A stretch of DNA of 63,864 bases, filler included, from Rhabdomonas costata (Eukaryota), in NCBI GenBank assembly GCA_019059605.1. It is 47 parts of 47 records of this genome, joined end to end, with 100 filler letters (N's around TTAATTAATTAA, not from the genome) between each part and the next. Parts side by side here need not be neighbours in the genome. Positions count along the whole stretch, not along the records: positions 5,450 to 6,710 come from JAHMHO010021519.1; 46 more parts are not named here. One strand, given 5' to 3'. A program made the position numbers and the translations under genes. Shown here in pieces: positions 1-63,864 of the stretch (positions are counted from its first letter, which is position 1; the number at the start of each line of letters is the position of its first letter). The notes under the pieces are model-generated. The model was not told where the DNA came from. It made no database searches and saw only the letters and a list, made by a program, of their open reading frames with translations.

Positions 1-720
1 GTGTGGGTGTAATGGGTAATCATGGCTCACGTGTGCTCAGCCTGTGGAAGGGCGCCGTTCAGTCGCTGGTTGAGCGAGATTTTGTAGGGTTGAAAACTTT
101 TGCAACTTCAAATCGGGCTTGCGGGCTGTTTGGGTCTGCACCGTCCTTGAACGCTGGGAAGCCAGCTGGGGGGTGAGGGAGGGAGTTGCGGGGAAGAGTC
201 CCTCCTACGCCCTCCGCCCACCCCCCCACTGCCGAGTTAATCTGAAACCCGGAATATTAAACCCGGAATTCTGGGTTTGGGCCAAAAACGGACCCTCTCC
301 CTAAAAGGCCTTTGTGCTTTCTGTTGTTTATTAACTTGTGGTTAAATTGAGAATTATAACAGAAGAAATGGCAGGAGGGCCACATGGACCAGGGCATGTG
401 AGTCGAAGAAATGCGTGGGGTGACGATGCTCATGCAAGGGGGTCGGGGGGGGGGGGGGGCGGAGCCCCGCCCCCGGACAACTGAAGTGGAGTTAGTTGTC
501 CCCACTGCTCCTCACCCTCCCACGGTCCGTTTGCTCATTTCCTGCTATTCTATTGGAATTCCAAGGAGAATGTAGTTAGCGCTGTTGTTTTGGTTACAGG
601 CCACGTCACAGATTGGATGAATGAACTAATTTTAATATGTGGTGGGGAAGCAGTTTACTAGTTGATTTCAGTTGACCCAGATAGGTTAATGCAGAAGGCT
701 TTCACCTTCATTACCCGCAG

Positions 721-841
721 ACCTCAAGGTCGCCACGCACCGTGCGTTGAGTCCCTTGGACCTGGGCCCCGCTCTGCTCAAAGCACTGATTAGCCCAACT
801 GCTCCGCACCAACGACTGATCATCATGAACGTCGGCCTTTG
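721..841 (+). CDS. Putative exon, SGNH/PC-esterase-like fragment
   Basis: CAG acceptor at 720 and GTGTGC donor at 842. Reads ..LDLGPALLKALISPTAPHQRLIIMNVGLW, which resembles the hhhNxGLW motif. Confidence 0.3.
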
Positions 842-1057
842 GTGTGCGGACAGGACAGCCGTTGCCTCCCCCTGCCCCCTTCCTCGCCCTCCCATCGTTT
901 TCCCACCTGCACGCGCACACATACACTCTTTCTCTTTCCAATTCTAGCGTCTTTTCAAAACCTGGTAGTGAGCTATTATCCATTACCCTTATCCGTTCTG
1001 AAGGCTCGCAAAACAGAAGTCACAAGTGGAGGTGACTTTTTTGCGCTGGCGCATTGG

Positions 1058-1252
1058 TGAATGATGATGAGTTTTCGGGCATTTTTGTCACTCAGCCACT
1101 GACCCAAGCTCCCTGCAAATATAACGGTTTGGATGACCTTTGTTATTGCTGGTTCTGGCGTGGTGTGGCGTGGCTCTTCCCCACCGTTATATTTGCAGGG
1201 AGCTTGGGTCAGTGGCTGAGTGACAAAAATGCCCGAAAACTCATCATCATTA
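1058..1252. repeat. Terminal fold-back inverted repeat (about 70-bp arms), probable amplification chimera
   Basis: Essentially perfect inverted copy running to the contig end. Confidence 0.8.
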
Positions 1253-1261
1253 ACCAACACA

Positions 1262-1361
1262 NNNNNNNNNNNNNNNNNNNNNNNNNNNNNNNNNNNNNNN
1301 NNNNNTTAATTAATTAANNNNNNNNNNNNNNNNNNNNNNNNNNNNNNNNNNNNNNNNNNNN
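1262..1361. other. Artificial contig spacer (first of 46 identical ones, about every 1.36 kb)
   Basis: 44 N + TTAATTAATTAA + 44 N recurs throughout. Contigs either side are unrelated and nearly equal in length, as in a length-sorted assembly. Confidence 0.99.
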
Positions 1362-1485
1362 TTGAGCGACGAGACGACGGGTTTGGTGTTCCACGGATTT
1401 AAACACTACAGCATCGCTGGTGCCGAATCAAGCAGCAGCGGAAACGGCGAATCGTAATGGCAAAGTCCATGTCAATACAGCAGAC

Positions 1486-1625
1486 CAGGGCGGTAGTCAG
1501 CGTAATCCTGCCCTTTGTTCTTAATCTCTGTGCGGTGATCGTCGCAGTTTAGCAGCTCGTACTTCCGCCCCACCTTCTCGCTCTCCAGCCAGCAGTGCTC
1601 CAAAACAACAATCAACCGCTTCCAC
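1486..1625 (-). CDS. EMG1: Exon of rRNA small-subunit methyltransferase Nep1/EMG1
   Basis: WKRLIVVLEHCWLESEKVGRKYELLNCDDH..YRP matches the EMG1 N-terminal RLIVVLE..LE..KVG..YELLNCD.H..RPD motif. Bounded by AG and GTCTGC. Confidence 0.92.
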
Positions 1626-2316
1626 CTAGGTAGCACACCGAGAGGAGGATGCCAACCAGAAGCATAGCAAGAAGTCACAAGCACAACGTTTCATCGCCCT
1701 TCACTTGGCGAACAACACAACAAAAGAGTCCTTCAGAAGCAGCCCCGAAACAACTCGTTTTGGGGGGGAGGGCAGCACTAAACGACCGAACAAAGTCACA
1801 TTGGCAATGTTATTTATATTGGGAAAACAAGATGACGTTATGTATATTGTTCTATATAACACCATTTTAGCCTTGTTCAAAGAATTAACGGTTCCGAATC
1901 CCCAGGCAGAAGGAAATCGTGAGCATCATCTTTACAGTGCGGCAGATGACTTGACAACCCAGCCCCCCCGTGAAGGAAGAAAGCAGGCAAACTGTCTGCA
2001 GTTAATGTCGCAGACACAAGCCACAATCACAAAAATCATCACTCAAAGTATTCTCTTGCAATGGCATAGACACGGTTTGGGCTGGGTCGGCTCTTCCGGA
2101 AATCTGGAATCCCAAGGTTGGTCTTCGGTTATCACGTTTTGTGTCAAAGGGTCATTATGGGCGCCGAACTACCCATTCTTGAGCACCACTGGTAAACATA
2201 AGACCCCATGTGAACACCTCTGCCTCCCTTACATGTCCCAAGAGGCACCTAGTCAAGTGGCTTCTGGATTTCACTTCCGACACCGAGGGTTGGGGATTCC
2301 AGCACGCATACAAGAC

Positions 2317-2374
2317 ATGCTCGAGGCTGCCGAGGGCTTCACGATCTTCGGCGGAGGCAACATTCGAGCCAAAT
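2317..2374 (-). CDS. Possible upstream EMG1 exon
   Basis: AG/GT-bounded 58-nt exon (LARMLPPPKIVKPSAASSM) in phase with the exon at 1625. Confidence 0.4.
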
Positions 2375-2722
2375 CTGCGTTCCAGAAGAAATTAATGAAC
2401 GAAAACCTGTCCCCCAAACCCCACACTCCCCTTCTCAAGCAACATCTTCAGGATTTCCGGCCTGAAACATTCCCCGGCCGTAGATGAGGCCCTCTTGGTG
2501 AGCAGAAGCTGCCTGATCCACGAGAAGAAGTGCTGGTGTGTGCAAGCTTTTGCCTGCACAAAGCCGAGGTGATGCGGAAAACAATATATGCCCGCCCAAA
2601 CGAGCACTGAAACCAACCCCACNNNNNNNNNNNNNNNNNNNNNNNNNNNNNNNNNNNNNNNNNNNNTTAATTAATTAANNNNNNNNNNNNNNNNNNNNNN
2701 NNNNNNNNNNNNNNNNNNNNNN

Positions 2723-3274
2723 ACACACCTTCTACAAGCAGCTGCTCGTATGTTTTGATTCCCTCGGCCAAAACTATTTCGGCCAGATCCACCTTGCTCA
2801 TCTTTTGGGGCTTTTCATCCGCCGCAGTGGGATCTAATGGCTCAGTTCCTTCAGCCAGGAACCTTCTCACACCGGATCGCCTAGCTCTCGATGCTTCTTC
2901 CGTCCTGGGTCTGGCAACCATCTCCGGGTGACCAGGACTTTTCACCACATCATGGTCACTTTTAGTGACATACGCAAGCGCATGGTAGTAGTTGGAACCT
3001 TCAGGAGGGGCCGAAAAATTAGCATAGATTCCATCAGCCCGAAGCAAAGCTGCAACCCTGGCAAATCTGTAGGAACGTCGAAGCTTCAGAGCTAAATGAT
3101 AGTGAAAGCCCCCTTCTGAGTGAGATTCCTTTGCTGAGCACCAGCAAACAACGACGTTGCCAAAGCACTGAAAAAAAAGCGCCTGCGACTTTGTGCAAAA
3201 TCTTCCTTGCTGCCAACAGAAGCGGCTCTTTCGGCGTGAGAAAGTGTTACTAAGTAAACCATTTCTTGTGCCAT
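2723..3274 (-). mobile_element. rep: HUH-endonuclease rolling-circle Rep gene (CRESS/pCRESS-like), frameshifted and 3'-truncated by the contig end
   Basis: Motif I VYLVTLS, motif II KESHSEGGFHYHLAL and motif III YVTK appear in the correct order. Net frameshift near 3170-3200. No introns. Confidence 0.85.
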
Positions 3275-4572
3275 GGCCTTGATAAAGAAAAAAGTAAAGG
3301 AAAGTGGCCTTGAGAACCCATTAAACGGCACAAAAGCACACAAAACAGCATTTAAAGATCATAAAATCATTTCATTTTCATGGAATAATGCGTTTTGCGC
3401 TGCAGGCACAGTCCACACCGAGGTTACCAATTGAAATTGTCTTTCTGATGAAGATTTTTCCAAACTTCACGCCGATCTTGATGCATTTTCTGTCACCGGT
3501 CACCCAGACAACGTTTTCCAAAATACTTTGAACACAGCAAGGTTTTTACCCCCTCCCCCCCCAGGAATCAATGTTGAATTGCTTGGGAATAAAATTCAAC
3601 ATTGAAAATTGGGGGGGGGAGGGGGGTGTTCAATTCCATTATGGAAAACGTTGTCTGAAAATGACTTTTTCGCAACGGCGGATTCCCAACATCGAAAGTC
3701 ACATTTAAAACGCCCGAAAAAATGCATTGCATCAAGAGCCTTCGGCGTCGCTCCGCTCCGTGCTAATGCTACCATAATAGGGCAAGTCAAAGGTCAGAAT
3801 GGAGACAACACGATGATTTTTCAGTCCGGTTTGTCGTCTGAACCAACAGACAACATGATTTTCGGTTCGAAGAATACGGTAAAGATTTTGGCGGGTGGTA
3901 CAAACAGAAGCCCCAGAAAGCAGCAGTCATATATAATCAAGAGCAAGACTTTGCAGTTCAGTAAGAGCTGCGACCGCCTTTCATGNNNNNNNNNNNNNNN
4001 NNNNNNNNNNNNNNNNNNNNNNNNNNNNNTTAATTAATTAANNNNNNNNNNNNNNNNNNNNNNNNNNNNNNNNNNNNNNNNNNNNGTTGTGGCCCCTACT
4101 ATGCTGCCAAGGGTGAAAAAGCGGCCTTTTGAAACTCACAATATTGAAACATTAAGTGTCTTAAATTGTCAATATTATGTTTCCCGTGTGGTCAAGAAGC
4201 CAGGGCTCTATGGGATTGCGGCTGATTTTCTGGCTCAACACCGACCTTAAGTGGGAACGGGGGCCGGATAAATGGGGAACAAACAGGCCAAAAAACGGCA
4301 GTGGCGAAGGCGTCATTGTCAGTGGAACAGGATATTTTCAAACTCTTAATGCTTGTGTTTAGCGAAAATTAGCGAAACACTGCAAACGAGAACGCAATCC
4401 ACTATTTTTGAATGACTTCTTTTTTGAATCGAGGTTTACCATTACTTCAACGCACACTGCTCACTGCAGGTTGTGTGGTATTTTTAACACACTATGAAGC
4501 GCTATTGATGCTTCCATGTTTTACCTTCACGCCAGTGAAGCTAAATTTTGACGCAAGCGTGCCTTCACGCAG

Positions 4573-5281
4573 GCAACTTGAACAAGTACCTGTACGAGAC
4601 CGTGCCAGATCCACACATTTCCCTCACAGAGCTCGGCCAAGGTGTGCGCTTCATGGAATGTGAGTCCTGTCCCGTAAACGAATGTGCAATGGTTCCGAAA
4701 AAGCAAATGGGTTGCTTTCCTTATTCGATTTGAATTTCCTGCACGTACACCTTGGGATGGTTTGAAGGTTGGAGCCTTTTTCCCAAACTGGGATCTAAGA
4801 GCACCTTTTTCATGGTTGCACCCGAAAAACAATCAACTGCTAGAAGGATATTCGGTTTGATCCTTTTCGTTTGCAAAGCAGGTTATATGGGTTTGCAAAG
4901 GCATGGAAAGGGAGTTTTAAAGTTCAAGAGCGTTTGCTTGGAAGAGCTTATGGTACCGAAGATGCTTTTGCACTGATGATTGCACAACTCCCCTACACTA
5001 ATTTGTCCACTTGAAGTGCATGAATAAACCCTTAGCCGTTTCGCGTACCACAGCGGATTTTGGGTTGATGATGTGTTGTCGTTGTGTGTGTGTGTGTGTG
5101 TGCTTTGACGCGCCCCTCAGCGCAGGCGCTGGCCTGTGGGCGAAGACTGAAGGCGTTGGTGGGTGATCAACGGGTAGCCTTCTACGCGTCCCCGTTCCGG
5201 CGCACGCTGCAGACGCTGTGCGGTGTGAAGCAGGCGTTATGCCCGGACCAGATCGTCCGCGTGGATCGGGTGGATCCCAGG
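4573..5281 (+). CDS. Histidine phosphatase / phosphoglycerate-mutase family; exons 4573-4641 and 5121-5281
   Basis: The spliced product GNLNKYLYETVPDPHISLTELGQAQALACGRRLK..FYASPFRRTLQT..DPR carries the LT..G..QA and SP..R..QT motifs. The GT-AG intron is in phase. Confidence 0.88.
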
Positions 5282-5449
5282 GTGTGTGTGCCTGTGAAAG
5301 TCGAGGTGGTGGGTGGTAATAGTCGAGGTGGTGGGTGACACCACCCCCCNNNNNNNNNNNNNNNNNNNNNNNNNNNNNNNNNNNNNNNNNNNNTTAATTA
5401 ATTAANNNNNNNNNNNNNNNNNNNNNNNNNNNNNNNNNNNNNNNNNNNN

Positions 5450-5553
5450 GGTTGGTTGTCAAATCTCATGTATATGAAAAATAAATACTATCACACATTT
5501 TATACATTATGTTATGGTATTTATTTTTCATATACATGAGATTTGACAACCAA
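5450..5553. repeat. Terminal fold-back inverted repeat, probable amplification chimera
   Basis: About 37-bp perfect inverted arms at the contig start. Confidence 0.75.
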
Positions 5554-5579
5554 TGACATGTTAAATTTGTGTTGTAAAT

Positions 5580-5621
5580 AAATTAATTAATTTTTTCTAG
5601 TCATAAAAAATTAATTAATTT
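5580..5621 (-). terminator. AT-only hairpin (17-bp stem, 8-nt loop) directly after the nifS stop; candidate Mimiviridae-type 3'-end signal
   Basis: AAATTAATTAATTTTTT-ctagtcat-AAAAAATTAATTAATTT abuts the TAA at 5622-5624. Confidence 0.65.
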
Positions 5622-6710
5622 TTACATACTTTGTTGTAATATTTTTGTTAATGAAGCAATAAAATATTTACAATCTTCTAACGTTGTATAATCAGACATT
5701 GATATACGTATAATTTTATTCGAATAACTAGGATTAATTTTCATAGATGCTAATACATGTGATAAATTACCAGCATGACATGCACTACCAACTGAAACAT
5801 AAATATTATATTCACTTAATTTTGCAACTAAAGTTTTATTACACATTTTAAGATCTTCAAATATAATAGCTATTGTATTGTCCATAGAATTACGTTTATA
5901 AGGACCAACGATCAACACATTAAATTTATTTAATTCACGTAATAACCAAAATTTTAATTTACGAACTTTACAATTTTTTTTATCTCTGTCTATATGAACT
6001 TTCTCAAATGCTTTTGTTAATCCAGATATATAAGCAACATTTGGTGTTCCTGGACGTAATCCATTTTCTATCGAACCACCAAAACATAAACTTACAATAT
6101 GTACATTACTATCAATATACATGATACCAATTCCTTTAGGACCATGAAATTTATGAGCTGAAAAACTTAATGAACTAATATAATTAAGTTTAGGATATAT
6201 TATTTTTTTACCTATCGATTGTGTAACATCTGTATGAAATAAAATACCATGACGATGTGCAATTTGACCTATTTCATCTATTTTTTGCATGGATAATACT
6301 AATTAAAATAACTTTACTAGTTGGTTTTTGAATTGCTTGTTCGACATCAATTGGTCGTATACATCCATAATATGGATTTTGATCAGCTGGTAAATCAATA
6401 TTTGGATCAATCCAACTAACAGTAATACGATCTGGATTATTAGATTCATAATGTTTAAAAATATTAAGAACACTTGGATGTTCAAATGAAGATGTTATAA
6501 CTGTATATTTATCTGTTTTATTTTGAGATAAATAATAATTAATAACACCTTGAATAAAAATATTATTAGATTCAGTAGCACCAGATGTAAAATAAATTTC
6601 ATTTGGTAAAACTTTTAACATTTTAGAAATAACATGTCTACAGAACTCAATATGATTATGTGCTTTTAATCCAAAATTATGTAATATATTAGATGGATTT
6701 CCACAACACC
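5622..6710 (-). CDS. nifS: Cysteine desulfurase (NifS/IscS, PLP class V), 5'-partial, with a frameshifting deletion near 6285; AT-rich and intronless, possibly giant-virus-derived
   Basis: Motifs GNPS, FTSGATESNN, EHPSV, HTDVTQSIGK, SAHKFHGPKG (PLP Lys), RPGT and GSAC (catalytic Cys). Split across ORFs 6274-6621 and 5622-6290. Confidence 0.93.
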
Positions 6711-6899
6711 NNNNNNNNNNNNNNNNNNNNNNNNNNNNNNNNNNNNNNNNNNNNTTAATTAATTAANNNNNNNNNNNNNNNNNNNNNNNNNNNNNNNNNN
6801 NNNNNNNNNNGGGTTTGGGGTGGGCGAGCATCGAAACGTGGCTGTGCCGCTGCCTTTTTTTTTGCCGAATAAGTGAGAAGCAGGCTTGTGGGTGGCACA

Positions 6900-8071
6900 A
6901 TGGGCACGGACTCGGCTCCAAGCGGCGGCGCCTCCCTTGGAGTACAGCTGGCGAGCAGCGCGGTGAGCAGCGCAGCGGCAGGGATGCTGGGGCGGCTGCC
7001 ATGCCACCCCATGGACACGTGCAAGGCCAAGCTGCAAGCCTGGCGGGGCACGGACAGGCCCTCCCTGGGAGCCTTTGTGAGGCAGACCTGGGCTTCTGAG
7101 GGCCTGGGGGGCTTCTACCGCGGGTACGCAATGCGGGGGAAGTGGGAGGGGTTGGCAAAAATGCACATGAATGAAGAAACGATTGTTAAAGTGAACGTTA
7201 ATTCATGAATGGTGTCTCCAAGTCGGGTTCTTCGGTCCGCCGTAGAGTGCTGCTGTGCGGGTGTACATTCGAGGGTTGCGAGTCAAGAGGGAAATAAGAG
7301 TTTTCAGAGTTTTGTGCTGTGAGGGGACAGCCTCTCTCTTTCCGCTGACGGGGACAGAAAAGGCAGGACTGTATATAAAGTAGGGAATGAGAGGAGGAGG
7401 GCAAAAACCTCCATTGAATGCAACGCGCAAACTCGTGTGTCCTTGTTGCCGGGGGACAATGTCGCGATACAGTGAAGTGTGCCCCTTATGCTCTCCTCTA
7501 CCATTCACCCCCCCCCCCCAAAAGAACAATCCTGTTTTCTCGTAAGGGCTCTTGAAAAAGCTCCCCATATTGTGTGTCTGTGTGTTGCCTTCGTCCTCAC
7601 ATGGCAGGCTTCCGATTGCAGTGCTGGGTAGCGGTCCGGCAACCTGCCTTTACCTCTCTTCATACGAGCTAGCCAAGCGCGGGCTTGCTGGGATTCCTTA
7701 TCTCCGTGATAGCGCTGGTCTCACGCACTTCTTTGCGGTGTGTATACGTCAGTGGGTTGCTTCCACCTTTGCTGTGTGCCTTTCTAGTGATCACAGGGTC
7801 GAACTTGTATCTTATCTTTCTAGAGTTAGAAAATTTAAATATGTTGCGGGTGCTTTCGCAAACACGCAAGAAGTGGCGCAAAAGGGATAAAAAAGAGCCC
7901 CCAAGTGGCACCACTACCGGCCGAGGGTGAAAAGGTTAGAAAATTCTGACCTCAGATTGGCCACGCGACGTTTCGGGAGGCATGCTGTGTATACAAAATA
8001 CCCCATAAGTGTTCACTTTTGACGACCGTGATCGCTATTCCAGGGCTTTGCGGCGGAGGCAGCGAGTTGTG
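6900..8071 (+). CDS. Mitochondrial carrier (SLC25); exons 6900-7123, 7608-7737 and 8044-end
   Basis: Signature HPMDTCKAKLQ, then EGLGGFYRG|LPIAVLGSGPATCLYLSSYE..FFA|GFAAEAASC. Two in-phase GT-AG introns. Confidence 0.93.
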
Positions 8072-8455
8072 NNNNNNNNNNNNNNNNNNNNNNNNNNNNN
8101 NNNNNNNNNNNNNNNTTAATTAATTAANNNNNNNNNNNNNNNNNNNNNNNNNNNNNNNNNNNNNNNNNNNNGTGTTTTGTTTTGTGCCGGTTGCCTTTAG
8201 AAGTCGTTCTCCGAGGAGAGGACGCCTGAGGCTCTATGATCTCAGTATCCTTCACAAACAGGGACGAGGGGACGATGGAGTTTCTTATGGCCCAGCGCAT
8301 TGGTTTGGTTTGCGTGTCCGCGTCTGCGTGTCCGTGCTCAGGACACTTGAAAAATATAGTAACAAAAATGCACCCAGTGTTTGAATTGCCGTGGTTTCGT
8401 GGCATCTCATTCCTACTGCATCGAAAAACTGACCCCCTCCCCTGTCACCTTGTAG

Positions 8456-8586
8456 CGGCACTACATGTGTCCTTCGACTCAGATCTGGCGAGGGTTCTGA
8501 AGGAAGGCCGCGCTTTTCCTTTGAACGAGGATCTGGTGTCTCACCTCATCTATCAGCTCTTGGTTGGCCTTCATCACATGCACACC
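8456..8586 (+). CDS. Exon of a CMGC (MAPK-like) protein kinase, subdomains V-VIa
   Basis: FDSDLARVLK..LNEDLVSHLIYQLLVGLHHMHT, bounded by AG and GTATGC. Confidence 0.75.
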
Positions 8587-9877
8587 GTATGCCTTTCGTT
8601 TCGGGCGGTTTCGTTCTCTCCATCTCTCCCTTTCTGCCCAGTCGAAATCGAATGAAACGGTATGAAAAGAATCAGCTCCCCTGCCTCTGACTAGGTTTGC
8701 CACTAGGGTGACATGGGCATTTGCCTCGACGTGCATAACAAACCATGACAGAAATTGTAGAATGTGGAGTGTATGGTGTAGGTGAGGGGGCACCTGTTCA
8801 ACCTGGTACCCGTTCACCTGAGGCCTGCCTTTGCAACTGGTGGACTTGCAGGGTGATGGAGGGCGATGCAAGATGCCGGAGAATGTGAGCTGAAGCTTCG
8901 AAACGTCTTGGCAGGCGAAGCACTGTTCAGCACGGAGTTGATTAGAGTTGTAGGTTATACGGGCGATGTATGGTCCGAGTGTTACGGACGATGGTGAAAT
9001 ATTCGCCAAGTGAATTATGCGGTGCCCTCCCCCCCTTCCACTGAAATAGACGGCCTCCAACGGGAGGTGGGAGCCCCCTGTGGGGGGAGCCCCTCCCCCG
9101 CATCTGCAGAGTCTATCTAACCAAATGGACCTAAATAACACGTGATGTCTCAAGAAGCCTCAAGAAGCCTCAAGAAGTTTTTGTCGCGTAGGTTTCTTCA
9201 GGGCCCACAGCAACGTTGGAAAAGACCACCAAGACCAAGGGCTATTTTGGACTCACAAGAAAACATGTTGCGCTTGATTAATGTCCTGTCCTGTCTTACG
9301 ATCGCTGATAAGGGCATAGGAACACACACACCCTTTGATTTGTGTGTAGTTCTGCACCCGAACTGAATCCCCCCGCATGCTAAGCACAACGGTTCTCTTT
9401 GTATCACTGTCGCCTCCTCCCTCCCCCCACAANNNNNNNNNNNNNNNNNNNNNNNNNNNNNNNNNNNNNNNNNNNNTTAATTAATTAANNNNNNNNNNNN
9501 NNNNNNNNNNNNNNNNNNNNNNNNNNNNNNNNCCCCCCCCCCAACTTCCATTGCACCCAAAATGAGTTACCGGGGTTGCGGTAGGCAGAGATTGAAACAT
9601 TGCCTAGTGCTTTTAGCCGGCTTTTCAACCTTCAAACGGATTTTGAATGCTTTTAGCCAATCAAGAGACGTGATCTGGGAAATGATGTTTCCAATCCAGT
9701 TGTGATCGGGATTCGATGGTTGGTGGGCAGATCTCTTGCCGAATGATCCCTTCGAGCTTTCCGGCGAAGCTTGGTGTGATTCAGATTCTTTAAATGGCAT
9801 TACGTACTGCAATCCCATCATTTGTGTATGTGTGTATTTGTTTGAGCATGCTCATAGCATATTTTTGTACGGCTTAG

Positions 9878-10658
9878 GTTGGAGCTCCTGGTTGCCAACA
9901 AGATCATCTCTCTGGATCTTCCCATCGCGCTGGTGTACGAGCGGGTGTGGCGCAACAGCCAAGCATACCACGATGCCGGCGGGGGAGAGGCCCCGATGTT
10001 GGTGGTCTACCGCCTGCAGGGCCTGGATGGGGAGGCCACGGAGGAGATTGTCGAGGCATCTGCCCATCTCCCCTGCCCCTCCCCCAATCCCAGCAGCATC
10101 ATTCAACCAATCACGTTTAAAGTTAACTGCAGAACTTCGAAAGGAGAGCGAAAGAATCAAAGTACGACTACTAAGGCAACACTTTCAATAGATGAATCCG
10201 GAAAACTCGTGACGGGTTCTTTGTCAAGCTTCGCCTCCCCAAGGCACGTGAGAGTTTGCTTTTAAGCAACCTCTCCCCTTTCCCTTTGAGTTTGGGTGAA
10301 CGGTCTCATGACCCCTGGCTTGTTTTTGCCTTCATCGGTGGGATTATGCATTCCTCAAGGAGTAGGCATCACCTTCTCAGTCCCTGTTGCACTGCAAGTG
10401 CAACATGTCTTTTCTGCAAGACTGATGCAGCCTTGTCACAGTTCCCCCAGTTACCCCCAGGATTCCGCTTCGGCGTCCCCCGCACACCCACGCCCACGCC
10501 CACAGACCCTTGAGCCCGTGGAGCAGGACCAGGAGGAGGACGCCGCGGCGAAGTTCCAGGTCACCGATGTGGTGTCCGAGGGAGACACAGCGGACGTTCT
10601 ACTCGAGTACCTCCGCGGGGTGGACTTCCGCAGCTGCGGGGACGTGGAGCTGCAGCGG
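9878..10658 (+). CDS. UBR4: E3 ligase UBR4/BIG/Pushover fragment; exons 9878-10055 and 10506-about 10658
   Basis: [48 protein letters not shown].. is the conserved UBR4/BIG C-terminal block. The intron is GC-AG (10056-10505). Confidence 0.92.
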
Positions 10659-11005
10659 TTGACGCCCACGCGCATACGCGCACACACACATACTGCCGCT
10701 TAAGGAGAGCCGCGCAAGGCACCGTAGGAATCGATGGCCTGCCCCAGCCGCGCAGACTTTAGGTCTTCGACAGCACTGGGGCAAGACCCACCNNNNNNNN
10801 NNNNNNNNNNNNNNNNNNNNNNNNNNNNNNNNNNNNTTAATTAATTAANNNNNNNNNNNNNNNNNNNNNNNNNNNNNNNNNNNNNNNNNNNNGTGTGGGT
10901 TTTTGCCCTAGAAAAACAGAACAGAGCAACAACTCCCTTGAAACAAGATGTCTCTAGAGTGAGTAAGTTAGTGAGAGGCTGATAAGGGGCGAGGACAAAC
11001 TGGAC

Positions 11006-11904
11006 CGTTGCTGTGGATGTCACAGTCCACCACAGGGCAGGCGCCAGGCTTCACGGTGAGGCCGTGCTGCTTGGAGTGGTGCAGTGTACACCTAAAAAGT
11101 GGAAGGATGGACCACCACTGCGGAGTCTTGTGCAGCCGTGGAGTGGAGGTGTTAAGTTAAGGCCAGCGATAAATTTCGATAATCCAGGGCCGGGAAGCTC
11201 AGGCTTGAGATCTGCCCCCCGATGGGGTCCACCGTTGGCTTTCACGAGTCAAACAATACTGTCATGTTTTAAATAACCCTTTTCAAGTTGATTTCGCAAA
11301 AGTATTAAACCAGTTTTTTGCTAACACTGGTACCTTACCACTCCCCCCCTCACACACACACACTTGCATTGGGCCCACCGGGGCCGGGGGGTCCTTAAGC
11401 GCCTCAAAAACAACTACACTCAAGCCAGCACCTGCCCAACTTGAAAACACTCTCAGTTTACCCAGGAACAGGAGCAATTCGTTCGGCGCACTGTTGCTAC
11501 CGTTCTGTGGAGGATTTTAGCGGCTTCGCTTGATGAAAAAAGAATAGGCAAGTGCAGGGCTTCAGGCAAAGATCACCACGTAACCACCGCAGAAAACCGG
11601 AAACAGCGAAGAGGAAAAGCATGCGTGTGCACGCGGTGAGTGTGGCGTGATGCCTTCGCAGGACAATCGGCACCGCCCCAGTGCACACCACGACGCACGA
11701 CAGGTTCGCCGAGGACACGTCGCAGTCCTGCAGCAACGCCGGCCCAACGGCAGCGGGTTCCACAGCCTTCGCCGCCACAAGGGAGGAGGCATTCCTAGAA
11801 TCCTCCGCGGCCGCGCTGCCGTTGCAGTGGAGCTGCGGAGAACCCGTGCTGTCTTTGGTCCCCTCAGGAGGATCCACACGAACTGCAGGGAAGAACTTGC
11901 AGAG
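11006..11904 (-). CDS. Right-handed beta-helix (PbH1, FBXO11-like) protein; exons about 11904-11654 and 11091-11006
   Basis: Splices to LQDCDVSSANLSCVVVCTGAVPIVLR|RCTLHHSKQHGLTVKPGACPVVDCDIHSN through a GC-AG intron. Confidence 0.7.
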
Positions 11905-14900
11905 CTGAACCACGCGAATTCCTGCGTCAAACGCAAAAAGGTGAACTTAAGGGAAGCACACGAACACTCTGCACCTTACACGGCCTTGTCCTTTCTTCCT
12001 AAGAAGATAGTAGTAATCATGTGATGAGATTGAACGAAAATTTAATGGATATTCTTATTTAATCATAAATCAACAGCGATCGCTTTTATTATAATGGCAG
12101 CATCGCCCCTGCCGGGGCACGGGAAAGTTACTAACATAAGCCTAGCCCAACAGNNNNNNNNNNNNNNNNNNNNNNNNNNNNNNNNNNNNNNNNNNNNTTA
12201 ATTAATTAANNNNNNNNNNNNNNNNNNNNNNNNNNNNNNNNNNNNNNNNNNNNGTTGGGGTTGGCTTTCGCTCCACTTCGCTTTCCCACCACCACTGCGT
12301 GCGTCTCAGGTTTGGGGCAGCTTTTCTTTCATCATCGGTTCCTTCATGAGCGAGTGAGTGAGTGCGTGAGTGAGTGGTTCCTTTCCGTCTTTCCATCGCA
12401 CAAATATTCACAAACGCGAACAAACAAACACAACTGTCCCTAAGTCAAAGGAGAAAACCCATCTCACGCAATCCGGTAAAGGAGCTAAAAGCTCAAAAGC
12501 TCAAATTATCTGCCCTCGCCATACACCGCCATTCCCTCACCCACTCACAAAGACAACAGTGCAACTCAACGATTCGCATCCATCACTACAGCAAACAGTC
12601 CGCGAGACAAAAATAGGCCTGACCCCAGAACAGAACGGCCCCCCACCCTTCTACAATTCAATACTGCTTTTCGCTCATCAGTGTGAAGCACACCGACTGC
12701 ACACGGGGAAGGACGGGCTGTCTGGCGAGGCGCACTCCTTCCCGCAGCTCGGGTTGCCACACTTGCGGGCGGCCAGCACTGGGGGCACCTCCAGCTCTGC
12801 CGCCAGTGGCGCAGGAGTGGACTGGACATCTCAGGGAGCCTCTGGGGCAGCTTGGGGATGGGGGTTGGTGCCCACGCCAGCAGGTGGGTACTACTACTGG
12901 CCCATCGCGCCCGCAGCGCCAACAACTTCTGCTGCTGCTGCGACAGCACCATCTCATGGAGCCTCCCTTGGAGAAGCGCACCCTCCGACCCAACCCCTAA
13001 CTGGTGCTGTGGCAGCTGCAGTCTCTCGGACTGAGGGGAAGGTACCCACTCAACCCCGTCCCCCATTGCCTGGGGAGAGCAGTGCTCCGGCCCCAAAGCA
13101 GCCCTTGGTGTAGGAAGAGCGCAAAGGGCGGGTTGCTGGCTGTACCTGCTGCGGATGAGTTGGATTGTCAGATCCAGCAGTACCTCTTCTTTTGTGGAGA
13201 GGATTGTGGATGAGACGAGTTGAAGAATGGGCTGACTCACAAGACAGGTCCCTGCCCTCCTTTTCTTTGCATACTCTGACCGTGCTGTTAATCGCTAATC
13301 AATTTCATTAAAGAGGGCGAAGCGGAGACACTGGGGGGGACCCGTCTGTTCGATGTTCCGTCGTTGCAGCCGAACTTTCTGAAATCTGTTATTGTTTTCG
13401 TGTTTCCCCGCATGCTCGCGCGCACGCGCCCAAATAAGGACACTTCTTCAGCGAAGCAAACCTGCACAGAAATAAACGACAGTAAACAGTCCCTGTCCCT
13501 GGTCAACCAACAAANNNNNNNNNNNNNNNNNNNNNNNNNNNNNNNNNNNNNNNNNNNNTTAATTAATTAANNNNNNNNNNNNNNNNNNNNNNNNNNNNNN
13601 NNNNNNNNNNNNNNTGTTGTTGGGGAACTCAAATGTCAATGTCAATTCAAAAGTTCAACGTAAGAAGTTCAAATTACAATGTTACAACCGTAGAAAAGAA
13701 ATCAAAAATCTCTGAAAACGGGGCCAAAGTTAAAGCTCAGAGATCAAAGTTCAGTATGACCAGTGCAAAACTGCACTTCACTTCACTTCACTTCACTTCA
13801 TAGTTCAACGCAATCCTGCACAGGGCATTATCGCTCTCAATGGTGACTCTTCTGGCACACGAGTCTATGGAGTTCCCTGCAACAATGGTGCGTGTTATCG
13901 GTGAGTATTCTCTTTTTTTCCCCTGCACTTGACGAATCCGATTTCTTGTTGTTTTGTTCCCCTAACTTGCCCCTCAGTTTCTGGAAAGACCAGAACACTG
14001 GACAGACTGGTGTTTGGAGTTACCAACATGCAAGAAAAGCGAGCAAGATCCACACCTTGCTCCCGTGGTTCCCAGACGAAGAGTTTTCCGTGGCGGTCCC
14101 CAGTGGCTAGCCTTTAGCATCAGCAGAACGGAAACACCGACACCACCAAAGCTGCAGTATCGCCACTCATCAATCAGTGAGGTGGATACCGCTCACATAT
14201 GTACCTTGTGCATTTTACGCAAATCAGGTCCACAGCAAAATGAACCATGATTCGAAAAAGCACACCCAAAAAACTTCAAAATAATGAGCAAAGGGTAAAG
14301 CACTGGTTCGGATGCCAGTTTCGGTTAGGCGTTGGGCTGAAGGCAATTCTGGCCCCACCCCAACCAGGCCAGCAGGTGCCTGGTTGGGGACAGAAGTTGC
14401 CGCGCTCGCACACTGCCCTGGGCAAAGCTGTTCTTGCGGGCTTCGGTCCTCATACCGACTCCGGGCAAGGACCCTCTTTCCTGGAGGCTAAGTTGTCATA
14501 CTCTGTCCATGGTGTCATCTGGATGCCATCAGTCAAAGACAGACACCACGCACGCAAACACACACCAGTGCCAACAACACCCTCGTGGTAGAGGTTCGGC
14601 AACCGTAAGAAGAAAACAGTGAACAAGGGACAAGAAGAAGTGCGACTCGGGAAGACGCTCCTGATGGAAGGTGCTACTCCGACGAATGTTATCATCTCCC
14701 CATCTCCTATTTGAATAGCGGCCCTTTCTCCCACAGCTTCTGGCTGCATCCCAGCTGTAGCCTTGATGTTAGCCGAATTGTGCCACCGCAGGGTGTGCTG
14801 ACTTTTGTTGGCCACATTACAGTAGAATACTCATCTCATAAGGAAAGCCAGGCCAATACTGGAACTCGACCACACNNNNNNNNNNNNNNNNNNNNNNNNN

Positions 14901-14975
14901 NNNNNNNNNNNNNNNNNNNTTAATTAATTAANNNNNNNNNNNNNNNNNNNNNNNNNNNNNNNNNNNNNNNNNNNN

Positions 14976-15297
14976 GGGGTGGTGTACCATTTGCAGAAGG
15001 AGAGCGGGATCGGGACCGTGAGCTCGAGCCAGAGCCCGAGCAGGACCCCGACCGAGACCTGGAACGGGAAGAAGCCTTTTCCGGAGCCGGTGGAGTTCCC
15101 GAGCGGGAGGACGCTTGGGAGCCCGGCCGGGACGCAGAGTCTGATTTTGTGCCGGACTTAGACCCTGAACGGGAACGCGAACGCGACCTGGACATCCGCC
15201 GGGAAGACCGAGAGGAATGGTGAGACCCCAAGCGTCTAGCGGATGAGAGGCCTGGGGGATCCTCGGTCTCTGAGCCCTCACCCTCCAAGGGGTGAGC
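14976..15297 (-). CDS. Arg/Ser-rich exon, protein unknown
   Basis: Polypyrimidine tract and CAG acceptor, then an open frame with repeated SRSRSRS. Confidence 0.6.
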
Positions 15298-16701
15298 CTG
15301 AATAAAGGAAGGGGAGAAACAAAAGTGGAGGAGACGCGGAATGGATGTTACCTGTTATCCGACACTATCGGACGGAAAGTTAACGACGAGTAGTTCATGC
15401 CATGGTGCGCCAGGGCACGGTTGGAGGAGAACCAGCTCGATGTGAAACAGAACCTCAACTGATAAATCAGTCCTCAATATAACTGGCCCAAGAAAGGACG
15501 CGAACCCTATAGGGCAAGTTAACCAAGAGAAGAGAAGAAAGTCTCAGAAGCGAAGCTAAGGCGCAATCACATCTACACCCATTCTCGATCATCGCGGAGT
15601 TAGTAGCTCACGCACGAGTACAATCTAGGCAAAGGTCCGAGCTCTGGTCAAACCCCCCGGCAAATGAGCTTTGCATTGTCATGAAATTCACCTATGCACT
15701 CACCTCACGTTGGGCCATTCTACGGAGACCCTCCACTGCGTCAGCTTATTTTCCTCAGTTCGCAAGGCGGCAGCGATGCCGACCCCCAGCTCCATACACT
15801 AGAGACATGACAGCCAATCAAAAACGTGAGAGCTGTGGAAGGAAAGACGGGACCACGAGATTAAACCGCTGTATTCAAAAACAAGGACAAGGACGCTGTC
15901 CAGCAACTGCGAAGGGCATCCTGAAAAGATACAGCGACGAAGCCTCGAGCTAACAAAGCACCACATCGGTGCTCGCAACCTTTCCGCGTCTTTCTCATTT
16001 CCATTGGTTAAAATTTCGTCTTGCTGGACGAAGGGCGGACGAATGAGACCAGTTAATTTTTGGACGAAGCCAGGTGCAACCTAGCTTCATTCTAAATCGT
16101 TCAGCAACATCATACAAATTCACCCCAATAAAAACCTCTGACCGCATTTTACAACTTTCAAAGTGAATCTAGAAGATGATGGGGCATTGCCAAGGCGTAA
16201 CGCTACATGTTAGCTAGTTCCAAGCGACAACCAACCNNNNNNNNNNNNNNNNNNNNNNNNNNNNNNNNNNNNNNNNNNNNTTAATTAATTAANNNNNNNN
16301 NNNNNNNNNNNNNNNNNNNNNNNNNNNNNNNNNNNNGGTGGGTGGGTGTTGTGTTGGGCGCCATTGTGCGCTGGCTGTTTTCTGATTGACTATTGGTGAC
16401 CACTGTGGACTGACGGGCGCACACTGTTGGCCACGGGCGCTCGCGAGCTCGCGAGAGGTACCGTGGGAACGGGCTCACACGAAAATTCCACACTTGATGT
16501 GTGCGTCTGTGCGTGTTTGTTTTTTGTGTACCGTATGTGTGTTTGAGCGCGTTTCAAATCCGACGCAAACCCCTTTTCATCCAAAGGCAATCAATACTCC
16601 GGCAATAATTGTTTGCGTGAGGGGTAAAACTAGTAAACCTGACATAGGCGTGCTAAAGGGGCAGGGGCACGGATGAGGAGGGTCCTGAGGTTAAAACAAA
16701 C

Positions 16702-17007
16702 CTCAGTGAGATTGCCCAGGCACAGGCCTTGCCCGGCCAGGCACACTAGGGCCCCCCCGGACAATGCAGAGCTGAAGCTCAGCCGCAGCGCAGGCACAGA
16801 GCGGCGGAGCGGGGGAGGCCCAAGACCCACCCCGGACACCACAGGCACCCGACGACGGGTGTCCACCACCCTCAGCCACGGCAGAGCCGCCTCCGCAGAA
16901 AGGGGCTCCGCGGCAAACCCGTCACACACCGCGGAGAAGGTGTACTGCGAGGGCAACCGCAGGGCAGCGGTGGAGCGGTCCAGCACACAGCTCACCGCGT
17001 CGTCCGT
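16702..17007 (-). CDS. Putative 306-nt exon, unknown protein
   Basis: GC-rich open frame bounded by CAG and GTTTGT, phase 0-0. Confidence 0.5.
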
Positions 17008-19354
17008 CTGCCAGGATACCTTTATGTGTGGGGGGGGTCCTGCATATGTGGTGAGGTGTGCGGAGCGAAGCCACCCCCACCCCCAAGTGCAGCGGAAATC
17101 AGTGGGTGGCGCGTGTTCCCCCCTGAGGCCATGCGATCAGCAATGCCTACGTCAAAGGTTTGTACGTTCAGGAAAGTCCAATGGAACACTTCCTCGCCTC
17201 CCATTCCGAAAAGAGGGAAATGGTTTTGGAAAGGAATGCATGTCGTTTCCAAGTCTGAGTCTGGAACCCGCCCCCTTTGCGTGAGGAAGTTCGTGTGCCT
17301 GAGCACCACAGCTGGAATTCAAAGGGATCCGAGAGAAATAATGATGAAGACGGCAGAGTTGCGTAGAAATTAGTTAGAAGGCATCCGCAATCGTTTGCAA
17401 ACGCTGAGAAATACTAGGCTGAACTGAACATCAGTGGCACGAGCAAACGCAGAATCTGCAACGTTGATAAAACGCATGCGACTGCAAAAACGCAGCCGCC
17501 ACCGCACCTGCCACTGGCTTCGACCCTGGTGATCCGGACAGATACCAACGGAATTAGTGCTGTACGAGAGCAGAGGTACCAAAATGCCAAAAACACANNN
17601 NNNNNNNNNNNNNNNNNNNNNNNNNNNNNNNNNNNNNNNNNTTAATTAATTAANNNNNNNNNNNNNNNNNNNNNNNNNNNNNNNNNNNNNNNNNNNNGGT
17701 TTGTGTGCCTGTGAATTTGTTTTGCTTTTCTTTGAACGATGCGGTGATAGCTACCGAAGGTTGTTTTTCTTGTTGCAAAGTTGGCAGAGTGAGGTTTTGG
17801 GCGCCAACGCGGCCGGTTGTCCTTTCGCATCGCATTCATAAGCAAGGTGAGCACTTTTTTGTCCTGCATCCGTTGAAGCTATGAATTCATTTCAGGAAAT
17901 TCGGTATGGTCCTCAATGAATTCCGGAATTTCCTGTTTGCCCTTCCATGTCCTAATGGCCTGGTTCATATGCTGTGTGGTCTGATGCATTGGTTGTTGCT
18001 TCAAAAAGGTGGTCTTCCTCTGCGAGGGGCTGTTCAAGATTTGTGCGGCTGTGGCGGACACAAGGGCTGCGTTCGCTCGTCAGTGGGTGTTTTCTGTACT
18101 TGTGGTGTGAACGGGGACTGACGTGCTTTACATTCCTGCGCGACTCGAGGTATATGGAGGGCTGAAAGAGCAAATAACTAGAAGGGTTAAGGTGACGTAG
18201 ATGCCCCCCGAAGGAGGGTGATTTGCTGGGTCCAAATGAGGGGTGATTGCTGCCGTTCTTGTTGAGCGGACTGAGGTGGGTTGAGGCCCTCCATTTAGGA
18301 GTCTTTGAGAAGGGCATTGTGAGGTCTTACACCGGGGTCTTCTGCAACGGATGGGATTTCGTTGCGTTGTCTGCGTGCCGTTCGGTCAATGGAAAAGCTG
18401 CGCGCCTTTCCCACGTCTTACTCCACAATAACCTGCATTTTGCATAACAACAACATGCTGTTTGGGTGTGTGGATGCGACGAGTCACTCACACATTTTGT
18501 GTCTGGTGTGCACCTGCCAGTTCTGAGCTGGTAACCCTGCGGCAACTCTTCTGCATTTTTTTGTGGAGAATGGGCCGGTGGGTAATGGGTGGTGGTGTTT
18601 CCGCGTTTCAGCGCTCTGAATTTTCTTTGCATCCGGATAAAGAATGCAGTGGATACACCATGATTAGCAGTGACGATTACGTGACGCAGATATTGGCGTT
18701 CCCCTCCAGCCAGCCCGTCTTCACGTCAAGCGATTCATATGAGGAAGCCTTCATTCGTGAATCGTGATTATTCGGTCTTCGGTTTTTCCACCCAACCAGG
18801 TACGCCACTTTTCGACGTCAGTTTTTCTTCACCTTGCCTGCAAACTCCGCACTCTTGCCCTCTCGGAACGATGCCGGTTACCATGCAGAAGACCCGACGT
18901 AACACCTCAGAATGCTGATGCCCCCCCCCAACAACTCCTGCCTGGATCACCACACACNNNNNNNNNNNNNNNNNNNNNNNNNNNNNNNNNNNNNNNNNNN
19001 NTTAATTAATTAANNNNNNNNNNNNNNNNNNNNNNNNNNNNNNNNNNNNNNNNNNNNATGTTGAGTGTGTTTGGGGGTTTGGTGCGTAGTTTCATTTTAG
19101 ATTTTCCTTTGCGCTTATGCCAATGCGAAAAGGGGAGAACCCTGCCTTGTGCTCTGCCTCGTTAACCTGGGGTTGAGAAAAGCGCGGAGCCACACCTTTG
19201 CCATGGGCAGCGGGAACGTACGCAGGCTGGGTCATCGGAGGTGGGGTTGGCCCACTGCCACTTGGCAAGGACCTGAGGACGGGTTTCACAGAAGTTGAAA
19301 GACAAACTTGCAAACCTCACTTGCCATTGCACATCCCTCCCCACCACACACCAC

Positions 19355-20317
19355 TAGGTACGAAGCATGGTCATAGGTCATGCGGAATAGTAAGCAGAAG
19401 AAAAGGGGCATGCGAGGTACCGAGCATGCGGAGTAGAAAGACATTAGGTGTCACTCCTTCGGAATTCTGCCTCAGTCGTCCAGGCGTAGCCACAGCCAAT
19501 AACCCTCAATTTAGTATGAGGGATGGCATCAGGGCAGGATATGGCATCACGATACGGCACGTAGTAGTAAGCGTAAGGATGGGAGGAAGCGCGCAGCGGA
19601 GGAGTAGGGAGCATGCGGAGGGTAGTGAAGCATGCGAAAGGCAGGGTGAGGGCCTATTTCACCATCATACCCACTATCATCATCCACACATCCCCACCAT
19701 CACCCTTACATCCTGGCCACCTCACCCATCATCAACACACTCAGCCATCATGCATCCATGACACAAAGCATGCGTCTGAGCGCAGCGACGGAGTCACGCG
19801 TAGTAGGACGTAGAATCATAGCTTAGGAAGTGCAGTAGTCATGCTGAGGGTTCACCGTTACTGACAACCCCTCAACTCACAAACTCAATCACCAGCATCA
19901 ACGTAGGGGTCATGAATCGCACCACCATCAACATCATCAGACCCTAGGATACCGGCATCATCGTAAGCATATGTATGGTCACCATCATCGCCACTTCAAC
20001 CCCTCCATTCTTCAACACTCCACACCAACATCACCAGCATCAGTTCCGTGATTCCACTACCATCGATGCGTCTGAGTCAGAGATACACGTAAATGCATCA
20101 TAGTCAGGAATACGATGGATGGTACCGGTTGACTGAAGCGCAGAACTCACGCTATCAAGGTCAGGAGTAGCAGAAGTCACATAAAGAGGCGTGGGTACAG
20201 CATAGAGGTCGACAGTCACATACAGGGTCACACGGTAGCAAGAGTCACACATCTGCAGATGGTTCACACACACACCAAGCATCACTATCAGAGCCAACAC
20301 ACCACACACCACCAACA
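19355..20317 (-). other. Compositionally distinct segment, possibly diplonemid-type mitochondrial DNA with a cox2-like module at the contig end
   Basis: Alternating AG-rich and AC-rich tracts and recurring GCATGCG. Hydrophobic frame VLALIVMLGVCVNHLQMCDSCYRVTLYVTVDLYAV. Confidence 0.25.
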
Positions 20318-22132
20318 NNNNNNNNNNNNNNNNNNNNNNNNNNNNNNNNNNNNNNNNNNNNTTAATTAATTAANNNNNNNNNNNNNNNNNNNNNNNNNNN
20401 NNNNNNNNNNNNNNNNNGAAAACCACGCCGCCTGATTTTGAGACGTTGGTTGGCGGTTGGGATTTTGGAAGCTGAAAGGGGTAAAAGAAAGCCAAGATGA
20501 ATTTACAACTGAAGCATTGGAAAACTTTCAGAAAAGCAAAAGCTTTGATAGCGATTGATTCTAAACACTAACGGTTGATTTGGGGAACACCGTAGGAATT
20601 TTCCATCAAATTTCAGCGATAGACTTGCCTTTTAAATAAAACTAAAGCCTGTCAGGGTAAAACCCGCAACACTGTACCAAACAGGGCCGCAATCGGATGA
20701 GTGGATGAGAAGCGCAATGTAAAGCAAGAGGAATCGAACCAAGGAACACTGCGCCGCACGAGTGTGGGGAAATAAACAGCCTGTCAAAAGAACTCTGCTG
20801 TGGGCAGGGGGCCGTGCGGAGCAGCCCCCACGGATTTCCGTGCGGAGCGGGGTCCGTAACACACAACAGGTAAGCAAATTTCGTGGGGAAAAGATAGAAT
20901 ATCGGGAGGAACTGGTGGAGGGCACGATCTGATCCAAAAGGGGTTTTTATGTGGGCAGAAGCCAATGCGTAAGAAGGATGCGTTATGGTAATGCACAAAT
21001 TACTGAGGCATTATTGGGATATGAGATGCCGCCTTAACAGAGATTGAGACTGAGCTCTGTGTTCTGAGCGGCCACAACAGTTTTGTAGTAGAAAGAAAAA
21101 GGTGACAGATTGGTGAGCCAGACAAGATTTTTGTAGTAGCGTGGTAGCTTGGTTAGTCTCAGAAGTTGGTAAGGAGCTCAGGGGAGATCGTTTCAAGAGC
21201 AGAGATCCGTTGAGGCTTTGAAGGTGTTCAGGAAATTCGCAAATCTGTGCGAGAGCATTAGAAAAGCGAGTTAGAAGCAGGCAGTTAGAAAGGGCAGATT
21301 TTGGGAGAAGGCAGTGGTGAAGAACAAAGGCCATCGGAGAAGCAAGTGTGGAAAGCATGTTTCTCAAAGCAGATGTTTCAGAAAGAGAGTTTTAGGAGCA
21401 GAGGCTGTCAAGCTGAAGCTTTGATCAGAGTGCTGGCAGTGAAAGCGGCGGGTTGAGACAGCAAGTCCCCGCGCCCAGCTCTAGTTGAGGAGAATGCCTT
21501 GGAAAAGCGCAGTGGGACCCCGGTGCTGGAGGGCAAGCATACGAGAAGAACGACGAGACGAGAAGCTTAAAAAGAACAACCCCGCGAGAGGAGAGGCAGC
21601 CCGAAGCCGAGGTCAGCGCAGATGAAAGGAAGGCAGGGCAAAGAGAAAAGATAAGAGCAGCCCGAGCCAAAAACCACANNNNNNNNNNNNNNNNNNNNNN
21701 NNNNNNNNNNNNNNNNNNNNNNTTAATTAATTAANNNNNNNNNNNNNNNNNNNNNNNNNNNNNNNNNNNNNNNNNNNNGGGGGTTGGTGGGACTGACCTA
21801 TTGCATGAAAAGATGAACTCGGAACCCATGAAAAGAAACATAAAGATACGTGATCCATTGAGGTCCTGTGAACGCTGTAAAATGCCGCTAGGCTGCACCT
21901 ATACATATGAGATGTTTCAAACAATCTCATGATACAGAAGGCTACAAAAAAAACGCTTCGTTTGTCAATTGCTCGAAAATTCATCTGAGCGGAGCATTCA
22001 TTGCACTGTCGAACACATATGCACTACAACAGTCACCAGATGGGTCTGGCGCGGTCAAAATGCTTGCAACAGCAACAGAGTGGGCACATGGGAAAAATGG
22101 AATGGGTGGGGCTTGAAAGCCTGAGTGAGCAC

Positions 22133-23007
22133 CTCAAACGGCACAAAGGGGGGTGCCGACTCGACCCCGCCACGGCAACCCCGGGACACTCCTCCGCTCT
22201 GCTCAAATTCCTGAGCGAGTGAGAGTTGGCCAACGATAAAAGGCATACCGCTCCAGCGCATGACAAAACAAATTGGACATGAGAAAAGTTGAACAGCCGC
22301 CTTTTTGAGACTAACGAAAGTACAGAGCCTAATAATCTAATTAATCGCGTTCGAGCTGACATGCATATTAGTCGTAGTGACATATTAGAAAAGCTACACA
22401 ATATGGGAAGCCAATGAACCAAATTGAAACGCAGCGAAATTTGCCGAGTGAGATGGCCTGAGCAGAGGGATGGTACGCGAACTGAGCGAGACCACCTTTT
22501 GCAGATTGTACTCCTGGGAGAGAGCCTCCACGGACCCGCCAAGGCTTTCAAACGAGGAGTCTGTGAACAGTGTGTAACTTAATCACACGGCTGTAAGACT
22601 CAGCAGTTCACGCCTCCAGCGTGCCCCCGCCCGCGTATTTTCAGCGAATACACCCATTCCGAGTAATAACCAACCGCAACCCTCACGTACAAGCACATAA
22701 GTCGTTGCTGGCACATAGGCGTGCAGGTGGGCCCACGGTGTGCCAGCCTACCGGCACACAGCCCGGCCAGTTCTTTCTCTTATCAAAGTCCAAGCCCGAT
22801 TTAAAGCCAGTGCCAAAAGGTCCTTACAAGCCTGTGTAAATGCAAAAAGGGCTCAAAAACACCCCAAAATGACCCTTCAATGGCCTCGTGCGTGGCTCTA
22901 AACCGAAGCATTCCAGCCCACTCCGGTGCCAGCATGAAGTTCTCCTGCGGTCTACCATTAGGGTTGCTATGCAGGCCCGGCCGAAAGCTTAGGCTGAGTA
23001 TGCAGGC
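22133..23007 (-). CDS. Three in-phase exons of an unrecognised protein (23007-22874, 22544-22496, 22210-22133)
   Basis: AG/GT boundaries join into one stop-free frame. Confidence 0.5.
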
Positions 23008-23696
23008 CTGCAAAGGTCCGAAAAGTGCACCCCCACCACNNNNNNNNNNNNNNNNNNNNNNNNNNNNNNNNNNNNNNNNNNNNTTAATTAATTAANNNNN
23101 NNNNNNNNNNNNNNNNNNNNNNNNNNNNNNNNNNNNNNNTGTGTTGGCTGTGCTGGTGGTGGAAGCTCGCGAACTGGTTCTGCAGCGGTGGCCTGAACAC
23201 CTGCCGATGTGGCAGATGCATGCGGGCAGCGAAGCTCCCGCCTTAAGGCGGTGACAGCGAGTTGTAGCAAGACGTTGTCAGGCGGTTGGGTGCGGGAAAG
23301 AGCCCGCTATAGGGACAACTTCTTCGTGGTAATGCCGCGTGCAAGGACTGCCGCTGAGCGAGTGAGGACTGCGGCTACGGCTGATGCCCGTTAGCTTTGA
23401 GCGGGCAGGCAAAGTAGCGCGGTGCCTGGAACTGCGACTGGACTGGAGGAAACCCGCGGTGAAGGCAACCTTGGTGCATCGGTCAAATTCTGATCGCCAG
23501 GGCAAGAGCGGCGACCTGAGAACCTGGCAAGAGGGGCGGGATCCACCTGCGCCTGCTCTGATGCTGCTGGCTGGGTTGGCGCCTGCGGTACTTGGACCAT
23601 GGGCTAGAAGCGGACAAATGTCCAGCCCCACGGGCGGTGATGCAGCAAGCACCGCCGGTTAAGGACGCAACGAAAAGAAGTCAGGGAGGCACGCAC

Positions 23697-24124
23697 CAGC
23701 ACATAGTCCACGTTATTCGTAATCTGAGAGCCGCAGCTAAGAATCAGCTCCAGCAGCTCCCGCTGGCCAGCCTCCAGGGTGGTGTCCCCCAGCAGAGTGC
23801 AACACGCCAGCAGGGCGTTGAGCGGAGTGCGAACCTAAAATAAAGCGTTCAGTGGAGTCCGGGCCTGTGGCAGTCAGCCGAGATACAGCCTAGAAATCTC
23901 CAGACCCCTATGCACACACAATACGCTCATCACAAACAGAAGAAGAAGAAGAAGGCAAGAAAACGCACGGAAAACTCAAACATGGAATTTAGCCGCAGTA
24001 AAAGTGCAGACAAAAATGCACCTCGTGGGCCAGGGTGGACACACAGCCAGCCTTGGTTTTCAGTGCAGTCATTTCGAGCTCAAGCTGAGCGATTCGGTGC
24101 TGAAGTTGTTCCGCAGTTTCCGAA
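23697..24124 (-). CDS. Two-component histidine kinase, HisKA domain; exons 24124-24022 and 23834-23697
   Basis: Coiled coil followed by STLAHE|VRTPLNALLACCTLLGDTTLEAGQRELLELILSCG (H-box HE.RTPLN). Phase-0 GT-AG intron. Confidence 0.88.
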
Positions 24125-25889
24125 CTTGAGTAGCGCAATTAGGACTGTGACTGCTCCCCTAGAAGAGGGTTCGGCCGAATAGATGAAAAGTGGAGCCAAG
24201 CATAGAAGGGGATCACCACTTCGAACAACAACGCCCTGAAGGGAGGGAAACGAATAAGGCAAATGACAGAGCCTTAGGGTATGAAAAAAAGGGACCCAGC
24301 GAAAAAACAGTATCCAAAACAGCGGCACCTTCGGGCAGAGACGGAGCAAGGGACGAAGATGCCGGCCAATGAAAGGGAAGTGCTGTACATCCCCAACACA
24401 NNNNNNNNNNNNNNNNNNNNNNNNNNNNNNNNNNNNNNNNNNNNTTAATTAATTAANNNNNNNNNNNNNNNNNNNNNNNNNNNNNNNNNNNNNNNNNNNN
24501 GTTTTTTTGTCATTCCCATGAGGAACTGGGTCAGAGCCTTTGCAGTGATGCCGGGCTGTGACACACAGAAAGCATACGGGATCCCACACACACTCCTGCA
24601 CCCTTCGGCTGACCCCACCCCTCCCGGGAATGACAAAAATAGCCTGACTTTTATCTTCTGCAGTTCCAAAACGGTCTACGATTACAGCTGTTCCGAGGAT
24701 CACTCACATTATGACCGACGCAAACGCATGCCGTCGCTATGCGCTGACAAAATTTGAAAATTGTTCAGAGCTGTGCAGGACATCCCGGATCACTTTGAAT
24801 AAAGAAGCACTGCACGATCAAAGTGTCATTGAAACACTGACGGAAGCAAGCACTGAGTGGAGTGTTTGTGGGTATTTCTAACTTTCCTGAATGTGTGAAC
24901 GTGTGGCAAAGGTGAGCAGGTGATGCCTAGCGTGGCTTGCATTTTGAAGGGATGCGGAGACGGTGGTGGCGGGAGGGAGGCCCGACCCGAGTGTGGATAA
25001 GCCCGCCCTCGACCCCTGCAATGCTTTCGAGGTCTTTCCGCACGCATTCCAATTGTTGATGAGCCCACAGCGCCTTCTCCACCTGAGCGCAACACACAGC
25101 CAGGCAAAAGGGAGCGTGAGGCGCAAAGAGGGGAGATAAAATGCCCTCAGGTGTGCGCCAGTGTGGTGCACCCTTCGAGATGTGAGGAAGGAGAGGAAAA
25201 ATTTATTACAGCAGCGACAGAGCAGTACAAAATAGAGAGAGATAACGTGAGGTAAGGGGAAACAGTGCTTTCCGCAGAGGAAAGACACATGGAAAAAGCC
25301 ACAAAAGAAAAAGAAAAAGAATCGCGACCTCTACGAGAGTGCAGGCGCGGGTTCCATCCTTTCTGGTTACAACATGCACATATAGAGGTGACAACGGTCA
25401 AAGCTACCTGTCTCTAAAATTCCTCCCATCCCTGAATTCCACAAATTCCCCTCTCTCATCGACGCAGACCCCTGGCTCTGATCACGTCCTGCTCCTGTTG
25501 AGCTCTTTCTGCTCTGCGTCCTTTCTGTAGAGGTTTTTGTGATGGAATGTGAAGTCGACAAATGAGACAAGTGCACGTGTGAGCCTTCATAGAGGATTTT
25601 GGGTCATCTCTGCTCTTTGGTTTTCTTGTCCAAGTGTTATGGTGTGTACTCGGGTTTCCAGGTGGACACACATGCACCGTGCATGCATTGAGCAGCACGA
25701 GCCACCTTGTTCGGGATAACGGCCTCCTTACCGCACCCCAAACACCAAATACACCCAACAANNNNNNNNNNNNNNNNNNNNNNNNNNNNNNNNNNNNNNN
25801 NNNNNTTAATTAATTAANNNNNNNNNNNNNNNNNNNNNNNNNNNNNNNNNNNNNNNNNNNNTAGACTTAGTTTTCCATTTTTTTTCCAG

Positions 25890-26404
25890 GTTGCTGTGCC
25901 GAAGGAAATGTTGTGATTGGACTGGTTGGAGGCATAGCCGCAGGGAAATCTACTGTTCTCCAAGCCCTCCGAGAGCGGGGGGTCGGTGTACTCGACTGTG
26001 ACAAGGTGGGCCACACCTGCTATGCCCCTGGGGAGCCTTGCGCCTGAAGATTGCCGAAGTCAGCACTCATTTCCCTTTCCGGCATCTTGAACCCGAAGCT
26101 AGGGCCGTTGTGCTGCGATGGCGTTCTTTATCTTAGGTTTTTGGTCCAGTAGTGCTGACTTCGGCCAAGGGAATTGACCGGAGTGAACTAGTGTGCCCGC
26201 CTTCTCCTTCTTTTGCGTTTTGTGGGAAGGAGCTCCTCATGCTTCGTGGTTCACTGCGAGGGGTTGTTTGCAGGGCAAACTGGTGTTCGGCAATCCAGCG
26301 AAGCTGAAACTGTTGACTGACATTGTTTGGCCGGAGCTGTACACTCGGGTTCAGGCGGAGATCTCTGTGTTCCGCAGCAAACCCAACCTCCGTCCTGAGG
26401 AGCG
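25890..26404 (+). CDS. COASY: Dephospho-CoA kinase domain (COASY-like); exons 25890-26058, 26137-26190 and 26274-26404; 1-nt frameshift near 26043
   Basis: VIGLVGGIAAGKST (P-loop), DCDKVGHTCYAPG, VFG..IDRSEL|GKLVFGN..LLTDIVWP. Confidence 0.88.
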
Positions 26405-26957
26405 GTTTGTGTTGCTTTCACGTTGCGAATGCGGGAATAGCAAAAAGCCCCCTAATTTTTTTAAAAAAAAATTATGAAAGTAAATTGCTTGGTATTTTCG
26501 CTGTTTGGGACATCCCATCACTGCTGCAACCTTGGTCCACACGGTTCCAATGATAGGAGCGACGCGATAGCAACTCTCGACTCTCTCTTTTTTATATGAA
26601 GAGGAACCAGACGTGACGAAACGAGAAGTGAAAACACAGGCATGCAGACAAACAAATCAATCGGAGAGAGGCGCAAATTGGGGTGGCCAGTCCCAGTTAC
26701 CCAAACCAAGTGTTGTTTTGTGCGAGTGGGAGGGAAGCGGGGTGAGGGGAGCACTTCTTAAGCATCAGCAGGACTCCTGATTGTTGGCAACTTATGGACT
26801 GGAATGCCTCTGCCCTGAATTTAACTTGCGTTGACATCGCCCGCACCTGCGCGGTATGAACTTTTGGCTTTTTGGACAACGGATTGTTTTTATTATTATT
26901 ATTTTTTAATTACTTTTTTTTTGTGGGGGCTTGTTTTTTCTTTTGAAAGCTCGCTTT

Positions 26958-26995
26958 GGGTCGTCGCACCCCCGGCCCTTAATCACTGCGAGCTT
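26958..26995 (+). repeat. Dispersed short repeat, copy 1
   Basis: 34/38 identical to 46017-46054. Partial copy at 42938-42955. Confidence 0.75.
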
Positions 26996-28209
26996 GCCAC
27001 CGGAAATGGAAAAGGCGGGAATCCGCCAAGGCGGTCTCTAATTCCGCTCGCTAATAGCGGACTCACAAGAAACAAAGAATACGCGAGTGGAAAGGGAAGG
27101 GACCGCAGTGAAACGGCGAAGNNNNNNNNNNNNNNNNNNNNNNNNNNNNNNNNNNNNNNNNNNNNTTAATTAATTAANNNNNNNNNNNNNNNNNNNNNNN
27201 NNNNNNNNNNNNNNNNNNNNNGGGTTGTTGTAAAAGGCACAACGGCCCAAGGAAAAACGACATCAAAGGGCTGTCCAACCCACCTTCGGGCTTTTTAGTC
27301 CCCCCCCTCAAAAAAAAAAGGCACCCAAGCAGTTTAAAGGAAGGGATACCTATGCGAAAAAAAGGTTTGGCACCCAGCGTCCAGGCGGCGGCAAACCCCG
27401 CGGTCCAAAGGGGAGCGACTACCAGCCTCTACATTTGCCTTCGTGCTGTGTAGCCTTTTGCCGCTGGTCAGCGCCGCGTGGGATACTTCCGGATTTGTCC
27501 CGTTTGTCTAAAATGTGTCCGCGCCTATCATCTCTTTTGTGCTCGTGCCACTGCTCTTTCATTTTCCGCCCAAAGGCTTTACCGCACTTACATTGCAACC
27601 TGAACCCCCGCCAATGGATAACAGAACGCTTTTTCAACCCCCAAAACACAACATGGCCACAGCAGCTTTATTCACTGGTTTCCTTGAACCGGACCACCTG
27701 CCTCAAGGGATTTTTCGGCCAGAGCTGCTATACGTCGCGGACAAACACTTCCAGGCCTCGCTGGTACCGAGCCGGTAGAATCAACCCTGTTTCAAAAAAG
27801 CCGCTGTGTTCTTGCAAAAGAATCAAGTAGTGGGCACAGCGAATTTTTGATGCCTAAGGGCGCTTTTTTTTTCGGGTACATCGAAGATAGAGAACGCGGG
27901 AACAAATAGAAAAGGGAACATCCGACAATTGGACAAAAAGCGACGGAGTAGAAACGGAAACGCCCCACAAAAACAGGTGTGGGAAGAAATGGCAACCGGG
28001 GACAAAGAGTAGTACCTAAGAAAAAGGCCCAAGCCTAAACGAAGAAATAGCCGCGCCGCTAAAGCGGACCACCACGCACGAAGAGAAGAAGGCAGAAAGT
28101 CCACCAATGAGAAAGCGCGTTTGAAGCAGAGCCCAAAGCCACGACTTACAATGGATCGTAGGCACCAAAGGGGCGAAGCGTTTTGCCCCGTTTACCGATT
28201 CAGCTGGAC

Positions 28210-28474
28210 GCAGCACAGAGGTGCCAGCAATTTTCGGTGTTACTGAAGTTAGCGCCGGTCTCTTGCTGCTTTTTCCTGCCCTTTCAGCCCTCATTAGAAT
28301 TTTCTGTGGTGCACCTCACCTCCATCCCACCCAGAAAATTCTAATGAGGGCTGAAAGGGCAGGAAAAAGCAGCACAGAGGTGCCAGCAATTTTCGGTGTT
28401 ACTGAAGTTAGCGCCGGTCTCTTGCTGCTTTTTCCTGCCCTTTCAGCCCTCATTAGAATTTTCTGTGGTGCACC
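28210..28474. repeat. Direct-inverted-direct duplication at the contig end (double template switch)
   Basis: About 105-bp unit at 28210-28315 and 28369-28474 with an inverted partial copy between. Confidence 0.8.
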
Positions 28475-28960
28475 ACCCCCACNNNNNNNNNNNNNNNNNN
28501 NNNNNNNNNNNNNNNNNNNNNNNNNNTTAATTAATTAANNNNNNNNNNNNNNNNNNNNNNNNNNNNNNNNNNNNNNNNNNNNGATCCCGTAGGAGATTAG
28601 GACGCAATTCATCTACCTCACAGTGATCGCTGCGCCAATATATTTTCTCCCGGTGTCACTGCCACACTTGCACGCCTTTTTCTCGCGCTGTTACGGGGTT
28701 CAGCACCAGCACAGACTCCCCAAAGGTGTGTGTGCAACTCCTTTTCGTGCGTATCTTTCTTTTTCTTAATCACCTCTTTTTTACTGTCACCCGTGAATTG
28801 ACCTGCTCCCGCCCATTCACTGCTGTTGCAATCCCAGTTGGATTTGCTATCGAATGAAAGGAGGCGGTTTTTCAGGGAGGTGCTTTCAAGCAAAGCCAAA
28901 AAAGTTAACCTCCACTTGGTGATGGGCACAATGAGATTGGGGCTGGTTGCTTTTCCATAG

Positions 28961-29842
28961 GGGTGCTGAATTTGAGCTCCCTTCCAGGGGAGGCTCGTGC
29001 CAAGCTCACAGTGGTCAAGGTGCCTTCTCAGCCTACCTATGCCCAGCTGTTCGAGTATGCCAAAGCCCACCTGTCACACCGGGTGGTTGTGGTACAGAAC
29101 ACGGACATCGTGTGGGATTACCTCTCTACCCCACTGCTGCGATGCCTGCCCCGAATCAACGCGGCATGTACCTTTTTTTTCCAAATGCCCCTGCTAGTGG
29201 CTGTTATGCTGTTCTCTTTTGGATAACTGGTTCTTGACACAGGTTCAGGTGTTCCGACACTTTACCCTCGGCAAAATGACTCTGAACAGCCCAATTCGAA
29301 AGCCGTCGTCGGCTTCAGACCGGAGTATTCTATCGCATTTCCACTGCTAACTCACGTTTCATTTGAACTATTCTAACCTTTGAAGAGTTGGTGGGTGGCG
29401 CCTGGTCGTACGTCTTGCCCCCCCCTCCTACTCCACACACGCCAACGTAAACTGTCCTATGGTGTGGGGATAAACATCCCTGCCGGATGAGCAGGGTGAG
29501 GCGACAACACCCTTTGAGCGTATGAACACAGCAAAAAGCCGTCAAACCCGAAATCCGGACTCTCCGGCTCGGGCAAATCCCATGGGGTAAATTCGACTTA
29601 AGACTGTCAAGGCTGTCAATACTGAACATACTGTGGCCACAGAAAAGGCTGTAACCTGCTCACGAAGAGGAAGCACTCACGAGCTGCTTTTGGGCGGCCC
29701 TGTTCAGTACACGTCAGGGAATTCCCGATAAAGGCAGTTTTGAGCTATTCCGCTCCAGGAAGCTCTGCCTTTTCGCATTTCTTCACTCCCTTCTTTTTGT
29801 GTGTCCCCCCGCCAATCAGGTCTTCGCGCTGTCCCGGCACCC
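28961..29842 (+). CDS. Uncharacterised glycosyltransferase-like protein; exons 28961-29163 and 29820-end
   Basis: PTYAQLFEYAKAHLSHRVVVVQNTDIVWD..INA|VFALSRH (NxDI and ALSR motifs). The phase fits a GC-AG intron. Confidence 0.55.
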
Positions 29843-30384
29843 NNNNNNNNNNNNNNNNNNNNNNNNNNNNNNNNNNNNNNNNNNNNTTAATTAATTAANN
29901 NNNNNNNNNNNNNNNNNNNNNNNNNNNNNNNNNNNNNNNNNNTGCTGTTGGTTTGTTTCGGCAGCATCAGGGTTTCAAGTTCGGAAGGACCCAATGAAAA
30001 TGCACTAATGTGAAGGCAGCCCATTTTCTTTATGTGACAGCCTGGAATAAATTCCAACCTTAACAAGCTTAACTCTATACAGGATAGTAGGTGCCCGATT
30101 TAGGGACATCATAGCAAAGGACCATCGAAAGCAGACTGCATGCAACACTGCAATAGAGTCAGCAGTGTTCGAAAGTTGGCCTCTTTCAATGCTCCATCGC
30201 ACATCAACCAACTATTCCCTTCGACATTTCGGGATGGGAGCGTATACCCGAATTGGGAAGTGAGGGGTAATAAAGGAATAAAAAGGGGAAATGGCAAGCT
30301 GGATTGGGTTGGGCGCCCAAAAGGCATTGCACTTGCACGGTGAGGGTGGGGGGTGCTGTGGGTGTGAGGGGGGCAATGTCTCGG

Positions 30385-30385
<1 letters not shown>

Positions 30386-30429
<44 letters not shown>
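30386..30429. repeat. (CA)n microsatellite
   Basis: Seen directly. Confidence 0.97.
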
Positions 30430-30431
<2 letters not shown>

Positions 30432-30617
30432 CGCTGTGGTGCTCTTTTTCATTAAAGAAGCGCACATTGGACAACAGATTGGATACCAGCAATGACCAGA
30501 GGTCTGCTCAATAACGAAAGTAAAGAACTCGAGGGAAAAGGGAGAGAGAGAGAGAGAGGGAAGTTGAGCTCGAAGAGTTAAGAGGGGGGATTCTAAAACG
30601 GAGAAGTGGACGAGCAC

Positions 30618-30886
30618 TTGCGGTTGTGCGAGGCCATCGCGGGCATCACCCCGGTGCCCAGCCCTAGGCTGCTGCAGGTCTGCGCCAAGGCGGCCAGCCA
30701 CAGCGAGGCACTGGCCCAGTCCTGGTCAAGATGCCGGGGTTCCAGGAACACCTGCACCCCGAGCCCTGCGCCGGACAGCGCTAGGGCCCGCCCCAGTAGC
30801 ACTATTAGTACCACCAAAGCCAGCGGGATGACCCCGTACAGCACCACGGCCAACCCACGCACCCCGCGGAAAAGAATCGCGAACAC
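30618..30886 (-). CDS. Exon of a sodium:neurotransmitter symporter (SLC6/NSS), TM4-TM6
   Basis: LFRGVRG..VLIVLLGRALALSGAGLGVQVFLEP..LWLAALAQTCSSLGLGTGVMPAMASHN. Confidence 0.85.
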
Positions 30887-32321
30887 CTGCGCCGCACACA
30901 GGACCCACACACACATCTGAAACGCACCCAAACCGTATTCGAGGGATTCTCGACTTTTTCTGCTCTGGCTAGATGGCACGGCCAGTGTTCCGTCTGGAAC
31001 ACCAGCGCTGGCGTGAAATCCGTGCGGAGCCAACCGCACGCCGCTTTAGCGGCTCTTCACGGTTTACCGACGCACCGTGCACGACATGAACCACACCGTA
31101 CAAGCAACCTCACCCGGCATTGCGTCTCTGCTAGGGTTGGAAAACCCATATATAGACACACGCGCAATCAGGCATTCATGCACATGCACGCCCACACCCA
31201 CACACTNNNNNNNNNNNNNNNNNNNNNNNNNNNNNNNNNNNNNNNNNNNNTTAATTAATTAANNNNNNNNNNNNNNNNNNNNNNNNNNNNNNNNNNNNNN
31301 NNNNNNACCCCGAACGCATACCATGACAGCACAATGGGAGACGGAGAAATTTGAAACGGCAAAAGCAGTTTTCAGCATCTGATCACTGCGTAACTATTGA
31401 TGGTGAAGCGATCCACTTAGCTGCTAAATATACACAGAATAATGCTGGAAACATGGCTCCTCAAGAAAATTGACATTTCTCCCATACAAAGGGCCAAAGA
31501 GCTAAAAAGAACAACTGGTTTTAAAAAAGCAACTAACAAAACACACACCAAATGATAGCACCTGAAATGGTATAAAAAAGCGCCAATTGACGCAAAAACA
31601 ACGAAAGGAAAACGACAAATCCGAGATGTGACCCCAAAAGTCGATTTTTCGGGGCGAAATTGCTTTCCACAGAAATTTCTCTCTATCTCTCTCCCCGAAT
31701 TCCGTGGAACGATGTCCTGGGAAAATGGCATAGTTGAGGGCTAAGCCGAAGCAGGCCAGGAGTCTTTTGTATATACAACAGTCCTGGGAGTATAACACCC
31801 CCAAAAGCGCTAAAGATGCCCGAACTAACGCAAAACAAACGAAAGGAAACGAATCCGGATAATTCGAGATATTTCCCGTTTCACACCAAAACTGAGAGGT
31901 TGAAAAATTTCCGTTTTGGAGGAAGACCATTTCGGTTTTCACCCATATTTTCATAATGAAATGCATCTGCGGCTGTTTTATTATGAATTTCGTGCCGTTT
32001 GTATAACAGAAACACACGTATGCTTCCGAGCATTTCCCATATTTTGCTGTGAGTCGTTACGTAAAGGCAATTGAAGAAACTGTTCATTCTGATGTGCACA
32101 TTTCCTCGGAGCATTGGTTGTTGACATTTGTGTGGGAAACTCTCACTTTTGAGGTAAAACGGGCCATATGACCACGAAAAGTCGGATTTTCTGGGTTTTT
32201 TGGTTTTTTTTCATATCTCCAAGCAAACGTGTCGGTCACGGGGGACCATAGGTTCTGGGACTGCGAAGCATCTCCCTGCTTTACAAAAAACTGCGAATTC
32301 GTAAAAAGTACGTCGGTATAC

Positions 32322-32510
32322 CGGTGCAGCCCGACAGGCTAAAGGTTCCGTAAGTGGAGCTGCAGCTCACGCTCACGGTGCCGGAGTAGCCCGAGGCACA
32401 GCTCAGTCCGGTGCAGCTCGCCGCACTGACGTATCCCAGGCCACAACCGCTGCCGCCGTAGGAGTAGCCCGAGGGCAGCGTCGAGGGCAGGGAGCAGCGA
32501 AACGATCTTA
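32322..32510 (-). CDS. Cys/Ser/Gly-rich extracellular repeat exon
   Basis: CSLPSTLPSGY..SCTGLSCASGYSGTVSVSCSSTYGTFSLSGCT with 6 Cys, AG/GT bounded. Confidence 0.65.
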
Positions 32511-32805
32511 CTGTGAGCGAAGAGATGGACATGAAGGGCTGAGTTGGCTTTGCTCCCCCCCCCACAANNNNNNNNNNNNNNNNNNNNNNNNNNNNNNNNN
32601 NNNNNNNNNNNTTAATTAATTAANNNNNNNNNNNNNNNNNNNNNNNNNNNNNNNNNNNNNNNNNNNNGTGGTGTGTTGGACTCAGACCCACCCGTTCGAC
32701 CCGGCCGAACGGGTGGGTCTGAGTCCAGCACACCTCCGGCAAAGACGTTCAAATAAAATCACATCATTTGGGACACGTGTATCACTTCCTTGTTTGATCT
32801 TGCAG

Positions 32806-33445
32806 GGGATTCAGGTCAACTCGGGGGCATGCGTAAACTTCGCTTGGCGGTGCTTCTGCCTTCGCAGTGAAGAATTGCAGTCAGCCGCGACACAACTGCC
32901 TTTTTTTTGGGGGGGGGGGTCAGATCTGCGTTGCCACCCCGTGCTGCTTTTTCGACGTCGCGGTTCTGGACCACATCACAACATCGTGCACGCGGATCTC
33001 CTTCGTTGTTCTGGATGAGGTCGACCGCATGCTGGAGATTGGCTTTGAGGAGCAGGTCACTTTTCTTTCCTTTTCCCATTCGTTCGGTTTTGTTCGGTTT
33101 TGAAATCAATAGCAGCTGGCAATGGAACAGGGCGGCGGGGCATGACCATAAAGGTGGTAAACTTTTCCTGACGTCAGCCGACGCCTGTTCACGTCACGTT
33201 TAAGTTCCTTAGAATGTCATTCATATAAATCAACGTACCAAGTTTAATCAGAAGTTTGGAGAAGTTCAGTGAAGTGGCCGCGAATGTGGTTGAAACAGAT
33301 GTGTGTGTGAACTGCTTGTGCTTGAAAGGTGAGGGCGATCCTGGCTCAAATCCGACGCGACCGCCAGCTCGCCCTGACCAGCGCGACCTGCCCCCCTGCG
33401 GTGCAGAAGCTGCTGCGGGACTTCCTCCCCAATGGCTATGCACAG
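32806..33445 (+). CDS. DEAD-box RNA helicase; exons 32806-32814 (microexon), 32924-33055 and 33329-33445
   Basis: GIQ|ICVATP..ISFVVLDEVDRMLEIGFEEQ|VRAILAQIRRDRQLALTSAT (motifs Ic, II, III). Confidence 0.9.
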
Positions 33446-33702
33446 GTCTCACTCTCTTTTTCTATCTCTGCTGCTTGCGCCGCATGGCCTTGCCCTTACT
33501 CTTCTCGCTCTTCTCTTTGACATTATTCTGAACCTTTTTGTTTTGGACGCCCCCGCTTCAAGTCAAGGGCTACATGATGACTTTGGCGCTGCAATGAATT
33601 CTTCAACAAGAAGGGCCAAGACGTCAAACTCGCTGTGGATACACACTCACCCAAACTTGAGCAAGACTTCCATTTTGCACAACCATTTGAATTGTCAATT
33701 TG

Positions 33703-33770
33703 CAAAAAAAAAAAAAAAAGAGAGAGAGAGAGAGACAGAAGAAGAAGAAGAAGAAGAAGAAGAAGAAAGA
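33703..33770. repeat. Compound A-run / (GA)n / (GAA)n microsatellite
   Basis: Seen directly. Confidence 0.95.
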
Positions 33771-35548
33771 AACCAGTAGAAATATCGGTTTACACACATT
33801 TCTGTGATCTGGATCAATAACAATGAAACGTGCTCGCAGAAAGATATTGTTTTAACATTGGTTCTCGAAACTGATGCTTCTACCCATGCAGATTGTCATC
33901 AGTTTCGAGAACCAATGTTAAAACAACCNNNNNNNNNNNNNNNNNNNNNNNNNNNNNNNNNNNNNNNNNNNNTTAATTAATTAANNNNNNNNNNNNNNNN
34001 NNNNNNNNNNNNNNNNNNNNNNNNNNNNTTTTTTTTTTAATTGGGACCTGTGTGCTTATGTCATTGTGCACTTCTCACTGGCCGGTGATGCTATTCCCGA
34101 GCTTCCCCATGCCCCTCACCACGTCCACAAGCACGCACGCGCACACGCACTCACCGCTTCCGTTGTGTACCTCCCTTTTGGGAGCAAGCCCACTGCCCCA
34201 GGAGGAGCGAAGCTTTGCCTTCCCTTTTTGGCCTGGTAAGGAAAGTTTATGGTATGCAAGGGTTGCCTTGGGCTGCTTCTACCATAGCCTTCCCCCATTC
34301 GTGGCCCTCAGCATACTGTCCTGCATAGTCTCAAGCAGTTGCCCAACCTTACCAAAACAATAGCTCGTGCGGAGCTCGAATGATGCCTTTCTCGTCATCT
34401 TCGTGCCTGCGAGTTGTCGCTTCCCTTTGTGCTCTTTTCTTCGCGCAGGCCCCCTCCCCTAGCCCAGCGTGAGCGCTCCTGGGCCTCTGCCTGTGAGACC
34501 TTTGTGATTGTGTTTTCCGTGTTTGTGTTTATCATTCCATATCATTTTTTCTCGCAATTATCGTGGTATGGTATCATGGTGACGGCTCTTCCTTTGGTTG
34601 TCATTGGTCACCTTTTCCTGACTTTCGTGCAGAACTCAGTGGTCTGCCGTTAAACCATTATGGTATGGACAATCGCCCATCTGGGTTCCTGCACTGTTAC
34701 AATCGTGTTTTGTAGCGTTCCTAACGTGAAGTGCGCGAAGTACCGTCAAGAATGTCTGCATTCCGAACTGCTGTAGTTCCGCCCTGACCTCCCGCATGGT
34801 TTGTGCCAAGCTTTCCCCTCCGCAGTCCTTACCAGCTGAAGCTGCGATTCAATGCAGAGCATCCTGTAATTTTGCTGCGTGCTGCTGATGCTGATGACGA
34901 TGTTTTCATTGCCCTTCTGCTGCGTACAAACGTTGCTTCTGAGCGAGGTTGCGAATTATTTCAGTGTCCTTTGATGGTCTTTCTTGTCACTCTTTCCTTT
35001 TGTATTATGTTTTTTTACGTTTTCAGTTGTGGCAATGCATTTTGTTCTGGTCCCAACATTTGCAGGCACTACCCTTTTCCATCCGGGGAGGGTGTTACAC
35101 CTTCGGATTGAGCATTGCCATCAGGTTGACCATTCCAGTGAAGTGGCTGTGATTTCCTCGGCCGCCCCCTTCCCCAGACTCAGTGCAAATTCCACTCTGC
35201 GCAAATATTCCTCTGCTCCCGACCACATCCGATCTGAATGATAAACCTAAGCGCTGGAGCGAGGCTGTAATATAGGGGGGGGGTTAACCNNNNNNNNNNN
35301 NNNNNNNNNNNNNNNNNNNNNNNNNNNNNNNNNTTAATTAATTAANNNNNNNNNNNNNNNNNNNNNNNNNNNNNNNNNNNNNNNNNNNNGGGTGTTGGTC
35401 CCTGACCCGAATCTTCGGGCAGAGCAAAAATCATCTTTCGTACCACCATGTGTGTGATCTACTCGAGCTTGATTGGGTGGTGAGCTGTGTCGTATTGATT
35501 GATTGAGCAGAAGTGATGTCATGAAAAGGCGCACCCCCAGAGCAAAGC

Positions 35549-36400
35549 ATGGAGCAGACATTTCAATCTTTCCTGATTCACTCAGCGTTGCTGTTTCGAC
35601 AGCTTAAAGAGCAGCAGAAGGCGACACAGCAGTTGACGGACAGTATGGTTCAGAGATTAAGAGTAACGGGTGGACTGCCAAGTGGAGAAGAGGGCCCAGG
35701 AGCCGGAAGAGCAGCAGTACCCGTGACAGTTGTGCCGAATAAGGCTGAGTCAGTGAGTGGAGCGCTTTGTAAACTGCAGGAAAAGGACCCCGACTTTCCC
35801 ATGTACGACGGGAACGCAGCTAAATTCCTCCCTTGGTTGGTGGCAGTAGAGGATCTGAAGGACTTTCGTAGGGTCCCAGATCAAATTGCCATTGTGTATG
35901 CAACGGGAGCGCTCGGTTCGTTTGCAAGGGGAATTATCGCTCCGGAACAGACTTTTGCAGATTGTGCGGATTTTACTAAAACCTTGCGGAAGCGTTTTTG
36001 TCCTTCGACGTGGGACTACAATGTGGTTTGGAGGTTGGAGAATGAAGAATGGGGATTTCGAAGATTATCACCAGCAGTTTGTGACGGGTTTAGGACTTTT
36101 AAATGGTACGAGATTTGACGGTGACGCGCAGCTGCAGTACTTGTTTGTGAGGGATTGGAGGGGGACATCCAGGCGAAGGTGATGGCGGATGATCCGCAAT
36201 CTTTGGGAGAAGCAATGTAAAAAGCCTGGGATTATTATCACAAGCCGAGACCCCCGCCCCAAGTGATTGTAGCAGTGCCAGAAGCGTCGCTGAGAAAGCC
36301 CGTCGCAGCTGAGGGAACAGGAATGGAGTTGGATACAATGAGGTATGGTCCATTATCAGGAAGCACGGCGTTTTCGACAGGTAGCAGAGACCAGTCAGCT
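35549..36400 (+). mobile_element. gag: Degenerate Ty3/gypsy-like LTR retrotransposon gag
   Basis: FPMYDGN..FLPWL, F...LRKRF, DFEDYHQQF, LFVRGL..I..KV..DPQSL.EA and MELD, across two frameshifts and stops. Confidence 0.8.
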
Positions 36401-39400
36401 CAGTGATTCCTTGAATTACAAATCTCTTTTCGGCAATTTCAACAACTGGACCACAGTTAGCGACGACTGTTCCAGCGCAATCAGTGATGTTTAAAAACCC
36501 TAGGAAGCCGCAGTTCAACGCGGCAACAACCACCTCGCCGAATCGCAGGCCTAGCTTTGGAAGAGTGGAAGGTAGCTTCCGAGGAAGAGTCTTTGCTGGA
36601 CGTGGTCGAGGGTACGTGTATGCTAGATCACCCCAACAAACACAACCCACNNNNNNNNNNNNNNNNNNNNNNNNNNNNNNNNNNNNNNNNNNNNTTAATT
36701 AATTAANNNNNNNNNNNNNNNNNNNNNNNNNNNNNNNNNNNNNNNNNNNNAGTAACAAGACGTTACTGACGCACAACGTCCCAGAGGCCCAGAAACGGCC
36801 GAAAAAAACTCATCCGAGAGAAACCATGCAGAAATAAACGAGCTTCTGAGTTCCAAGTTAGGTCTCTCATCCAGTAACGTCAGTAGAGTGTGCGGGAGTG
36901 ACCATGGGAAATTTCGCCAAGCCAACTTGGCCGACCTTAGGACAACCCCCCGCTTTCCCGAGGTTGAAGAGGTCAGATAGGAGTAAAGGAGTCAGAACTG
37001 GACAGGGGCTACGAACTACGAAGAGTAGGCGGGGAATGTGGCAACCAGAACGAAAAAAGACGGGTGGAGTGGGGGGTTAACGCATTGCGTGCCAACGGGA
37101 TGCGCTGGAGGGGCTCGAGGCGCAACGCTTGCGGAGGAAGCGTTGTATGAAGCCAAGTCAATAGCCGAGGCTGCAGAAAGAGGGACAGGGTCGATTTTTG
37201 TGATGGAAGACACAGCATGCCACTGTGTGTCGCATCAAATCAAACAAAACTTTCATATGCGCGAAACTTGTGAGCAAGCGAACCCTTATCGGAGACTGGT
37301 ATTATATATATTCGAGCGAACAGAAAAGGATTCCAGCGAAGTGTGACCGATGGACACCCGTTCCCTCCCTTGCACTTCGTTCAATGTATAAGCAAGCACC
37401 CCCGGGAAACCCACTTACCCACGGCAACAAAAATGGGCGTCACGGGTGTCACAAAATGAATATCACGAATGAATGTCACGGGGAACACGCAAGCGATTGT
37501 TCAGAAGGAGAATCATTTTCAGAAAAACTTTCGACTTTCAAAAAATTTCGGTCACTTTGAATATCGTGAGGCAGCGGTACAACACTGATATTTGGGTTTA
37601 TCGTTAATCGAGAGACATCACCACGCGGCTGCGACTTTCACAATAAAAATTTCGCAAACCACACATGCAAGAATTAAGCAAAACAATAGCATGCTACTCC
37701 TCCGGACAAGGGGGAACGGGGCATTTGCTTGTGCATGCTGGAAGACTGGCGAGCAGACGCCTAGTTGTTGATGTCTTACCATTCACCGTAGGATGCAATT
37801 CTAAAGTGATGTTAAAACGTGCCAGAACCGACGGCAGTCAGACCCCAGCTCCTATGTCAACATGCTACTGCTAAGCAGCACCAGCCGAAAGATTGGGCTC
37901 GACATATGCCCGCACAGGTTCTAACAGTGATCCCCAAAGTCAACTTTTCGGAAAGTACAAAGCAACTCAAAACCCCAGGCCCAGAAGCGAGGAACATCAG
38001 TTGCATTTGTGNNNNNNNNNNNNNNNNNNNNNNNNNNNNNNNNNNNNNNNNNNNNTTAATTAATTAANNNNNNNNNNNNNNNNNNNNNNNNNNNNNNNNN
38101 NNNNNNNNNNNGAGGACTTGAAAAAGTACGGCCAGGTCGTACACCACCACGGTGGCGCCACAGAGCGGAGGGGTGGTGCTGAAGGTCAGCGAGGAGACGC
38201 TTGCGAAGTGCGTGGACTGCGCCGCCAGCCCTCCGCTGGACCGAGAGTTGCTCTGCATCGAGGGCCGCGTTCCTGAGATCGAAAGCAGAGCGCACGTAGT
38301 GAAAAACGGTTGTAGGTCCAATCGACACTGACTCCTTTGCTAATTTCTCTATAGGTGATGTTTAGCGAAGCCTTTAACCCGAAGACACTTCAGACTCAGC
38401 TGAAGTTCCTTTCTATAAACAGCAAGCCGGTCGGTTTTGGGCAATGAAGAGGAGGAAAGAGGAAAGAAACCCACTCCGGTAGGTTTTCTTCTCGCAGGAG
38501 TTATACAAGATAGCACCCTGGAACCCTGGAGACAAATCTCTCCCGCGGGGCAACTTCCCGATTTCCATTCCACTCCGGCCCATCCCTGTCCTTCGTGTGA
38601 ACCTTGCTGCTCACGATGAGCTGCGGCCAGGTTGCCGATGAGATCAATCTGCTGAGAAGCCTCCATTTCTCGATCACGTAGACAAAAAGACAAAGAAAAG
38701 TTAAAGGCGTCAGAAACGTTGCACTGAAAACAGGAAGTCAGGTTCGTTTTTTTTGGGTGGAGGCGATTGGGCAGTGCACACCCCCCCAAAGAAAAATCCC
38801 GCTTCACCCAAAACACTTCAACAGCCAAAATTTATGGTTAAAGACAAACTGACGGGCAAAAAAGGATTTCAGGATAGGAAAGCAAGTAGGATAAGTATGA
38901 TGAAAGCACAACTGTTCCGTAAAAAAATTTTCTAGAACAATCATACGTGAATATGCAGACGAGCAAGGGGATCCTTCATGCCGCTCTCCAAGCCGCCATC
39001 TCCTCATTTCGTGTCATATTCACGGAGAGGGTTTCACTGAAAGCCCGTTGACCTGAGTTCTTGCAACTACCGTGCCACTCGACCCAGCTCAAAAAAAACA
39101 AAAAAAAATACAGGCAGATACAGCAGTCTTTCGAACGTGCAAAAAAGGTCAGCATGGAACAGGGAAAAAAGAGAGGCAATAACGCCCTCCAGGGGTGGAG
39201 GGGTGTGTCCTTCCGCTTTCGCAAAGGACACCATCATGCCATTCCGCATGTCCCACGCGTGCAGCAGAGACGGCATTCTTCACGTCTTACACTAGCCACA
39301 AGGACGTAACTGGTTGGCTCTTTGGGCAAACCCGCGAAACCATCCTGCCACTCAGCAAAAAACCCNNNNNNNNNNNNNNNNNNNNNNNNNNNNNNNNNNN

Positions 39401-39465
39401 NNNNNNNNNTTAATTAATTAANNNNNNNNNNNNNNNNNNNNNNNNNNNNNNNNNNNNNNNNNNNN

Positions 39466-39633
39466 GGTGGGGTTGCAACGAAAGCAGCAGGTGCTGGAGT
39501 GCCTGGCATTCAACCAAGAACTTGCCCAGGAGCGCCGTGACGCGTTGTCCAAGGCCCGGGCAGAGTCGGCTGCTGCCGAGGAGGACCCCGACAAGGGTCT
39601 CCTGGGACCGTTGATGACGGCCTCCCTGAGGCG
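39466..39633 (+). CDS. Putative coiled-coil exon
   Basis: QQVLECLAFNQELAQERRDALSKARAE.. ending at a GTACGA donor. Confidence 0.4.
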
Positions 39634-42600
39634 GTACGATTGTGCTTCTGCTGAGCGCGGGCTTGCGCCCCCCCCCCCCGTGCGGTGCCCTGTATTATCT
39701 CCTTTATCTCATTGCTGAGTGCTTGGGAGTGTGCAGGAATGCAAATTGCAAAAATGTGTGACATGATTTTCACCTCCTTCCCCTTTGTGGACCTCTTATC
39801 ACTGGATGTTTTGAAGAAGTTTGGGAATTGAAAAAGACCGCCCTTGTCTTGAGTTTTTGTATCCGCCGCCTATATGTTAACACTACGTTCATGAGACTGG
39901 TGTGAGGGGGTGTGAATAGGAAGGCACAAGTACCTCCACACCTGGAACGTCACTGCCCCTGGACTGCTGCAAAAAAAAAAACGCTGGGCTTCCCGAGCCA
40001 GGGCCGGTCTCTTTTTGCAATTGCAAAAAATTGCAAAAATTGTAAAACCATCTGGATTATGCAAAAAAAAAAAAATAGCAAAAAAAATTTTCGGGTCCAG
40101 CTGTGTCCCAATCTTCAAGGCAAGTGAGGGTGGCATGCAGTGCCAAGCCTATCAAGTTCCCATGCGACATCTTCCAATAATTGCAAAGAATCGTACAACC
40201 CAGCGTGAAGAATACGACTCTCAAAGCGTTTTCTCTCGCAGTGACATCCTTGCGTGTTTTTATATAGCTGCGTCGCAGCCGTCGTGCTTCTCTTTATCTT
40301 CGGAGTCGCGTTTCTATTCTCGTATATGCGGTCGTGGGGCAGGGCTCGGCCACGAAGAGGGGTCGTCCATCCACCTCTGGAGGGGCCCCCTGTCCTGCCC
40401 TCAGATAGCTTGGAGTATTTCCAGGCATCCAACCACCCGTCCTTCCGCTTGCCTTTTTCTTTTGCCCGTTTGCTCTTGCCCCCCCTCCCTTCCGGATTTC
40501 TGTGTGTGCTTTTGAAATTTGCCTGCACACCAACACCATCGGGTTCCCTTTTCACGGGGTATGCTGATAATTTCTTTAAATTTCGTTTCTTGCGATCCAC
40601 GAATATGTCTTGTCTTGTGTGTCTGGTGACCAGCCTCCATTCTTGGTATTTAACAATATTACATCTGCACATTATAACCTCCTGTGCACAATATATGACC
40701 TTCGTGCCGTGATAGACACAAACCCNNNNNNNNNNNNNNNNNNNNNNNNNNNNNNNNNNNNNNNNNNNNTTAATTAATTAANNNNNNNNNNNNNNNNNNN
40801 NNNNNNNNNNNNNNNNNNNNNNNNNGTTGGGGGTTGGGATGCCCCGCACTCGGGCCGTCCTGGGCGCTGCAGGGGCGGACCTCACTCTTCCCGTATGCGA
40901 GAAAGAAGAAGAACGGAAGAAAACAGCAAGTAATGAGCAATGATCACATAGTTAAGTGGAGCATGCGAAATCAGAAATCGGACTCGTTGTGCGATACATT
41001 CACGAGTGCGCGGTAGGTGAATGAGCAGGGAGTGCCAAACTTCGCATAGGGTAGTTGTTGAAACTGCGCCAAGGGGGACTCAGATATATAGGGCGACTCA
41101 GAGGGAGTTGCCAGCAGCGATAAGTTCAAGGGAATTTCAAAGGTCGCTTTGTTTCGCTCCTTTCGGATCCCTTTGGGGTTCTGTTTCTTCTTTATTCCAT
41201 CTCTCCCCTTCATCGCTCTGTCAGTCAATTTGCAAATGGAATTTCGCTTCCCTCCCCTTCAATCGTTCCCTCTCCCGTTGCATAGTGGACATAGTGGGGC
41301 TAGACACTGGAAGCGGGCCATCCCCCCATGCGTGTAAGGTTGTATGCGCACTGTTGCATGTTGTGGATTTGTACGGATGTGGTTTCACTGGAGCGGATGA
41401 TGTTGCACACCACCCCAGCTGGGATTGGGCAGTGGGTCGGCGGTCGTCAGCAAGTTATGGGTTGTCCATGCTCCCACCGCATTCTCTGTCGGCGACTGGC
41501 GTGTTTTGGTCGCAGATCCCGACTTATCCCAGAGCCAGAGCACCGACTGTAGCATTGACTCTTTCGTCTTTAAAGATAAAGTGCGGGATACAGGCTGTAT
41601 AATTTAGAGGATTTCGGTTTTCTCAGAAGGCTTGCACACCACTCCAGGAGAACAGTAAACAAGTTTAGGGGGCGACAGTAGGGGATGGGTAGTTGCTTTT
41701 CGAATATCCTGAAGCTCTCATAAGCAAATAAGGCATTCCTGTAGGATCGTCTGGATAGACAGTTTTCCAGAGACTTAGAACGTGGCGCCGCCCTTTATCC
41801 TCCTTTCGATTTTTGTTAATTTGTGTATTTTTCCTTCTTTTGCCCTGACCAAATTTTAAGATATTCCCGCTGCAGGTAGGATCAGTCGTGGGCCTCCGAG
41901 GTCTCTTCTAGTCACGCTGGACCCACCGGTCGGTCCCGCGCCCACGTTTAAGTCTTCTCTATAACGGTTCGCTAACGGTCCGCAAAGTCTCCTTTCTTTT
42001 CCCCTCGCATGTAGGGGGCCGCAAATTCCAGTGATCCATAACTCCGCCCCCTTCCACAGGTGCATATACGCATAACACCCAACCCCNNNNNNNNNNNNNN
42101 NNNNNNNNNNNNNNNNNNNNNNNNNNNNNNTTAATTAATTAANNNNNNNNNNNNNNNNNNNNNNNNNNNNNNNNNNNNNNNNNNNNGTGTGGGTGTGTTT
42201 GGGTGTGTGTGGAGTTATCTCTCAATTAGGAGTTGAATCGTGGGCGGCGGAACGTTAGCCACCTTCTTATTGATTCCCAGACGAGCGTTGCGCTTCCGGT
42301 GCTCATGTGCTCATAGTGAGACGGCGTTTTGTCTTTGCTTTTTTCTTACCGACAAAGAATTTCTTTTCAGCAATCTTTTCTGCATTTTCACTTCATTCAG
42401 GTCCGCGGACCCCATGGAGTGGACGAAACCCCCTGCAAGCACGGCGGACGAAGTTGAAGCGTTTTCCCTGTTGTCTTTTGATGGGTTTGATAGTCCCAAG
42501 GGAAGGGAACGCAAATCCTTCAGGAGTCGATTTGCAAGCAGCATGATGTGTGGTGTACCCGTGCTCGCGCCATGATACTGAGAACGTCAGCTCTTTGAGT

Positions 42601-43551
42601 GGAGAGCCAAAAGGCTTCTTGGGGCCCGCAAGGAAAAACGAAACAGCAACGAGAAGTAAAAGAAGAACGGATGGGAAGAAGCAACGATATGTGAAACATC
42701 GCGAAAACCGGAGAAATGTAGGGGCGAGAGAACCTGCAGCCCCTTGGAAGAGATCTTGAGGGCCTCGGAGAAGGTCTTCGCGAGCTCCCCGGTAGAGCCC
42801 GGACCGGAAGGCAAGGGCCGCACCACACTCAGGGACCGGCCTAGAGCGCGCAGCAGCTCCGCCCGCAGGGGACCCTACAGAAGTGAAAAAACAACAGATG
42901 AACCAAAACAAGACTCAAAGAAACAGAGCTTCTTTATGGTCGTCGCACCGCGGCCACCTTAGGTAGAACAGGAGCAGTTGTGTGTTGGGCAGCGTCCCAC
43001 AATGTCCCACACACCGCAAGAAGTCGCTGTCCAGCAGCAGCAACCACACAAGTGTATTCAAAGTCTTATTTTGCAGCGCCACAGACACAGAACCATGCGT
43101 TTCGCCTATGGCACCGTAGTGGTGCCGTGCAGCGCATTGTTTCACAGCATGTGTCAGGGAGAAGAAGACAACCCTTTCGAAAGATCAAAGGCTCCGCTTT
43201 GGAGCATTCTCAACTCCCCGAAGGGAGGTTCTTACGGATGATATATGTTAAAGCGGTTGCGGCTCCTCCGGAAACAACCCTTTCACCTCCAAAAAAGCAG
43301 TCACTGCAGCTGGGGCATTTTACTTGATTGGCGAAAAAATAGGCAACTAGTAATTTAGTATTTTGGCGATACTTGTCGTTTACAAATCTGAACAGCAGCA
43401 CTCCTGCAAGGCGACCTAATGACAGGTTTGTAAACGACAAGTATCGNNNNNNNNNNNNNNNNNNNNNNNNNNNNNNNNNNNNNNNNNNNNTTAATTAATT
43501 AANNNNNNNNNNNNNNNNNNNNNNNNNNNNNNNNNNNNNNNNNNNNGGTGG

Positions 43552-43731
43552 TGGTGAAGACGATGTTATGTAATTTTTATGCTCCAGAAAGCGCTTCTCT
43601 TGGCCGCCTGTGTTTTTTTTCCAAACAACCACAGCCTCCTGGTAGAATTGGCGGCCCTTTGGAAAAAAAACACAGGCGGCCAAGAGAAGCGCTTTCTGGA
43701 GCATAAAAATTACATAACATCGTCTTCACCA
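43552..43731. repeat. Terminal fold-back inverted repeat (about 74-bp arms), probable chimera
   Basis: Perfect inverted arms at the contig start. Confidence 0.8.
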
Positions 43732-46016
43732 CAGCATGTTGCCGCAGAATAGGGACCGCAGAGACCTGGAAACAGCAACGGACAGTTTCACCAGGGAATG
43801 CGGAAGAGACAAACAGACAGAAGTGCAAAAAGCGGGAAAGCATTGACATGGTGGCTTCAGCATTCGGCCATCAAGGAGCAGTTCCCTCAGCCCCATACAC
43901 ACGTTTCGACCTCTGTGTGTATGTACATCTGGCGTCAGCATACTTCCGCGTTTTCCGCGACCCTCCTTTATGTCTGTTTTCGTAATGCATCGCGATCGTG
44001 ACCAAAAGAAAGAGCTCTTCCTGGTTGCCTTGCATTTGCGTAAAACTTTTCTGCAAGGGATGTGTCTGTACTTACCCTCCAAAAACAGTCCCAGTTTCTC
44101 ATACTGTGATGTATTAGCCCGAAATGCTTTTCTCGATCCCCCCGCTCCCTTAAAGTCTCCCAGCGAAGCAGTCTGCTGAAAGGCTGCTTGTCATTCGCCC
44201 TTTCCGCGCGGCTACGCCAGCCCCGAGTTAGAGCCAACATTGACACCTCCGTTGGAAATCCAAGTTACTGTTTCTTTGAGAAGCGATATTTTCTCTCATT
44301 CCGCACACCTCGAGAAGGGCCTTCAGAGCAAGCATCGTGTTGTCCGGTACTCCTTTCCCGCTAATAGGCCCCAGGTAGTCGTCAACCAGCACGCAATTCT
44401 CTTCATGACCTTGCAAGGGAAGGGAAGTTCACCGCAAAATCTCCCAAATACCAAGCTGCCCTTGTGGGCTTGGGCCCTCAATCCCACTGGGCTTGGAACT
44501 GCTTTCCTAGAGGGCGGGGTTGGTTGCCTTGCACTGTCCATAATGTCATCTTAATCTCAATTCTCTCTCCACTCCGCTTGCCCGGGCTTCTCTTGTAGTC
44601 TGTTTTTTTTCTGGTTTTTGGGCCGTCTCGCTGCCATTCTCTCCTTGTCTCGAGCTGAACCGTGCTGCTCCTGTCAAGCGGTAATTTTTCCGCCGCTCAC
44701 TCGCCACTTCTGGGGGGCTCCTTTTCTCGCCAGATCCACCCACGTCACACAGGCACACGCACACAGACACACGCGCACACACAACCCCAAACACACAACC
44801 AAAAAANNNNNNNNNNNNNNNNNNNNNNNNNNNNNNNNNNNNNNNNNNNNTTAATTAATTAANNNNNNNNNNNNNNNNNNNNNNNNNNNNNNNNNNNNNN
44901 NNNNNNACGGCCAGAGAAGGGAGCGAAAAGGCACTTCCGTTGTCTTGACGAGACTCGATGAGGACCCATGGGGCAGGTGTCTCCCGAAGCACAGCCACGG
45001 GGAGAACATCACGACGCAACGACGGAGTTACACTTGAATGCCAAAAGGATGACTTTCTCGCGGGCCCAGCGGCCACCCAGGGAACAGCCGCCCGACTGAA
45101 TGGAAGAAGCAAGGTTGCAAAAAAGAGCAGAAGCCAGCGAGTCGAATTGTTAATCACTTTTTTAATTTCCATGTGGTGCAGGTGTGAAATCCTTTACATA
45201 ACGAAAATGTGCCTTCGCTGTCACACACGGATGATATTTTCCAGGGTCTTAGAACCTCATTGGATCGCAGTTGCAGAAAACCCGCCCGCCATCAAGCTCC
45301 CGCACGAGACAAAATGAGTAAAACAACCTCGTTCGGCCGATTGCACCACGGACGTTACCATAATGCGAACAAAAACAGCATCGCTTCGTCGATTCTTTTG
45401 ACCGCACTTTTTGGTGGCGAAAGATAGTGGACAGTTACCCTAAAGATCAAAAACGGCATGCACATCAGGGGGGGGGCACCGTAGCGGGCGGCACTTTGCC
45501 CCAGGGACCGGGCAGGGTCTCATGCATGCTGGCAGGCAACTCTCTGGTGGACCTGGCTCAGCAACCACCGCCACCGCCAGGTCCGGCTTATCCTGCTCAC
45601 GGGCAGGATGCACTCCGATGATGGCCTCGGTTTCTTCACAGTCCTCCCGATCACACAGCAGGGCCACCGGGCTGGGGGCGCAGCGCAAGGCGGGAAGGGG
45701 GCACCCCCGGAGGCCAGCAAGGGCCCTCGAGGGCGCAAGGAACGAGACAGGGGGTGTGAAAACGGCCCTGGCGGGCAGCCAACTCGGGGCAAGGTCGGTG
45801 GTGAGATCCGGGTTGAGGGGTGACTTGGAATGATTGGGATGATCAGGAGAGCCGGATGGAGGGGACAGTTGTTTAGGACGCCTGCACAAAAGAAACCCCC
45901 CAAAAGACACAGTTTTCTTTGTGGAAGTACAGTGGAAGCCACTTCTGGTTCCGCTGTGCACTTTTCTTCCTCTTTGCTTAATGGGGCTTCTTTTTTTCTT
46001 CCTTTTTTGGAGCTCG

Positions 46017-46054
46017 GGGTCGTCGCACCCCTGGCCCCTACTCACTGCGGGCTT
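46017..46054 (+). repeat. Dispersed short repeat, copy 2
   Basis: 34/38 identical to 26958-26995. Confidence 0.75.
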
Positions 46055-47626
46055 TTTTTATAGGCAAAAGGCACCCCTTATCGCTAAAAGCAAGGTGTAG
46101 ATCTCGCCAACGCGGTGTCTATCAAAAGCAGAGGCTCTTCAACCCGGGACAGCGGAACCAAAAAACNNNNNNNNNNNNNNNNNNNNNNNNNNNNNNNNNN
46201 NNNNNNNNNNTTAATTAATTAANNNNNNNNNNNNNNNNNNNNNNNNNNNNNNNNNNNNNNNNNNNNGTATGTTTTATGGGGGTGGGGGGTGAGGTGTGTG
46301 TGGGTGTCTGTGTCCAAATCCCTGCACCAGTGATAGTCGGGTTCCATTGGTACCCCGTGCTACCGTTGCCCTCTTCTCTTCATGCAAAAAAGTCTAATGG
46401 CTGAGATTTGCTCACCTAAATTTTCTGAAGCGCTTTTTTTTGTGCTTTTACAGCTGTGGTTTTGTTACTGTTAATGGGAATGGATGGTGTTGTCTCCCTT
46501 CCTTCCTTCCTTCCTACCCTAGAAATTGTCCTTTCGCAGTGAAAGGACGTTGTAGAAATATTTTTCCGTGCTCCCTGGATGAGATTTTCTGTTTTTATCA
46601 TTTCAAAATTACGGTTCACTCTAGGACAAGTCTTTGGCGGGTATTTGGGCAGACGAGGCGTACAGCATTAGGGGACGGGCAGCGCCGCGGCACAGCCAGA
46701 GGCGGGAACATGACCCGTGGGGAATTATTTTTAATGACTTTTCTAGGAAAACTTTCACCGCGGTTTAGGGTCACCAGTCGTAACCACTCATCCTTAGAAA
46801 AATAGCTAATGCCCATCGCTTTTTCACAGTCTCTTCGCTGCTTAACGCCAGTCCGCTGAGCTCGCTCAGCAGCAGCATGGCCAGACCCAGCAGTATGCCC
46901 CCCGCTCCCCCGGCCCCGCCGCTTTTCCTTCTTTTCCTTTCTCCTTTGTATAAGATCTCGGTTTCTGCTTTTTCCCTTTCCACCGAGAGTGGAACGTTTA
47001 CCAGAATGGCCCATCACTCGTAGCGCCTAATCTGCTGATGGACATCAAAGACCCATGTCCATGTGCAGCATAGCTCTCCCCTCTTAGTCTGTCATCAGAT
47101 TCAACTCCTCCTCATCTTCTTCTTCCTAACTGCGTTCCCATGATATGCGTCAACCCCACTGCATGGCATACGTTGCGCGCCTGACCCACTTCCTTGTAGA
47201 CTGCTGCCCTTCGCGTGCCTTTCATTGAGTGGGTGTGTGAGTGAGTGTCAGCTTCTCAGCTTTGATTGTGTGCTTGTTCTTTGTGCTCGCAGCGATTCCC
47301 TTGCACTCCCTGAGTCAGCTTTCTCCGAGACCCAGCGGTATGTCCTGTAGTACCCATGGGTAGTGTCTGCCTGTATATTCTTGGGCTCCTGAATCTCGTG
47401 CACAGAACTTCAGAAGGGATGCCATTCGCCCTTTGACCCCCGGAAAGTCTTGCACTGAATCATTGGGGACAGGTCGATCCCCACCCTTATTTTCCAGTGA
47501 AGTCCCACTGAATACGCCCAACCCCCNNNNNNNNNNNNNNNNNNNNNNNNNNNNNNNNNNNNNNNNNNNNTTAATTAATTAANNNNNNNNNNNNNNNNNN
47601 NNNNNNNNNNNNNNNNNNNNNNNNNN

Positions 47627-48218
47627 GGAACGCGAGCGAGCCCGTCTGGCTGGGGCGCTGCACGGACTGTCCTCTGCGAACTTTTCCGCAGTGGGGCCTG
47701 CGCCGTCGGCGATGGATGGGGCATCATCCCCACCTGCTCTGCCCACTGGACTGTCACCCCAACCGCTGCCATTGCCGGAGGGGCCTTCCCTTGCAGTCCC
47801 ATCCGAGTCTGGCCATTCCTTGGCGGTTCCCCTGCCGACGTCGTTGGACGCGGCGTCTCCTGCCACTGCTTCTCGTGGAAAAGGTGGAAGCGCCGAGCAT
47901 GTGCCTGCTGAGCGGGCTGCCTCAACTTCAGAGGATGTTGTGAGCCCGTTGACCTCTGAGAGCTCTCCAAAGGCAGACGGCTCGGATCCTCCTCCTCATC
48001 CCAGAGGGCCGGACTCCGCTGCCACGGCTGTCGTGACGGGATCCCGGGGTGAAGCCGCAGCAGAAGCTAGGGAAGTGGGTTTTTCGGCGGCGGCGCAGGG
48101 TATGCTGGTTCAGCTGCAGGTGGAGGTGGAAAGGCTTCGGCAGACGGTGCAGCAGCAGAGGGATTCTCTCACGGAGCTGACCACACAGCTCTGCGTCGTG
48201 ACCCAAAAGCTGGCTCAG
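47627..48218 (+). CDS. Pro/Ser/Ala-rich exon ending in a coiled coil
   Basis: Long GC-rich open frame ending LQVEVERLRQTVQQQRDSLTELTTQL. Possible CAG|GCATGC donor. Confidence 0.45.
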
Positions 48219-49168
48219 GCATGCCATGTTGCTGGAGAGAGAGAGAGAGATCAAAAGTAGAAGTGAGTGAGTGAGAGGCCGTCCGACATGTCCTCTTCTG
48301 TCAAAGTATGCTTGTGGATTGGGGTGCATGTGCGGTGTGAATGTAGATGGGGGTGGAGATGCATCGAAAACAGCCAGTAGGCCTAAGTACGCCTGGCGCT
48401 GACTTCACGGGCGTTAAGGCCATTAATTATTTCTCTCCCCTTCTGGCTCCCGGTCAACCCTCCCGCCTTGTGTTGTGCTCCTGTGTGACCTTGTTTGCTG
48501 AACCATCGCGGTTTGGCACCCTGTTTGTGTGGGCATGCCCTTCAACGTGGAACTGATTCCATTATGGGCATTACCACAGTGGCACTTGTCCGGAAAGCCT
48601 CCAATCAATAAACACCAGAATACGTCCGTTTAGTGCAGGATGGTGGAGCCCATTCAAGGCCCCTCCCCCCTTCGTCCCAGCTACGCATGCACTTTTTCAA
48701 CGGAAGCATCCTCCCTTCACAAACACACCGAAGACAATGCAGACCGCAACCAGCGGTGTCGTTTCAGAGGTCACAGAACAAAGGTTCCCCCGCAGCTGTG
48801 CGGCCCTCACGGCTCGCCGTCCACCCTTCCAAATCAAACAGGCGGAGACCCGAGCAGGGGACTTGGAGCGGGAGCTAACCACCACCNNNNNNNNNNNNNN
48901 NNNNNNNNNNNNNNNNNNNNNNNNNNNNNNTTAATTAATTAANNNNNNNNNNNNNNNNNNNNNNNNNNNNNNNNNNNNNNNNNNNNTTTGTCATTCTGTC
49001 ATTTGCCAGTATGTTGAACACTGTTAATTGCTTCAATTTCATTTAGTTTCGTGAATTGCTATTAATTGGTATATAAAATGTGTTGGATGTGCTCTTTCCC
49101 ACTAGGGAAACTGGGGATTTTCGTTTTTTTTCACACGAGCTAAGGTTTTGATATTATGCTTCACCCAG

Positions 49169-49920
49169 ATCCGGAGCGATGTGATTTCGATGCGCTCGGG
49201 CAGCCGGACGAAGATCGCAGCTTATGCGCTGATCAATGGCAAGTCGGAGGCCGAGAAGGCCTACTTTAGAGACCACGAGGGGATTATTCTCCTGACCTGG
49301 TTCGTGTTGCTTTTTGCTGGGACCTTCACCGCTCTCTGTGGGAAAATGGCAGCGCTAGTTGAGCTACGACAGTCACCCTACCCAACACCCAACGTTGCAA
49401 TGTGAGTTTTGTGGTCGCCATGCGGCCTCGATGCCAGTTGTCTTGGCCCATTCAAGCAGATAGGGAACGATGGGTTAGGGTTGGTACACACATTTTTTAA
49501 ATTGTAATTACGATGTGCGCGCTTTCGTAAACCCTGCACAGCTTTCTCTCCTTCTTGCTTATGGCTCCTCACTCCCTATGTGTTATGGAAGCACGCGGTG
49601 GGTTATTGGCCGAGCGGTGGGTATACACTGCCGGCGCCTTGCTCCGTGGTTCTATTGCCCATACCCCTGCTGACTTCACGACCTCTCACAGGGATGAAAA
49701 GGCCCATGGCTACGGGGTGCTGGACCGCTACCTGGAGTCGCTGCTGTGCATGACCCAAGTCTCTGCGGCGCTGAGCTGGGCCAAGGTGGTGCTGTTTGAC
49801 TTCGGCCTAGAGACCCCTGAAAACCTCAGTCGCCTGCATCGAGAGCTGGAGAAGGAAAAGAAGTCCTTCGTTTTGAAGACTATGGGGAACAAGTTCAAGT
49901 ACATTGAGCCCTTCAAGCTG
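49169..49920 (+). CDS. SIR2-like (SIR2_2) domain protein, C-terminal part; exons 49169-49299 and 49692-49920
   Basis: IRSDVISM..AAYALING..KAYFRDHEGIILLTW|DEKAHGYGVLDRYL resembles, from memory, the end of eukaryotic SIR2-like domains. The intron is in phase. Confidence 0.5.
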
Positions 49921-50106
49921 GTGTGTGTGTGTGTGGCTCTCCATTGCTCCCAGCAGAGTAGGCGAGCGCAGAGTGTTGGACCGCGTTTAATCCCACGACT
50001 TCCACGCAGCAGCAAGGTGCAATCCGTAGCCGAGAAGCGTCGAGGCAGCGGGAGAGTATTCGAATAGAGGCAGAAAGACCTGCACCAAAGCATTGCCTTG
50101 TGCATA

Positions 50107-50108
<2 letters not shown>

Positions 50109-50148
<40 letters not shown>
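50109..50148. repeat. (TG)n microsatellite
   Basis: Seen directly. Confidence 0.97.
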
Positions 50149-50150
<2 letters not shown>

Positions 50151-50364
50151 CTCGCAGCACTGCTCTTCGCTGTCTTCTCTTGTGTTTCTTTTTCCCTTCA
50201 CCCACCCCCGCACTCACGATGTGTGCTTCCTTTTCTCTCCCTAACTTGCACATGAAAGAATATGNNNNNNNNNNNNNNNNNNNNNNNNNNNNNNNNNNNN
50301 NNNNNNNNTTAATTAATTAANNNNNNNNNNNNNNNNNNNNNNNNNNNNNNNNNNNNNNNNNNNN

Positions 50365-51090
50365 GTGGTTGTGTGGGAACAGCCGGTCGGCGGGTACTAG
50401 TTCAGGAAGCCGCTGGAGGCGCTGTTCCTTCAGTTCCAAGATGTTTCCGTCCTTGCAGATGGCACGCATTGTCTCTTTGAGCACACTGTGTCCTCGTGCG
50501 GGAGTTTCCGATCCCAAGCATTTAGTCAAGTGCTTCCCTTCGATGTCGCCCTGGACACCGCAGTGGTGGTAGCATGTCCCTTCTTAGATGCAAGGGAGTA
50601 CAAGCAGCCATGCTAGTGCTGCGCGGAACTTACTGGGCGCCATAGATACCAAGGGATTAGATCCAGTCGCGTGCGGGGACTGAAGAGTCAGCAGGCGTTC
50701 CTTGGCTTCCTCCCCAAGCTTGCGAAGCTTGTTTTTTGTGGTTGTGGCACGGACGGCTTTGTTTTCCCGCACTGCTGCGCATAGAATCGAGCTGCTCTAT
50801 CAATTTCCGCTTTCAGTGTGATTGGGTTGTTTTGCCGCTGAGGAATGTGGTCGCCGTTGCTTACGAGCATAGCCAGACGTGCGGTGGACACCTTTGCCCT
50901 GGTATCCCTGATACCCAGAGAGGCTGGAATGCAGGCGTGCTGCCGTGGTGAAAGGAAGCCCGACGCTGGTCTTCAGCGTGTCCATGCCCTCGTTAAGCAT
51001 CAGTGTTAACGTTGATTCCGACCATGGTACGTGGGGTTGGCCGCAGGTGTAACGGTCCAGATCACCCAGATCACCCAGATGTTCCACATT
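50365..51090 (-). mobile_element. Degenerate CRE/SLACS-like non-LTR retrotransposon, C-terminal zinc knuckle and restriction-like endonuclease
   Basis: ERLLTLQSPHATG..MAPSKFRAALAWLLVLP..CYHHCGVQGDIEGKHLTKC..RGHSVLK..PAD, with stops and frameshifts. Confidence 0.7.
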
Positions 51091-51725
51091 CAGAGACAGA
51101 GGGGAAAGTCACATGCGTGAGACACACACATTTTCCAGAGGTTTCCAGATTGCCCTTTTGTCAAGGGTCAGCTGAGACAGAAGTCAAAGCTCAGCCACTC
51201 GTGAGCCATCTCCTGGACAGCTGGGCGAGAAGGCGAGCAGAGTAGGGCCAGATGAGAGAGGGAAGGCCAGCAGAGAGACAGTGGAAAAGACCCCGGGCGA
51301 GGCAGAGGGAAGTCACGTGGAATGAGGTAGACAGCACACAGCCTTTTTGAGTGGGAGATTGGGGAAAGGCATAAGCGGCGAGACCCGCCCAGCGAAACCA
51401 CCCAACAGCCCAGAAGGTGTGGGCACCAAGGCCCGGCAAAGAGACCCACCTGTACCAAAAAAGCCTTCAAGTGCCACAAGTGACCCCCCATGGTCTGCAG
51501 AGTAGCGCCCCCAGAGGTCGCCAGATTTACGCCGAAGCGGCTTGGTAAATCGAAAAGTGGTTGGCACCCCCGCCCCCGCTTCAAAAAGGCGACGCCCGCA
51601 CAGAGTACCAGAGCGACCCCCAAAANNNNNNNNNNNNNNNNNNNNNNNNNNNNNNNNNNNNNNNNNNNNTTAATTAATTAANNNNNNNNNNNNNNNNNNN
51701 NNNNNNNNNNNNNNNNNNNNNNNNN

Positions 51726-52873
51726 GGTTGTTGTTTCATTCTTCTCGGCATTCGTGATGATGTTTCTGATCGGAGGTGTGTGTGTGTGTGTGTCTCTTTG
51801 AAGTTATTTTGCTCCCATGTATTTGAGCAGTTTCTGGTTGTCACTACTCGGTTTTGCAGCCATCATCGTTTACTCCGTGGATGAATTTGTGAATCACTCC
51901 GAAAAGTGTGTTTCCTTTCACCCATGTCGAAAGCGTAACTTATGTTTCTTCAAAATCCTCTTCCTTGTTTTGCAGGTACGTTACTCGCGTCAGCGAGCTC
52001 AGCGGCACCCTTTTTACTGTAATTGTGAAGCTCGGGCTCAGTGCTCCCCAGCACAAAGGTGTGAACTTTTTGCATCTCAACAGCTAGTCGAGGGGAAAAT
52101 TTACAGTAAAAGTAGCAACTGAAAAAGTGTGTTTCTCACCAATCGCTCGTTTTTCCGGAAGGATTCCCCTCGGTTTGGGTTGCTGGGACAGTGCATATGT
52201 TTGTATCTTTTTGTGTGCATAAGAAAAAAGAGGAAAATTTGGGAAAGTGAAGGGGAAAAAAGACTCTTGACGTCTGGGTTTTATGACTCTAGACAATGAC
52301 ACTAGTTTGGATTCCGGATGCGACATCAAATGAAGCGACAAAGATAAAGTGCATGCGTTCAATTCTGCACGCTGCGGACCCGAATGTGGCTGTTTGTGGC
52401 TGTGCTCGATTGTTCTCACCGGTTTCTTTCAGAGCGGATCCTGGACTATGTCTCGCAGCTGCCTCTTGGCTCAATAGTCGGTGACCTGGCCCACAACTTC
52501 CTCACCTTGATGATGACCACCGTGCTGGTGATGATCCTTGTGGCCTACTTGCTGCTGGGCCGCACGGAGGCTGATAAAAGCGCTATCCGCAGGGAAATTG
52601 AGCTGAAGATCCGGCACTATATCGTTTTAAAGGTGTGCGCCGGATGTGCATCTGGACATGTTTTGTGCAGGAAGACGGAAGACGGAGGACTCTGCTGATG
52701 ACTGTGAAAAAGCCTTGACGTCATTTATGCGCGATGACCACAACGCTACATATATTATGAATTGGAGGCATGAAGGTACGGCGGAATGTGGTCTAATTTT
52801 GCTTGCTCACGTTCAGGTCCTCATCTCTGCTTCATTTGGGATTCTCGTGGGTGCCATCCTGCTGCTACTGAAG
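51726..52873 (+). CDS. AI-2E (UPF0118/TqsA) family transporter; exons start-51775, 51860-51905, 51976-52004, 52433-52632 and 52817-52873
   Basis: TM helices followed by IELKIRHYIVLK|VLISASFGILVGAILLLLK, typical of AI-2E. Phases are compatible. Confidence 0.75.
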
Positions 52874-52978
52874 GTATCCACCTTACACTTCGATCGGTGT
52901 AGTGGGCATTGATGAAGGCTTTTTCACAGTCATCAGCAGAGTCCTCCGTCTTCCGTCTTCCTGCACAAAACATGTCCA
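52653..52978. repeat. Inverted repeat (about 64-bp arms, 52653-52716 and 52915-52978) at the contig end, probable chimera
   Basis: Perfect reverse complement ending at the contig terminus. Confidence 0.75.
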
Positions 52979-54130
52979 ACACACANNNNNNNNNNNNNNN
53001 NNNNNNNNNNNNNNNNNNNNNNNNNNNNNTTAATTAATTAANNNNNNNNNNNNNNNNNNNNNNNNNNNNNNNNNNNNNNNNNNNNGGTTTGGCACGGTGG
53101 GTCGCTGGTGAAGGGAAGGACATCACATTGTGATGAGGTAAGGGTGCCACGAGTTGGCTTGGCGGGATGACTGAAGAGTGCAGGGCGATGAGCAGTCCTC
53201 TTCAGCCGATAATAATTGGATTCCTTGAACTGCCTTCTCTCTTCTGTGGCATCCTCCCTTCCCGGCGCAGGAATGGCATATGCCTGCCGAAGTTGAGATA
53301 TTTTATATGGGTTGGTGTTGTGAAAGCCGACTGAAAAGATGGAAATATGACTCAGCCCGTCCCTTCCATCTACTGACCCCGCAAAAGCAATATTTACTTA
53401 ATAACCCTTTCCGCTCTCTTTCGATCTCCTGGAAGCGTTTCTGCATTGCTTTCGAGTTTCTGCAGTCTTACCCTTGCGCAGCGTCTGCGAGTCCCACGGC
53501 TCCTCCTCGGGCGGCCTCCCCGGTCCGTCAATCTGTGCCCTCCCCTCGGGTCCACACCCCTTCTCCCACAGCCATGACTGCTGTGCGGTACGTCCCTTCT
53601 CCTAGTCCTTCCTCATTTCCTCATGCCCCCGTTGTCATTTGCTACCTTACCCTTTGCTACCCTTGATGCGCAACAGAAGGGTGGGCACAACTGTCGACCT
53701 TCAGCCTGAATCGTGAGGGGCCAAGGAAAGCTTCCGGCCAAAGTACAAATGACATTCCAAGTGTTAGCTGGGCAATGCAAGCCAAGCTGTGAAACTGTAG
53801 CAGTTCAGCGTGGCAAGTACTTCGTCCTGGAAGTCGTCGCAAGGATGGGAGGCAGAGTACCACGTTCAGGTAATTCTGTACTCCTCCACGGGCCACTGTG
53901 CCTTTTTGGGCTTTGAGGTATATGCTGTTTGGCGCTGCCATGTGCACTAGCCCGCCCCCAAACACCCACCTACATATACGCACTCACAGTGTCAAGAAGA
54001 AAGAAGGCAAGCGATTTTGCTTTTTAGTTTGACTGGGACTTTGACCGCTTTTCTTGTCTGGTGCCCCGTACATGTCCGTTCTCAATCACTTTCCGTGTTT
54101 CTGTCGTGCACATCTGACCCCTTGTCATAA

Positions 54131-54254
54131 GCCCTTGCTCACTTCGCTACATTTTTCCTCATTCCTCCAGAACTCTTCCTTCTTTTCGTCCCGCTTGTTC
54201 ACTTCGCTACATTTTTCCTCATGCCGCCAGAACTCTTCCCTCTGTTCGTCCCGC
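54131..54254. repeat. 60-bp tandem duplication, two diverged copies
   Basis: CACTTCGCTACATTTTTCCTCAT..CCAGAACTCTTCC repeats at a 60-bp period. Confidence 0.9.
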
Positions 54255-56260
54255 CATATACTAATTCTTCCCGAGTCGCCTTTCAGCTGGATAGTGCTCA
54301 CTCTCCAGCGGCCAGAATAGTGGGGGGGGGGGTCACCCAACCACCNNNNNNNNNNNNNNNNNNNNNNNNNNNNNNNNNNNNNNNNNNNNTTAATTAATTA
54401 ANNNNNNNNNNNNNNNNNNNNNNNNNNNNNNNNNNNNNNNNNNNNGTTGTGGTGTCAGCCTCCCGAGCGCTATCTGTGCAGTCTGTCCCATTAGAATGCG
54501 TCAAATCCGGTCTGAACGGGGTGGTTGATCGGCTTCGACTCACGCACCCCTTGGATAAGGGACGACTTTTGCTTCCTGAAACCAACCGGTCGCAATGCCT
54601 GGATAGCGCTCGGGAGGCTGACAGCGCTCGCACAATTGTACTGAGTACTCGAAGCAGCAACTTCAGCGTGGCCACCTCCGGCACGGTGGCATCGGTTTGC
54701 TCGGAGGCCCTGGAGTAGGCGAAAGTAAAGGAGAGATAGGCGTGCTCCTGCGATCACGTTTCCGTTTCCTTGCACCGCACCGGTGGCGAGAGAATAGTGT
54801 GATTCTGGGCTTTCTTGTTGCTATGTGAATAATTAAGGTTGGCGGAGATGGCCTCTCTTCGCCTTCTTTGTGGCTGTGGATTTTCCTGTCTTTGGCCGGA
54901 AGCCCCGTTTTTTCTGAAGGATGCTTGTGTACCCTACACACGTCCCGTTGCTCAGTTCGCCTGACCACTTCATGCTGTCCTTCTTGTATACGATTTTCGC
55001 TGTTTTTTCTTGTTGTAATATGTACAGCCATTATTAGCAGCATGTTTGTCAACTGAGGGATGAGAAAATTTATGATGGACCCCTCCATCGTTCTCTTCTG
55101 ACTTTGCTTGCACTTCACATTTCTGTCAATAGTGGACCGGTTTTGATGAATTACGAGTTTGTTATTGATGTATTGCTCGTGTTTGGCTTTGCGTTTTGCT
55201 GCAGTCCTTGCTCGTGCAGGATGTCCTAATGATATCGTTGCCAGTGACCTTTTCCAGAGTTTATGGGAACCTTTAAACACACTTCCACTTGCTGGAGCCA
55301 CTTTTTTCGGGGTCTGTGGAAATGCCGCTTCCCTCAGCTCTCGCTGTTGTCTCCTCTCTCTGTCTCTATCCTTCCCGCCTTCTTCTTTCAAGACGTTATC
55401 AAAATTTCTGGTGCCTGGGAGATCATCCCAAGTCCCCCGCAGGTGGTGACCTTGCGTGGTTAAAATCACATCTCCGCCTCACATTCTTCGTTCGAGGTGC
55501 AGTCACTTCTGTTTTTGAGGTTGGTGATGCTCATTTTTTTGTGCTCCTGGAAATCTCTGTGAAAGCACCCCTCCCCCCGAGTATGCTCTCTGTTGGCTCT
55601 GTTCTCGCGCGACGCTTGCTTTTTGGTCTCGTTTTTCTGTACCCTTGGCTCTATTTAGTTTGAATCGTTGTGCGTGCGGTGGAAAGCCCTGAAGGCCGAA
55701 CTTTCNNNNNNNNNNNNNNNNNNNNNNNNNNNNNNNNNNNNNNNNNNNNTTAATTAATTAANNNNNNNNNNNNNNNNNNNNNNNNNNNNNNNNNNNNNNN
55801 NNNNNCTACTCGCAACTCGCACAGCTGTTGGTCCACCTTCTTTGGATGGTTAGGGTTAGGTCTGGCGAAACTGAGCAAATGGTACCACTGCTCCCCTCCA
55901 ATTGTTGAGCTTCAACCGGTTCCAACCAAACAGTTCTCAGAAGGGCGGAACTCAATTGCTATGGGAACCCCCGGGGGGTGGGCGGTCTCTATCCACTCCA
56001 CCTAAACAGTGAGTAAGCAACTAAAACACAAAAAGCGGAAGGAAAGGAAGCGTTCGACCCGCGAGCGCAACCTTTTGGCTATGCTTGGGTATTTTTGGCC
56101 GTTTCGATTTTCAAGTTGCAAAACATGCTGTAAACAAACGACAACAGGAGGTGGACACTCGGGTCGAACGATGTCAATGGCTGCGCTGCCACAAATACAA
56201 AGACAGAAGACTCGGGGGCTGAAGGGAGGGATGGGGTGGGGGTAGGAGCGCAACCCTAAC

Positions 56261-56478
56261 GTGGAGGTAGGACTCGTACTGCTCCCGTAGTGGGACCGTC
56301 GCCGCGAGGTGGTCGGAGCCCGTCTCGGAGCCCGCGCTGCTGGGGCGGCCCGCCTGAGTCTCGTGGCCGAGCACAAGCACGTTGGTGGGGTACATCGTGG
56401 TCTGCAGGTTGGCGTGGGGGTGCCACAGGAAGTGCAGCAGCTCGCGGTGCAGGGAGTGGATCGTCTTCTCCCCTTCTT
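56261..56478 (-). CDS. Putative exon, unknown protein
   Basis: CAG/GT-bounded GC3-rich frame EGEKTIHSLHRELLHFLWHPHANLQ..EQYESYLH. Confidence 0.55.
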
Positions 56479-57165
56479 CTGCAGATGGGTGGAAAGGCAA
56501 AGGATAGGATAGGGGAGGAAAAGGACGTTTTAGCGATGCAAAAGAAAGCAGAATGAGCAGAACCCGTACGCAGGTGCAAAGGTTGAACCCCTAATTTCAG
56601 CACGTCTTCAGCCGCGTGAAGAGAAGAAGGTTGGACCAGTACCAAGACAGACTTCTCAAGGTGTGCCCCAAATGCAAATCCGGAGGGGCTCCAGCGCACG
56701 GAACGAATGAATGGACCAGAAAGGTAAACGAAGTAAAGAACCTGGCTTACAAGGCAGCAAAAGGGCTTCGCCAAAAATGGGAAATGAGGCAAGCAAACAA
56801 GAGGACTTGGGAGTGTCAAAAACAATATAGGAAGCAAGAGGACGGAAAGAAAGCCGGGGGGGGGGCGGATGCGGATGCCAAGGGGTTGGAGAACCCAACC
56901 AAAATACGCGCTGGAATTCAGGTAACGCGAAATCGCAATGGAATCTCACGCATCAGGGGCAGTCTTTAAAAAAAAAGGTAGGGCGTACCGTAGAGACGCT
57001 AAAATAAAAAGTCCGCGGGTGAACCCTTGCAGCCCCAGACTTGGGCAACGGACAAAAAACCTGTTNNNNNNNNNNNNNNNNNNNNNNNNNNNNNNNNNNN
57101 NNNNNNNNNTTAATTAATTAANNNNNNNNNNNNNNNNNNNNNNNNNNNNNNNNNNNNNNNNNNNN

Positions 57166-57237
57166 TTGAATCTATGAGCTTGGGAACTACTGGAACGGCC
57201 TTATGCATAGACGCCCACATCAGAGCGGTCCACCGCA
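57166..57237 (-). CDS. Ankyrin-repeat exon fragment
   Basis: RWTALMWASMHKAVPVVPKLID matches the ankyrin WTALMWA pattern. Confidence 0.5.
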
Positions 57238-60200
57238 CTGCTGAGGGGTGCGTGGTGCCTGCGCAGTCTGCAGCTGCGCACTCATCACTCGAGAATCGCA
57301 TACAATCGTGATTGCATACCATTGTATCGTGGGATGGAGGAGTTACCCCAACGCGGCCAAGACGCTCTTCTTAGTCGCAGTGTTTTTAGCAGCACTCTCA
57401 TCGACAAGGAAAAAACTAACAGGTGGTATTCACATGGGATATCACACCAGTATGCCCTCCAAGCAAGCACCCTACAGGCAGCGTGACTCCGGCTATTGTC
57501 ATATTCTCCTTCTCCACTCTGGCGCTGGCTTCAGCTTCGGTCCCTGAGGAGGGGGATTATGTAGACACTCATCTGCGAATAGTGCAGAAAAGAAACTCAA
57601 CCCACCTGGCACCATCCTTATCCAGCGCCTTTCTTCTGGGTGACCGCCGGAAAATTGTACTGCACACCTGATTCAAAATCACACCAGTCACAGCGACCCT
57701 GGACAAGGAGAATTGCTTCCTGGAACGAGCTCGACAGTTCGTCGGTGGAAAAAGATCAAAAAACCTCTTGCGCGTGTGCGATGTGTACAAAGTTCAGAAG
57801 TTTTTGTGGTGGGTACGACGGACAGAAAAGCAGGAAAGCTGTTGGGAAAGAGACCATCCGTGCAAATGCGCCGGACGAAAAGGAAGCATGAGAAGTCCAG
57901 GAAACAACCCGATCACTGTCTCAAAATATCCAAAGTTAAAACAACCTCTTTTTGAAAGCCCTGTCCTCAAAGAAACACCCACCCAGACAAGAAGGGGTTG
58001 GAAATCGACTAGAAATTCACTTTTGAGACACAGTGGATGAAGCGCCAACGGGAGGCGACCTTCCGTCTTGCTTCAGGCCAAATAAAAAGGGGGAACATCT
58101 CGATGTCAGGGAGGGGGAAAGCCAACTATGGCGGGCCACTCAAAACCGAATAGCACCCTCACGCCTCAAGCAGAGCAGGGCAGGGGTAGCTGTGCATGGC
58201 TGCTGACGAGAGAGACACGAGGTGTGATGTGCTCGAGCGTTGCAGCCACACCACACGAGGTGCAGGGAACCAAACCAAAAATTGCGTGTGATTGGGGATC
58301 CTTGGAAGCAAATGTCATCGCCTGCTGTCCCCCGCCCATCATGAGCGAATCGAAAGGATACGCGGAAAGGAAGTGGAGAGGTGAAAGCAAAATGGGATGG
58401 GAGGAAAAAGAGAGGTGAAATCAAANNNNNNNNNNNNNNNNNNNNNNNNNNNNNNNNNNNNNNNNNNNNTTAATTAATTAANNNNNNNNNNNNNNNNNNN
58501 NNNNNNNNNNNNNNNNNNNNNNNNNGTTTTTTTTGCCAGACCCAACGCCTGGCTCCTCGACAGCAAAGGGTGGACACTGAGCAAGTGGATACAAAAAAGG
58601 GCCACTCAGACCCGTTACCGCACACTATTCGGGCACCACTGGCAAACTGCGCGAGTCGACACTTACTAACTCCAAAGAACCAAGCAGCCAAATAGGAGGC
58701 ACAGCCGATGCATAGTGGACAGTCCTCTCCTTCAGTTCAAAGACTTTTCACCCACCACGGGATCTGGAGAGAACGAAACGCAACAGAAGCATCCTCAGTT
58801 CCACAAATGCGGTGGTGGTGGTGGTGGTGGTGGCAGTGGTGGTGGTGATCTGCCAGGGTCAAACAACATGGCCATTCACGCGGCACGGGTGTTGAAGACC
58901 AGAAGCAGAATTGGCAGGGAACAAGCCGGCACAACAAAGTGAGCATTGAGCAGAAAGAAGAAAGAAAAGTAAGCTTACGCGATAGTCGGAACACAGCCGC
59001 GTGATATGCACTGAGGATAAAAAGCCCGTGCCGGAGTAACGGGGTTTGAAACTAACCAAGACCCAACGCCCATTCCCCCCTACCCTCGTCCCTAATGCTC
59101 CACAGAAAGACTTCAGCCCAAGGGCAACTCGCCAACATGAGTCAACCCATTACCGTTGCCACGCCTGCGCAGGAGGAACGTTTCCAACCACACGGGAGAG
59201 AGTGGGCCATCCAAAGGGCGACTTCCTGGAAACAGAGAGAAGGAGACAAAGTGCTGGAGCAAGAAGAAACCCCAGGCCTGGTGACTGACTGCAGTACAAA
59301 AGGCCGAAAAAAGGCAGAGCCGGCGCGGCGCGGCGCGAGAAAAATTGCGCTGCTCCAGAGGTCCTTGCGTTGATTTCAGAAAGCATGCTCCACGGCCTAG
59401 CATGGCCCTCCCGGCCCCGCACACCATGGAGCTCATCCTCTTTCTTCGTTTCGATTACGCACAGCATGGCACCATTCTGCAGAAGGGTATCCCGTTAGAG
59501 TTGAAGGGAAGAAACCTGAGGCGTTTGGGGAAGAGATCACACAAAAGAGAGCGACACGAGGAGGGAGGAAGTGAGAGGAATAAGGATGGATGGATGGATG
59601 GATGGATGGGGTGGGGGGAGGACGAGAAGGGGCCGGTCAACGTACGTGCTCTGTGGATGGGATGCTAGGAGACAAAGGAAGTCTCAGGCAAGGGCTCATT
59701 GCCCTCTTGAAAAGAGAAAAGGAGCCAGAGGCAGAGGCAGAAGGAGAGGTCTGAAGTTACTCAGATAAACGAGCCCCACCAACCNNNNNNNNNNNNNNNN
59801 NNNNNNNNNNNNNNNNNNNNNNNNNNNNTTAATTAATTAANNNNNNNNNNNNNNNNNNNNNNNNNNNNNNNNNNNNNNNNNNNNGTGTGTGTTTGTGTGG
59901 ATGGAGGACCGAAAACCGTCCGCACATCACACTCCGCTGAATCGCTGGCATGTGCAGGTTTTTTGTTTCGCGAAGAACGTCCATTTATGTGCCTTTTCTT
60001 TTTTGCTCTCGCCTCGGGTGCGCGCTGGAGTGAGATGAAAGAGCCACCGCAACAGAAAAAAGAGGGGGGGGGACACAACGCTGTTAAGCGTTTGCACATG
60101 AAGAAGGGAGACTGCACTTGTTGTGCCCGCGAAGGCCTTGCTTCCTTGAGATGTTTGAAATTCATGTTGAACTGACGCTTTGGCGGAGAAGTGGGGCAGG

Positions 60201-63200
60201 AGGTTTGCATCTGATTCAGAAGGTGAAGGCGACCGCACAGGGTCACACCGTATGACACGCATTCATTCAAGGTTCCCTTTCAACGCAGGTTCAGTCGGGG
60301 GGACAGCGTAAGTAACACGTACACATAGATGTGCAAACGCACACCAGGGCGGTGAAGGAGCGGCCAAAAAATAGAGGATAGACCCGACTGGTGACGGCGG
60401 AGAAAAACCACCCCCGCGCCCTCAGCACCAACTGAGGCAACCCCAACAGTCCCACCGCCATGTCCACAGAAAGAGAGAGGCTGTGCGTGACAAGAGGACA
60501 ACAGCACACCGACCAAGAGAAGCCGCAAAACAAGAACAAGCTTCAAGCAACACGGCTTCGAAAGGAGAAGAGCAACCACACGTGGGCATGATGGTAACGA
60601 CGTGTGTTTTGAGCGCAAGGTGCGGAGCTGACGTTTCCGTTCCCACGACGCCGCACAGGGAATCTCCCTTCTGAAAATCAGCACCACCGCCACTGCGCGT
60701 TTTTGCAGAGAGGCTGGGGAAGGCCCCACTTGGCAGAGAGCTCAAGCAGTTGAGGCGGCACTAGTAAGTAAGTATAGTTACACCCCGAAACACAGAAGAA
60801 CGCGTGTGATGCATTCTGAACCTCGTCGGATTTGTCGGACCATATATAAATGTCATCGTCTTCAGTGTGGCAAAGTTATAAGTTCCAGTGACACAACCCA
60901 CCATTTTCGTGCATAGGACGTTTCCGCGCAGTCGGCGCGTGAATTTTTCTTTCAAATTCAGTCAAATTCAGTCACCTTGCATGGCACGTGGTCTTCCAAG
61001 TGGCCCTATCTAGCCAAGCTCCCACAACCCCACACCCGCACCATTGTACAGCCCTCCCCAACTTGTGGGGGGTTCCCCCCACAGCTGGGTCATCCTTTTG
61101 ATATTTGGTGATGGACGATTCGCTCTGTAAACTCCAAACACAAANNNNNNNNNNNNNNNNNNNNNNNNNNNNNNNNNNNNNNNNNNNNTTAATTAATTAA
61201 NNNNNNNNNNNNNNNNNNNNNNNNNNNNNNNNNNNNNNNNNNNNAAGAATCACGTTTTTTCCGCTCGGACGTGCCGTTTACGCCGAAAAAGGGCCATGGC
61301 AAGGTCGACTGGGTCCGAGGCAAAGCCACTTGAGGGGACAAACAGGGGGGTACTAAGCTGGGACACGGTTTGGGAAGATGCAAACGGGAAAACAATAGAC
61401 ATATTTGCAGTCCATGTTGGACTATGTGACCTGCCACCATGTTTTCGTGGTCGCAGAGTCGGAAAACGCACCTCCGAAGTCTTGGCGACACCATTTTACA
61501 GTTTAAAATGGCCCAAATTTGGATCTCAAGGGCCTGTTTTAGGTTTTAGGGCTTTTAGCTCATGACCACCCCACCACCGCGAAAAACGTCGATTTTGGGT
61601 CAAAAAATTTGACCCCCATGAAGCGTTTTCTCTAGATTCAGAATCAGAAGAGGATTGAGTTTGCCTGTCATAGCATGCCTTTTATCGTTGACCACGCCGA
61701 ATTTTGAGCCCTCGCGGGTCCCCGTACGCAGTTTAAGTCACGGAATGGCATAAAGTGTACTGCAGGCGTAGTACAGAGGAAGGTCCGGTTTGGGTCCTTA
61801 GGTCAACATTTTCAACATTCAGTTTTTGATTTCATTCGTTCCTGGATGCAAAAAGCAGTGGTTTGGCACATCTAGGAACATGTTTTCACGTACACTACCA
61901 CGTGTTACAGCTCCCCAAACCCCTGAGCAGAGTCCACGCCCACTTTCGCCGCCTAAAGAAGCTTGTAATGGCGAAATTGTACCTTTCCGAGAACCTTACC
62001 GTGGTTCATATGCCAGACAAGACTTGAAATGGTGACACAAACACCCATCTTTTCGGGTTGTAGAGTTGCACCGCATCGCCGACACCATTTTACACCCAAA
62101 AAAGACCTAATTTTTGGTCTCAGTGGCCGCTTTTGGCAGCTTTGCTTCTTCCCAACCACCTCGCCACCACCGCACCAAAAAAGTCGATTTCTGAGTCAAA
62201 CGTGGACACAAGAACGGTTGTATCTGATATAGCATCGAAAGAGGAGCGATTTTGCCTTTACAGGATGCCAATTCTCGTCGACTGCGTCGAGATATTAAAG
62301 CAAACGGTGATCCGCTGGCCAGACTCCCCACATCCCAAGACGCATAGACAAGTTGTTCCATCCCCACTGGAGAGATTATGCTGGACGCAGCGGTCAGCAA
62401 CCCCCCATACCTGAGCATCAGATGCATCAGAAGTCACCAACTCCTGTCACCAACTCCTCCACTAACCCACAGCAAATCCACAACCCCCCACACACACCCA
62501 CCACNNNNNNNNNNNNNNNNNNNNNNNNNNNNNNNNNNNNNNNNNNNNTTAATTAATTAANNNNNNNNNNNNNNNNNNNNNNNNNNNNNNNNNNNNNNNN
62601 NNNNTGGGTGTGGGTGGGTGGGTGGCGGGCATATGGTGTGGAAAAAGCCACCTCCGTGAGAAAATTGCTGTAGTCCTGCAGCAAGACCTCTCCTTTACGG
62701 CGTAGAGTGGGCATGAAATTCGCAAGCCGCAGCACCATGACTGTAATCTGCAACGGCCGCGCGGAGGAAAGCCAAAAATGCAGTGTCTGGGGGAAGGAGC
62801 AGGTGGCAAAACGAAAGCACACCAGCAGGGCGGCGTTGCATGATAGCATCTCGCAGGTAAAAAACACCCCCGACCCTCGCGAAGCAGAGATGACAACTCG
62901 AGCCCTTAACTACCCCCGCATCCACAATCGGCTTACTTTGACATTTATCTTTGTTTTTGACAATACTCCTGCTACACTTTAACTTTTGGGGCCTTTTCAA
63001 ATTCCCACTGCTACCAAACCTCATTATTTCCCACTGTATTAAAGGGTTTGAGTATGGGTAAGTAAGGGTATTAACGATTCACCCCCATCTCCGCGCCGCC
63101 TTCTCCTGAGCGCACATTGCCGTGTCTGATGCAGCTCTGAACAGTAGCTCCGGTCGTCACTATCTTCACTCGAAACAGCATCTCCAGCCCGTGCAAATCA

Positions 63201-63864
63201 GAATAGCATCTACCATCGAGCGGTCCGCTTCTTCACGCTTCCGCATCGGAGACATAAGTGCGCTTCCTGTGGCTGTGAGCATGCAAGAGTCAGTGAGTGC
63301 GTCAGAGCGCTTGGCCATTGACCGTGATCTGAAGGTCCCACTCCGGGACCTGGGCGCTCGCTCTGGGGGGTGGAGGCGTGGTACACGGCTCCCTGGTTCA
63401 GTGCTCCTCCCGGAAGACTCGTTCCCAAGACGCGCACAGTCACAAAGATTTCTTCTGGTTACCCGATAACTTTGTGAGACGGTGAGGAAGTCGTCGTGCG
63501 CGTTGGCGCGGGAGTGAAAGTCGACGATCAAACGGAAGATTTGCGGATCAGAGGTGTGTGAAGTCTGTGGGTTGTGCATAGCTGGGTGAGGGAAGGCATA
63601 CCCCCATACCCCCCCTGTGGATGAACTTGCTCGAGGGGATCTTCTCCGAGGGGGTCGCGGAGTAGCGGTGGCAGGGCTGCTGGTTCTTCGGAGAGGTGGA
63701 GCGGAAACTTGCCAGCACCGTCGAGCCTGTCTGTGCGGAGGACAGGCTGTTGCCCCGGCCGCGCTTCTGGCGCGCCGAGGAATGGGCGCTGCGCGGGCTA
63801 GGGTGCAACTCCGCTTGCTGCGATTACGCACGCAAGTGCGAGGGAATGGGGGCACCCCAGCACC

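What the first reader, a model, noticed from the sequence alone, without database searches (positions are those of the whole stretch)
5450..6710. Foreign AT-rich contig with NifS: candidate giant virus (Imitervirales/Klosneuvirinae-like) associated with this cell
Seen: GC is about half that of neighbouring contigs by eye. There are no introns, the protein is Asn/Ile/Lys-rich, the C-terminus is short (NifS-type), and there is an unusual insert (DPNIDLPADQNPYYG). An AT-only hairpin lies at the stop. Inference: a large DNA virus infecting, ingested by or integrated in the host and carrying a sulfur-mobilising auxiliary gene. An AT-rich bacterial symbiont is the alternative.
Basis: partly seen in the sequence, partly recalled or inferred. 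Interest (0 to 1): 0.75.

Follow-up and report, generated by a model that had tools for sequence, protein, structure and literature searches.

The report
Giant-virus-type NifS gene fragment, broken
One short, very AT-rich contig in this eukaryote-like assembly carries most of a cysteine desulfurase gene whose closest relatives sit on giant-virus contigs, but the copy is broken and too short to show how it relates to the cell.

Summary
The window is 47 unrelated contigs of about 1.26 kb. Contig 5450-6710 has 24.8% GC, against 46-59% for the other 46.

On its minus strand lies a group-I (NifS/IscS-type) cysteine desulfurase gene (Pfam PF00266).
- The gene is cut at its 5' end by the contig end.
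- It is split into two frames near 6288. Compared with 21 of 21 close relatives, 23 nt are missing, including the invariant NNE.G motif.

In two trees the protein falls in a well-supported clade (UFBoot 100 / SH-aLRT 97). This clade holds all nine AT-rich IMG/VR loci (L002-L010) and no named bacterium. Those loci carry giant-virus genes beside the homologue, namely a P8 minor capsid protein and a D5/AEP primase. Their two bins hold MCP, VLTF3 and a MutS_V protein.

Giant-virus origin is supported. Imitervirales is plausible and Klosneuvirinae is not shown. Whether the virus infects the cell, was ingested by it or is integrated in it cannot be told. Verdict: a new member of a known kind, of modest interest.

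The parts
5450..6710 (.). Whole AT-rich contig (1261 bp, GC 24.8%), bounded by spacers on both sides
6277..6708 (-). N-terminal part of the cysteine desulfurase gene (frame A, 144 codons). It is open at the contig end and runs into a TGA at 6276-6274. It matches PF00266 profile positions 28-123.
6364..6408 (-). Insert DPNIDLPADQNPYYG, a longer version of the insert typical of the clade. EH-to-NNE spacing is 66 here, 59-75 in 19 of 19 clade members, and below 58 in 208 of 216 other hits (51 in 163 of them).
6280..6291 (-). Break point. The His codon is at 6291-6289 in frame A and the Gln codon at 6287-6285 in frame B. 23 nt are missing relative to 21 of 21 clade members, including the invariant NNE.G motif, and the frame shifts by +1.
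5625..6290 (-). C-terminal part (frame B, 222 codons from the ATG at 6290; the frame is open from 6302). It matches PF00266 profile positions 155-371 and carries FHTDVTQ (6219-6239), the PLP-lysine motif SAHKFHG (6141-6161), LRPGT (6045-6059) and the catalytic-cysteine loop GSACHAG (5769-5789).
5622..5624 (-). TAA stop codon
5580..5621 (-). AT-only hairpin directly after the stop: 17-nt arms, 100% complementary, 8-nt loop
5452..5553 (.). Fold-back palindrome reaching the contig end: 51-nt arms, 90% complementary, outer 37 nt perfect. Probably an assembly or amplification artefact, because 3 other contigs of the window end the same way.

Best explanation
The contig is a fragment of DNA from an uncultivated giant virus (Nucleocytoviricota, most likely Imitervirales-like) that was sampled together with the GC-rich, eukaryote-like DNA of this assembly.

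It carries about 93% of a stand-alone group-I (NifS-type) cysteine desulfurase gene. The gene belongs to a clade so far seen only on giant-virus and unnamed metagenome contigs.

Inferred from the family, not shown here: an intact enzyme of this kind uses PLP bound to the lysine of SxHK to take sulfur from L-cysteine. It holds the sulfur as a persulfide on the loop cysteine (GSAC) and passes it to acceptors for Fe-S clusters or thiolated tRNA.

The copy in this assembly lacks 23 nt, including the invariant NNE.G motif, and changes frame. As assembled it cannot make a full enzyme. The lesion is either very recent or an amplification or assembly artefact.

The AT-only hairpin at the stop fits the hairpin type of transcript end described for Mimiviridae.
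For: Family:
- PF00266 matches both parts.
- The best NCBIfam model is TIGR03402 FeS_nifS.
- The best solved relative is 1ECX/1EG5, deposited as 'aminotransferase', at E 1.2e-31.
- The C-part keeps 14 of 14 invariant columns of a 44-row alignment.

Clade:
- The best hits are 44-53% identical and unnamed, at E 1e-50 to 1e-60. The bacterial mass lies near 1e-30.
- Quick tree, 94 rows: a 20-row clade with SH-aLRT 98.
- Careful tree, 53 rows: a 19-row clade with 100/97.
- Both clades hold all 9 IMG/VR loci L002-L010 and none of the 8 named bacteria.
- The shared insert gives support that does not depend on composition.

Relatives are giant viruses:
- On L005 (a 404-kb contig) the homologue lies next to a P8 minor capsid protein and an RFC-like protein.
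- On L009 it shares the contig with a D5/AEP_C962R primase, an EsV-1-7 repeat protein and a pox-type kinase.
- Bins G001 (753 kb) and G002 (423 kb) hold Capsid_NCLDV, VLTF3 and MutS_V, each in 2 of 2.
- GC of L001-L009 is 25-32%.

Prokaryotes: the best 80 loci from 185,579 species genomes are at most 38% identical to P0001. They score at most 137 bits (C-part) and 86 bits (N-part) with the window, against 164-188 and 100-147 bits for 9 of 10 viral loci.

Open frames of 226 and 144 codons have chance probabilities of 3e-10 and 9e-7 at this composition.

Hairpin: with passages of PMC4402537 read.
Against: - The contig holds only this one gene. No viral hallmark gene is linked to it, and the rest of the assembly could not be searched.
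- All clade members other than the IMG/VR loci are unnamed metagenome proteins. A cellular AT-rich source for some of them is not excluded.
- AT-rich proteins can attract each other in trees. 13 rows and 5 rows have odd letter make-up.
- The order-level assignment rests on relatives that are only 40-53% identical. It also rests on bins, on one named primase hit among 120 and on none among 34 RFC hits.
- A significant hairpin after the homologue's stop was found in only 2 of 9 viral loci. AAAATTGA was found upstream in 0 of 9.
- The gene is broken, so no function of this copy is shown.
Confidence: 0.75

Rival explanations
1. Endogenous giant-virus element: the fragment is integrated in the eukaryote's nuclear genome and the desulfurase gene is a decaying pseudogene.
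For: The gene carries a frame-breaking 23-nt loss that removes an invariant motif. It is 1 of 47 contigs in an otherwise GC-rich, eukaryote-like set, in which 0 of the 10 longest ORFs of other contigs match Pfam.
Against: There is no host-virus junction on the contig. GC3 of 4-9% and two long open frames (P 3e-10 and 9e-7) show almost no decay besides the one lesion. The assembly has fold-back artefacts at 4 of 94 contig ends, so the lesion may be artificial.
Confidence: 0.17
2. AT-rich bacterial symbiont or contaminant carrying its own NifS.
For: NifS-type desulfurases are mainly bacterial. The ESM Atlas nearest clusters are bacterial (Mycoplasmatota, Bacillota). The best solved relative, 1ECX, I recall to be the Thermotoga maritima NifS-like protein.
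Against: None of the 8 named bacteria joins the clade. Prokaryote genome matches are weaker than viral loci. The clade-specific insert is present. The terminator-like hairpin is AT-only, not G+C-rich.
Confidence: 0.05
3. A second, AT-rich eukaryote (prey, parasite or contaminant) that owns a gene of this clade, the giant viruses having taken the gene from such hosts or given it to them.
For: P0124 is identical to the L009 product. Of the 3 that I looked up (P0001, P0002, P0121), none has a name or accession. The window's tree neighbour P0002 lies on a 1.5-kb contig with no context.
Against: The gene has no introns. It is far from mitochondrial NFS1 (69 bits, against 113 bits for 1ECX). Every clade member that has context (9 of 9 loci) lies on a giant-virus-like contig.
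Confidence: 0.03

Closest known systems
NifS-type homologues on IMG/VR giant-virus contigs (L002-L010, including GVMAG-S-1004661-13, GVMAG-M-3300009169-13 and GVMAG-M-3300022916-4) and unnamed metagenome proteins P0001-P0003, P0005 and P0121
   Same: Same clade in both trees. Same insert between the EH and NNE motifs. Same short C-terminus. Similar GC of 25-32% in L001-L009.
   Different: At most 53% identical. The window's insert is 3 residues longer than P0001's. The window copy lacks NNE.G and is frameshifted, while 21 of 21 relatives are intact there.
NifS-like protein of PDB 1ECX/1EG5 (deposited name 'aminotransferase'; Thermotoga maritima by recall) and other group-I desulfurases (IscS 1P3W, Helicobacter 5WT2)
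   Same: PLP fold type I, the HxDxxQ and SxHK motifs and the GSAC cysteine loop. E 1.2e-31 over C-part residues 5-222. The AlphaFold model of the C-part has pLDDT 88.
   Different: About 35-40% identity, no clade insert, cellular origin. The NCBIfam equivalog cut-offs are not reached, even by the intact relative P0001 (285 bits against 530.75).
NifS-like genes of Asfarviridae (ASFV, Faustovirus, Pacmanvirus; 21 of 35 asfarvirus MAGs): PMC8005611, passages read
   Same: A giant virus carrying a cysteine desulfurase homologue. This shows that the kind is already known.
   Different: The ASFV NifS-like protein aligns to the model at 19% identity. The MCPs of the relatives' bins match PBCV-1 capsid chains and give no hit to an ASFV capsid chain.
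NifS-like proteins of named Klosneuvirinae-type metagenomic viruses (Edafosvirus 975 aa, Barrevirus 265 aa) and of Heterosigma akashiwo virus 01
   Same: Annotated as NifS-like and structurally matched (Foldseek probability 1.00).
   Different: Only 22%, 15% and 17% identity, and different lengths or fusions, so they give no sign of closeness to the window's clade.
Mimiviridae 'hairpin rule' for transcript 3' ends (PMC4402537, passages read; Byrne et al. 2009 is cited there and was not read)
   Same: An AT-rich palindrome forming a 17-bp hairpin directly after the stop codon.
   Different: Not specific: the paper says Pithovirus obeys the rule too. Only 2 of 9 homologue loci show a significant hairpin by my perfect-stem test. 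No RNA data.

Membership tests
Group-I cysteine desulfurase (NifS/IscS type, Pfam Aminotran_5) | Match to PF00266 above the gathering score | tested here: met
   N-part 41.1 bits and C-part 99.2 bits, against a cut-off of 21.5
Group-I cysteine desulfurase (NifS/IscS type, Pfam Aminotran_5) | PLP-binding lysine in SxHK, HxDxxQ, and the catalytic cysteine in a GSAC loop (the roles of these motifs are recalled; their conservation was tested) | tested here: met
   FHTDVTQ, SAHKFHG and GSACHAG are present. 14 of 14 invariant columns of alignment A3 are kept.
Group-I cysteine desulfurase (NifS/IscS type, Pfam Aminotran_5) | Conserved NNE.G motif and one uninterrupted reading frame | tested here: not met
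   The motif is present in 21 of 21 clade members and in 234 of 240 full-length hits (as N[NS]E.G). It is absent here, with a +1 frame change.
NifS equivalog (NCBIfam TIGR03402) | Score above the curated cut-off of 530.75 bits | tested here: not met
   C-part 160.5 bits, N-part 67 bits, intact relative P0001 285.4 bits. It is the best-matching model but below the cut-off.
Nucleocytoviricota genome fragment | Hallmark genes (MCP, PolB, A32, VLTF3) on the same contig or on co-binned contigs | not testable with these tools
   The contig holds one gene only. No whole genome is held.
Nucleocytoviricota genome fragment | The gene nests among homologues physically linked to NCLDV genes | tested here: met
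   Trees. P8 minor capsid next to the homologue on L005. D5/AEP primase on L009. MCP and VLTF3 in 2 of 2 bins.
Imitervirales | Relatives show order-typical markers (a MutS7-like protein and a Mimiviridae-like D5 primase; that these are typical of the order is recalled) | tested here: inconclusive
   MutS_V protein of 943-995 aa in 2 of 2 bins. The primase's only named hit among 120 is Megavirus courdo11, at 33%. 0 of 34 RFC hits are named. The PDB holds no closer MCP than PBCV-1.
Imitervirales | Hairpin at the transcript end and the AAAATTGA early promoter | tested here: inconclusive
   The hairpin is present. The promoter region lies off the contig. AAAATTGA was found upstream in 0 of 9 relatives.
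Klosneuvirinae | Closeness to NifS-like proteins of named klosneuviruses | tested here: not met
   Edafosvirus 22% and Barrevirus 15% identity in BFVD
Asfarviridae NifS-like | Closeness to the ASFV NifS-like protein, and an asfarvirus-type capsid in relatives | tested here: not met
   19% identity. The MCPs of the bins match PBCV-1 chains only.

The most novel reading that the evidence does not exclude
The contig is the trace of an uncultivated Imitervirales-like virus that really infects this eukaryote or has endogenised in it. It would then give a first host link for a virus-specific clade of stand-alone NifS-type desulfurases. That clade works without a viral NifU scaffold (0 of 2 bins have NifU_N), has no named member, and was not found described for Mimiviridae in my two literature searches.
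Probability: 0.2. Interest if true: 0.55.

Novelty: new member of a known kind. Interest (0 to 1): 0.35.

Why it matters
Giant-virus DNA in eukaryote assemblies can reveal virus-host pairs for lineages known only from metagenomes. Sulfur-mobilising genes in such viruses bear on how they reshape host Fe-S and tRNA-thiolation metabolism.

Here the evidence supports the viral origin of the gene. It does not support a host link or a working gene. The practical value is as a flag to bin and screen the low-GC contigs of this assembly.

Tried and rejected
- Whole-genome binning: not possible, because no genome is held.
- Earlier findings: nothing by place, sequence or words.
- Rfam on the whole window: 0 matches.
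- Closer relatives in JGI metagenome contigs, searched with the C-part: 135 pattern matches, none a relative.
- ESM Atlas: only generic bacterial Aminotran_5 clusters.
- Names for clade and sister proteins: 0 of 10 clusters carry an organism name.
- GVMAG ids in the literature: 0 papers.
- Viral hairpin telomere as a reading of the terminal palindrome: rejected as the leading reading. Three GC-rich contigs of the window also end in fold-backs, with exact arms of 20, 30 and at least 60 nt, so 4 of 94 ends in all.
- Hairpin after the stop as a clade-wide trait: only 2 of 9 loci reach 5 or fewer of 100 shuffles.
- Asfarvirus and klosneuvirus affinity: rejected.
- NifU partner: 0 of 2 bins.

Full report
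**What the window is.** The 63,864 bases are 47 separate contigs of 1254-1278 bp, joined by N44 + TTAATTAATTAA + N44 spacers. The neighbours of the finding are therefore unrelated pieces of one fragmented assembly, not genomic context.
- Contig 5450-6710 has 24.8% GC. The other 46 have mean 51.8%, sd 2.9 and range 46.1-59.4, which puts it 9.4 sd below them.
- The ten longest stop-to-stop frames on other contigs give 0 Pfam matches.
- Rfam finds nothing in the window.
- The rest of the window looks like sparsely coding, eukaryote-type DNA. I did not identify the organism.

**The gene.** On the minus strand two frames match Aminotran_5 (PF00266). Frame A (6708-6277) covers profile positions 28-123. 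Frame B (6302-5625, ATG at 6290) covers positions 155-371.
- The first roughly 27 codons lie beyond the contig end (alignment).
- The best NCBIfam model is TIGR03402 FeS_nifS, ahead of DndA, IscS and SufS. All are far below the equivalog cut-offs, and this also holds for the intact relative P0001 (285 bits against 530.75).
- The best solved relative is 1ECX/1EG5 (E 1.2e-31). Mitochondrial NFS1 chains score 69 bits.
- The C-part keeps all 14 invariant columns of a 44-row alignment. These include the HxDxxQ motif, the SxHK lysine and the GSAC cysteine.
- An AlphaFold model of the C-part is confident, with pLDDT 88.2.
- At this base composition a stop is expected every 11 codons or so. Open frames of 226 and 144 codons have chance probabilities of 3e-10 and 9e-7.

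Frame A reads ...ISIIHAKNR and then a stop. Frame B starts within the same bases and reads MQKIDEIGQ....
- In 21 of 21 clade members the stretch from the His to the Ile-Gly of this region is 16 residues long and holds NNE.G. In the window it is 25 nt instead of 48.
- So 23 nt are missing, the invariant motif is gone, and the frame moves by +1.
- N[NS]E.G is present in 234 of 240 full-length hits.
- As assembled, the gene cannot give a complete enzyme.
- Both halves are otherwise clean, so the lesion is either very recent or not real.
- The second possibility has a basis. Four of 94 contig ends in this window carry an exact fold-back arm of at least 20 nt within 5 nt of the end: 37 nt here, and 30, 20 and at least 60 nt on three GC-rich contigs. 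This points to chimeric molecules or an assembler artefact in this data set.
- Reads could not be consulted.

**Relatives.** A search of 5.8 billion proteins with the C-part gave three unnamed proteins at E 1e-50 to 1e-60 (44-50% identity). These are followed by P0004 and P0005 at E 3e-36 and 7e-35, and then by a continuous bacterial mass from about 1e-32.
- The HMMER scan of 1.84 billion representatives gave the same picture. 29 proteins reach E 1e-30 or better, and the best is at 50% identity.
- In IMG/VR, nine distinct contigs (L002-L010; L001 is the same contig as L002) encode relatives that are 45-55% identical to P0001. To the window's two parts they are 38-53% identical.
- GC is 25-32% in L001-L009 and 41% in L010.

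**Trees.** I built trees from a hand-picked 94 of the roughly 343 sequences in hand. The window's two parts were joined by X at the break.
- Quick tree (LG+C20 PMSF): the window sits in a 20-row clade with SH-aLRT 98.
- Careful tree on 53 of those rows (LG+G4): it sits in a 19-row clade with UFBoot 100 and SH-aLRT 97.
- Both clades hold all nine IMG/VR loci and only unnamed metagenome proteins. None of the eight named bacteria is inside.
- Its pairing with P0002 is weak (93/54).
- Caveat: 13 rows in the first tree and 5 rows in the second have unusual letter make-up. AT-driven attraction cannot be excluded from the trees alone.

**The insert as independent evidence.** The spacing from the EH motif to the NNE position is as follows:

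| Group | EH-to-NNE spacing |
|---|---|
| Window | 66 |
| Clade members (19 of 19) | 59-75 |
| Six sister proteins | 50-58 |
| Other hits | 51 in 163 of 216; below 58 in 208 of 216 |

**Prokaryote genomes.** One scan of 185,579 prokaryote species genomes kept the best 80 loci.
- All 80 are at most 38% identical to P0001.
- With the window they score at most 137 bits (C-part) and 86 bits (N-part). Nine of ten viral loci score 164-188 and 100-147 bits.

**Are the relatives really giant viruses?**
- On L005, part of a 404-kb contig, the homologue lies directly beside a P8-type minor capsid protein (PF19065, E 5e-33) and near an RFC-like protein. By ORF sizes and order, the same arrangement appears to recur in L004-L008. 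Pfam was run only on L005.
- On L009 it shares the contig with a D5-type primase-helicase (AEP_C962R, D5_N, PriCT_2), an EsV-1-7 repeat protein and a pox-type kinase.
- Only two of the five records I asked for were held: bins G001 (753 kb) and G002 (423 kb). Both contain Capsid_NCLDV and VLTF3 (2 of 2 each), one Aminotran_5 gene each and no NifU_N (0 of 2).

**Which lineage?**
- The bins' MCPs match PBCV-1 capsid chains best and give no hit to an asfarvirus capsid. The Asfarviridae, where NifS genes are already described (PMC8005611, passages read), are therefore not the home of this clade.
- Both bins carry a MutS_V protein of 943-995 aa. By recall, this is typical of Mimiviridae-type viruses.
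- The L009 primase has one named relative among the 120 hits listed, Megavirus courdo11 at 33%.
- The L005 RFC-like protein has none among 34.
- Foldseek of the model against BFVD finds named viral NifS-like proteins only at low identity: Edafosvirus 22%, Barrevirus 15%, Heterosigma akashiwo virus 17%, ASFV 19%. The best hit is unnamed, at 30%.
- Imitervirales is therefore plausible for the clade. Klosneuvirinae is not shown. The window's own virus is known only through one gene that is at most 53% identical to anything.

**The 3' end.**
- Directly after the TAA stop lies an AT-only hairpin. Its arms (5580-5596 and 5605-5621) are 17 nt, perfectly complementary, with an 8-nt loop, and 0 of 100 shuffles match it.
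- The 191-nt 3' region folds with z = -13. Most of that energy comes from the terminal fold-back at 5452-5553, which I regard as an artefact.
- The hairpin fits the palindrome-type transcript ends of Mimiviridae (PMC4402537, passages read). That paper notes the same for Pithovirus, so the feature is not diagnostic.
- Among the nine homologue loci only L003 and L006 show a comparable hairpin.

**How it most likely works.**
- Inferred from the family: an intact member removes sulfur from cysteine with PLP and carries it as a persulfide on the loop cysteine. It then hands the sulfur to Fe-S scaffold proteins or tRNA-thiolation enzymes.
- The two bins lack a NifU-type scaffold. A viral enzyme would have to feed host acceptors or other viral proteins. 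This is inference and nothing here tests it.
- For this copy, shown: the catalytic residues of the C-terminal half are present, the NNE.G segment is absent, and the frame is broken.

**Verdict.**
- The giant-virus reading is supported by phylogeny, by the shared insert and by the context of the relatives. Bacterial and eukaryotic origins are unlikely.
- The order is plausible and the subfamily is unsupported. The physical relation to the cell is untestable here.
- Cysteine desulfurase genes in giant viruses are already in print, and members of this very clade already sit in IMG/VR. This is a new, divergent member of a known kind.

Noticed in passing
window 32668-33928 (right end), 42187-43446 (right end), 43547-44806 (left end): Three GC-rich contigs end in exact fold-back inverted repeats (arms of 30, 20 and at least 60 nt) that start within 5 nt of the contig end, like the AT-rich contig. 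This suggests chimeric or fold-back artefacts in this assembly.
   Followed up: partly
whole window: The window is a concatenation of 47 equal-length contigs with stop-in-all-frames spacers. The 10 longest ORFs of the other contigs have no Pfam match, and Rfam finds nothing.
   Followed up: partly
L001 19507-21150 (-) and 1352-5992 (-): The giant-virus MAG contig with the closest IMG/VR homologue also encodes an XRN-type 5'-3' exonuclease (XRN_N E 5e-48) and a 1546-aa DEAD-type helicase.
   Followed up: no
L010 13089-13757 (-): A 223-aa ORF near the homologue on a 231-kb viral contig gives a weak Bac_rhodopsin match below the cut-off (E 0.001, 19 bits). It may be a viral rhodopsin or chance.
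   Followed up: no
L009 4990-6543 (+): A 518-aa protein made of at least 8 EsV-1-7 cysteine-rich repeats (E 3.5e-94) lies between the D5 primase and the NifS homologue.
   Followed up: no
L004-L008, about 3800-9200: By ORF sizes and order, the arrangement RFC-like protein, ~570-aa unknown, ~195-aa P8-type minor capsid protein (opposite strand), NifS homologue looks the same across five viral contigs. Pfam was run only on L005.
   Followed up: partly
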